Assembly: GCF_001194135.2 (NCBI RefSeq)
Contig: NC_068992.1
Span: 19,031,182 to 19,095,181 of the forward strand
Source: Octopus bimaculoides
Taxonomy: Eukaryota
Length of the DNA: 64,000 nt
Direction of reading: 5' to 3'
The notes under the pieces were generated by a model. It saw only the letters and a list, made by a program, of their open reading frames with translations, was not told the DNA's origin and searched no databases. Below, one piece after another: positions 1 to 64,000 of this stretch. Every line of letters starts with the position of its first letter. Position 1 is the stretch's first letter. Position numbers and translations under genes: made by a program.

Positions 1-150
1 ATACGACGAACTTCTTTCGGTGTCCGTCTATCAAATCCACTCACAAGGCTTTGGTCGGCCTGAGGCTATTTTAGAAGACACCTGCCCAAGGTGCCACGCA
101 GTGGGACTGAACCCGGAGCCATGTGGCGTGTAAGCAAGCAACTTATCACA
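1..150 (-). mobile_element. tRNA-derived SINE head (family A, octopus-type)
   Basis: Reverse complement resembles the head at 57222-57382 (gggttcagtcccactgcgtggcacc...gatttg). Confidence 0.75.
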
Positions 151-499
151 CATGTATTTGCTTTGACTTATGTGCAAGTTTGAGGAATTTAGAAATTCTT
201 TGAAAGGTTTCATGTAGTTTTTCAAGACACTATTAATGAGATCAAATTCGATACTTCAACAGAATTCATTGTTTTCTTTTTTTAGTCTGGAAACTTTCTC
301 GTTTAGAATTCCTACTTGACGCACACAATATTAAGAGACAATCTCATACAATATGAACGGTCATGCTATGGATCAATTTATAAAATATTTAATGGGAATA
401 TTGAAAGAAATTACCTTACATATAGACATTAGATCTACTTCAGTGATATCCAGTTTCATAGCCATAAAATTAAATTAAATTACAGGGCTACACTACAAT

Positions 500-780
500 A
501 ACACAAATCGAAACGGAGAACATTATGCACATCCACAAATGTTCCAAACTCGTCCGGTTATAATTTGGTATCTTGAATTCGGAATCAGTAAAGGAGCTTT
601 CGTTCTATCCTCGGAGACCGACATCTTCCAATTTGTACCCCTACGCAAACACTAGGGTAGAACTTGGAATAGGAAGGTAATCTGGTTTAATCTACAAATA
701 TATAATTCGGTCAAGGAACATTGAAGTCCCCCATCTAAATTATCTGGAATATTTGGCAGCAAGGAACTAAATGGATGATA
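500..780 (+). mobile_element. Decayed Penelope-like element ORF remnant (RT thumb/linker)
   Basis: Broken frames give HPQMFQ...LSSETDIF, RKVIWFN and SKLSGIF. These resemble the Penelope motifs HPP..I...LSS.E.IF, RKIIWFNPP and HKL.KIF. Confidence 0.45.
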
Positions 781-1230
781 ATAGATTTGAACATCTATAT
801 AGAATTTCTCGAAGAAAGCAACGCAATAGTTCAAGGGGTCGCGACACTGAAGAGGTTTTGCAAAAAGAGAAGATTTAGGGAGTAAATGTGTCGGATACAT
901 CGGATATATCTATATCAAGATATCTTTGTCTTTCTCATTTTCGCTCCGTAAATAGACGTACATATGTGATAGAAAGAAAGAAGGATAGACCGAGATACGA
1001 AAAGAAACAAATATATAAGTATTACAAAATCTAACATTGAATTGTTGACGAAAAATTGAGAATGGCCTGTAAGTTGCGTAGTTTCTATTTCACAGTGGTA
1101 GATATTTCACAATTACTCGTGGTGCAAATTGAGATGATTACATCAGGAAACAGATGTTTTAACATTTAAGAAGACGCAAAAGTGTTGCACTCACACCTAT
1201 AGTATTGTAGCATCTCTCTCACTCTCTGTA

Positions 1231-1415
1231 TATGTGTGTATGCATGTATGTATGTATGTATGTATGTATGTATGTATGTATGTATGTATGTATGCATGTA
1301 TATATACATGTATATATATATGTGTATACATATATGTATGTATATATATATATGTATGTATATATGTATATATGTATGTATATATGTATATATGTTTATA
1401 TATGTATATATATGT

Positions 1416-1450
<35 letters not shown>
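1231..1450. repeat. Compound microsatellite (TATG)n/(TA)n/(CA)n
   Basis: Read directly; explains the overlapping ORFs at 1166-1576. Confidence 0.95.
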
Positions 1451-1451
<1 letters not shown>

Positions 1452-1997
1452 TTGTTTTTTCTGTAGTTGCAGCTATGAGCTGCGGCCATGCTGATGCACC
1501 ACCATTTTGTTACACTGTTATTACTGAGAGCCTCCTCCAATATGTGGCACTTGGTGAAGAATTGAGTTTGATGTAGCTACACTCATTTGCACTTCTTGCC
1601 GTGAGGTAGGTTCATCTGGGACTCTCGAAGTCAAACTTCACCGCCCTGGAAATTTCTTCGTTCATAAATATTTACAAACGTCACTGTAGCGGCAAGTATT
1701 TGTAAATACTTATAATTATCCTTCTTTCATATTAAGCTTTCTTTAAACAGACAATATTAGCAAGCTTTCTTTCAATAGACAATATTTTTATTTTATGACT
1801 TAAAAATTACTACTTATTTACTTATCTTATCTTCTATTAACTTTGCAACTTTTTGTGCAGAAAAATCTTCCAGAATAGTCAAACATCCGTAGATATACAG
1901 AAAAAATAATTTTGAGGTGTAAAAGTCTTATTTACTTATCTTATATTAATGTTTACCAGAAAAAAATCAGCGCTCGTCGAAATATGAAAATGTGTTG

Positions 1998-2057
1998 AGA
2001 GAGAGGGGGGAGAGAGAAATAAAGAGAGTGAATGAAAAAGAGAGAATGAGAGAGAGA

Positions 2058-2094
<37 letters not shown>

Positions 2095-2152
2095 TGCGAG
2101 TGTGCGTCTGTAGATAGAGAGAAAGGGATTGAGAGAAAGAGAGAGAGAGAGA
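1998..2152. repeat. (GA)n/(GT)n microsatellites
   Basis: Read directly. Confidence 0.9.
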
Positions 2153-2500
2153 GGTAGCGTTCATCAATAAAGTGGAAAGGTTTTTGCTGAGAGAAAGGGT
2201 GAGAGGCGCTGTTTGATCCACCCCCTCTCTCATTGTTATTACCATTTTGTCTCTTCTCTTCTTTTTTACTCTTACTGACACTGCTACTTCCTTGTTGCGT
2301 GATGTTGGACAAAGTTACAAACAAGCTCATTATATATATTTATATATATACACACATATGACGGACTCACCCGTAGTCTTGACGAACCATTGTGAGTTAT
2401 ATCTTTAGAGAATGTTGTGTAAAGCCGGAACAATGTGAGAAGGTACAAAGTAAATTACAAAAGGAAGAGAAATCGGAACAAAGTTGCAATTTTACATTGT

Positions 2501-2540
2501 ATATCCATATTTCGAGGAGAAGACCTCTTCTTCAGGACAT
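2501..2540 (-). ncRNA. Minimal type I hammerhead ribozyme motif (Penelope-type), cleavage site probably mutated
   Basis: ATGTC-CTGAAGA-A-GAGG[TCTTCT]CCTC-GAAA-TA-T-G-GATAT. Both core boxes, 4-bp stem II, 5-bp stem I and palindromic ATAT in place of stem III are present; position 17 is G. Confidence 0.65.
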
Positions 2541-3289
2541 TTGCCTCCCTCTCTCTCTCTCACATCTCAGCAACCACCTTTTCCAGCTACCGCTTTTTCC
2601 AAATGTATCTTTCTAATAACTTTTAAAATATTCTGTTGAAAAGAATCCTTCGGATTACCAGGGGGAGATTTAAGTATAGTTGCATACTATTTAACCTCAT
2701 TATATTCTACCAATCATTACTAAATTTGCTGAAGTGAAAATCAAAGTTACGTACCGTAAGGTAAGGAGTGCTCTGGGATTTAAATGAAATTTACCATGAG
2801 TTGGTAAAATTATTCTGCGCAGTGAATATATAAACAACTAGATTTACATTTATAGGAACTTTTCTTGAAATTAAATTATTTGGTGATAAATGTGTCTGTT
2901 TAAATATGTAAGCAAGTATCAATACCAACAAACGACAACTCAGTAGTGGCAACCACAGAAGATATTTATTAAAATAGAAACAATAACAGCAGATCAAGCA
3001 CAAAAACATATGTTGTTGCAGTCAAATGTTCATTGAATCAACAACTGTAGAAGCTAGTTAAATTTCTTGCTTTCAACTGTCTGGATTGCTAGCTCACCCA
3101 AGAATGATATACTATTCTTTGGGCAGGACTGTCACATGCCTTCGGAAAACAAAATCAAGAAATGTAGAACATATAACTTTAGTACTGATATTCCAAACCT
3201 GTACAATCCCGTTAGTATCTCATGAAATATTGCTATTCCAGAGAATTCCTACCACATACGTTACTTATCAACGACGATAAAGTCATGAC

Positions 3290-3560
3290 CAGTCTTTGTT
3301 AAACCCATACCTATTTGGTTTAGCTAGAGATTTCGAAAGCATAAATCATCTTTATGGTGTCTACAGGACTACTACGGTGACTAAATGTAAACTTGTGTTC
3401 GTAGGGGCTATTCAACATTACCATGAGGATTTAGATAGAGTCTCAATATTTAAAAGTAAAGCGTTTACAATGACATCTTCCTTAAGCTGGACCATAAATG
3501 TGAGACGTCCGTGTATAAAGCTAAACGATGCTAAGTCTAACATTCACCACCAAATATGAT
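3290..3560 (+). mobile_element. Possible decayed RTE-type LINE reverse transcriptase fragment
   Basis: DRVSIFKSKAFTMTSSLSWTINVRR loosely resembles the RTE motif V..F.YLGS.I...SL..EI..R. Weak. Confidence 0.25.
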
Positions 3561-3790
3561 GAAGTGAACATAAAATAGGACAATTATAAGACGATGTAAA
3601 TAGAAATAAACTAAAAGAAATTATTATTAACCTTCTGGTTGTTGTTATTGTTTAATAGGAAGGGGAAGACATGCTGGAGTATTGGAAACAACGCTTGCAG
3701 TGTTTAGTTCAATCCATTCGCAATCTGACTTTTGAAGTTTGTCTTTTATTCTTGCGGGGTCGATAAAATGAGTATTGACTTAGGTCAATA

Positions 3791-4224
3791 TACCGCATAT
3801 ACTCGTGTACAAATTTCATTCGTGTAAAGTTGCGCCCCTAATTTAGTATCTAATCTTAGTACAATTTTGTTCCCTTCCATAATTCTAGGTTGCCCTGTGC
3901 AGAAGTCGCCTTCCAGGTCTTTTTATTTTGTATCCAGTTACAATCAGATATAAAATAATGGGACTTATGCATGTATGAATTCAGTTTTAACTTTTCCCTT
4001 TTCTCGAATCTAAGTCTTCGTGTACATGTAAAAAAAAAAAAAAAATCATCATTACTGTTATTGTTGCAGTTACTCCTCTTGTTGCACAGCAATATTCAAT
4101 TGTTATGTACAGTATATCACAATAAGGCTTGTCATAACTAACAACTAATCTTTCCTATTCCTCTACTCTGTCTTTCTAGCCTAAATTTATCTATGTGATG
4201 CATTATACACGCATCACACACGCA
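3791..4224. mobile_element. Possible pogo/Tigger-like MITE
   Basis: Left end taccgcatatactcgtgtacaa; degenerate inverted counterpart ttatacacgcatcacacacgca at about 4203-4224. Confidence 0.3.
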
Positions 4225-4692
4225 CTGCCTTTTCTATTTTCCTTCTTTCCCACTCGTTTTCTCTCGCTTTCCCCCCACCTCTCTCTATTTCTGCATTAGA
4301 CTAAATGTAAGACCGAGCCTTACCGAGCATGTGACAGCTTGTCGCTTGTCTCTTGCAGAAGTGTCAAAGGAATACAGATAATGCTGATTTCTGACATCTT
4401 TAACATTTAATGGCATCTTAAGAAATGCTGCGTAACATTTCGTATCAACAGAAGCAATGCTTGCACCACTGAGATGCTGTTGCAGCTACTACTGCTCCTG
4501 ATTATAGTGATGACGACGATGATGATGATGATAATCATCATCATTGCAACAACCGTCATCATCATCGTCATCATTTTATACTTAACCGATAAAGCTCAGA
4601 GTACCACATGTGTAAGCTGCGTGTTGGGTACAGATGAACTCAACCAAGTTCTCTGATGAGAACAGCAATAGCGCAGGAATTTTCGTGTAAAA

Positions 4693-4909
4693 ATTGGTTT
4701 CAAATTGTGGAACAAAGCTGGCAGGATTCGGAGACGGGTTAAGTTGATTAAATCAACCTCAGTGTTCAACTGGCACTTATTTTATCGACCTTGAAAGGAC
4801 GAAATGTAAAGTCGACTCTGGCAGACCTTGAACTCAGAACGTAAATACGGACGAAGTGACGCCAAGCACTTTGCTCGGCGTGCTAACGAATCTGCCAGCT
4901 CACCGTCAC
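4693..4909 (-). mobile_element. tRNA-derived SINE (family B)
   Basis: Contains the recurrent gtcgac...gaactcagaacgta...ggcgtgctaacg..ctgccagctc motif seen about 20 times in the window. Confidence 0.8.
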
Positions 4910-5177
4910 CTTTCTTTGTGTAAAATTTGTTGCACAAAATATTTAGTATGGAGACACGAGACTGTTCGATGTTCGTGCTATTTCGTTTTTAAATTATAAA
5001 TATGTATAAATCAAATGGCTGTTGAATATCCGTCATTTTACAGGCATGGCATCTCGTCCGTGTGCCCTCCAATCTTACTCTTAATTCTCTTCCATTTGAC
5101 CTAGGAGAATAGGACTGGAATGGAATCAATGCTGCCCTTCTCACACGAGTTTTCAAAATTTAGCGGCATTCGGCAAT

Positions 5178-5533
5178 TTCAGATTCTCAACCAATTTTTT
5201 TTTTTTATGTGTGGACCCATTGGATTATTATTTTATTTTGGCGGAACCCATAACCGTTCAGAATTTAAAAACTAGTTTTAAAGAAACGTCTTTCAAAATT
5301 CCTATTTTGTATTTCACACATTAATTTATGTAGGTTGAATTCTGTAAAATCTTAAACAAAGAATCGTAGCTGTTTCTTGCAATACATAACAATTCATACA
5401 TCTAAAGCAGAAATTTTCCGTGGAGCCTTAAAATACTATCATGGACACCCAATTTACTCTTTTGCTTCATGGACCCGCCAAAAATCTTATATGGCCTCTG
5501 AGGGTCCATATAGACCCCGGATGAGAACCATTT
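5178..5533. mobile_element. hAT-like MITE
   Basis: Degenerate inverted termini cagattctcaacc / gatgagaaccattt. Internal sequence recurs at 22990-23265 and, inverted, at 49072-49290. Confidence 0.55.
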
Positions 5534-6232
5534 ATTTAGATGAATTATCTTTTAGAAAAAGAGCAAAAAGTTTTTCTTGAGTCGGCTACGCCCACGAAAG
5601 GACCATTACTATTGGTGGGTGATGCTACTATCGCTACCACTGTTACTACCTACATCCACTCGGCTTTTATTATTAACGTTGATACTAGATGTCACTGCTA
5701 CTACTGTTACGGTTGGCGCCTTCACTGCTTTTGATGTTGCTGCAGCCATCTCCGTCTTCTTCTCCATTTAACATATAATTAACATAATATTATCGTAGGT
5801 GTTGCTTCTGCCACCATCATCATTGGTCGTCTTAAACAATTTTGCCACAGAAGAAAGAGAAGGAAGCGGAGGAAAGCCTTCATCTGTAAGAGGGCAGGTG
5901 AGAGGAAAAGTTTACTTTTTGATTGTTTTTACGCTGGCTCGTAAGGTTGCCATCTTGTATGTTGATAATTTTACATAAAGAAAAAAAAATAAAGAAAATA
6001 CGCCCACCAGGCGTATTCTAGTGGTTGCAATATTCTGCCACTGACAGGGCAAAGACAAACACAGGACACCAGCCAAGAGATTACTGATGTTCTTATTAAC
6101 AAGTTAGAACCAAAATTTAGCACAAAAAAACAATAACAAAGAGGTGAAAACAGCAATTATAACCGAGACTCACTTAACGCGTTCAAAAGTACGTTTGTAC
6201 TATTCCGCAGCAAATATAACAATAGCAATAGC

Positions 6233-6233
6233 C

Positions 6234-6295
<62 letters not shown>
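6233..6295. repeat. (TAA)n microsatellite
   Basis: Read directly. Confidence 0.95.
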
Positions 6296-6624
6296 TGAAA
6301 AATAGATTAACTGAGATCAAAGGCGATGAATGAGAAACATAAACCAAGTCGAGTGAAATTATATGTGGTTAAATTGAGAGAAAAATATGTTCAACAAAGC
6401 GTATTGAGAAAACAACGTGGCAGCAATATTCACAATAAATAGTGAAAATAGTAGGAAGTAAAACGAGACCCAGGTGTAAGCAAATTAAACAAGATTTAAC
6501 ATACGTAATTAATAGTTGAGAGGAGAAGCTAACTGTATAAATAACTATTGATAGTAAATGCAAACGAATAGAAAAAAGTAAAAGACAAAACAAAAGGATA
6601 TGGTGATATGTTGGTAAGTTTCTA

Positions 6625-6715
<91 letters not shown>

Positions 6716-6855
6716 GTTCTTTCATGGTATTCAGAATGTAATTATTTCCTGCTGAGCAGGCAGAGATGTAATTTGCTGTAGTAGAAGAAAGCATTCATAT
6801 GGCTAACATACCTACAACAAAAATACCAAATAATAATAAAAAGAACAAACACTAA

Positions 6856-6946
<91 letters not shown>

Positions 6947-7380
6947 GTTTACCATGCAGTGAAGTCTATAACTAATGTTTCTATGAACCCTGTCATAATT
7001 ACAATATTGATTGCAGCTGCTGCCGTTGATGACGATTACGACGACAACGACGATGATGACGACGACAACGAGACTGATGATGATAATGATGATAATAATC
7101 ATCATCACCATCGCCGTCATCATCATCATATTGAAGGCGATGACAATGATAGTGATGAAAGTCTCGACGTCGATGATGATGGCAAAGACAAAGGTAGCGA
7201 AGATGAGGATGATGATGATGACGATGGTGATGATAATGATGATGATGATAATGATGAAGTTGATGGTGAATATGACGAAGATTACGACCATGACCACAAC
7301 GATGGTGATGATGACGGTGAAGGCGACAAGGACAACGACGAAGATCACAGCATCGATGGTAACACTCTAGCGAACTGATG
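6625..7380. repeat. Triplet-repeat complex: (ATT)n, (ACT)n, (GCT)n and cryptic (GAY)n
   Basis: Read directly; produces the poly-I/S/A/D/H/M ORFs in several frames. Confidence 0.9.
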
Positions 7381-7440
7381 ATAAAAGAGTATGAAAGTTG
7401 AAGCAAAATAAACCGATTCTCGAGAGACGTGGACTTGTAT

Positions 7441-7716
7441 TGTGCAATGAAACATATTTCTGCAAGTGTACATGGCACGATGATACACATTAGATGATGT
7501 TTAGCGGGTTACGTATGAGAGATGAACGGTTACCCGTGATGTGGGAGAAAACAAGAATAGAAGTTTGTTTTTCAACTACAACCGCCTGTTACATAAATCA
7601 TGAAAAAATATGTATAAAATATCCAGTTGGGTACCGTACGAACAATCACTTGTAATTCGGGTTATGACTTACAGCATCGATCTGTGAGGAACACCTAGAA
7701 TTGATTAAGGTAATCA
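7441..7716 (+). pseudogene. Possible decayed two-Sushi/CCP-domain exon
   Basis: One frame with several stops reads HGTMIHIR*CLAGYV..G...CG...* and then GTVRTITCNSGYDL. The two C..GY motifs are 51 codons apart. Confidence 0.25.
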
Positions 7717-10700
7717 ATGCCAATAAATTTCTTCCGATGGGTAAATCTTGGGTTCGGTTCTCTGAATTTTACATATTTTACCGAATCTATACTCAAGAGA
7801 ATTACAATTTGGTACAGACGTATATATCCATCAGGGGAACAACTTCCGAATTATCTCTCTTCCATTAAACTTCAATTTTATACAATAGCTACTATAGCCA
7901 TATTTGCATTATGTATTTTTAGTGAATACACATAGTAGCTCGTATTTACATATGTGTGCTCCTGGTTGCGGAGTTTCACATGTTTTTCCACATATTTTGG
8001 CATCAAACTTGGTACATAGTGTTGTGAATTCGTACGATTGTATATCTATCCGTTTGTGTGTCTATTTATATATAAGTTCATGTATGTATTCGTAAGTTCT
8101 TGTATATGTCCATCTGCTCGAACTGTTTACATGTGAGTTCACTTTGTAGACAGCAGACTATATGACTAGACCAGTGGGAAGGCTTTTTGAGAAACAGTTG
8201 TTTACAACAGAGTTCGTTTATCCATGTATGGCATAAAATCAACTATATTATTATATCTTAAATGACAAATGTTGATTTACAAGGTACAAATATCCATTAT
8301 TTTAATGGAATATATCGGAAGTTGTATCATTCATGTCTTTCCTCTAAAAGATTAACAACTGCGTTAAAATAGTACATTAAGAAATCGAAAAACATTCAGT
8401 GATCCTGTCCCTCAGAAAGTGGATTCTTCATGAATATAAACATTTTCACAAATATATAACTACACACGGAACCGAACATAAAATATATGTTCCTTTCATA
8501 TATTCTCAGCATTCTTATCTGACTGCTACTAACACGTAGACATTACTAAACTTGTCAACGTTCGGTAAGGAGAAGGTTAAGTCGCTGACAAGGGAAACGA
8601 AACGTACAGCGGTTTTTTGCAAAATTATTCTACAGATGCCGTGAGCTATCAAGCCTTAAAGGGTTAATTCACTGTCAACAAGGTTTAGTAGCGCAATATC
8701 TATAAACATAAATATACATTTTTCATTGTTTTAATATCGGTCGACAGCGTTATTGCAATACTTTAACATGGTAATAGTAGTAACAGTAATAGTAGAATTA
8801 TTATTATTTTTGCTATTGTCGCTGTTCGTGTTCTTGTTGTAGTTGATGTGGTGTTGGTGTTGATGGTGTAAGCATANNNNNNNNNNNNNNNNNNNNNNNN
8901 NNNNNNNNNNNNNNNNNNNNNNNNNNNNNNNNNNNNNNNNNNNNNNNNNNNNNNNNNNNNNNNNNNNNNTATATATATATATATATTTCACTACTACCGT
9001 CGAATATATTTCTGAATTCTTACATTTTTAAACAATTAAGTTATTCCCGTTCTATGCTTAGTATAAATTAGCCTGACAATTCTTAGAGTTGTGTCCCCGT
9101 CCCTCTAATAATTGATATTGAAAATGAGTCAGTACAAAGCGTCACCCTTACCACTCGTCGTCCGCTACCCACACCACTAATGTATTCTAACATTTCTACG
9201 TTTACATATGTATTGCTAAACTTCTATACATACGCCTACACATACATGTAAACTAATATTTGCTTATATACTTAAGTAGAAATATATCCATATTTGGATA
9301 TACCCTATACATGCAGCTATATAACTTAAGCAAGCACACATTCTTTTGTTAACTGTAGTGTCATTATTGTATAAAATTCCCTGAATAGATAATTTTACAG
9401 CAATGCATGATCTTGCAGAATTGTCACTTATTACTTATCTACAAAAATATATGAATAACCGATTTTGATATACATGTATGCATATTTATAAGCAATAACC
9501 ATAGCATGTTTATATGCCAGTACTGAATCTATTATACCTGACTGACAAAGGAAAATACAACGATATAAGTAATACAACTATAATAAATATTGGATTATAC
9601 AGATAGTATAGCTAAGTCGGCATGTTTCGGTTTCATCTTATTGTTTATTATTATTATTTTTTTTACAATGAATAAATTCATTGACTTTTGTAAATTAGAG
9701 TTTCTCCGGAATATTGGTCGTTCGTAGTTGTGTATTGTAGAAGCTTTATTACCTCTAGTGGAATCTGTTTTCTGAATATTTTTTTATGCTTGTAAACAGC
9801 ATTTTTTTTTTTTTTTTTTTTTTTTTGTGGAATTTGTTTCCAAGTAACCCTATATCTTTGATATCATTTTTTAAAATCCATTTAATAAGCATGATCTTTG
9901 TTTTGTACTGCTCTGTTGTATATATTGCAAATTACCATGTAGTATGGGTTGGAGTCTGAACTTTCTTATCATTACATTCAGAATTAATTCTTCTATTTAT
10001 TATTTAATATGCATTGGTATTGTTGATGGAGAATGCGAAGAGCAAAATCACGTTCTGAGTTCGATTACCACCGATAACAAGAATGACTTCACTTTTTACA
10101 GAATCAACATAAACACCAGAAATATTTGGACATTATTTTCAACAATACCTCTTCTCTAAGATTCTATGTTATCTCGTTTCCTGTGATTTCTCATCGTTTC
10201 TCTTTTCACAACCGTAACATTTAAATTTTGGTAAAATCTAATCTTCAGGTTTCATACAGAATAATGAAAGTCATAGTCAGCGGTAATATATCCTATGTTT
10301 GACATTATTGACAAAATCTCCTGAAAGCAGTGCTCCAGTATGGTCGAAGTCCAATGATTGAAAACAAATAAAAGAGTAAACAAGAAACATGTTTATTGGT
10401 ATTATTCAGGTTTGCGGTCTGTCTGAATTTCTGAATTGGAAAATTATTATAATCATACGCTAAGAAATTCAAACCAATGTTCTCACCTTGCATGTTATTG
10501 CATTCATATTTCAGTTGTTGTACTCTCTGTCCTTTTACCAGTGACTGTTCTATTCGGTAATGCGTTCGGAATTTAAAACGAATCCGTCTATAAAATCCAC
10601 TGTGGCTCTTATTCTCTCATGCATATCAGGTATGTTCTGTGTATTAATAATTTTGCTACATGTGATTCCACTAGTTTGTTGCGCTTCAAGCTGAGTATAT

Positions 10701-13700
10701 ACAGCTTGACTGGCATACTGACTACCGAAAGTACTAGTATTAACACTCAATATCATGTTCTCTATAGTATTAATGAACATCTTTTTTGATTTCATACTCT
10801 AAGAGCATTCCAGAATGCATAAGTACCTGTAGAAAGCTGGAGAAAGGTAGACTGGCCAACGCCTTGTGATTATAACAACCAAGACGAGAACACTATTCTG
10901 AATGTTCTATAGGATGATATAGTCTGTGGTTTTACTATAAGGTTTTACTACAAAGTAATAGGTAGCAGCAGTAGGTCTCCGGATGATTTTGTCATTACGT
11001 TATGTAATTTATTATAATATTCATTATTTGATAAATTTTAGTGTTGCTGATGGAATATTTATATTCAGGAATATTTGATTTAAAAATCTTTGAAACATTA
11101 AAATCAAAGTCAGTGCAATATTTAGACAAGTCAAATTACGTATTGAGTTCTGTTGTTTGTGTGAGTGATATTGCCTCGCATATTTCCGTGGTCAATAAAA
11201 TATGTACCTTGCAGTTGTAGTGATTATTTGATTGGTTGTGTTCCACATGAAAAGCTTGTATCCTATACTGACTGTTAGGCTTATTCCCAGTAGCCATTAA
11301 CCGACATATATTTATATTAAACATCATTTGCTTTGATCTCACCTATTTAACTGGATGGTTAGTTGATATTTAGTAGTCATAGGCACTAAAACAAGCCTTT
11401 CAATGTTAAATAAAATATTACAAATCATTATTACGTAAAGGTAATGCTGCACTAGACACTGTAATGTTCAAGTTAAAAGGTGTACAGCATATTGCCTTGA
11501 TACTGATATGTTCTGATTTATATTACGTAGCATACTGTAGTATGTTTTGCGGATATAAACGACTATATCCAAGTAGTATGCCATATTAAATCTCGAGAAC
11601 GAATAGAGCTCGGTCTGTCCGTAAATAGAAGCAAACCACCTTGATATTTGAGGAACAGTTGATGACGTAAATGATTTGTATAGCCTCGCAATGATCTGCG
11701 TGTTGAAACTGGCACCAAATGTAAAATCGGATGGATAGCAGCTGTATCTTGGTGTTCCATAGACACAATGCATCCACCTATTCCAATATCATCGCAATAA
11801 TAACGGAGCCAAATTATAGAGAAATGTGGAGGAGAATTATGAAAGCATCAAAATACTAGTAATTTGACAAAGGTATTGGTGGAAAATCGTGAAATTTTCG
11901 CACCACGCTCAGAACAGAAACGAAGAATTATAAAGAGGCGTATCATCGCCGCATACACTCCAAGAAACATTAACGAAACGAAGAATGTGACTGGTTAATT
12001 TCATACTCTAAGAGCTTTTCAGAATGCATAAGTAAGTACCTGAAGAAAGCTGGAGAAAGGTGTACGAAAGGAACATTGTAATGACCTCCGGTAGATGTAA
12101 AGAAGCGAAATGGAAGACTTAGGCCACAGGAGAATCTGAAGTATGTCAAGAGACAGTGGAAAATCATAGAACACACAACTGATTAAGGATGCAGATGTAG
12201 AACGGTTCGATACGGAAACATGCTATCAATTGACTAAATTGAGAATCTCTGACTCCTCGTTACTATCACTTCAGTATATATTTTGATTGTTAACATCCGT
12301 CGGCGATTCAGTGTTACATAAAATAATGGTGGCTACTTAAAGTGTTAGATAACATAGTAGTGACTAACTACAGTGATATTGCTTGACAGAGCTCCAAATC
12401 TCTGAAGCAGTGAAATGAGCTAATGTGGCCCAACGCAGATAAACAACAAAATATGCAATGAATTGAGATCAACTGTAGTATATTGTGATCAACTATATTA
12501 TTAAGTGTAATATTTGAGTACCTGTGATTAGCAAGAAGAATATATAGCAATATCTGAAAATATCTGGTCTACGTTAAAAATATTTCTTCAGTTACATTAA
12601 TAGTAGCTAAAGGAATTTGCTTTCTATCTACATGTCGAAAATTCTTTCTTACTGAACATTTGTTCTTCCAAAATTTGACTTATATTTTATTAGTATCCTA
12701 TTAGTTAGTGCTAAGTTGAAGTCACAAAATTGTCATCGATCGGAATTTTTTCTTTTTATCGTTTGGTTTATTTTATGATGTTCTATCATCTGAATTGATA
12801 AAACTCAGCTAATTTCTTGGAGGCCTTATTAATTTTGAAGATACCAGAGTTTTATCAAGAAGAAAATAAGAAAAGTAAAATGGATGACTAAATAAATATA
12901 TCATGTAATCATTTGTATCTCGCTGTTAAACGAAAACGCATCTGATCACATCACCTGCTTGACAATTATTGATTATTTCAAAACGAAGAAAAAAACAATT
13001 CTATTTTCATTTTTCTCTTCACGTTCTTGTCCCAAGTCTAATGAGATATCGTGTAAGGCTGCTGCTAATGCAAGCTGTTATATTTACTGATTTATTTTTC
13101 TTATATTTTCAGCAATCTCCGGACGTTATGCAGGTGGAACACTTGAAATAACTGATTACACACACACACACACCACACACACACACACCACACACACACA
13201 CACCACACAGACACACACAGACACACACACACACACACAAATACACACACATGTTAACTGTATATATATATTTATATATATANNNNNNNNNNNNNNNNNN
13301 NNNNNNNNNNNNNNNNNNNNNNNNNNNNNNNNNNNNNNNNNNNNNNNNNNNNNNNNNNNNNNNNNNNNNNNNNNNNNNNNNNNNNNNNNNNNNNNNNNNN
13401 NNNNNNNNNNNNNNNNNNNNNNNNNNNNNNNNNNNNNNNNNNNNNNNNNNNNNNNNNNNNNNNNNNNNNNNNNNNNNNNNNNNNNNNNNNNNNNNNNNNN
13501 NNNNNNNNNNNNNNNNNNNNNNNNNNNNNNNNNNNNNNNNNNNNNNNNNNNNNNNNNNNNNNNNNNNNNNNTATATATACATATATATACATCCAACATA
13601 CATGGACACGCACATACATACACGCATACATGTATTCACACATCCATACATATTTTACTCACTTTTCTCTCCTGATGAACATTTAAAGTTAACCTAATTC

Positions 13701-15604
13701 ATTAAAGCTATAGCAGGTGATATGAGTTGTAAATAGTTATTACTGGCTTATTAGCAGTTGATCAAAACTTCTTCATATCTCTCTTATATAGAATACAAGA
13801 GTGGAAAGTAAGAAACAGAGATTGAAAGAATGAATGAAAGAAGTAAAGAAAGAAAACAAAAACAAATGAATGGAAGAAAGGAAAAGGATAAAAGAAACGA
13901 ATAAAAAATATTAAAAAGCCGGAAGAAAAAAAGGCGACTGAGAAACTTGACATAAGAAAATAATATAAAGAGAGAAAAGGAAAGAAAGAAAATAGCACAA
14001 GAAAGAACACAAAACACAAAAAAAGACATAAAAAGAAACGGTAAAAATGTGATTAAATATTCTCAGAAACTACAAATTGTTTTACTTTCGTTATTGTTTG
14101 AAAAAGCTAAATGAAATAAAAAGAAAACAATCATTGAAATATAATAAAACAGAGTAAGGCTTGATTTGTTTTCTGAATTTGGATCATATTTTAAAAATTA
14201 TCGGTTTAAAAGAAGAGCTTGAGATTAATGATAATTATTGGCCACCAAGGTCTTACAGAGAGAATACAATCTTTGCCCGACAAACGGGCTATCACATATG
14301 CAGATTTGCGGACTACCCCTAGTTTGGATAATTTACAACTTCCGAGGTTCCGCTAGCTATGAATCATATGTAGCCTGGATTTTATCTACCCATATTTTGA
14401 ACATATATATATATATATATAGAAATATATATATATAATTGTCACTAAATGGGACTAAGGTGTTAAGAAACACATATATTGCTAGAAATGCAAGCAAAAC
14501 TGCTCCAATGATGTAGTCAACGTAAATGAATGAAAGCATGCACTAACAGGGACCTGAATCGTCCGAAAAATGCCGATCCTTATAATACTCTTTTTGCTGA
14601 AACGTTGTAACCGGCTGTTTATATTAACTTTATGTATACACATTAGGGAATCACTAGACCATCCATGAATATAAATGACGAAAACATATATACTAATAAA
14701 GAAGGAAGCCGAGCTAGCTTAACTGATAAGGCAATAGAAATTGCCGAAACTGACGTCAATATTAAGAATTCTCGATCGGAATTTTGCGAATGATGCAGAT
14801 CCCTGTTAGTGCATATGAGCGCTACTAATGCGGAAAAGTCCATGTCATGTTTCATAAGTGGCAGCGCTTCGGCGATGACTCCTGGTGATGAGAATGAAGC
14901 TTTAAAAACGTCGATACATAAATAACAATAGCAGTAGGTACGATCGTCAATTCTTGGGCCTTATATTGTCATCACCTCCGCACAGTAGTACATAGACATG
15001 AATAAGTGCGGAGATGACGCTCGCCAAAATGAGTTTAAGTAGCTTTGGCATGAAGTTTCAGACCCTAGGAAAAAATCTCTTCCAATGGCTACAAGAATAT
15101 CCCGCAAATGATGATGCGGAGATGAGTTCAGTCAGTATGTTGATGTTTGGGAAGGTATCAAGGTGTTAAACGTGATATATCAACGGACACTTCACGGCCT
15201 GTTGCTCAAACGTGGGAGGGAGCAGGAAAAAAGGGGCTACAGCCAGCAATCGAGCACCTTCAGAGTTATGAGGATGGTTGAAATAGGAGAAATTTGATGA
15301 AAGACTATGCTCTCCTTAATTCGTATTCCTTAACCATTTTTGAATCCTATTAGATAAAAGTTTTGCTTTAATCAAGTAAGTCATGGTGGTGTCGGTAAAA
15401 AGCAATGGACAATTTAAGCATCGCAATTTGACTTAATGTAAACTAGCTTGATTTTGTCTCAGTAAATACATTAGATATGTAATCAATCTTCCCGTGCTTA
15501 TCATGGTTATAAAGGACATTATCACCATCATCATCATCATCATCATCATCATAATAATAATAATAATCATCACCATCAAGTATGGCTTATATTGTTTACA
15601 AAAT

Positions 15605-16000
15605 AGCGCTGTGTCGTAGAATCGGTAGAGTATGGGAGATAATGTTTTGGAAACTTGTTCCGGCCGTTTAACTCTAGAGTTTAAATCAAGCCCAGGTCGA
15701 CTTTGATTTTCATTCTTTCAGAATCAATAAACTAAGACAGCAGTCAACTATGCCCAGTCTCAAATTGCTGGCTTATGCATAAATTACAAACCATCAGAAA
15801 CTCATTTGAAATCATTATTTAAGATGAATCTAAAGTGGCGTGGTGATAGTATCGGTAGAGCATCGCCAAAAATGCTTTGCGACATCTGTTCCATCTCTTT
15901 ATGTTCTGAGTTCAAATATTGCTGATTTTAAATTTGCCTTTCATTCTTTTGTGGCCGATAAATTTAGTACTGAGTCGTTGTAATCGACTAACCCCTTTCA
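15605..16000 (+). mobile_element. Two degenerate family-B-like SINEs in tandem
   Basis: gtagaatcggtagag / gtatcggtagagc heads, gttctgagttcaaat and gtcgactttg motifs. Confidence 0.6.
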
Positions 16001-17193
16001 TTCAAAGCTGCAGGCATTCTGCTTATTTTAGAGAATATTTCCTAAAATGCAAGTTTGCGATGCGTGGGACATTTTGCTGCTATTTCGTGCTAGCAGTGCA
16101 TTATATTTGCAGATTTCGATGGCGTAACTTACAAGCGGTAGACCTAAACCAAGAAAGAAATTATCGGGGGTGGGGTATGTTTATTCCTGTTTAAGTAGGC
16201 TACAAAATAAATCTATCGGTCGGATAGCGCATTTAGCGGTAAACTTTCCGTTGCAAGAATTCACACTTTGAGAATAACATGACTCGGTCCTTGCAAAAGT
16301 TTCTCAGTTCCGGTGAAATTGTTAACAAAAAGCTGTTAAAAAGCTTCACGCGGAGATAATTTGACACGAAACTGATTTAATACATTGCAAATATCCTAAC
16401 AAGCCATAGAACAATGAATATATGGATATATAGGTGTAGCTTAAAATATAGACAAAAGTGTAAAGTTTATATAGTAAATAATCTCATTACAATAAATGGT
16501 CAAGTGATTCGATTATTCTATTTAATATGCTCCATAGGAGCGAAATAATCTCTCATGATTTTGGTACAAAAACAAGTGAACTTTGATTTTACACGAAGAT
16601 ATTGTTAGAGACTGTAAAATTCTCGGCATGAATTATGTTGTATAGAGTACAAACACATGTATTTTTCTATAATCAATATAACACAATGTAATATCAACGA
16701 ACTTAGATAAAATCTAAACGTCAACTGAAACAATATCTTGCTTCCAAATTCACACCATTGACATTTACACTTCCGTTTCTGATATTAGAGTCGATATCTA
16801 TCAATATCTATCTATCAATATATATATANNNNNNNNNNNNNNNNNNNNNNNNNNNNNNNNNNNNNNNNNNNNNNNNNNNNNNNNNNNNNNNNNNNNNNNN
16901 NNNNNNNNNNNNNNNNNNNNNNNNNNNNNNNNNNNNNNNNNNNNNNNNNNNNNNNNNNNNNNNNNNNNNNNNNNNNNNNNNNNNNNNNNNNNNNNNNNNN
17001 NNNNNNNNNNNNNNNNNNNNNNNNNNNNNNNNNNNNNNNNNNNNNNNNNNNNNNNNNNNNNNNNNNNNNNNNNNNNNNNNNNTACATACATATGCATATG
17101 CATATATATACTTATATATCCAAATGTTTGATTATATATGTATCTCTGTATCTCTGTTACACACACACACACACACACGCACACACACACACA

Positions 17194-17266
<73 letters not shown>

Positions 17267-18759
17267 GCACACACATATGTATACACACACATACACAGAT
17301 TATTATACTATCTCGTTAGTACAAAGAGATGTGTGATTGCTACCATCATATGTAGAGCTCAGAATAAATTATTATAGATCAGTTTAGAGGTTAAGTAACT
17401 ATAATGCTTAGTAGTATTACTATTTATGAAACAGACCAAACGTGGGAGAAAGTAAGTTCATCACAAGTTTATGTGAGTTGTCCTTACGTTCGTTTTCCCA
17501 TTAGGGTCTCTTGGAATACTACATTTGCTATTCCGAGTGCTTTTGAATGCTTGACCAATATTTATTGTTGAATCCGAACTCTTCTAGTACCGCTCTTTCT
17601 CAGATATTATGTCAGTGTTCATAGAATGGAATTCACCTTATATTAAGTTGGCAATTATTATCATACGCAGTTGATAGATGTCAATGTTTCGAAGAACATA
17701 TCATCTTCTACAATGAATATAGTGACAAAAAATTTACTATCCTTTAATATAACTGAACTACTTCTATGGAATTTTCAGTTGTTATTTCAATTTCACTTTC
17801 AGTTATATGTTTCCATTCGGTGTCGCTGAAGATTGATAATGATTTGTTTAGGAAAGGTAGCATTATTCATGGAAAATTCAAATTGCATTCGCAAAATCAT
17901 TAATTGTTTTATTCCCGACATTGGGAGAAACACAGCTGCTTTTGTTTTGAACAAATGATTTATCATTGTTACTCTTATCAAATAGTGAGTTGCTCTACCC
18001 TAAAGAATGCTGTAGAATTTTTAATTCCATTTAAATCAAGTTTCCAATGAGTTACGGTAAAGTTTAATTCTTTTACGAGTATATAGATCAGATAAGTCTT
18101 GGATGAACGTATTATTTTGCTCTTTGTCTGCTTCCAATGTGAATTTCTGTTCCTCTGGACGGGGTCTACGAAACGGTCATCGTATTTCCATTGGTTAAAT
18201 ATATTAGTATTATTAGCCTCAATAGAATGGTGAAAAGTGCAACGTTATTATCTACGATTAACTAATGTACTTACAAATGGTGTCTTCTTTTTTTCTCTCT
18301 CTCTCCATTTTTTCTTTCTCCATCCGTTGTCTCTCCTCATTCCTTTGTTTTGAAGAGCGTAGGCATGAAACGTTGAAGATATTTTGCTGAACGTATAACT
18401 AATAAACAATGTTATTTGTTCTTTCACCAATCTCAATTTATCGCACAATTTTGTATATTTTTGAACTATATTTAAAGTACGTTCATATGGTTACACCAGT
18501 TTTATCCTACTGGACTGAACTTTACCCTCTAATCGGACTATCATCACATTTTCGGCCAACTTCTTGAAATATTGCGACCTCTTACCACCACTCCACACAA
18601 ATTACTAGTGGAATTTTATACTTCCCGGATTCTACCATCATACTACCCATATTTATTGTACACGATATATACTTTATACTAAAGGTTGAATGAAACTACG
18701 AAATGTAGAAATATGGATATTTGATAAAGAGAGGAAAAAAAACTGTTAAAACTTTTGCA

Positions 18760-18930
18760 TAGGGGCTTAGCGAATTTCATCGACACCGGTATTTAAATGG
18801 TACTTATTTTATCGACCCCGAAATGATGAAAGCAAACTCCACCTCGGCGGATTTCCACTCAAGACTCAAAGACAGACGAAATGCCGCTAAGCATATTGCC
18901 CTGCGTGATAACGATTGTGCCAACTCACCG
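18760..18930 (-). mobile_element. Family-B SINE
   Basis: tttatcgaccccgaa...cggcggattt...gacgaaatgccgctaagcat. Confidence 0.8.
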
Positions 18931-18939
18931 ATATATATG

Positions 18940-18942
18940 AGT

Positions 18943-19033
<91 letters not shown>

Positions 19034-19050
19034 CATGTGTGTGTACGCGC
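18940..19050. repeat. Long (GT)n microsatellite
   Basis: Read directly. Confidence 0.95.
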
Positions 19051-19499
19051 GCATATATATAACATACATATATGCAGCATATTGATATAGATTTATTACT
19101 ATTTTCCTTTCCTTATTCCTTTTTTTCTCCTCCAATAATTTGCCAGTTACACTTGCTAGATTCTTATACTTGCCGCTTAGAGCATGAGATTCCATTTCAT
19201 GTTTTCCGTAAATTGAAAGTGACGGTCTAACACACAAGCATGTGTGTGAGTGTCTGTGCGTGTGCGTGAACGCATATGTGAGAGATTTTGTATGTGTATA
19301 GATTAAGGTGTTTTATTTTACTTTGAACTACTTTACGAAGCTGAATGTTCTAGCCTAGTAACCGTACAGTCCATTTTCCCACTCGCCATGTTCCTTCGAG
19401 TCAAACATTTACTGGATCTAGAATATATTTGTGATCTGATGACAGCTTCAGCATATTGAAAAATAACGAATGCATGATAATGCCATCAGTTACTATGCA

Positions 19500-20360
19500 C
19501 TTTCTAGCTGCAGTAATATTCAGATACAGAAAAGATCTCTGTGACCCAAGGTAACACTTTCTCATCTATCATTTCTACATAAGCTTCACAGTTGACCTTG
19601 ACGCCAGTATCGATGGAGACCAAAAGAAACTTAAACCCATCAGAAGAAAATGTGGCCCACACCATGGGTGAAACTGGCTTCTGACAGCATAAATGACACG
19701 TGTTACCTTCGGGCAGGTCGCCTGCATTACGTGCATAAAGCCTAACGTTCTGTCTGTTGGTAACTACCCCCACGGTGAAGATCTCGTTAGACAAGATCAA
19801 CACATTGTTAGCGGCACGATTCTCCTCAGCTAACATGGTTTTACACTTGTCGAGCTGTTTCTTCTTGGAAGCTACTGAAATTAACTGCAGGGATAGTTTT
19901 TTGTATGCAGTTAGCTTTAAATCCTCTTTTAAAACCCTGTTCATTGACGCTTTTGAAATATCAAGAGCTTTTACAGTTTTTTCTTGCACTCCTGCAGGGA
20001 TTTCGATACATTCGCTTCTTCACATTTTTAGCAGTTACTTTGGTACGAATTAATCGTTTCATACCAGACATTGGTTTGCTAAAGGCAGTAGCGCACTCCA
20101 TATATCGTCTCCAGGTATTGAACACTATTTTACAACACACATTCAACTGTTTTACGTCATTGTTGCTCACTCCAGCTTTTACCAAAGCAACAATGTGGTC
20201 GCGTTTCGCTTTCGATGTCAAGCTTGTTTATGAATATGTTATAAATGAACGGAAAGAATAGACACATGGACAAAAGACATGCAAATCTTCATGTAAAATG
20301 TAAATAATATTATCTGAACCGATATTTTTTAGGCAGATATTTAAATATGGCTAAATCTCT
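19500..20360 (-). mobile_element. Tc1/mariner transposase remnant, maT (DD37D)-like; frameshifted and 3'-truncated
   Basis: N-terminal HTH KRDHIVALVKAG, then VLILSNEIFTV..NRQNVRLYA, KPVSPMVWA..SSDG and GVKVN...Y...VLPW. The first catalytic D is mutated and the third is absent. Confidence 0.85.
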
Positions 20361-20371
20361 TTGAGACTACC

Positions 20372-20408
<37 letters not shown>

Positions 20409-20480
20409 TTCATCATGTAACCTCGTGGGCATCGGTACCATTTTCCTCTTTCTCCGTTCTTCCATTCTCCGAACTTTCCA

Positions 20481-20520
20481 TCTTTCCGACGAAGGGCTAC
20501 GCCCGAAACGTCATACACTC
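20481..20520 (+). ncRNA. Minimal hammerhead-like motif in a Penelope-type repeat inserted in (TA)n
   Basis: CCGACGA-A-GGGC[TAC]GCCC-GAAA-CG-TC. U4 is replaced by C, ACGT is palindromic and the GUC site is intact. Stem I pairing is poor. Confidence 0.5.
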
Positions 20521-22234
20521 TCTCTTTCCTTTCCTGAGCGTCCAATAATACTATCCATATCACGTCCTCACTTTGTTGTTTTTTTGTTTTTTTGTTATTA
20601 TTTTTTTTTAACTATATATATATATATGTATACACATATATACTTTAGACAAAAAATAGCTAAGAAGAATTAACCCAACGTGGTCAGTGGTATACATTTC
20701 AAAATAAGAAAAATACAGGCATGTCAAATGCCAGATAATATAGACTCTTAATTTGTCAAAATTATTTCACATCTAATTGACAATTAAAACCAACTCCACT
20801 TGTGAACGAAAGACAGACTCCAGAATTTCACTGAAAGTGACAAATAATAAGAAAACGTATTGGATTCTATGTGGAAACAAACATATAAACACAAACAAAT
20901 ATAAGCTTTTAGTCAGAATGAAGGTTAGTGTATTTCAGCAGTAACATCACCTCCAAGACTGGCAATGATGAAAGAAAAAGCATTTTTATTTCAAAGGAGA
21001 CACTTCTAACGGAAATGAAAGTATCAGTTTTTGGCGTTAAACTGATCAACGTGTTACGTCTGCTATCCTAGTTGGTCATGATAAAATTTGAATTCCGCCT
21101 CACGTGTGTGCGTGTATTTGTGTGTATATCAATGGATATTTGCGTGTATGTTTGTGTGTGTGCGTGTCTGCATAATCAACAGCGCGCACACAGATACACA
21201 GAGAATCACAGAAACACACACACACACACACACACTCCACATACAAAAACAAATGACAAGATACCAACATGCGTAGGCACATTATGTGTATATATGTGCT
21301 TACGCCTGTGACAGTTTGTGTTTGTATATGGTTGCGTGTGTATTTGTGTGTGTGTATTTATATAAAAATACGTGTGATTTTTAAAAATCTTCAGTCCTAT
21401 AGCTTTCAGATTCATTTATACATTTTTGAAAATTATGTTTCCGTTTGGACTAATATATATTTGAAAGATATGAAAACGCACATGCACCGACAAACACAAA
21501 CAAATTTTAATATACTCTACTCACACACATATACATAGGTATGTCTATATATATATATATATATATATATAATATCCCAAGAGGCTGCTTTCATTCTCTG
21601 TTGATTCATATAATATTAATAATATACAATTATTATTCATCGATTTTCAAATGATAAACACAGAGATTGAATCTAGTAAAGTGTACCTTAATGTTTTGTA
21701 TATTCTCTCTTGGTTGAATGAAACTACGAAACGTAGATATACGGATATTTGATAATGAGAGGGAAAAAAACTGTTTGAATTTTTGCATTGCAAACACGTT
21801 TCCCTAACTAAAATCAAATAAGCGAGGACATTGAAATAGCATTTTGAAAGTTTCTTTGCATTTAAATTGAGATTTATTTATATATATATATATATATATT
21901 AAGGGAACAAGCAGTTTTGTAGCTAATAGACAAGATGGCAAAACATAGTTTACGTTATTAATTTATTTTCTATGCCTTGAATAATTTTTGTTTAATTTTT
22001 TTTTTTGACACTTTCTTTCGCACATATCTAATTTGAAATCCTCTCCACGGTCTTTGTTACTTAAACAGTTCCGATAAAAATGTGCACACAAAGACACGAA
22101 CACGCTTACATAGAGCCACACGTGAGCACGCACGTGGGTATACACAGACATGCGCGCGCACCCACTGTTAGGTTCGTTCCTGAACGAAGGAGAGACGCCT
22201 GGGTAGTTTTGTGACATCCGTGAAGACAATAAAG

Positions 22235-22530
22235 TTCTATATTTATGAGATGAGGAATTAAGTACGTTATTTACATTTGACGGATATTTGTCCTCATCTT
22301 GGTTGTTTTTAACACAACATTTCAGCTGATATACCCTCCAGCCTTCATCAGGTGCCTTGGGGAAATTTCGAACCTGGGTTCTCATTCCTAAGGTATTTTT
22401 CGATATTAATTTTACTATTATTATTATTATTATTATTATTAAGGTCACTGCCTGGAATCGAACTCGGATTCTTGGGGTTAGTAGCCCGCGCTGTTAACCA
22501 CTACGCCATATACCCACGGGCATATGGCGT
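22235..22530 (-). mobile_element. Composite repeat: tRNA-like Pol III head + (AAT)n + hammerhead-bearing body
   Basis: A box TGGCGTAGTGG and B box GAGTTCGATTCC at about 22452-22510, (AAT)n at 22417-22440, hammerhead at 22311-22356. A degenerate copy of the body lies at about 47565-47650. Confidence 0.65.
22311..22356 (-). ncRNA. Minimal type I hammerhead ribozyme motif
   Basis: GGCAC-CTGATGA-A-GGCTG[GAGGGTATAT]CAGCT-GAAA-TG-T-T-GTGTT. Both core boxes, 5-bp stem II and 5-bp stem I (with G-U pairs). Confidence 0.65.
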
Positions 22531-22675
22531 GCTTGTAGTTTATATCTTGTAACTTAATGTACTTATAGATACACTGAGACACTTTCCAGTTACCTCAAGT
22601 CATGGCGGTAAATTTTAAGAGAGTCTTAATATAATAGAGTTGAAATAACCCGGGAAGACCAATACATAAATATAT

Positions 22676-22980
22676 TTGCTTTAATCGACTTTAATTTTCT
22701 TCATAATAAACGCTCAAAAGGCCATATCCTATCGGGAACGTTGTAGTATAAACTTAAAGAAGCGGTAACCATCAATTATTCAAGAGTTGTTCACCATTTT
22801 TTATCTATGGAACTCTTACTATTTCTTGCTTTAATCGACTTTAATTTTCTTCATAATAAACGCTCAAAAGGCCATATCCTATCGGGAACGTTGTAGTATA
22901 AACTTAAAGAAGCGGTAACCATCAATTATTCAAGAGTTGTTCACCATTTTTTATCTATGGAACTATTACTATTTCTTGCT
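22676..22980. repeat. 150-bp tandem duplication with one substitution
   Basis: ttaatcgact at 22681 and 22831; the units differ only at actCttact/actAttact; 5-bp ttgct microhomology at the junctions. Confidence 0.95.
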
Positions 22981-22989
22981 GTTGGCCCT

Positions 22990-23265
22990 CCTTAGCCATT
23001 CGATGTTTGATAGCTAGTTTTAAAGAAACTTTTTCACAATTCCGATTTTGTTTTTCACGCATTAACTTGTCTAGGTTGCTCAATGTATATGACATAAGAG
23101 AAAGAAGCCTAGCACTTTCTTGCAATACATAGCAATACATAAATACAAAGCAAAATTTATTCAGGGGCACTTAAAATACTATTGCAGATACCCAGTTTAC
23201 TCTTTTGCTGCGTAGACCCCCTAAAAATCCTAAATGGACACTCAGGAGTAATATGGACCGCCACA
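22990..23265. mobile_element. hAT-like MITE fragment (same family as 5178-5533)
   Basis: Shared ctagttttaaagaaac...ttcttgcaatacata...cccagtttactcttttgct. Confidence 0.6.
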
Positions 23266-23274
23266 AGCAAATGT

Positions 23275-23512
23275 GGAGGTGCGTGGCTTAGGGGTTAGGG
23301 TGCTGGACGCACGATCGTAAGATTGTGATTTCGATTCTTGGACCGATGGATGCAGTGTGTTCTTCAACAAAACACTTCATTTCACGTTGCTCCAGTCTTC
23401 TCAACTCACAAAAATGAGTAATCCTGCGACGGACCGCCGTCCCGCTCAGGTGGGGAATATATACTCCCTAAAATCGGGAAACCAGCAATTATGAGTCGGC
23501 ATGACTCGAGAA
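23275..23512 (+). mobile_element. tRNA-derived SINE with V-domain-like central motif
   Basis: A box TGGCTTAGGGG, B-like TTTCGATTC, cctgcgacggaccgccgtcccgctcagg (resembles the V-SINE motif) and terminal hairpin gagtc-ggcat-gactc. Confidence 0.65.
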
Positions 23513-23704
23513 GTTATCAGTAAGGTACATTTTACTACTGGCAAATGTAATACTGAATATATTATTTAAACCCAACACATTTGATTACAAACTGACGTTA
23601 GTTAATATTAATGATTAGTTCAGAGTATCTACATACAAATATATAACCCAATGAAGAACAGCTCGCATTCGTAAGCAGCAGCTTCGCTGTAATATTCTTT
23701 CTAA

Positions 23705-24365
23705 TCGTGGCAAACAGTTAGTAATTTGGAGGAGAAGACGCAAGTCGATTACAGCGACTCCTGTACCTGACTGCTAATTACGTGTCGAATCCGAAATAGA
23801 TGAAAATCAAAGTTGACCTCGTCAGCATTAATGCGTCGGAAGAATTGCCACTAAGTATTTTGTCCGACATGCTAAAGACTACCAGTTCACCGACTTGGTT
23901 CGCTGTAATATTGATTGATTTCAAATTTTGGCACAAGGCCAGCAGCATCGGCGGGGGTGGGGGGAGGTACTATGTTGATGAAATCGACCACACTGCTTAA
24001 CTGGTGCTTATTTTATCGACTCCGAAAGATTGAACGGCAAAATCGACACCAGAGGAATTTGAACCCAGAACGTAACGAGGGTTGAAATGCCGCCAGTCAT
24101 TTTGTCTGGCGTTACTAACTGTTCTGCCAGCTTTCCGCCTTCCCTTACTGTAATATCGTTTTCAAATTTTGGCACAAGGCCAGCAATTTTGGGGATGGGA
24201 TGAGTCGGTTACATCGACCCCAATGTTCGTCTGCTACTTATTTTGTCAACTTCGAAAGGATGAAATCCAAAGTCGACCTCGGAGAAGTTTGAACTCAGAA
24301 CGTAAGTTGGATGAAATGCTGCCAAGTATTTTTCTGTGCGCGCTAATGATTCTGCCAGCCTACGG
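23705..24365 (-). mobile_element. Three family-B SINEs head-to-tail
   Basis: Repeated aaagtcgacc / gaactcagaacgta / ctgccag blocks at about 23705-23905, 23920-24140 and 24160-24365. Confidence 0.75.
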
Positions 24366-26024
24366 CCCTGCTTTCCTGAAATATCGATGAGTCTTTCTTC
24401 ACCTTACAAAATGTATTCACTCCTACTATTGATATAACTGGCCTGTAGAATCGAAAAATAAAAGCAGACTCTACAGTAAAGCTTACAATCGCACAATGAA
24501 ACTGGTTATAGTTGCATACCAACAAGTCTCTAGTGAACCCACTATATTTGATCGATTTCTTTTTTTACTAACTCCCAATTCTATTAGTTCTCGTAAATGT
24601 CACCGGAGGATATGGTCAATATACAGTGCAGTTTGTCTATGGAAATTCTATGGGATATACTTTAATAAAATATACTTTAAAGATGTAAATTATTTCTACA
24701 TTCGCCATGGGTGATGTTATTTTTAACGATGAATACTGAATGTTTTCTGTAGAATTGTCTGTAGTATCCAAGGAAAAGTTCAATACATATTTCTCTTTAC
24801 TAACAAATGTTCACATTTTGTTTAAGTAAGAACTCAATACATGTATAAAATAACTAAAATAAAACAAGGTAAACTATAGCGAGCATACCCGCACACATGG
24901 ACATTCATATACACATATATACACACAAAAGCATACAATCGTACAAATGAATATATTCAATCTGTTTGTGTATTATATTTTCAATTATTATTGTTAGAAT
25001 GCCACTCACGTTCTCTGCCAACTTGAAATTTATCTGCTCCACTAAATTGTTCAACGCGTAAGCACGACTTTATAAAACTTAATTCAATCAACATTGATCA
25101 TTATTCTTCAATGTTTGTTATGGGAACATATTGTTGTTGTTCACACACAATAACAAACACCATCAACAAAGTTTGTAAGAAGAATATTTAACTTTAGAAA
25201 TATTTCAGCTTTCCTTTAGGCTGTGTCGTTGCTGGAAGATGTGACATACACCAGTGGGTAGATGTTTCAATGGTTTCATCTTTTGGAGGTGTTGATTCAA
25301 TTTATTTCGGTATCAAAATGTTTGATTATATATTTACTTCTCGAACTATCTCTCCAGAGATCTTAAAAAGTTTTTGCTATTTCAGGAAATTAAATAAAAT
25401 TACATCATTTTAGAAAATGGGGACTTTTACTAAATTTCCAACTAAGTTTTCTCTGTTTTTCTACTAAGTAAAAGTCATCAATTCTCTATTCATGAAGTTT
25501 AGTAATAAATATCTACTACCTCTGTGTTGCTAAAAACTCCGCATTTCCAGATCATTACTTGGAGTAATTCAGTATGCGTAGTTAATATGGGTTTATGACC
25601 CATCCTCAATCCTAAATTTGACAATATAGATTTGGCGATATTTATATGTGAGGCTACTGCGGTTAATGTTCAGTTCAAATCCTCGAATACACCTGCATGT
25701 GTTTTTTAGCCCTGTGACGACAGGGCATTGAACAACAGTGTCCTTCATATGAGTAGAGATCACGTATTTACTACTGCTGTATGAGACGGGATTGTTATAT
25801 CTCCAATTTAGGGTGTGCTCGAGATTCAGTTGTTAGAAGTCAAACAGCACTGACGTAAGCCAAGTTATGTGTGGGAGTTATCCACATGCGAAATCAATTC
25901 AAAAGATATAGTAATTCACACAAGTACATATACAAACGAACAGATTCAATTCATGGAGAGTAACATTTGTGTAAGAATGTGTTTGCTCAAAAGTAAAGGC
26001 AAAAGTAGTTTACAAAAGTGCAGT

Positions 26025-26190
26025 GAGAGATGTAACTGGGTAATGAGATAATTTGTTGGTTAGAGAGGTCAAAAATATAACTGGGTAATGAGGTACACAA
26101 GGGTAAATAATTTGTTGGTTAGAGAGGTCAGAGATATAACTGGGTAATGACGCACACAAGGGGAGATAATTTGTTTGCTAGAGAGATCGA
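26025..26190. repeat. 59-bp minisatellite, about 2.7 copies
   Basis: ataatttgtt at 26048, 26107 and 26166. Confidence 0.9.
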
Positions 26191-26439
26191 TCAACATATT
26201 CAACAATGAAGACACACTGAGAAGAAATATTCAAATTATACAGATTAAGCCTATAGATGGGTAAATTTTCGTATGTTTACATCGAGGATTTTGCTGTTGG
26301 CAATATCTAATATGAGCGAGTAACCCATACCACACTTTAAAATGTCATTCATTACATTACCTACAGTGACAAAGACCACAGCTTCCAATATTTTAAGTTA
26401 CACTTTTGTCAGCTGCGTTTCGAAAAAGTCGTCGTTTGT

Positions 26440-26570
26440 CACCAACTACAGAGCATTCATCGAGGAGTCTCGGCGAGAACGCACGAACTGCTAGAAATGC
26501 AAAGGCGGACAAAATGCCACTAAACACTTTGTCCGGCGTGCTAACAATTCTGCCAGATCACCGCCTTGCT
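26440..26570 (-). mobile_element. Family-B SINE 5' part
   Basis: ggcgtgctaacaattctgccagatcaccgcc. Confidence 0.65.
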
Positions 26571-26572
26571 GT

Positions 26573-26622
<50 letters not shown>

Positions 26623-26643
26623 ATAATAATAATAATAATAATA

Positions 26644-27427
26644 ATTGCACTACTGGGTACTGCACACATCCTACNNNNNNNNNNNNNNNNNNNNNNNNNN
26701 NNNNNNNNNNNNNNNNNNNNNNNNNNNNNNNNNNNNNNNNNNNNNNNNNNNNNNNNNNNNNNNNNNNNNNNNNNNNNNNNNNNNNNNNNNNNNNNNNNNN
26801 NNNNNNNNNNNNNNNNNNNNNNNNNNNNNNNNNNNNNNNNNNNNNNNNNNNNNNNNNNNNNNNNNNNNNNNNNNNNNNNNNNNNNNNNNNNNNNNNNNNN
26901 NNNNNNNNNNNNNNNNNNNNNNNNNNNNNNNNNNNNNNNNNNNNNNNNNNNNNNNNNNNNNNNNNNNNNNNNNNNNNNNNNNNNNNNNNNNNNNNNNNNN
27001 NNNNNNNNNNNNNNNNNNNNNNNNNNNNNNNNNNNNNNNNNNNNNNNNNNNNNNNNNNNNNNNNNNNNNNNNNNNNNNNNNNNNNNNNNNNNNNNNNNNN
27101 NNNNNNNNNNNNNNNNNNNNNNNAATACAAAGACCTGGAAATAGAGATAACTCGAATGTGGAATATAAAAACAGAAACAATTCCTATCATAGTAGGTGCC
27201 TTAGGTATAATAAAAAAAATATTCAGGCAAATACATAACAAAAACACCAGGACTTACAAATATATATAACATACAGAAAATTGCACTACTGGGTACTGCA
27301 CACATTCTACGCAAAACACTTTCAATACAGTAAACATAAGAGCACCACAGCAAACCACAGCACATACCCAAGGCGCACAGAGCTGCGCTCGGTAGTGAAG
27401 TGAAAGTACGTTATAAAAATAAAACTA

Positions 27428-27430
<3 letters not shown>
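26644..27430 (+). mobile_element. R4/Dong-clade non-LTR retrotransposon 3' fragments (family 1), spanning a gap
   Basis: YKDLEIEITRMWNIKTETIPIIVGALG...IQKIALLGTAHIL, the C-terminus of a restriction-like endonuclease; 3' UTR ends in (AAT)n; preceded by (CTA)n(TAA)n. Confidence 0.85.
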
Positions 27431-27458
<28 letters not shown>

Positions 27459-28046
27459 GACCCTGAAAGAATATAAGAGACGTCATGTCAATATAGTAAG
27501 GATTGTATATTAGACACTTTGCAACAAGTATGGACTTGACAGAGCAAAAAAAGTGGTACGAACATAAACCGGAGACATCATCGAAAATGATAATGCAAAG
27601 ATCCTATGGGATTCAGTGCGACCATGAGATAGAGAATAGGAAAGCAGACATATTGTTAATTGTGAAAGAAAGCGAATGATGCTGGATCATAGATATAGCA
27701 TGCCCAGCTGACAACAAGGTAGGTATGCGATAAAGAAGAAAGAAAAGTCGATAGATATGACAGGTTAGCCTGGGATTTTGAGCAGTTGTGGTCGATGAAA
27801 AAGGTAGTAGTAGTAGTACCAATAATTGTCGTAGCCCTGGGAACTCTGAGTAAAAATCTTGTGAAGTACAGGGAACAGATATGGGCTGCAATAAGGGTGG
27901 AGCACTTGCAGAAAACAGCACTGCTTGGAAGCGCTTGAATACTCCGGTTGGTGCTCAAAAACTAAAGTTTATTGCCTTAGTTCGCTGGTAGTGAAAAGCC
28001 GGTACCGTAGTACATATATGGCGTTAGAAGCTGTACAAAGAAAGTA
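27459..28046 (+). mobile_element. R4/Dong-clade 3' fragment (family 2, more decayed)
   Basis: Broken frames give WYEHKP, ENDNAKILWD, CDHEIENRKADI, WIIDIACPADN and LQKTALLGSA; flanked by (TAA)n on both sides. Confidence 0.8.
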
Positions 28047-28115
<69 letters not shown>

Positions 28116-28118
<3 letters not shown>

Positions 28119-29221
28119 CAAGATCAAAGCTTCCCACCAGAAATTACCAAGAACATGTAAATAAAAGAAATACCACAAATAACTGCAGAAAATATCAAAA
28201 ACACGTAATGTAATGAAATACAAACCAAAAACAAGTAATAAAAAGAAATACACACCAAAAAACACGTAATGAAAAGATATGAAACACAAGACCAATGCCT
28301 CCCCACCAGAGATGACAAAAATCATATAATGAATAGAAATACAAGTAACTGCAGAATATGTAGTTATAGAGAAGGAACAATAAATCATATTGTTTCTGGC
28401 TGTCCACTCGTGACTAAGAAGGAATATATTCACACATACGACAGTGTTGGGAACTATATACACTTGAAGTTACGCAAACACTATAGAATAACAGTAGAAA
28501 GAAATGGTATACGCACACATCAGAGAAGGTCAGAGAAAATGAGAAAGCAAACATACTCTGGGATATGCCAATACACACACATGGGGAAATTAAGGCCAAT
28601 AGGCCGGATATGGTTGTCAGAGATCATCGAGTAAAAAAATGCTTTCTAATCGATGTATCAATACCAATGTTTCTCTAAAAGAAATGGAGAAACTTTGAAG
28701 ATACAAAAATCTGGAAATAAAGGTAACTCGAATGCGGAGTCTAAAAACAGAAACAATTCATATCATAGTATTGGGATATGCCAATACACACAGAGAAATT
28801 AAGGCCAATAGGCCTGATATAGCTTTCAGAGACCATGAAGAAAAAAAATGCTTTCTAATTGATGTATCAATACCAGCAGATGACAATGTTTCCGTAAAAG
28901 AAATGGAGAAACTTTCAAAATACAAAGACCTGGAAATAGAGGTAACTCGAATGTGAAATCTAAAAACAGAAACAATTCCTATCATAGTAGGTGCCTTAGG
29001 TATGATAAAAACATATTCAGACAAATACATAACAAAAACGCCAGGACTTACAAATATATATAACATACAGAAAATTGCACTATTGGGCGCTGCACACAAC
29101 CTACGCAAAACACTTTCAATACAGTAACCATAAGAGCATCACAGCAAACCACAGCACCTAACTAAGGCACACAGAGCTGCGCTCGGTAGTAAAGTGAAAG
29201 CACGCTATAAAAATAAAACTA

Positions 29222-29225
<4 letters not shown>
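28116..29225 (+). mobile_element. R4/Dong-clade 3' portion (family 1): CCHC finger + PD-(D/E)xK endonuclease, internally duplicated, inactive
   Basis: CRICSYREGTINHIVSGC; ANRPDI...LIDVSIPADDNV..KE.EK..KYKDLE; stops and frameshifts; (TAA)n at both ends. Confidence 0.9.
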
Positions 29226-29270
<45 letters not shown>

Positions 29271-30289
29271 NNNNNNNNNNNNNNNNNNNNNNNNNNNNNN
29301 NNNNNNNNNNNNNNNNNNNNNNNNNNNNNNNNNNNNNNNNNNNNNNNNNNNNNNNNNNNNNNNNNNNNNNNNNNNNNNNNNNNNNNNNNNNNNNNNNNNN
29401 NNNNNNNNNNNNNNNNNNNNNNNNNNNNNNNNNNNNNNNNNNNNNNNNNNNNNNNNNNNNNNNNNNNNNNNNNNNNNNNNNNNNNNNNNNNNNNNNNNNN
29501 NNNNNNNNNNNNNNNNNNNNNNNNNNNNNNNNNNNNNNNNNNNNNNNNNNNNNNNNNNNNNNNNNNNNNNNNNNNNNNNNNNNNNNNNNNNNNNNNNNNN
29601 NNNNNNNNNNNNNNNNNNNNNNNNNNNNNNNNNNNNNNNNNNNNNNNNNNNNNNNNNNNNNNNNNNNNNNNNNNNNNNNNNNNNNNNNNNNNNNNNNNNN
29701 NNNNNNNNNNNNNNNNNNNNNNNNNNNNNNNNNNNNNNNNNNNNNNNNNNNNNNNNNNNNNNNNNNNNNNNNNNNNNNNNNNNNNNNNNNNNNNNNNNNN
29801 NNNNNNNNNNNNNNNNNNNNNNNNNNNNNNNNNNNNNNNNNNNNNNNNNNNNNNNNNNNNNNNNNNNNNNNNNNNNNNNNNNNNNNNNNNNNNNNNNNNN
29901 NNNNNNNNNNNNNNNNNNNNNNNNNNNNNNNNNNNNNNNNNNNNNNNNNNNNNNNNNNNNNNNNNNNNNNNNNNNNNNNNNNNNNNNNNNNNNNNNNNNN
30001 NNNNNNNNNNNNNNNNNNNNNNNNNNNNNNNNNNNNNNNNNNNNNNNNNNNNNNNNNNNNNNNNNNNNNNNNNNNNNNNNNNNNNNNNNNNNNNNNNNNN
30101 NNNNNNNNNNNNNNNNNNNNNNNNNNNNNNNNNNNNNNNNNNNNNNNNNNNNNNNNNNNNNNNNNNNNNNNNNNNNNNNNNNNNNNNNNNNNNNNNNNNN
30201 NNNNNNNNNNNNNNNNNNNNNNNNNNNNNNNNNNNNNNNNNNNNNNNNNNNNNNNNNNNNNNNNNNNATATATATATACGTGTGTGCGT

Positions 30290-30480
30290 GGATGTGGGTG
30301 TGTGCGTTTGTCCCCCACCGTCGCTTGACAAACCATGTTGGTGTGTTCACGTCCCTGTAACCTACGGTTCGGCAAAAGAAACCGATAGAATAAGTACTGG
30401 GTTTACAAAGAATAAGTCTTGGGCCCGATCTGTTCGATTAAAGGCGATGCTCCAGCATGGCCGCAGTCAAATGCCTGAAA
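30290..30480 (+). mobile_element. Family-A SINE body and tail
   Basis: cgcttgacaaacc..gttggtgtgtt..gatagaataagtact..gctccagcatggccgcagtcaaatg. Confidence 0.85.
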
Positions 30481-30830
30481 TGTGCACTACATGTCACATA
30501 AGAACAAGGTATTGCAACAGCCTCGGTTGCAGAGGACATCAGCTCTTTAATGCTCTGCCAAAACATTTGTGAGACCTGTAAGACATGGATGTAGAGGTTT
30601 TCAAAACAAAAGTCGACACTTTCCTATCCACGATACCAGACGAAACGGTGGCTCGAAATGAGACATAGTTGAGGGCAGCGATGTCAAATTCTCTTATACA
30701 CCAGATGTGCCATAGAAAGTCTTCATTGCAAGTAACGCGCAGAAAGCTCAGCATAAGGAGGGAATGTCATGATGGTGCTCCAGCAGGACCGCAGTCACTT
30801 GGCTGAAACGCATAAATAAATAAATAAATA
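30481..30830 (+). mobile_element. CR1-group LINE 3' end
   Basis: TRYCNSLGCRGHQLFNALPKHL...VFKTKVDTFLSTIPDE is a typical CR1/L2-group ORF2 terminus; (TAAA)n tail. Confidence 0.7.
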
Positions 30831-30964
30831 AATATATATATGCACACACCCATACATATCTATATATACATGTGTTTGCATACATATATATATATATATG
30901 TAATACAGCGTGTGTATGTGTATGTATGTATGTATGTATATGAGTGTATATATATATATATATA

Positions 30965-30999
<35 letters not shown>

Positions 31000-32439
31000 N
31001 NNNNNNNNNNNNNNNNNNNNNNNNNNNNNNNNNNNNNNNNNNNNNNNNNNNNNNNNNNNNNNNNNNNNNNNNNNNNNNNNNNNNNNNNNNNNNNNNNNNN
31101 NNNNNNNNNNNNNNNNNNNNNNNNNNNNNNNNNNNNNNNNNNNNNNNNNNNNNNNNNNNNNNNNNNNNNNNNNNNNNNNNNNNNNNNNNNNNNNNTATAG
31201 ACATGCGTATATAGAAATAGAAACTAATTCTTGTGCTACATGAAAGTAGTGACTTATAAAAACACTAATTCTCATATCTATTGTCTCGTAGTAGATAAAC
31301 GTCGGCACATTTATGATGACAATACTAAATAATTCCTTCTAGTAGTAATTAAATTAATTCTGTATACAAATCGTCTATTAAGCTAAGTAACATTGTCTAC
31401 TTTGCTATAAGAAATATTTTCTGTGTTTTACTTATTTAAAATTGTTTGTATGTATTTGACGAACACGGAAACATTGAAGACTAATGGAAAGTAATTTATT
31501 CCAATTACACAAATTTTCTTTCATTATTTTTGTTACTGCCTCATCTTATATTGATTTTTAACATTAGCCCACGCCCACCGATTTTGGAAGAGGGGTATAG
31601 TAGAATTAATTGCTCAGTATTTAACTTGTACTCTCTTCAACGATACATCGTAACGTTTAACGCTTTAACTATCCAAAATATTTTCTTAAGATTCTCGCTG
31701 TAGACAAATTTTGTCCATGACAAAGCAGAGACAATGGTTTGTGCACAAATTCGAACCTGATATTGGCATATTCGAAATGGTAATAACATTGAATTTATGC
31801 ACATCACTGCCTGGCGCTACCACCTCGTAATTAATTTACAGTGAGCCGCCGATTAGCACAACCAGCCGACTTACGATGACGGGAATAACATAAGCGAGAT
31901 TGTCTTTCTTATCAGCTCGCAGCGTCACAGTCGCGTTCCTGTTACTGAAGAGGAGATGTCCACTCCGAAACACATGCATCTCAATCTCTGGATATGTGAC
32001 GCTGTGAGCTGCTTTAAATATACTTACACAATTTGAACACAACGAGAAACGTTGCCTACGACAAAACACAGTGAATGTCTTATTTACAAGTCCGAATGTG
32101 CCACTGACATATTTGAACTGGTAATATCATTGCATTTTTTAAGATCGTCATAATGATCCCTACTGGTTTCCGATATAGCCTTGGTTTCGTATAATCTGAT
32201 AAGCTGCAAGTTAATCTTGTAATTAAAAAAAATCTGGCAATGCATATCTTATATGATGAACGTCAGGGAAATGCCCTGTGTAGCACAGAACTGGCAGAAG
32301 ATTAAAGATTAAACCGATTTTGGTGATTTGAAATTAGAATACAAAGGATGTACCAAAATAATGTAACGCATATCCTCGCCACTCTATACACCCTTTCGGT
32401 CCGTCACTCTTGCATATCACACATATATATATATATGTG

Positions 32440-32870
32440 TTTCAGTCATTGAATTGCGGCTATGCAGGTGTACCGCCTACAAGGGATTAGTCAAAGACAT
32501 CGACGGCAGTACTCATCTATTAAAAAATATATTTACTTCATCGATGTCTTTTGTCGATCGGTGAAGCATGGCCGCAGTTAAACGACTGATACAAGTACAA
32601 GAGGAAAAGAGAGTATACACATACATATATGTATATACATATATGTATATATATACGTACATATATGTATATATATACATATATAAATATATATATACAT
32701 ACGTACATACATATATATGTATATATATATGCACAAATATATATACATACACACACGACGGTGTTCTTTCTGCGTACCAATCTCGCATACGTGGCTTTTT
32801 TTTTAACCTGGGGCTATAGTTGTCTAAGATGGCACGGAGGACTGAACCTGGAACCGTATGGTTGGGAAAA
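32440..32870 (-). mobile_element. Degenerate family-A SINE with internal (TA/TATG)n expansion
   Basis: cagtcattgaattgcggc, gcatggccgcagtt and a head-like ggactgaacctggaacc. Confidence 0.55.
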
Positions 32871-35800
32871 TATTAAAATCAGTAATTAATTATCAACACT
32901 AATAGATGTACACAAAATATTGATTCTAAATTTTGAACCTGACCACTTTACATTATTGGAACACATTGATCGTTGGGAAGTATTAAAGTCCAAACTCGAA
33001 CCCGACAGAATTTGATCTCGGAACATATAATAATCTCACTTAATTACTGCCGGGTCCCATTTTTACAACGCCAGTTATCTTTCATGAAAGTAAATATTGA
33101 TTTTATATATTTGTACAATTGTATAAATTTTGAATGGTGACAGAATCGATTCATTTTAAATCAGTAGTTATGTTATGTTTAATTTGTTCACCATTAAACG
33201 AGGAATAGTAACGTGGGCTCCTATGGGATTTCAACGTTCGTAAAGCAGGTAGTTCAGTACTTAAAAGCCATTTCGTTCAATGCCCTAGCGACAGTCACCC
33301 AATGCACTATACAACTCTGAAACTATCAATAAATAAAGTGTTCATTTATAATTTATGTACAAGGCAATAGTTTTGCAAGGAAAAATGTAGAATTAATGAT
33401 AATCACACTATACTTTCAAGGTGACACATAAATAAAATATATCAAATTGGATTTCAGTGTAAATGAAATACTGCTTATGGCTTCGCGTTCATTATCACAT
33501 AAAGTATAACAAATACTAAAACACTACTATATCGAACATATATACAGCTATTTTTATACATAGGTTCGTACATACAAACACATGTATACACGAGTGTTTC
33601 AATATGTTTTAAGTCTTCATATTCATCTGTTTACGTCACCGTGTTCTTACTATCACTGGCAGAATCATTAAAGTGGCAGATAATCCGTATATTTAGTTAT
33701 AAAAACATTACATTCTGTGTTTAGAAAGTGTCACTGTCGACTTTAACGTCCCTTCCATGCTCCAGTAATAGCTCGCCTGTTTTGTACTAATTATAGTATA
33801 ATCAATTATATGTTCATGTCTTATCAGCCTTGTATCTGGTAATAAAGAAATACCTTAATATATTATATTAGTGTGGAACAGTCATATTCATTTTTATCCT
33901 CTGATAAAAGTGTTAAGTATATTAGCAGAAATGGGTAAATTTAAACTTATCCACTAATAGTATAATACTGTTATGTACCGTGATAAAATATGAAATGAAT
34001 GCAATGCAGGTTAGAAATGTTACTTATTACTATCTTGTTATGTGTTAAAGTTTATTGTTTGATGCACTTTTGAAACTGGTATTACCTGAGCACAAGTAGT
34101 TAAACTTGATGTTACGCCAATTAAATACTTTACGATATTATGACGAATGTTTTCTATTGATGGGAGAAATGTGAGTACGACGTTGCATCTCTTGCTGTAT
34201 CATTTTGGATTCTTCAGCTTATTCAGTTTCATTGACTGACAGTTGAAAGAATATATATTAAGCAGTTGAAAGTAATTATAATGCATAGACTATTAAAAAA
34301 AACTAAAAACGAAATGCCGTATGTAACAAACAAGTTTGTTTTTCGAAGCGCTGAAATGTATGGTAGAACAAGTATAAAGATAGATTTTATTCAACGCATA
34401 GATACTGAACAGTATAGATATAAAGGATAAGATCCCTTTTTTCTTCTGCTTTTAAAAAAAGAAATATATTTGCCGAAATAAGGAGAAATCTGATTTTACA
34501 TCACTATGCATAGTTTTAGATTTGTATCTATACATATTGTAACATGTAGAGATTTAACTAACTGTTTCAACATTAATAATCAAAAGCTACAGTACACAAA
34601 ACTAGAAAATTGTCGTTTAAGTATTTACAATTACAAGCTTGAACATGAATCCATTATGTACAAGCATACATACAGCATATACATGCATTCAATTATATGC
34701 AACTAGTCCATTGTGTTTTTGCTTTTTCTTTCAAAATTCCGATGAAAAACCCTTTTTTCCAGTTTAGAAACCAGCTCTTCTTACATAGTTGAGAATTATG
34801 GGAAGTAAAACCAAAAGAACATATATATTAATCTGCGAGGACTCTACACTGCGAAATCAAATATATTCCGCTTGACTCGGAATGAATGGCAGTTTGAAAA
34901 GTATGGTCATCTGTGGTACAATTGCATAACATCCTACTTTCTAAGAGTGTTTTTTTTCCAGTATCAGTATGTGATTTATATATNNNNNNNNNNNNNNNNN
35001 NNNNNNNNNNNNNNNNNNNATATATATATATATATATACATATATTTAATACGCACTCCGTTGCCATACAGCGTAATTTTGTGAAAAATATTGCAAATTA
35101 TTGCAGACCGCTTATATTCAAGTTTCCCCGTGAAAGAGAAATTGAAATGTTATGTTTCAGGTTCAGATAAAGTATCTTTTGGTTTTAGACTTATAATATG
35201 CATATTTATAGTGACGTTTACTGAAATCGATACTTTGAGACCTGTGTAGCTCCTCTAAATAGCTCAGGTAGTATGACCGGCACACAACATACCACATTCT
35301 TGAAAAGTTGGAAAATTAAAATCGAGTTTCACAATTACAAGGTGGACGCACATTGTATCCTCACTCAAAAGGAATATGTAACATGGACAGTTAGAATATG
35401 TTACAGTTTAGCAAACCCGACAACATATTCGCCATCGTAAACAGTCTACGCAAATAAGGAGTGAGGTATGCACATATAAATTTGCAGATAGTTGTCCCTT
35501 TATGAAGAAAACCCAGAGGTATACTTTGCCTTTGTGTAGAAAAAAACCAGAGGCAACTTTGCCAAGCATGCCTGTGAATAACGAATGTAGTAATGAGTTA
35601 TTGAATATATATATATACATGTGTGCATGTGTGTGTTGTGTGTTGAAGCGTGTTCTTTTCCAGAAAATCACTATATGACTACTTTGTGTCAAAATAACTA
35701 ATGGTTTTTTAACTATATTACAGTCCGCATTTAGCTTCTTCGCAATTATTATATTACAACATAAATAACATTCTGGTACTGATTGCAATATATTTACCTA

Positions 35801-35956
35801 TTTTTGCTTTTGAAAAGTAACGTGGGTTTACGCGTGATGAAAACATATCGTGTATTAAATGTGAAAGTTATTGTTTCATAGACATTATCTTGAAATCTTT
35901 ATAACACGTTTCCAATAATGCTTCAGTAATTAATCAACGTCCATTGACTTACAATT

Positions 35957-36005
<49 letters not shown>

Positions 36006-37756
36006 TGTAAGTATGTATGAATGCGTGTATTTGCGTGTGTGTGATTGTGTTTGTATTTGTGTTTGTATGTAATGTGTAGGGGTTCCTAATGGTTTCGTAC
36101 TGCACTGAAAAATTCATATCGAGGACTAAGTTATAAGAGTAAGACACAGAAGAGAGGCAGGCACTCGATTGTAATGTAAATTTCTTTCAAATGGCTTGTT
36201 CGACTTCTCGTGTAACAAAGGGAATTAGTATTATAAATTGCAGGTGACAATATAAATATGCATGTCTATATAGTTGTATGTTTACATTTAATGGTTTTAA
36301 GCAATGTGCTGAATTGTAATGAGTTATGAAAGACATTTCATGTCACCAATATATTAAGTATAACGCTCAGGAATTGAAAATATCTTTAAAGTTTCGAGCC
36401 TACGCTCTTCTACAGGAAGGAACACAGAAAGAAACAAGGAAAGAAACAAGGAGAGAAAAAAATGTGTGTAGTGGTTACCGATCTATCATGTCGAATGCCG
36501 GACTATGAGAAAGAATAGAGAGATGACATAAGTATAAACAATGAACCGCTATAAAATGCTGAGGACTCATACTTGAGTGCCTGCATAATCCCTTAAAATT
36601 TTATCAGAGCCTCGCTAACTGCTATTAGTTTCTTGCCTTTGAAAATACAATAGTCCAATGAATTTGTACACTGTATCGTGCATTTCCAGGAAATCATTAA
36701 TACTCAAAATATATGGCTCACATGATATATTTTGTGTCTAATCGTATAGTAGAAGTACGCGGCACACTATGCCAGATATCAAATTTATATTTAGACCCAT
36801 ACATAAACACAAATATACATTTAGCATACGCAAATTTCACTACACACACAAACAATACATACAAAATGATATAAATATAGTCATTTGTTGATTCACCGTG
36901 AAATAGATTATTTAAGTCAATACATAATTGTAGTTTATCTTTAGATACATTATATCTGAAAGGCTTATAAATTTAGTACCTCAGGATAAACATTCCCGTG
37001 TTTTGAGCTTGTAATCTGTTTTGGTGAATTTTTTTATTGAAAAATCTGTTTTAATATATATTGAAGTATTACATAAAAATTATGAAGAAAATGCTTATAA
37101 AGTTTTCCATTTTACAACCATATATATATTTGCGTCTGTGTCTGCACACACACGGACTCACACGCATGCACACACACTAGAAACTACTATATATGAATGC
37201 ATAAGCACACACATACACACACACTATATATATAAGAGAGAGAAAGGGAGATCTAAAATTAATTTTAATCTAAAACAAATTTTAATTAAATTCCAAATAA
37301 AGATTCATTGTCTTCATACTGATAACATAAGCATGAATATGACTGTGTTTTACTTTTAAGTTATGTAAATATAATGGTTCTTTTCAGAATAAAGTAACGA
37401 TTTTTTTTTTTGTAAATTGAAATTATAAGTTGCTGCTTGTTTGAAATTTTTGTTCGTTGTTGTGTATAAGATAGAGCACCTGCCGTGGTAAAAGGCCAGA
37501 TTATATATGACTACTATATGATTTTGTTCATAATATATTTGGTAACTCGTTTGCTGTTTTGAATAGTGTGGTTGAATTGATTGTATGCTTATCCTATCGT
37601 TGATTCTCGGGCAATAAACGTCGATACCTACTAACGTTTCTAAATACCTTTTTCTTTTACCCAAATATAGGGCGTATTTTAATTTGTTATTGGTGTTGCT
37701 TTTATTTACAACTGTATAATAATCAGGAATATTTTTGCCGCGATTATTCCATGTTT

Positions 37757-37930
37757 TTAAGTAAATTTCCTTTTTAAATGGGGTATGTTATAATAATCGT
37801 CGTCGTACACTATGCTTGTGTCCGAGAATTTGTTCGTCTCGTTGAAGTGTTCCTCCATGTTGATGGCGCCTATTACTGAATATCCAGTAGTTGCTTCATC
37901 GGGATTCAACAATATCACATATCTAAAGAA
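37757..37930 (-). CDS. Candidate orphan terminal exon of unknown product
   Basis: Acceptor-like tttctttag, then open frame YVILLNPDEATTGYSVIGAINMEEHFNETNKFSDTSIVYDDDYYNIPHLKRKFT* in non-repetitive DNA. No family recognised. Confidence 0.2.
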   Translation of the reverse strand, partial: FFRYVILLNPDEATTGYSVIGAINMEEHFNETNKFSDTSIVYDDDYYNIPHLKRKFT

Positions 37931-38789
37931 ATATCCGGCTTCAACTTCAGCTGCTATACATGAACACACAATTATTATTTCGAGAGATTGAATATGTCAT
38001 GAGCAGCATTGAACTACAAAAATCACCATACAACACCCCTTTTAGAATATTCAAGTATGGGAAATGTATCTCCAAACCAAACATTTCACTCCGATTTTGA
38101 AAATATGAGAAGATACCTATTTAAAGATACACTTACTACCCAACAATTTCAAATTATATAAATTAAAATTATATAAACCTGCTCGTTGGAATTGGTCAAC
38201 TGACCACGTTTAGGCTGCTTTTCTATTGTCAGTGCCCGGAAGTGTCTGAGGTGTAGGTTTATGCCGAACAACTGATGCCAGGTGGAGGAAGAGTACAGTT
38301 GTCGACTGAATCAATAGTGAAAATTAGCCCATCAGATTTCTTAACGAAAGAAGATAAGAATTGTATTCTTTCTGTAGTAGCAACTGCGAGAGGGATTATA
38401 TGAAGGACAAAAATGAAAGGAATAAGGTGAGGCACCTTCATCATTAGCCCTAATTTGGTGAATTTTTCATTTCCACTTAAAAAGGCAAATACGGCTGGAG
38501 AGATGTTTGACTGAAGACATGTTTGGAAAAAGATGGAAGAATGTTGGTCATGAAAGGCTCCGCGTGAATGTGATATGGTTTAAAAACCCAGGTCAGTGGT
38601 AAGGCGGGGTTCGTGGTGTCCGTTATAATCCTGCCTCCATTCCATCTATTATGTCTTATTTTGCCCTATCATCATCCGTATTATATATGTTTTTAGAATT
38701 TTTGAAAGGACCCTAATCGCATTTCTTGTAAAGCCATTCGACTTCATTGTGCTGTCTCTTCTATGTATGTCCTTATGGATAATAAAACA

Positions 38790-39200
38790 TTAAGAAACTT
38801 GATTACGCCGGGCGAAATGCTTAACTGTATTTCGTCTGTCTTTACGTTGTGATTTTTTCATCCTTTCGGGGTCGATAAATTAAGTACTAATTACGTACTG
38901 GGGTCGATCTAATCGACTGGCTCCCTCTCCAAAATTTTCGGGCCTTTGGCCTAGAGTAGAAAATAATATTTCCGGATTGATTCTAGTGGTTCTATTTTAT
39001 CAACTAAATATATAGATTTCGTGCAAATATTGGCAAAAGAAGTGAGGGATTAAGTCAGTTACATCCACTCCAAACTCAGTTGATTCTTACTGTAGTAACC
39101 CCGAAAGGATGAAAGACACAGTTGACCTAGGTAGAATTTGAGGTTAGAACGTAAAGACGAGCAAACCATTTTCCCCCGCGAGCCAAGAATTCTGCACGCC
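38790..39200. mobile_element. Two family-B SINEs tail-to-tail (+ 38790-38970; - 39020-39200)
   Basis: cgccgggcgaaatgc...ggggtcgataaattaagtac; ccccgaaaggatgaaag...agaacgtaaagacg. Confidence 0.75.
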
Positions 39201-41387
39201 CACTGCCTTAGATTTCAGACAAATGTAAAACATGTAGGATGTTGGTATAAATTTTCATTAAAAGAAATGAAAATACTTAAGCAAGATATTCTCATTTTAA
39301 CGATAGTAAATATATTGCTACAAGTTAGCGATCAAGTGATCATTTGCAGAGAGTAAAAACTGAGAGAGAGAGAGAGAGGGGGGTGAGGGAAGGAGAGAGG
39401 AAGATCATTAAGCTGAAGATTGGAATTCTCTAGTTCCGGCTTTGGGTATATTGATGAGCTGTTTTCCTTGAAATTAATACTACTTTGCATCATTTAGATC
39501 TGTGATAGGAGGAAATATTTTGGCGTCACATCCATATATATATTAACATATAATGAACATTATAATCAACATTATCATAATATGCAGCGCATAACTTTGT
39601 ATAATTACTATTAATTAGTTCTGTATATGTGCTTTTCTTCCATTTTGAATAGGTCACTGGTTTTATAGACGAAAACATTACTTTTAGATTTTCGTTAATT
39701 CCTTGAGTAAGAAGTAAGATTATATTAAAATGAAGTGTATGTAAACATACACTTCATTAATTAATGAGAGTAAACTCGTATTAACAATATATAAAACGGT
39801 TTTAAGAGAATTTTAATATTATATTTTTCATTCAAAAACAGAAGATAATATCGGTTTCGTTTTGGACTCATTGTTAATTTTTTTCCTATTTCAGAGACAT
39901 AGTAGCCGATGGAGAGGTTTCCAGCAGTTTCCAACAGGTTGTTTCAAAGATGAGAAGTTGCTGATGTCAAAACATCCTTCACTTTCGTCTTAGAAAATGC
40001 TGCGAGACATTGAGTAGCCTGCTGGTCGTACTTTAAGAACACATGCACAAGACAGCATATATTTTAAAGAAAATAAATTCACGCAACAATATTTTATAGG
40101 CTGTCTTTTCCTTTAATCTATCATTATTCTAATGTGTCTAATCCCTTGTATATCAAGGTATGTATCTGAACTGTACACTCTCACAAGAAGTACCTGTGTT
40201 TGTTCAATTTGCGTCGAACAATGTGTCGAAAAAACAAATCTTTTACTAAACTCTGAGACTTCCTCCATCTCACCGCAACTAATCTCCTTGATCGCTCTCC
40301 TCGTTGTTTTGTTATTACAAATATCAATAGGTAGAAGTTAAAATAAGCATCGAAAACGTGTAACTGACAAGCCAAGCATTGGTGAAAAACGTCTGTGTAA
40401 ATAAATTTCACATCTCACAGTAAATAAAAAAAAAAAGAGAAAGCAAAATAAAATAGACAGAAAATATGTATTCTTAAATGACGCTTAAATTTTAAGTGCT
40501 CAAATATAGAAGTGTATATATATGAAAATTTTAAAGCATGTGTGTTTAACTTTCTGTGTGACTGCGTGCGTACGCGTTAATTCTGCTATGACTGAAGGTA
40601 CGTAATATATATATACTTTTGGCAATATATGTATGAATGCGAATTGCGTACAATTTTGAGTTAGTTATACTATATAGCTGAGAATATAAGCTGGATTGTA
40701 TATATGCGTGCATAGATCCGTGTGTGAACATGTTTCTTTATGTTAGATTGAGATTTTGTCTAGCCATTTGAATATACTTTATAGAGTATAGCGGAAATTG
40801 TATAAGCTCACGCATATGTGTATGTTTCTGTGTTAGTTTTTCGATAAATACTAATAAAATTTGTTTGGTTTCTTTTTACCTGTACGTTTATGAAAATACG
40901 TCTTATTTTTTTTTCTTTGTACCTTTGAACTTCAATATCAATAACCTTTTAAAGTTAGAATATTTTCAAGAATGTTATCTAAAAGACTATATATGGTTTG
41001 ATATATCTCACATAGTAATATAGCTGGCGGACTGTTCAATGACACACCATATTTACAAAAAAACAAAACAAACAAGAAAACAACAACAAAAAAGCGAGTG
41101 TACAATGAAAAACATATCCATAAACAACTATAATTAGTTATGCTGTTGCACATGAAAACACTGTAGAACGTTTAGAGTTTAAAAAAATGATATTTTGAAA
41201 AATATATAACTAAACAAAACTTACATTTAAATACTGGATAATTCAAAGTCATGTTGAAATTGTCTGTATCTGTACGATAACATATGTATATATGATATAC
41301 ATATGCATATATACGCACCTTCATCAGCACACATAAACACACACACACACACACACATAAACACATAAACACACACACACACACACA

Positions 41388-41432
<45 letters not shown>

Positions 41433-41442
41433 NNNNNNNNNN

Positions 41443-41483
<41 letters not shown>

Positions 41484-41789
41484 CACAGTATATATGCCTA
41501 CATATACATACATATATAAAAACCCATCAACAACAAACGTGCAAGAATAGAGAATCTCAAATCTGTATCAAACGTGTTTCGCTGCAGTTTACACGAGTTT
41601 GGTTTCGATCAGTAACTGATGTAGTATCTGCAGGTATAAATAAAATGAAAACAAAAAAAAAATGATACTGCTATTTGAACATCATTGAAGCGCAATTGAA
41701 AATAGCAACTTTTAACCCAATGCGATTTCCGTTTTCCAATCATGAACGATATTGCAAGAGATAATTCCATTACATCGACTGTAGTACTC

Positions 41790-41920
41790 AACTGGTACTT
41801 ATTTTATCGACCTCAAGAGGTTGAAAAACAAACTCAACCTCGGCGGATTTTGAATTCAGAACGCAAAGATGGACGAAATGCCGCTAAGCCAGCTACCGAT
41901 TCTGCCAGCTTGTCGCCATA
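41790..41920 (-). mobile_element. Family-B SINE
   Basis: actggtacttattttatcgacc...cggcggatttgaattcagaac...ctgccagct. Confidence 0.8.
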
Positions 41921-42649
41921 ATCATGTCTGATATTGATAACGAAAACAATGATATCGATAACAGCACTACTACCACCAGCCACAACAGTATCACCAAATA
42001 TGCGAGCTACTTGAGAGGATGTATTATTCCATATTTCCCCTGGTGTTTGCATTTAAATCAAGATCTACTTCAGAACTAAGGAATAACATTGTGAAGATCC
42101 CTCTATCGCCTATAAAAAGCAGTTGAAAATCTACTGGGGAAAAAAGCTCACCCAAACTTAAATCAATTCATGGTTAAACACATTCGTCAGCAGAAATATT
42201 TCTTTGCACGTGAAATGGATCTCACAGATAATAATTGTTATTCAAACTCCTTCGATAATAGACGAATATCTAAAAACATTCCAAAAAAGTGAAAACCGCC
42301 ACAGAAGAGACATAAAACTGTAAACATATCATCGCCACCGTCGCTACTATTACGCATCTCTCACATCTTCACTTTAAACTAATCCAGCAGAGACGATTGT
42401 TAAATATACAGAAATTAAAAAAATATATTCTAAAATTAAACTTGAAAATAATTTTTCCAACTTCCTTAAGATTTTATTGAATAACAAGTCTTCACAAAAT
42501 TATGGTGGAGGCGGGGAACCCTGTTATTTTAAAATTTATTGAAAATGTTTCAGAAGACTTCTGAAAAATAGGCGACAACACGTATAAGAATACCAGTACC
42601 TGCTTGTTTGCAGCTGCTGCCATTATGAAAATTGGGAAAGAGCACAGGT

Positions 42650-43250
42650 GACACCTGTAGTGCACGCAGTAATGAAATAACTGAAAATAAACCTACCCAA
42701 AGGATAATTAAACTGAAGAAAATATCTGCGCCGCAGAATCGGATATTCAAACGCCATCTGCAAGTATAAGCGAAGGAATAAGCTCACAGTACACCAAATC
42801 GAACGTAAAATACTAGGAAAATATATGGAGAATTCAAAAAGGTGAGTGAAAACCGACCATCGTTATCGGAAAATATACCATAAAGAGACGGTATTGACAG
42901 CAATTTTTCATCCGATACGCAAGCTCTTTCCCAAGGCATAACGAAAAACACATTTTAAAGCATTTTGACCTGAGCTCTGGAATGGAAAGAAAGATTTTTA
43001 TCAGAATGCATTATGGCTAGTTATAATCGGGAAACGAAAATCGATACACAAGATCAGCATTCAAATTGTCACCAAAACTGGGAACGCAGCATAATGGGAG
43101 ATAATCAAGAAAAAAATTTGTTAGTTGAATATCGGTACAAGATGCTGATATTTTATATGAAGTCACTAATATGTATAATTAAAAGAAATATGGTAAACCA
43201 CATTGACAAACAAACTTGCCATAGAATGGAAAAATGTTGTAACCAAGAAT
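42650..43250 (+). mobile_element. Possible decayed RTE LINE C-terminal region
   Basis: QIERKILGKY resembles the RTE motif FERKILR.I; many stops. Confidence 0.25.
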
Positions 43251-45164
43251 GAAAACACTGGCTAATGTATCCAAACTTTGCTAATGTAGCCAAACTTTGC
43301 TAATGTATCATGTAATTTTCTCCAAGTCCATTCTGAGTTCAACATTTTGATTATGCACGAGTAGGAAAACAACGCAGAATACTTATGGGAGTATACGGTA
43401 CTATGAAATCTTGAGATAACATGATTACATTACAGAAATGCATTCGATTTAGTTTTCTGCCCATATTTGCTGGAGTAAGACATTACTCTTGATTGCCTGA
43501 GTTACTGTCTTGAAAGTTTCGCGGAGACTGGGGCAAGAAACTATAAACTTGTAAAAGAAAGCAGAACTATTTTGTGATAAAGTAAAAACTAATATTCCAA
43601 GGAGACTGTTTGCGAGCATCTAATTATTTCAAAACTAAATTCACTCTAATTTCTGTTTCTCAGAGAGCTGATGGTTATGGTTACCAAATTAGAAGTGAAC
43701 AATATTAAAAAAAAAAAAATCCTAACGTTGTTCTTTCCTATGTTTCTATACATTTCACATTTAAATCTGTTTCATATTTGTAAGTAACATCTATGTGCTA
43801 AATACAATGATAAATCAGCTTTGTTATTTAATGCTTTTGGGATGTCGACATAGCGTTTCCTATATTTGAATGTCATGTTTATTTCACATAAGTTTTTATT
43901 CTTCAGATTATACAGTTATTTGCAGAATTCATGGTCCATACACGTTCCCTTAACCTTTTAGAATTAATGTTGGCGTTTTGTTTTTCTCTCTTTGCATTCC
44001 AGGTTCACTGCATAATTTTAGAACAGCTTCAAGAGGGACAATCTGAGTACACTCTTATAATGAAATAACCAGTATGTACCTTTATTATATCCCAAACTTT
44101 TCTAATCCAAAGAAGTCTAACAATTTTTCTCCATAAATTCGTGAAGTCAAATTCCCTCAGATGATATGTAAGTCTTGACGTTTTGAAACTGTTTTCTTGT
44201 GTGACTGCAGACGATTCCTCACAGGTGTCAGCATTTGAATCTGAAAATGATGCAGGTATGGTGTCTTTCCAAAGGGACAAAGGTGCCACAATACCTTCTC
44301 TAAGTTTTGGAATAAAACAAAGTGAAACTGTTGAAGAAAGGTCCACACCTAGAATCTGAACACTTGCCATTCACAAAAGCAACAACTATTGCTATATGCA
44401 TTAAATACTTGACTGCTGTTAGCAGGCTTTAGTGTACTAAATGCACTAGAGTAGTGTATTAGAGTATTGTTGTTAGCAGGATTTAGTAAGAGTTGATGCC
44501 ACTATACTAAACTCAAAACAAATCAGTTTTCATTTCATTGCGAATATTAATATTTATCTATATTTACTGTTGATATGTGTGTGTGAATATAAACCATCAT
44601 GCGTGTGCATCATATTATTTTGTAATACATTAGAATCCGTAGAAATTGTTTTCTGTCAGTAAAACAATTATAATACGCTCTATGAACCTTGTACAGACCA
44701 GTGACAAGAACGCTGGATTTCTGAAACGCATATTATTATATATTGATCTATAGTTATAAAAAAAATAATATATTATGTCAGAAGCCATAAATTTTTAATT
44801 AAATTTCCATCATTTTTTACCTGTAAACTACGAAACCTAATGCAATTTTCCAGTCTTTGCACTGATAATCTGCATAATACAAAAACAATTCCTCTGAATC
44901 TATGTGTGTGTATGTGTGTGTGCGTGTTTTCCTTGCATGTAAGTATTGAAGAAAAATAATGTCTCCCTTGCATAAGATGAAGGATCCAATTTCATTTCTC
45001 TAAACGTTATCACCACTAAAGCTACAATCACTTGCTCTTAGAAGATTATAGGGCTTTCTGTTAGATTTGAATAATGTATTAATTCATTTTAAAATGATAT
45101 ACACATTAAAATGTCATTTGCATAAGTTTCTTCCTTTAGTAACATTTGATGACTTCCCTATCAG

Positions 45165-45265
45165 ATTCGACTTCGGCGGAATTTGAACTCAGAGTGTAAA
45201 GACGGGCGAAATGCCGTTAAGCATTTTGTCCAGCGCGCTAACGATTCAGCCAACTCGTCCCCTTA
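45165..45265 (-). mobile_element. Family-B SINE 5' part
   Basis: cggcggaatttgaactcagag...gcgctaacgattcagccaactcg. Confidence 0.8.
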
Positions 45266-47019
45266 ATGTTACTAGAACCTCCCCACCAGGATTTTGATAA
45301 GAAGATAAATGTGAAGTCGCACAATGCCAAGAGAACTTTCGCTTTTATTGCAGATAGTGTTCTATAATTCTATATGTATATTTTCCTGTGTGTAAAATGA
45401 AAGAGATTAAATATAGCTGGCTATTCATTTATTCGTCACTTCAAGTATCCCTTGAGAAACAAGTTATAAATGTGAAAAGGTAACAGAGAATACGTGTGAT
45501 ACATCAATCTATCAGTGTGATATTAAATATTTTCGAATAGTCAGATCACTTTCAAAAATATACAACTAATGATTCACTTTCGTCACGCACTGATAACATA
45601 TATGGCGGTATATGCTAAAAGTGATTTCGCCGGTGTGCAGATCTATGATGGAAGATGTTTTGTCTCGTCTTTTTTTATATTTCGAGCTACATTTTCCAGC
45701 GTATACTTTGGTTTATATATTTCTTCTCTTACGAAGACGGTAGAATTTGATTTTTTAACAATTGGGTGTTATATCTAGCAGGTCACGAAGAATTTCTTGA
45801 ACCATACTGGAACACAGCAAGAAAGACTACGTAGTGCAGTATAGTGCATTCGAACGAACCTTTTCTCCTTTAATTTTTTAGTTCAATTTAGAGCTATATT
45901 GTCTAAACGCCATGCTGAAACAGTCTACATAATTGAATTTCTATAGCTTTTCTCTCGTACCTGTTATGTCCGGAGTTAGTGTTTATGTGAGATTTTAAGT
46001 AATATCTGTCTCAAAATTCTAACGAAGATCTCGCGATATAACAGCGTTGAATTTATACCTGAATTCCTAGAGTCTTGAATGGATGGAGTACGCAACTAGT
46101 AAGCTGAGGAGCGAAGGCTATTGTAGTAATGGTACAAGATAGATCAAGGACACAGCACATCTAAGAACTTAGGCCGCAATATGTTTGCGAATGATGTTAC
46201 CAATACGTAGGGTGGGCTTTTTTTGAACGCAGCCTAAAGAGNNNNNNNNNNNNNNNNNNNNNNNNNNNNNNNNNNNNNNNNNNNNNNNNNNNNNNNNNNN
46301 NNNNNNNNNNNNNNNNNNNNNNNNNNNNNNNNNNNNNNNNNNNNNNNNNNNNNNNNNNNNNNNNNNNNNNNNNNNNNNNNNNNNNNNNNNNNNNNNNNNN
46401 NNNNNNNNNNNNNNNNNNNNNNNNNNNNNNNNNNNNNNNNNNNNNNNNNNNNNNNNNNNNNNNNNNNNNNNNNNNNNNNNNNNNNNNNNNNNNNNNNNNN
46501 NNNNNNNNNNNNNNNNNNNNNNNNNNNNNNNNNNNNNNNNNNNNNNNNNNNNNNNNNNNNNNNNNNNNNNNNNNNNNNNNNNNNNNNNNNNNNNNNNNNN
46601 NNNNNNNNNNNNNNNNNNNNNNNNNNNNNNNNNNNNNNNNNNNNNNNNNNNNNNNNNNNNNNNNNNNNNNNNNNNNNNNNNNNNNNNNNNNNNNNNNNNN
46701 NNNNNNNNNNNNNNNNNNNNNNNNNNNNNNNNNNNNNNNNNNNNNNNNNNNNNNNNNNNNNNNNNNNNNNNNNNNNNNNNNNNNNNNNNNNNAAAAAAAA
46801 AAAAAAAAAAAAAAAAAAAAGGAAATTTTCAAATTCGCAGTCAAGAAAACACATGCTTCATACAAAAACTTTAAACAAAAAGGTAACGTGAAATACTGGT
46901 AAGTGATAAATTATATATTTCAGTATATCACATTTACTATATTTTTTATTTCGAAAGACAATCCAAATATTATATATTATCAGAAGGCTTCAGTTGTCAT
47001 ACAACTTTTTTTTCTGTTC

Positions 47020-47345
47020 CGCTAGGCATAGTTGTGTGACATTAAGCCCGTTTCTCAGCCACACGATTTCAGGTTTAATCATACTGTGTGGCACATTGGG
47101 CAAGTGTCAACTATTGCCTCTGATCGACCAACGCCTTTTGAGTGGATTTGGTAAATGGAAACTGAAAGAATCTCGTGTGTCTTAACACGGCTTTATTATC
47201 GGTATTGGTACATTTACGTCTCTGAAACTTAGCATTTCGGCAAAAGAAAACGACAGAAGTATCTGGTTTTAAAAAGTACTGGGGTCGATTCGTTCGACTG
47301 AAAAGACATGGCAGTGGTCCGACTGAAAAAAGAAATAAACACGCT
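47020..47345 (+). mobile_element. Degenerate family-A SINE
   Basis: tgtggcacattgggcaagtgtc...gagtggatttggt...ggggtcgattcgttcgact. Confidence 0.7.
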
Positions 47346-49071
47346 GTTTTCCATCGTATGGTGCATTTTATTTTCTTATCGAATGTTTTACCTTCGGATT
47401 TATGCATTTCATTTAACTTCAAGTTTATTACATAGTAAATATTTAATATCTCGAATGTAGCTGAAGAAGTATTAAAGTTTTGCGTTTAAGCTCGCATTTA
47501 TGTGCATGAATTGGCAGAATATTTAGAGCCTTACAAAAATAACTTACTGTGTCCTAATTTCGCCTACAACAGACGTGATATACAGTCCAACCTTCATCAG
47601 GCGTCTTGGGGAAATTTCGAAACTGTTTTTTCATCTAAACGTGACTGGTTTCGCATCAGCCTCTGTGTCACAAATACCACCTTTCAATAAACGAAGTAAA
47701 GACGGTTTTTGATGGACTAGAGTAGTGAGAAATGCTAAATAAATGTGTGCAGTTTTTCAACAACATTCAGATCTCAAAATATTTTTATTAATGGGTTATT
47801 TGTTTTGACATCCTTGTCAATCTAGACAGGGATATATCAGAGTATTCTCAGTTAAACATAAAGAGCCTATTGCATTACTACATCATTTACATAGATGCGT
47901 GGAACAACTGCTTAAATGTATTTGTTGTTGACTGCCTTTATATAGTTCGGTTGTGTATGTCTGGAAGCGGTGAAATAAGTAATAGTTAAATACTAAAGAC
48001 AACCAAAATTAGTGTTACTGTACAGATGTTGAAAATTATTTTTAGCGGGTGTCACATTAACAATATTAATGTTACGCCCGTAGTATATAGAGCAGTTGTA
48101 AGTTAACCTAAATGATAGAGCTCCCCCAAGAGACATTCTGAAAACATAAAAAAAAATGCTAATATGAAGATACATAAACATTTCAAATGGATGGGTATAT
48201 TAAATATGTAACGGCCAGTAAAATATAAAACAAAAAAACAAATGAAATAAGTGTTGTATTTTGCTTTTACACACACAAAAGAAAAAAAAAGAAGGCTCAC
48301 TTCCCAAATATGCCACTCTGCTGCTAAATAATAAAGACATCTGAAATGTAAGTAACGGCCATTTGGGGAACTGGGGACCTATTAAGCTCTTCTCAATATA
48401 TTTTTAGTGTTTGTTGCTGCTTTGTTTTGTTTCAACTTTTTCGATACAGTGTTCACAAGTGAAAAAACGAAGACAGAGGAGATGAGGAAAGTGAAAAAGA
48501 GAAGGATAATGTATGTGAGAATGAAGGAGTGAGGTGGTATAATTCGCTATCTTTTGGTTTAAATCTAACATTTATTTCGTCTGTGACAGTATGGGAAGTC
48601 AGCTCTATGACTTAATGTATTAGTGGTGCAAACGAAATAAAAGTCTGGAAAGTGAATTGAAATGTGATGCGTAATCGGCTAAAATCACAACTTGTACGCA
48701 AATAAAATTAGTTTGAAGCAACCTGGAAGCAAATTGGAAAAAGTACAGCATCTTAGCCACTAATTCATTTGTACTTATTTCTAATAGCTTCAATTGAATA
48801 TGAAAGGAAATTGACGCCTAGACGTTGTTTCAAAAAAAAAAAAAAAAAACGTTAAAAGCAGCGGAGTATCTTCAATTTGTGCAGAGTGTATTCTATTTTG
48901 ACGAATAGTACAAGTGAAAATTGACTAATTTAATAAAAAATATAAATCTAAAATATGGAATGTCACATTTATGAAGAAGTGGGGTTGGATGTGAGTTTCA
49001 ATTTTACGACTATAGAACAAGGGAAGAACACGCAGTTTTTGTTAACGAACTTAACCCACGTTACTCTATAT

Positions 49072-49290
49072 CAGCGGTTCTCGACAGGGGTTCATATCCG
49101 ATTTTTCGTTAAAATTTATGTGCAATAAATTGGATATAATTCTACAATATACAAAATATTTGAGCAATTTTAATTCCTAATATAAAAGAAACAAAAAAAA
49201 ATTTTTAAACATCGCATGACAACAGGGTTCCCCCGAGTAAAATAGCAACCAAAAATGTCTATGGGCACAAAGGGGTAACTTAAGTATCTT
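49072..49290. mobile_element. hAT-like MITE fragment (inverted relative to 5178-5533)
   Basis: cagcggttctcgacagggg terminus; gagtaaaatagcaacc. Confidence 0.5.
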
Positions 49291-50219
49291 GCTCTCTATT
49301 AAAGCCTAATAAGCAGAAATCAGAGTTTCAACTTCAAGATATTTGCTTAACTTACAATGCTGGATATATTTTGCACAAAAAATTTCAAGGAAAATAAAAT
49401 TAGTACAAAAAAGAAATTCAATGTATTAATTATATGTATATACAGGATACATTGTCTACTTCAGAGGAATTGATAGAGTTGATGCCATATGGATTTAAAT
49501 GCAGAATCCTAAGAAATATCTTAACAGATTAAGACATTAATACAGATCTCAGAGTATTCTCCAAGCTTTAGTAGGTCACACATTTTAGAAAACCTTAATG
49601 TAAATCAAGCATTTGACTGGTATTCTTTTTTTTTCATTCAATATCGTTCTGAGTTGAAAGTTATTCCGCCCTCACATCTCCAAAGTGACAACATCTCCAT
49701 ACCAACAACCAGGACCTTTAAAAAAAATTTATTGGGGTGTTTGTAAATTGCAGGCTGTTCGTGCATTATTGCAGGATAGTGATTAGCTGGTTCTAGCATA
49801 AATTCTAGTTTTGCCGATTTTATAGGACAATTTTCTTTTTCCTGTGGTAAAATTTGGGGAATTTATAATCTGAATCATTCAAACTTTTATTCGCGCCTGT
49901 CATTTTTCCCGCCAGAGTACATGTATGATGTAATTTGAAAGCAAATCTTTGGTCTGGGTCTTATCCGCCTCCCCCTTTGGTTTAAGTACAATCGGAATTC
50001 CAAAACCTACATTTTTGTGAGTGCAAAAGGGAAGCATTTCATTCAGCGGAATGTTGTGTGATTTTTTCTCGAGACTCCATGATTAGTCATATCGAACAAT
50101 TGCATTTTGTCTAACAAAATGTAGTTCACGTTTATGCTGAGATCACACCTGGCAGTCGAATATCTAAATAATCCACTGATACTGTTTCTTTTCTTTTTGT
50201 GCCTACTGTTCCATTGTAC

Positions 50220-50570
50220 TTGGCGCAACTACTGCAGAGTTCATTTACAATCGAATCGTTTATTAGAATAACGATTCCGTTGGTAATTTCTTGCTCCAGA
50301 CATGCAACTTAAAGTACCTTCAATTTCAAGCAAATTAAATTCCTTCACATTTTATGTTAGAAATCAACTCAGGTTTTTCTTGTTTTTTTTACTGGATTTC
50401 AAATAAAATGGCAGCTGAGAATCTACATGACTTTTCTCATATGAATGTTTCCTATCAACCCAAAGTCCGCCAATTTTTAGAAAGACTATAGTCGAAGTTC
50501 GTGTTATTGGGACTTTTTTGATTGACCATGGGATGGCAATATCGAAATTGGTTGTAGTTCGACCGCAATT
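50220..50570 (-). pseudogene. Possible heavily decayed insulin-like paralog
   Basis: Collinear weak motifs CGRTTTNF ... SKKNKK ... NGIV ... NELCSSC, in the same order and strand as the intact gene. Most cysteines are missing and frames are broken. Confidence 0.2.
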
Positions 50571-51036
50571 CATTAAGTAACTATTTGCAGGCATTGGTAT
50601 TCGCTCTTAATTTTGTCATACCAAAATACAATAAGAACAATCTTTAGTAAAATCATTTTTTCAAGAACAAGCATGAAGAAATTATTTTTGTGGATATATT
50701 TACTAATACTTCAGAAAATTTTATAGCCTTTTGGTGATACGTGAGTATCAAAAAAAATGGAGTAAAATATATCAAGAAAGAAATTAAAAGCATTTAACAG
50801 AAGTCTAAAATGTGGTTGAACATTAAAAGTGATGAATTGAAAAAATATAATCTCAGACTGAAGAAAATATGCTAATAAGCAATATTGATAGGATTATAAA
50901 AAATTTAAAATTCAATATTAAGTCTTTGATTAAACAAGAAAGTGGTTGTAAAAAAAAGAAAAGAAAAAAAAAAAAAGACATACAGGTCGTTCAGTCAGGC
51001 AGCTGTAAATGACCTAGATAATCCTTTGGGATTTGC

Positions 51037-51426
51037 TCAGCAGTATGCTAAGAGTTCATCTAAGCTACAAGTATGATGACAGCATTCACACACAATTCCA
51101 CACCAAAAGTTGCTTTTTCTTGTTAAGTGCGACTTTGCTTTCTTTTTACTGATAACAACTCCATTGAGTTTGCTGCGTTTAGGTTTCGGACAACGAGTTG
51201 TGTAAAATAAAATTTCGTCCATTTTACCATATTCTTCCCGGTTGCAGACAAGTCGCAAGAAGTTGGGCATTTTAGCGGCGCAGTAGCTACTTGACACAGA
51301 AGTTCTACTGATAGTTTCATCGTTACACCGATGTTCCAAACCCGCCTTCACCGTATAGCGACTAAGTGTGGTAACGAAAAGCAAGAAAACAATATTCCAT
51401 GTAAACATTTTGATAATCTTTTCCAT
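51037..51426 (-). CDS. Molluscan insulin-related peptide (insulin-like peptide) precursor, 129 aa, single coding exon
   Basis: Hydrophobic signal peptide (aa 1-28, predicted cleavage VKA|GL). B-chain C34-x14-C49-x11-C61. Basic C-peptide with KR, KKK and RK sites. A-chain GIVCECCHHTCSLDELLAYC matching C-x-CC-x3-C-x8-C, the pattern of molluscan insulins. Confidence 0.95.
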   Translation of the reverse strand: MEKIIKMFTWNIVFLLFVTTLSRYTVKAGLEHRCNDETISRTSVSSSYCAAKMPNFLRLVCNREEYGKMDEILFYTTRCPKPKRSKLNGVVISKKKAKSHLTRKSNFWCGIVCECCHHTCSLDELLAYC

Positions 51427-51464
51427 TTTTTTATGTTTTCACGAGTCTGAAGCCTCTTGGGTGT

Positions 51465-51490
51465 GTACTGCTTGACAGGAAGGTTAGAAT
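51465..51490 (-). promoter_or_regulatory. Candidate 3' splice site of a 5'-UTR intron of the insulin-like gene
   Basis: Minus strand reads ttCTAACcttcctgtcAAG/CAG, i.e. a branch-like CTAAC, a short pyrimidine tract and AG, 41-44 nt upstream of the ATG. Insulin-family genes commonly have a 5'-UTR intron. Confidence 0.4.
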
Positions 51491-51984
51491 TGATTTTAAA
51501 ACCAGCGTGTCAAAGAATATATTTAATTAACCACCCACGTAAAAGTTTCGCTCTTCCTTTCGCTGCTGCTGCTGCTGCTGTTTGAAATATATTTGTCGGG
51601 ACAAATATCGTAGCTTCTAATTCTGCTGAGAAAACCGGATGTTGTTATAGAATCACCTGGGTTGCCCATACAGAAGTTATCTTAATATTAGTAGCTTTTC
51701 CAACCGTGACTAAAAGAAAGAAGAAAAAAAACAACTTTTTTCGACTACATTCAATGTTTAGTATATCTGTTTATTTTGGCCCTTCGTTGGCCAGCGGGGT
51801 TCCTTGGGACACCATCAAATTTTAAAAGTAAGGCAACTTGTATATTTTTTAAAAATTTAAATCATTTTATATCTCATGACTTTTATTGTCAATAGTTTAT
51901 GTATGTACACAGACATTTTGAGTTAGGATTTTCCAGTCATATGGATGTTATAGCATATAATATAGTAATTGAGGTCCAACTGGA

Positions 51985-53160
51985 CGCCCATTAGCATTTT
52001 GTGAAACTACTTAGCAGCATTTCGCCTGTATTTACTTTCAGAGTTCAAATTCCACCGAGGACGATCTTATTTTTCACCGTTTCGGGGACCATAAAATAAG
52101 TACTAGTTGAGCGCTGGAGTCGATATAATCGACTTGTCTCCCACTACTGAAATTGCTGGCCTTGTGACACAATTTGAGTGCAATGATTCCGAAAGATGAC
52201 ATTGAATTTGCATTCTTAGCACTTTCTGGCAGATTCGAACGTGAATATGTAAATCGCTGTTGAAATTCTTCAGTGGAGAACAACTTGCAGGCGAATGCGT
52301 GATTAATAACACTGTGCGAGATACAATAGGGTAAAGAAGATTTCGGAAAACCGTTGTTTCGACATTTTGCACATGACTTACCACTGTACACATTCTTTCA
52401 TTCGTTTCAGCTATGCGGTTGTGGTCATACTCGAGCACCATATGATGATTTTTAGTTCCAATTTAGGATCTATGCTAGGTCTTTTGAGAGGAGCAGACCT
52501 CCCAAAAGAAAGCCGATTTAATCAATTATAATACATGAATGGTCTTCTGTTTTATGGGACCTGAAAGGTGAAGGTGACTTTCGTCACCTTTGCCTTTCAT
52601 CCCGGGATCTGATTTGAACTCAGAGACTAAAGAGCTATAACTAAATGCCGCAACGCATTTTGTTCAACGCTCTAGCGGCGCCGCTGTAAAATCAACACTC
52701 TACTGCTCTTTAAATGATATTGGGTCGAGTTATTTCGGGGTTGTTTGTTAGTCTATAGCATCAGACCAAGCACATCACTCGTATTTTATTCATCGACTCT
52801 GGAATTCTGAAGTACAATGATCACTTCGGTGTGATTAGAAATTGAATTAAAGCGTCGGATTAAATACAATGAATCGTCTTTGCAAACTCCCTAAGAAATC
52901 TGCCTGCCTGCCTGCCGGCTTTGTCCTTTCCATAGCAAAATTTCCTAATCTCAGCACAAGGCCTTCAGTATTTGAGGGGAGGTATTAGTATTATTCGGGA
53001 TAATTTATCTCAAAACATGGCAAGTATTATATTGTATCAGTCCTGAAGTCCTGAAGTAATGGAACGGCGTGAATTGAACTCAGAATGTAAAGATCCGTAA
53101 CAAATACAGCAAACTATTTTTCCCCGACGCCATCATGATCCCGCCAGCTCGCCGTCAATC
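51985..53160. mobile_element. Cluster of family-B SINEs (+ 51985-52180; - 52490-52690; - 52930-53160)
   Basis: agagttcaaattccaccgagg; gaactcagag; gaactcagaatgtaaag...cgccagctcgccg. Confidence 0.7.
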
Positions 53161-53247
53161 CTCTTCTTTCTATTAATAATTTCTAATATAAAATGAGGCA
53201 GTGAAGGTGGCGCGCTGACAGAATAACTGCTTAGCGGTATCCCGTCT

Positions 53248-54047
53248 CTGTGAAGTTATTGTGTGAGTCTATGGTGAACTGTTTATTGAATTGTTGCCGT
53301 TGTTGATTGAATTGTTGTTTGAATTGTTGCCGTTGTTGATGCGTTAATTGTTGTTTTGTTTCCCATTGTGGGGAAAATGGAGAAGGAGCCGGAGGCAGGC
53401 CAACGTTATGCGGCCGCAACGGGCAAAGGAGTAGACACGCGAGAGTTGGAGGTCCGCGAGATAGAAGTGGAGCCTAGAATGACGAAGGAGAGTGAGAAAT
53501 TAATCACAAAGGAAGGAAACACTTTGAAGCTAACGCCCCTGAAGGCCAACGTGGCAAAAAGAACGGTTATATTTAGAACCAAGAAGGCAGCCACGAGAAA
53601 GATAGACATAGCACCATTAGAGGTCATATAAGAACAACAAACCTTACGAGAGGGAGAAGATACGCCACTGAGGAGGTGCGCTTCACAACGGAAGAGGAAG
53701 CAATGAAGCAATAAAGGAATCAATAAAGCACTCCGCAGAGGCAATAAGGACAGAGGAATGGGTGCTCTTGCCTTCGTACTGCGGCAAACGTGTGGCCAAG
53801 GTGTAGTGACGTTAATCAGAAAGGATCCAGACAAGGGGGTCGTTTTAGATTGGGGTAGTGAGGTCGGAGCGTGGCCTGATCATCGCTACATTTGTGTTGT
53901 CTCTGTATTATTAATTTAATTCGATTTTGAAAATATCTTATATAATTTTTATATTCATATTTTATGTAAAACTATAACGTATTACTGATCCCAGTCCGTT
54001 GTTTTGTCCATTTCTGTGTTTGGCCCCCTGTGGGCAATAAAGAAATT
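53248..54047 (+). mobile_element. ORF1-only LINE derivative (HAL1-like) inserted into a family-B SINE
   Basis: Decayed ORF1 (KEGNTLKLTPL...EVRF...RTEEWVLLPSYCGKRVAKV), then 3' end tgtgtttggccc..ggcAATAAAg. The host SINE is split (53205-53247 and 54048-54215) with a degenerate TSD gtatcccgtct/ggatttcgtct. Confidence 0.7.
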
Positions 54048-54394
54048 GGATTTCGTCTGTTTTTATGTTCTGAGTTCAAATTCCGCCGAGGTCGACTTTG
54101 ACTTTCATCCTTTTGGGGTCCTTTAATTATATAGAAGCTGCGTACTGGGGTCGATCTTATCGACTGGCACCCTCCTCCAAAATTTCGAGCCTTGTGCCTA
54201 GAGTAGAAATGAATATATTTTAAAGAGAAAAATTAAAAGGTTAAGCGTGCGTGTGTACGTTTTGTAGGTTAGACTAGAATATATNNNNNNNNNNNNNNNN
54301 NNNNNNNNNNNNNNNNNNCAGAAAAAAAGAGCTGGTTTAGGTTTGCTTTGAACTTATGATAATCCGATTACGATTTACTTGGTGTAAAGTACAC

Positions 54395-55720
54395 TTCTTT
54401 AAATGTAATTTTATTGCCAGCCACAAGGGCCAAACACAGAGTGGACAACTCAAGACATGTAGGGACATGTAACAATTAAAATAAAATTATGAAACTATGA
54501 ATGATAAATGATAATGATTTATGAAGTATGTGCCACTTACCTAACCTCAGCAGCAACATTAACGTCCTTTCATATCCAATTAAAGTTAATATCGTATTGA
54601 CCCACTAATTTATCATATTCTATTACGCCCGGAACTTCCTTATTGTCGCATATCATTTCTCTGTATTCCGCGCTTCTTTACAGTCTCTTATTATCCTCTG
54701 GCACCAATGCGCCTAAAGTCATTTTTTTTCTTTTTTCCTTCCCTTCATGTCTATCACTTTTACATCTCTCCATTCCACTAACTTATCCACCACTTCCATT
54801 TTTACACCTTTCAATAAAGAGCACACAAGACAAATGGGAGGGGCGCTTTGCGTTTTTTTTTTTTTGTATAACTGCTGTCCTTTATTTAAACTTTTTTGTG
54901 TTGGTGGGGAATGGGTGAGTTTGGTGTCCGCAGGGGAGGGCGGGGTTGAGAAGGTATGAGTGGGGTGGGGTGGGTACGTGCTGGGGTTCACTTAAGCTAT
55001 CCTTTTCCCCTCTTCCTCTGTTTTCTTCCCGTAGCTTGCCATCCACCTTCCTCATTTCTTTCTTCCATCCTTTCCAGTTTCTTCTCTGCTCTCCCCTGGT
55101 TTGGATTAATTTTCAGAGGGCAATCCGCTCTAATGTGGCCCTTTTGGCCACATTTATAGCAACGAGAGATTCTGCCATCTACCCATACTTTCATTATTGT
55201 TTCTCCTACTGTCACTGTTTCCGCAAGCATCTCTAAGTTTTCCACCTTACTTTGTATTATTAATTCCAAGATTTTACCGTGCCAATTAGTGCCTTCCGTT
55301 TCTGTGGCTTGGAGTATGGCGACCTCTTTCTCGCCTCCTAGAAGCGCAGCCGCCGCCACCCAAGCCAAGTATATTTCAGGGGGGATTCCCTCCACCCTGA
55401 CCTTGGAAGTTCTTCTTCCAGGATATGTGGGTAGAAGGATTACCCTTTCCGTTTTCATCGATTTTACAGAGCTCTCCTTCGCTTTTTATCTGTTCTTAAA
55501 ATATACCTCAACAGTGCCATATTGGTTTCCTCTTGCCAGATTGGGCTCAACGCCTTTTCAATTTCGTCTGTCGGTTCATTTTATAATCTTTTTTTTTTCT
55601 CGATAGAACAGACTTTATACACAATTTTCCTTTCTTCCATTTCCTTTAGCATTTCTTGTGGCAGTGACAATTTTACGTCACCACCTTCCTTTTTTAACAC
55701 TTCTTTAAACATGTTTAATT
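54395..55720 (-). mobile_element. ORF1-only LINE derivative with gag-type zinc knuckle (related family)
   Basis: ORF 54997-55458 contains CYKCGQKGHIRADC; upstream broken frames give KEGGDVKLSLP and RGNQYGTVEVYF. No endonuclease or RT follows. It has the same 3' end tgtgtttggccc..ggcAATAAA at about 54400-54440. Confidence 0.75.
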
Positions 55721-57221
55721 ATTTAATTATTTTCTCAATGTTGATACTTTTACTTGAGCATATCGAAATTTGAGTTTGAAATTTAGCTCTCAGACCGAAG
55801 GGTTCCAAAATTCATAAAACAATTCACATTAGTGCATTGCAATGAGTGAATACCACCACTAAGTTCATGTTCTTTTATTCAATAATGCAACTCTCTTCAT
55901 TGCATATAACTAGTAACGCCAGTCTAAAATTGAAATATATTTTCATACTTATATCGTATGAACTTACTTTCAAACCATGTGTTCTCAAAAGACCTGACAT
56001 TCTAAATATTTTATTGCGGTAGTCGTTTCACCGAGGTAATGACACAGGTTTGAGTCTCACCAGAAACTCATATTTTATTTATATCTTTTCTGTATAATGT
56101 TCTAGCTAACAATTATGTAAATATACGTTTGCTTTTCAGACTTGTTTAATTCCTGACAAGTCGAAGAGAGAATCATTAACTTGTTTTACGAAATACACGA
56201 AAGTTACATCCAGACTTCATCAAACAAAATGCTAGCGTTTCACAAGTAGAAGGAAGTAGGTATTTCATTAAATGACTGCTCAATCAGAACCTTCAGATGG
56301 ATGGTGGTGGTGGTGGCGGTGGGAGTATATATATATATANNNNNNNNNNNNNNNNNNNNNNNNNNNNNNNNNNNNNNNNNNNNNNNNNNNNNNNNNNNNN
56401 NNNNNNNNNNNNNNNNNNNNNNNNNNNNNNNNNNNNNNNATATATATATATATATACACACATACATACATGCACACACACACACACGCATCACCGTTTA
56501 GAAAATTTACCTCTTTTATCAATGCAATCTATTAAGTGTAATGCTTAAAGAAGTTTGCAGTCCAAACATTGAAAGCAATAACGTAAGGAAAGACTAGAAG
56601 AACGGTGCAGAATATATAGAAATAAAAGATATTTTTGGAAGCGGTTATATTAAGATAAAGCATGTTCTGCGTTTGGCATTTATTAGATGAAATCGTGTCA
56701 CATGTTTGTATGAAAACCCTGGCATTCCGTGCGAACGTTGCATTATAGTTGTTATTTCTCCATTTTCCCATTTTAAATGCTTACTACATGACATTGAAAA
56801 TCTGAAATGACACTTTTGGTCAGAAATTCCATCACCGAATGGCATTCAACATTGTGTTAGCACACCAAATCTCTGGGTTTTTTAAAATACTGTTTGCATT
56901 CATTGTCTTGGTATTATTTACTATTTTTAGCAATAAGTTTCGTCGGCTGGAGGGTGGATATCTGAAAACACGCTGTGTGGCATGTGTTAGTCTTTCCTTT
57001 TTCGAATATAGTTTTCTTTTAGTTACTTACTAGCAGACTGCATCAGGGGCACATTTATAGAATTGATTTGCTTCTTGCAAGATGCTGCATGCACATAACA
57101 AAAGATAACTACTGCACAAACTTCATTAAATCGTTTCAATCGTATGACATGAAACTTTAACTTCACTCCTAAGTTATTTAGAAAACATGTAAACTTAAAA
57201 TATAAAATTGATAATCATAAG

Positions 57222-57379
57222 GGTGCAGGCGTGGCTCTGTGGTAAGAAGGTTGGTTCCCAACCACATAGTTCCAGGTTCAGTCCCACTGCGTGGCACCTT
57301 AGGCCAGTTACTTCTACTATAGCCTCGGACCACCAAAACCTTGTGAATGGATTTGGTAGACGAAAACTGAAAGACCGTC

Positions 57380-57423
<44 letters not shown>

Positions 57424-57730
57424 AATATGAGTATATGCATATATATGTACATGTATGTATATACGTTCATCTACATGTACATATAGATACATAACTGGGT
57501 ACATGACGTGGCAAAAGAACAAGGACAAAATGGTAAACAAGGTGCAACAAACAAGCAAGCCACATAGAAACATCCCCTTCATCAGCTGTCACCATTAAAA
57601 CTCCGGCGTTTCGAAGAATTAAGGCAGTACGCATCGTTAAAATGGTTCTTCCCACGAACACAAATTAAATTGTTTTCATGGAGGGTAGTGGCGGACGGAA
57701 AACAAGACAGGAAAACGAAACGGTGAAATA

Positions 57731-57770
<40 letters not shown>

Positions 57771-57950
57771 ACTATCGCTTGACAACCGATGTTGGTGTGT
57801 TCACGTCCTCGAAACTTAGCGGTTTTGCAAAAGAACAGATAGAATAAGTACTAGGCTTATACCATCTAGTACTAGTCTTGGCGTCGATTTCTTCGACTAC
57901 GGGCGGTGCTCCAGCATGAGCACAGTCAAATGACTGAAACAAGTAAAATA
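57222..57950 (+). mobile_element. Family-A SINE: head 57222-57382 and body 57765-57950, separated by microsatellites and another insertion
   Basis: ggcgtggctctgtggtaagaag...ggttcagtcccactgcgtggcacc; cgcttgacaaccgatgttggtgtg...ggcggtgctccagcatg. Confidence 0.8.
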
Positions 57951-58039
57951 ATCAGACAATAAAGTAACCCCAACTCTCTAAAATTACTGGCCTTGTGCAA
58001 CATTTGAAACTGTTATTATACTATTATCTTAATAATAAT

Positions 58040-58710
58040 CTTAAGGCTGTGAGCTGGTAGAATCATTAGCACGCCGGGTGAAATGATTAACGGTATCCCG
58101 TCTGCCGCTACGTTCTGTGTTCATTTTGAAAAATGCTAAACCGTTGCGCTAGACTTTGACAAATTTTATATCTTGGCATCTTAGCAACATCCTTATTATA
58201 AATATCCTGTTCTTATATCAGTTTCTCACAATAAAACTAAATCAGGTCAATTGCATAGATACTTTTAGTGTTTATTCTTTTCTACACTAGGCACAAAACC
58301 TTAAATTTTTGGAGAGTAGGCCAGTCGATTAGATCGACGCCAGTACGTAATTGGTACTTAATTCATCGACCGCGAAAGGTTGAAAGGTAAAGTCGATCTC
58401 AGCGGAATTTGAACTCAGAATGTAACGGCAGACGAAATACTGCTAAGCATTTCGCCCAGCGTGCTAACGTTCTGCCAGCTCGCCGACTCAATTCTTTTTT
58501 TACTCTAGGCACAAAGCTCGAAATTTGGGGGGAGAGGGACCAGTCAATTAAATCGACCCAAGTACACAACTGGTACTTAATTTATCGACCCCGAAAAGAT
58601 GAAAGGTAAAGTCGACCTCGGCGGAATTTGAACTCACAACATAAAGACAGACGAAACACCGCTAAGCATTTCGGCCGGCCTGCTAACGTTTCTACAAGCT
58701 CGCCGCTCAT
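58040..58710. mobile_element. Family-B SINE cluster (+ head 58040-58120; two tandem minus copies 58285-58490 and 58500-58710)
   Basis: Duplicated aaaggtaaagtcga..ggaatttgaactca..ctaagcattt..ctaacgtt. Confidence 0.85.
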
Positions 58711-58959
58711 TTGCATAGATACTAGAACATAGGCAATGCCGGAGTGAACGAAGTGCTTTTTAAAAGACTGCTTCTGTTTTGTGTTACTAATACTACTATT
58801 GCTGCTGCTGCTGCTATACCACCCGTATTGTGAACGCTACTGCTATTCGACCCACGAATAGTAGCGCTCCCAACCAGATTAGTAATGTTGCCTTCATAGA
58901 TAATCCTACATACTAACCGAAATATCCTGTTATTTATCTCTGCCGAGGTGGACTTTGCC

Positions 58960-59105
58960 TTTCATCCTTAGCTTAGCAGTTCGTTAAAAAGAGCAGGATA
59001 GAATAAGTATTAGGTTTCCAAAGAAAAATTCCTGAGGTCGACTTCTACTAAAATAATTTAAGTTGGTGTTCCAGCATGGCCGCTGTCAAATGACTGAGAT
59101 GAACA
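58960..59105 (+). mobile_element. Family-A SINE tail
   Basis: gatagaataagtattagg...ccagcatggccgctgtcaaatgactga. Confidence 0.7.
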
Positions 59106-60095
59106 CAATGCGCTTTGGTGTTGCCAGACATGTAAATTAAGTGTTTTGATTATCATTCCTTACGTACATTATAATATTCCGATGTATTCTAAAAAGAAAC
59201 ATGCATTGAAAACATTGTTTATACCTAAAATGGTTAAATATAGAAATGTGAAAGTCGTAAATGCTAGATGTAAAAAGAGACCCCCTTGTCTTTGTTTACG
59301 TCTATTGACCTAAATCGTAGTGGGCACATCAACCTGATTACTGAACGACCACATGTCAAAGAGGATAGCATCCAATTCATGACAAGGTCACCCGCCACAC
59401 TAAATAAATAAATAAATAAATATATATATATATATATATATATAAAAATTAGCAGGAAATGCTGACATCGTAAATTAAAGTCTATTAACTGTCAACAGCT
59501 GCCGCACACGTCCAAGATTATAGGGAAGCAGTTTAGTCTTCTTAGAGGACAATCAGTCACTCGTCACATACCGTGAGAAACACGCCGAAAATACTTTTTT
59601 AAAATGTTGTGAATAAGATGGTAAGGGGAAAATAAAGAAAACGAAAAAGTATAGAAGGAAGGAAATATGAAAAGGAAGGCGAAAATAACCTGGAGATATA
59701 TTTTTATTGGAAAATGTAGAAAAAGCTTAGACGTTTGAGAGACTGTGTGAAGATGTAACAAACATCATCATGTCTTTGAGCAGCAGCAATATTCAGAAAG
59801 TTAAAAAAAGAAAAAGAAACAAAGCTACAAACTCTATGTCTCTAACACACAGTGGGAAGACAAAGTTTTCATTCTTACAAAATGAATATATCCATAATTC
59901 ATATTTCATATACCTACCTACCTACTTACCTATCTATCTATCAACCTCCGTCTCTCTATCACTATATGAGAGTGTATGTGTGTGTATGTGGATGTATGTG
60001 CGGATATATGTATATATATACCTATACTCTTTTACTTATTTCATCGGTCTCTTTTGCGGAACCACTAAGGGGTTGTCAAGTGATGTTGGACACAG

Positions 60096-60136
<41 letters not shown>

Positions 60137-60674
60137 CNNNNNNNNNNNNNNNNNNNNNNNNNNNNNNNNNNNNNNNNNNNNNNNNNNNNNNNNNNNNNNN
60201 NNNNNNNNNNNNNNNNNNNNNNNNNNNNNNNNNNNNNNNNNNNNNNNNNNNNNNNNNNNNNNNNNNNNNNNNNNNNNNNNNNNNNNNNNNNNNNNNNNNN
60301 NNNNNNNNNNNNNNNNNNNNNNNNNNNNNNNNNNNNNNNNNNNNNNNNNNNNNNNNNNNNNNNNNNNNNNNNNNNNNNNNNNNNNNNNNNNNNNNNNNNN
60401 NNNNNNNNNNNNNNNNNNNNNNNNNNNNNNNNNNNNNNNNNNNNNNNNNNNTATATATAATTATATATATGAATATAACATGTATATGTGTGTATGTGTG
60501 TAAGAATACGAGATGATAGAAGAATAAACGCTGATCTTCTGAGCTGAATTAGCTAGCATACAACTGTTTCTGTTATAAGATGCGACTTCGCAGTGGACTC
60601 GTAGGTGAGTGCTTGAGTAAGACCTTGTAGATTTATCGGTGGCCTGAATTTAGAAGTAGTCTCTCTATGTATTC

Positions 60675-60880
60675 TTTTGCTTGTTTCAATCATTAGGCTG
60701 AAACATGCAGGAGCACTGCATTAAAGGGTCTTTTTCGAAGAAATTAACCTGAGCACTTATTCTTTGTAAGCCGGTACTTACTCTATCGTTCCATTTTCCC
60801 GAACCACTAAGTTACGGGCTTATAGATACATCAGCTTCGGTTAAGTGATGGGAGGGGAACAAACATAGACACACACAGAC
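60675..60880 (-). mobile_element. Family-A SINE tail
   Basis: cttattctttgtaagccggtacttactctatcg...cgaaccactaagttacggg. Confidence 0.7.
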
Positions 60881-61323
60881 GCATGAATAAATAAATAAAT
60901 ATATGTATATATATATATATATATATNNNNNNNNNNNNNNNNNNNNNNNNNNNNNNNNNNNNNNNNNNNNNNNNNNNNNNNNNNNNNNNNNNNNNNNNNN
61001 NNNNNNNNNNNNNNNNNNNNNNNNNNNNNNNNNNNNNNNNNNNNNNNNNNNNNNNNNNNNNNNNNNNNNNNNNNNNNNNNNNNNNNNNNNNNNNNNNNNN
61101 NNNNNNNNNNNNNNNNNNNNNNNNNNNNNNNNNNNNNNNNNNNNNNNNNNNNNNNNNNNNNNNNNNNNNNNNNNNNNNNNNNNNNNNNNNNNNNNNNNNN
61201 NNNNNNNNNNNNNNNNNNNNNNNNNNNNNNNNNNNNNNNNNNNNNNNNNNNNNNNNNNNNNNNNNNNNNNNNNNNNNNNNNNNNNNNNNNNNNNNNNNNN
61301 NNNNNNNNNNNNNNNNNNNNNNN

Positions 61324-61362
<39 letters not shown>

Positions 61363-61852
61363 CTGTATAATAATATATCAATAATATTTTATTCTCCGAT
61401 TTGAAGCGACAAGTTATAAATACAAATAAATGGCTGATAAATAATGAGCTAACCCCTGCCAAAATCGAACCCACAAATCAACGCTACCATGATTCCTTGC
61501 ACATCCGATTGGGCCAAACGCTTACCCATCAATTTCAGCCAATCCTGTGGTCGGGAAGCAAGCTGCTTACCACGCAACCTGTGCGGGTGTGTAAGTGTAT
61601 GCGTGTGTGTGTGTGTGTGTATTAACTTGGAGGGCACTGATAAGAGATACACTGTTAAATGTAACCAACAATCGGGCTCAGTATTGCAGAACACTGACCA
61701 GATATAATGCATGACTGCATAATATTTCTACAACTGTTATGCAACTATTTTTACAACTGTTATGCAATTATTTCGGTGTTATTTGATGAAACGCATCTGT
61801 GTCCTATGAATCCTTGAATAACATACATAATTTCTGCTGCTGATGATGACAG

Positions 61853-61886
<34 letters not shown>

Positions 61887-61948
61887 TATTATTAAGGTGG
61901 AAAGTAATATAGAGGTACAGGGTTCTGATTCCATTACCGTCAGCTATG

Positions 61949-61987
<39 letters not shown>

Positions 61988-62009
61988 GTGTATATATATA
62001 TATATATAT

Positions 62010-62190
62010 AAAGGCGGTTCGCTAGCAGAAACGTCACCCCAGTGGGAAAAATGCTTGACGGTATTTCGTCTGTCTTTGCATACTTAAAACAAAGTGCACT
62101 TTCAGGGTTCGATAAAGTACGAGCCAGGTAATCACTGGGGTCGATATGATTGATTTATCCCCTCTCCTTTAGTCTTGGCCAAAATTGAAA
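62010..62190 (+). mobile_element. Degenerate family-B SINE
   Basis: ggcggttcgctagcagaaacg...ggtatttcgtctgtcttt...ctggggtcgat. Confidence 0.65.
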
Positions 62191-62539
62191 CAAACATTGT
62201 TTTTATATATGCGTGTATGTACGACTTATGCACACACGCGCGCGCGCGTACACACAGACGTATCGATGCCCACACCCACACGTCAGTATATACGTAAATA
62301 TGTGACACTCGTCAGTGTGTATGTATATCGGTAATGCGTATGATCATTCAAGCGAAAAAGAGGCGAATTTCATACCCTGTATTTGCAATGGATCTAGTCC
62401 TTAATTATCGAGTTCAATTATTCCATCGTTACGATATTATTATTACGTGAATTGCTTTTACGTGCCTTCTTCAGGTAATTAGTGAGTCATCAGAAGAAAA
62501 AAAAAACATTAGTGTTCAATAGTTCTTTTGATTAGTAAT

Positions 62540-62937
62540 TGTTGTTGTTGTTGTTGTTGTTGGTACTCCGTCGCTTACGACGTCGTGGGTTCCAGTTGAT
62601 CCGATGAACGGAACAGACTGCTCGTGAAATTAACGGACAAGTGACTGAGCACTCCACAGACACGTGTTCCATTAACGTAGTTCTCGGGGATATTCAGCGT
62701 GACACAGTGTGACAAGGCTGACCCTTTGAATTACAGGCACAACAGAAACAGGAAGTAAGAGTGAGAGAAAGTTGTGGTGAAAGAGTACAGCAGGGTTCGC
62801 CACCATCCCCTGCCGGAGCCTTGTGGAGCTTTAGGTGTTTTCGCTCAATAATCACTCACAACACCCGGTCTGGGAATCGAAACCGCGATCCTATGACTGC
62901 GAGTCCGCTGCCCTAACCATTGGGTCATTGCGCCTCC
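62540..62937 (-). mobile_element. Near-intact tRNA-derived SINE with RTE-type 3' end and (CAA)n tail
   Basis: A box TGACCCAATGG, B box GTTTCGATTCC, about 400 bp body, ending cgtaagcgacggagtaccaacaacaac. Confidence 0.85.
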
Positions 62938-64000
62938 ACAGGCACATACATACACTTATGCGGACACACAGACAAGGGCACATATATAAAGACAAACGCA
63001 CTCACTCACAAACACATATAAACAGACACACACACACACATATACACATGCAAAAATTATCACTCACGTGTATATGTAAGTGTGCATATTTGTCAGTGTG
63101 TGTATACTTTTGTGTGAGCGGGAGTTGTATTCAGTTAAAATATTTTCTCACGTTTTGTCTTTATTTTCAAATAGTATTTCAATGGGAGCTTAGGTTTCAG
63201 GTTTCAAAGCATTAGATGCTGACGAAATCAAAGGCTATGAAATTACAATTTCAACCAGGTGTGTTTCATCTAACATCCCACAGAAGTCACTCAGAAGAGG
63301 GAAAGAGTTGACCTGGTTACATTTTTTCACTGCTGATTCGTATCCTGAATACATCTAAGATGATCGAATCTAGTTTGTTAATGTTCTTGAATTCTTTGAA
63401 AACTTAGAAAAGGAAACTTTTTTCGAGCTCAAATATAATTTAAACTGTGTTAAATTGAATAAATAACATCAGCAATAAAATTTGCAGAGAAAATGTACGA
63501 GTAGTGCGATGTTCTTATTTCATTTAAAATTCTTTACTAGTTTCACATATTTAATATGATATAAATTACACGCACACTTATACATGGTCTCACTCGCCAT
63601 CCCTCTTCTCTCCCCGTCTCTCTCTTTCTCTCCCACTTTATCTCAATATCGAAAATATATGTAAAGACTTTATCTATCTATCTATCTATCTATCTATCTC
63701 TTCTCACGGACGTGCTGTCACATCGGCTGCGAAGGTAAACGTTTATTTGACCATTTACTGTCCACATTTTGTTGGAATTTTTAAATAATTTTGTTGCGAA
63801 GCACCTAGGCTTCATTTGTGTGTATTTTCAAGGGCAGGAATTGGCCCCCAGGGGCAGTTTCGGCCCTAGCAAAATACAAAAATTTCCTTCTTGACATTTG
63901 AAAAATGTCGAGAAACATAATTTTGGAACGCTTGTCTTGTTCTTTTGACAAGCATTTCCAGAAGAGAAAAAAAGAACAGAATAGCGCGTGCTCATGCAGT

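Follow-up and report, generated by a model that had tools for sequence, protein, structure and literature searches.

A transcribed single-exon gene of Octopus bimaculoides encodes an insulin-like peptide with ten cysteines and probably a fifth disulfide

A 64,000-nucleotide stretch of Octopus bimaculoides DNA (GCF_001194135.2, contig NC_068992.1, positions 19,031,182–19,095,181; hereafter the window) contains an open reading frame for an insulin-like peptide with ten cysteines, and it may be asked whether this frame is a working gene that has acquired a fifth disulfide bond or a diverging copy on its way to loss. The preliminary description of this DNA, which proposed a fast-diverging, neofunctionalised or decaying paralog, admitted both outcomes.

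The frame is a complete coding sequence for a prepro-insulin-like peptide of 129 codons plus stop (51037–51426, minus strand, 390 nt). It runs from an ATG at 51426–51424 to a stop codon at 51039–51037, according to ORF calling, five DNA runs and the RNA contigs of runs X17 and X13–X16. Translation places cysteines at residues 34, 49, 61, 79, 109, 113, 115, 116, 120 and 129, and the codons of special interest read CGT for R78, TGT for C79, AAA for K83, CGC for R84, AGA for R103, AAA for K104 and GCC for A50; in all of these the preliminary description, which gave no strand, was exact. Sequencing error, which had to be considered, is excluded, since the same ORF sequence was found in DNA contigs of five independent runs of this species dated 2015–2025 (X1, X2, X3, X4 and X12), the sole variant among them being an indel of TA that follows 51431 and belongs to the 5′UTR. 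The probability that a random frame of 124 codons stays open at 33% GC is about 7e-5 and the reading frame of the ortholog in Argonauta hians is likewise intact, so that the ORF is more than a product of chance.

Its relationship to insulins was estimated from several features. The Pfam Insulin profile PF00049 matched residues 47–129 with 29 bits (E=2.1e-6), the curated cut-off being 23 bits. The spacing of the six core cysteines is present, as C-x11-C in the B domain (C49/C61) and CC-x3-C-x8-C in the A domain (C115, C116, C120, C129), and so is the MIP signature, C113-E-C115-C116...C120...C129, accompanied by C34 in the N-terminal extension of B. The A-chain signature C-x-CC-x3-C-x8-C together with a cysteine in the B extension has been given for MIP-type peptides, and the cysteines map by homology onto the scheme of cuttlefish ILP (PMC9221753). 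Judged by these sequence features, the protein belongs to the insulin superfamily and derives from the MIP type, as had been supposed for a molluscan-type precursor. At the same time the gene departs from the MIP type in the four hallmarks tested, namely eight cysteines, Gly at B8, KR before the A chain and an intron in the C-peptide. No paralog of it was detected within the 64-kb window by tblastn.

Transcripts of the locus were registered in two sets of data. Run X17 (RNA, 2015) gave an exact contig of 503 nt over 50933–51434 and contigs of lower depth down to 47273. Runs X13–X16 represent one sample set of 2021, labelled 'DNA?' and having 21–24 Mb of contigs, and their coverage at this locus is confined to a transcript. 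Depth over the ORF reaches 103–121 in X13 and X14 and 47–65 in X15 and X16. From the coding sequence it falls stepwise along the 3′UTR (120 > 29 > 17), X13–X16 having 29–47 over 48853–50757 and 15–18 over 47175–48833, and upstream of 51491 it is ~0–5. Contigs of X13, X14 and X15 break off exactly at 51491 and then run into the non-genomic sequence CCCCGTACTCTGCGTTGATACCAC, which is the reverse complement of GTGGTATCAACGCAGAGTAC followed by GGGG. The latter combination we take to be a template-switch oligo, a marker of capped 5′ ends, and because its junction with genomic sequence is found there, the cap site was placed at 51491. This start of transcription, at the end of the contigs of X13, X14 and X15, gives a 5′UTR of 65 nt (51427–51491, minus strand). 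A TATA-like box, TAAATATAT in sense orientation, occupies positions 51517–51525 of the same strand, 34 nt upstream of the cap site, and may function as a promoter element; in Argonauta ATATATATAA stands at a comparable distance from the ATG of the ortholog. The 3′UTR, continuous with the coding sequence in the RNA-derived contigs of X13–X16 and X17, is at least ~4.1 kb long (46895–51036, minus strand), which is a lower bound; an N gap begins at 46792. No intron can be located between 51491 and 48832, because a single 2.7-kb contig of X15 crosses the whole of this stretch, and the RNA contigs of X13–X16 and X17 are intronless across the 5′UTR, the coding sequence and ~4 kb of the 3′UTR. The ten-cysteine ORF is a real, transcribed, single-exon gene, and the idea of an unexpressed one is removed by the RNA contigs that cover it and by the cap site at 51491.

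Transcription of this gene is strongly restricted, because the ORF occurs in no more than five RNA-type data sets of this species (X17 and X13–X16) when every public run indexed is considered. Its signal was absent from X21 and X22, which are sister runs of X17 from the same study, and from three deep RNA runs of 2026 (X27–X29, ~6% sampled). In a second Octopus species, organism C, the ortholog is transcribed as well, as indicated by a partial RNA contig in X25.

Conservation of the gene was followed at two evolutionary distances. A DNA contig of organism C (X20) contains the ortholog in full, and a partial one was found in organism D, where the contig covers residues 9–80. The ORFs of O. bimaculoides and organism C differ in 16 of 390 nucleotides, which fall in 10 nonsynonymous codons and 4 synonymous ones; every amino-acid change is conservative, and the ten cysteines, A50-A51, R78-C79, KR83-84 and RK103-104 are unchanged. 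At the larger distance, an exhaustive search of representatives returned 47 matches, the best two of which both belong to Argonauta hians: P0002, a protein of 150 aa labelled 'con-Ins Im1-like', and P0003, a hypothetical protein of 123 aa encoded by a single exon (L001:10001–10372). P0003 is identical to the Octopus protein in 46% of the mature region (45/98), keeps all ten cysteines, has no Gly at B8 (C-T-Q) and terminates at the last cysteine. The first additional cysteine stands there in Y-D-T-V-C-P-E-P (Y-T-T-R-C-P-K-P in Octopus) and the second one in Y-W-C-G-I-V-C-E-C-C (F-W-C-G-I-V-C-E-C-C in Octopus). The two genes are positional orthologs, because blocks flanking them are collinear. 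A conserved non-coding element ~8 kb upstream of the Octopus gene (59355–59581, minus strand), which its position alone suggests to be linked to it, aligns with a block of 190 bp lying 3.7 kb upstream of P0003 (78–84% identity, E=5e-24 by blastn), and a 38-bp block 1 kb downstream of P0003 matches 48071–48034 of the window. Other searches added little: a word-index homolog search with the ten-cysteine protein alone returned only itself, an alignment query brought P0003 as the sole addition, and a broad MIP profile gave no further ten-cysteine member. With the most conserved 99 nt as a query no further species was found among sequencing runs, and no decapodiform member was present in the protein libraries searched, where small genes of such kind are often unannotated.

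The canonical ILPs of cephalopods, with eight cysteines, are represented by P0002 of Argonauta, P0004 (a partial model of O. bimaculoides) and P0064 of Sepia, all having Gly at B8, KR before N-W-[S/T]-G-I-V-C-E-C-C and a C-terminal tail. In a neighbour-joining tree the ten-cysteine clade (99% bootstrap) adjoins the cephalopod eight-cysteine clade (99%), the joint node receiving 68%, and a Trp two residues before A1 is common to both groups. In Argonauta the coding sequence of the eight-cysteine gene is interrupted at G87, which aligns with C79, by a 92.5-kb intron in the C-peptide, and this gene and its ten-cysteine relative are located on different scaffolds (BAAFZT010000048 and BAAFZT010000015). 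The combination used to recognise retrogenes, to which the preliminary description did not refer, is therefore present: an intronless copy, a parent type that bears an intron and an unlinked site, as seen from the scaffolds compared in Argonauta. A poly-A remnant or target-site duplications were found neither downstream of the stop codon nor along the beginning of the 3′UTR, erasure being expected at such an age. The gene may thus be considered a duplicate of the cephalopod eight-cysteine ILP gene, possibly a retrogene that arose via processed mRNA; since neither of these traces remains, we infer retroposition rather than demonstrate it, and loss of the intron is an alternative origin. Duplication prior to the separation of Octopus from Argonauta followed by accelerated evolution is the simplest history, and an older duplication, preceding the coleoid radiation, would also fit the tree topology. 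Over the same region, equivalent to exon 3, identity between Octopus and Argonauta is 92% for the canonical ILP and 54% for the ten-cysteine paralog. The former evolves ~six times more slowly, which bears out the proposal of a fast-diverging paralog. Two ILPs of O. bimaculoides with unknown function are annotated in RefSeq (PMC9221753), and the gene described here may be one of them; the literature searched contains no discussion of this gene and mentions no cephalopod ILP with ten cysteines.

Rapid divergence, the intronless structure, the loss of Gly at B8 and of KR before the A chain are what one would also expect from a decaying retrocopy, the transcription of which is merely incidental. 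The pairwise dN/dS agrees with this at first sight. Between O. bimaculoides and organism C it is ~0.53–0.61 (0.55 as a single value) and taken alone does not differ significantly from neutrality on the lower side (Fisher p=0.53 for <1). Comparison with flanking DNA gave a different result. Divergence from organism C is 8.2% in the flanks (242/2968 sites) and 4.1% in the ORF (p=0.001); nonsynonymous sites diverged by 3.9%, that is at about half the flank rate (p=0.002), while the 5.3% at synonymous sites is compatible with neutrality. Constraint thus became apparent against the flanks rather than in the dN/dS check suggested in the preliminary description. As a separate observation, a 2.8-kb contig of organism B shares the flank substitutions of organism C. 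The ORF is also unbroken in Octopus species A, C and, as far as covered, D and in Argonauta, with the low probability of chance given above; the ten cysteines and the A-domain core are kept, and the gene possesses a TATA-like box of its own, a defined cap site and contig depth up to ~120. Decay is thus largely refuted by intact frames, transcription and nonsynonymous constraint relative to flanks, and we consider it extremely improbable. The ten-cysteine gene is a fast-evolving but constrained paralog, not a decaying copy, and that part of the initial proposal has to be abandoned.

Rapid evolution can be read in another way, as a mark of an exocrine or weaponised insulin of the salivary gland or venom, comparable with that of Conus, rather than of an endogenous hormone. 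Extra disulfides are typical of secreted toxins, and the small number of expressing data sets (X17 and X13–X16, with nothing in X21, X22 and X27–X29) may be added to this, all of it being circumstantial. In the cephalopod venom literature searched, however, no insulin is listed, and the 'con-Ins' names among our matches are automatic labels on ordinary hormones of MIP type. Such a role appears very unlikely.

The organisation of the precursor follows the usual order of insulins. A signal peptide is predicted at residues 1–28 (51343–51426, minus strand, as all segments below), with putative cleavage at VKA/GLEH; its hydrophobic leader (residues 7–21) aligns with leaders of cephalopod ILPs ending in ..AGLEHTC, and the AF2 model has a helix at residues 2–23. 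Alignments delimit the B domain with its extensions at residues 29–82 (51181–51342), containing C34 of MIP type, C49 (B7), A50 (B8), C61 (B19) and C79, and the C domain at residues 83–104 (51115–51180), with KR83-84, the conserved I-x-KKKAKS-x-L that includes KKK94-96, and RK103-104. The A domain, defined by Pfam and alignment, comprises residues 105–129 (51040–51114) and reads SNFW-C-GIV-C-E-CC-HHT-C-SLDELLAY-C, the last cysteine, C129, being the terminus of the protein. In the AF2 models, which are of low confidence (mean pLDDT 64.7 for the full-length and 62.0 for the mature form, ~50 around C79), helices appear at the expected B and A positions and one more on the conserved C-domain motif; the models speak neither for nor against a bond between C79 and C109. 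Foldseek returned zero matches in PDB for either of these models of mean pLDDT 62–65, and in a PDB sequence search the A domain alone was matched, weakly (E 0.015 or weaker), to entries including 8pi6, 5wbt and 1bqt.

The two cysteines that exceed the MIP set are C79 and C109. The TGT codon of Cys79 (51190–51192, minus strand) lies in a conserved T-x-C-P-x-P and is kept in organisms C, D and Argonauta. The TGT codon of Cys109 (51100–51102, minus strand) directly precedes the Gly of A1 and is kept in organism C and Argonauta. Neither of the extra cysteines is present in any of the other 66 MIP-type proteins retrieved, and a cysteine immediately before A1 occurs in 2 of 68 (the Octopus protein and P0003). 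The same two proteins are the exceptions to Gly at B8, found in 57 of 59 scorable proteins, with Ala (A50) in Octopus and Thr in Argonauta; the Ala noted initially is therefore real, and the loss of Gly is common to both genera. Co-occurrence of C79 and C109, which had been suggested as a check, is seen in P0003 of Argonauta hians, the only distant ortholog available. This is retention and not covariation, because both lineages go back to a single evolutionary origin, and the chance of keeping two given residues at 46% identity is ~0.2.

As to the pairing, bonds C49–C116, C61–C129 and C115–C120 and the fourth bond C34–C113 can be mapped, in the way initially described, by homology with the cephalopod disulfide scheme of cuttlefish ILP (PMC9221753). 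C79 then occupies approximately position B37, seven residues past the equivalent of B30. In the insulin fold B30 and A1 are neighbours, so that a short linker is enough to obtain a folded single-chain insulin, and a tail of seven residues can for the same reason reach C109. Unpaired cysteines are rarely kept in secreted proteins. The ten-cysteine peptide probably has, to judge from its sequence, a fifth disulfide not seen in other molluscan insulins, and a bond between C79 and C109 is the best reading of it. The extra cysteines of a functional gene could be wired otherwise, either as C34–C109 together with C79–C113 or between molecules, which would yield a covalent dimer or tether the peptide to a carrier protein. 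C109 and C113 are related as i and i+4 and lie on the same face of the predicted N-terminal helix of the A domain, and since they are one helical turn apart, an exchange of partners is possible. Against this, C34–C113 is the conserved MIP pair in all eight-cysteine relatives (scheme of PMC9221753), and adding a new pair is simpler than changing the partners within an old one; the joint gain of cysteines in even number argues in turn for an intramolecular pair. Both variants of alternative wiring seem, taken together, rather unlikely, and the bond C79–C109 is retained below.

In the C domain KR83-84 and RK103-104, from which a two-chain product had been drawn, are present in Octopus and organism C, and in this respect the proposal stood. 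It did not extend to Argonauta, where P0003 has EIKD in place of the former and TSNN in place of the latter, and because both sites are absent there, cleavage into two chains at these positions is not a conserved feature. Of the 68 MIP-type proteins, 61 have KR or RR before the A chain, and neither the Octopus protein (RK103-104) nor P0003 is among them. The only basic site common to Octopus and Argonauta is KKK94-96. The cluster K-K-K-A-K inside the loop, kept in both genera, forms part of the motif K-x-x-A-x-S-x-L, which is shared by all molluscan ILPs aligned and in which A97 is invariant. The preliminary description also pointed out that R78-C79 is one CpG transition away from RR. Arithmetically this is true, but it has no evidential weight, Argonauta having Val-Cys there; CGT-TGT as a former RR site was rejected, as the Argonauta codons are GTA-TGT and the RR of the canonical paralog aligns three residues upstream.

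These data leave room for a protein that is never cut into two chains and acts as a single-chain, IGF-like growth factor with a C-domain loop closed by a disulfide. The altered RK in Octopus, the absence of both the pre-A and the post-B site in Argonauta and the conservation and predicted helicity of I-x-KKKAKS-x-L point in this direction, and ten-cysteine members of IGF type have a precedent in locust aIGFs (PMC8220825). On the other hand, KR83-84 and RK103-104 are kept in Octopus and organism C, KKK94-96, conserved in both genera, could itself be a convertase site, and the protein ends at its last cysteine with no C-terminal extension of D/E type. An obligatory single chain is accordingly to be regarded as a possibility of some substance, though not the one we would expect.

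The explanation that we favour, and hold with somewhat more confidence than doubt, is that of a functional, tissue-restricted, single-exon gene for a secreted MIP-type peptide of the insulin superfamily that acquired a fifth cystine. It would have originated as a processed-mRNA duplicate of the cephalopod eight-cysteine ILP gene before Octopus and Argonauta diverged, and would have evolved several-fold faster than its parent. After removal of the signal peptide, predicted between A28 and G29, the insulin core would fold with C49–C116, C61–C129 and C115–C120 and with the MIP bond C34–C113. Pairing of C79 with C109 would staple the tail of the B domain to the beginning of the A domain, closing a C-domain loop of 29 residues, so that the connection from B to A would hold wherever, or whether or not, the loop is cut. 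Drift of the near-invariant dibasic sites (KR to RK in Octopus, loss in Argonauta) and replacement of the folding-critical Gly at B8 would follow from such a staple. The mature form may be cut in the loop, with KKK94-96 as the sole conserved candidate site, or may stay a single chain, the topology being closed as in IGF in either case; its most likely target would be an insulin-like receptor or insulin-binding proteins. A bolder version of this explanation, which we find unlikely, assumes a retrocopy-derived class of disulfide-stapled insulins in octopods. In it a cystine would take the place of the peptide link by which the C domain is joined to the A chain, locking the B tail over A1 and freeing the peptide from the constraints of B8 Gly and dibasic sites, and the peptide would be co-opted for a specialised role in one strongly expressing type of tissue, for example as a signal in reproduction or from the optic gland, as an antagonist of a receptor, or as an insulin that is secreted or weaponised.

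Peptides of the insulin family are a standard case of a small disulfide-locked fold that tolerates change, and few of its features are as invariant as Gly at B8 and the dibasic sites on either side of the C-peptide. A natural insulin kept across Octopus and Argonauta without this Gly and with the pre-A site lost or altered is therefore a ready-made test of the rules of this fold. In vertebrates a B-chain C-terminus that is free with respect to A1 is of central importance for engaging the receptor, and the apparent tether of the B tail next to A1 may serve as a template for stabilised designs resembling single-chain insulins. Cephalopod endocrinology gains a second, lineage-specific insulin ligand, predicted from sequence and having sharply restricted expression, and the gene offers a clear-cut case of an intronless duplicate which, instead of decaying, acquired new structure.

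With MIP-type ILPs of cephalopods and other molluscs (Sepiella/Sepia ILP, PMC9221753; P0002 of Argonauta; MIP3 of Lymnaea) the ten-cysteine protein shares the order of signal peptide, B, C and A domains, C-x-CC-x3-C-x8-C, the cysteine in the N-terminal B extension and the motif K-x-x-A-x-S-x-L. It has 39–44% identity to MIP-type relatives and, in common with cephalopod ILPs, the cephalopod-specific Trp two residues before the Gly of A1. It differs from them in having ten cysteines instead of eight, a replaced B8 Gly, a replaced or lost pre-A KR and no tail after the last cysteine. Unlike the eight-cysteine gene of Argonauta with its 92.5-kb C-peptide intron, its coding sequence is intronless, and between the same two genera the protein diverged ~six-fold more than the canonical ILP. 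Rodent Ins1, a functional retroposed copy of Ins2 without the C-peptide intron, is the nearest likeness in gene history: there, too, a duplicate of the insulin family has no C-peptide intron, the parent retains it, and the copy is expressed and functional. The insulin encoded by Ins1 is, however, near-identical and has the same disulfides, whereas the octopod copy strongly diverged, gained a pair of cysteines and may be only presumed to be retroposed.

The con-Ins peptides of Conus are likewise fast-evolving molluscan members of the family, and their MIP-like eight-cysteine forms gave the automatic names of some matches, but none retrieved has a pair of the C79/C109 type. In IGF-1/2 and in engineered single-chain insulins (8pi6, 5wbt, 1bqt) the C-terminus of B is covalently joined to the N-terminus of A through a short linker, and the closed topology that results is the one which the proposed staple C79–C109 would give. 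Their link is a peptide bond, while that of octopods would be a disulfide surviving excision of the loop, and similarity in sequence is limited to the A domain (E 0.015 or weaker, as above). Locust aIGF, with ten cysteines and five predicted disulfides (PMC8220825), is also a superfamily member with four cysteines beyond the canonical six. The likeness is one of the number of cysteines and predicted bridges; aIGF is of independent arthropod origin, and its IGF-type precursor is long and includes a C-terminal domain that is conserved. Extra bridges are not a new idea, given the five predicted for locust aIGFs; what appears new here is this particular pair of cysteines, its position at the junction of the B tail with A0 and its association with an intronless paralog of the octopod lineage.

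The insulin-like peptide (ILP) gene, whose coding sequence occupies 51037–51426 on the minus strand, was the sole non-repeat coding gene seen within the 64-kb window. Over the interval 46895–51491 it is covered by four runs of one 2021 sample set (X13–X16), which are labelled "DNA?" and yet behave like cDNA: their contigs (21–24 Mb), the limitation of coverage to the transcript and the template-switch-oligo sequence found at the 5′ end are all signs of this origin. Since SNPs and a TA indel set the four runs apart, they probably represent several individuals. The TA insertion/deletion polymorphism lies at position 51431, 5 nt upstream of the ILP start codon, and the insertion allele was registered in X2, X3, X4, X12, X14 and X15, as well as in organism C, a related Octopus species, while the shorter allele is that of the window itself. 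Just upstream of the ILP promoter (52100–53116) the same set X13–X16 gave contigs of low depth (~5), which may correspond to a divergent or upstream transcript, or to background.

On the other side of the gene, its long 3′UTR contains a 38-bp block (48034–48071) that is 84% identical to positions 11413–11450 of L001, the Argonauta hians locus carrying the positional ortholog, and is collinear with the gene. The E-value of this match is weak (1.7e-4), and the block may be a conserved 3′UTR element. Assembly gaps take 3720 N in 13 runs (for instance, 29271–30267 and 46242–46792), and because of the latter gap the 3′ end of the ILP transcript is not mappable.

Conservation between Octopus and Argonauta (78–84% identity) was also found for a non-coding element of about 230 bp at 59355–59581 (L001 6134–6329), located 8 kb upstream of the ILP gene in Octopus and 3.7 kb upstream in Argonauta. 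Motifs of the TAAT type, TGACAG and TGACCTTG occur in this element, which is split in Octopus by a TA/TTTA microsatellite and may serve as an enhancer of the ILP gene or of a neighbour. Highly repeated short elements lie at 52020–52220, 53960–54470, 57270–58210 and 60076–61000. In three species their depth ranges from thousands up to tens of thousands, in DNA runs as well as in RNA runs, and chimeric joints are numerous; they look like SINE-type or simple repeats. Two ORFs with Pfam matches, at 54997–55458 (−) and 28269–28634 (+), are retroelement remnants; one encodes a CCHC zinc knuckle (zf-CCHC, E=2.7e-7), whereas the other matches zf-RVT weakly, at a score that does not reach the cut-off.

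The public model of the canonical eight-cysteine octopus ILP (P0004, UniRef A0A0L8GK08, Octopus bimaculoides) is truncated: its first 20 residues are an unrelated stretch and the B domain is absent. The B-domain exon presumably lies past a very large intron; the equivalent intron in Argonauta is 92.5 kb long. As to the C-peptide, its conserved segment (residues 88–96, 51139–51165), predicted to be helical, bears the motif (I/L)-x-x-K-x-x-A-x-S-Y-L-x-KR, which is common to the ILPs of bivalves, gastropods, cephalopods and even annelids, and A97 is invariant. For a "spacer" peptide such conservation is unusually strong.
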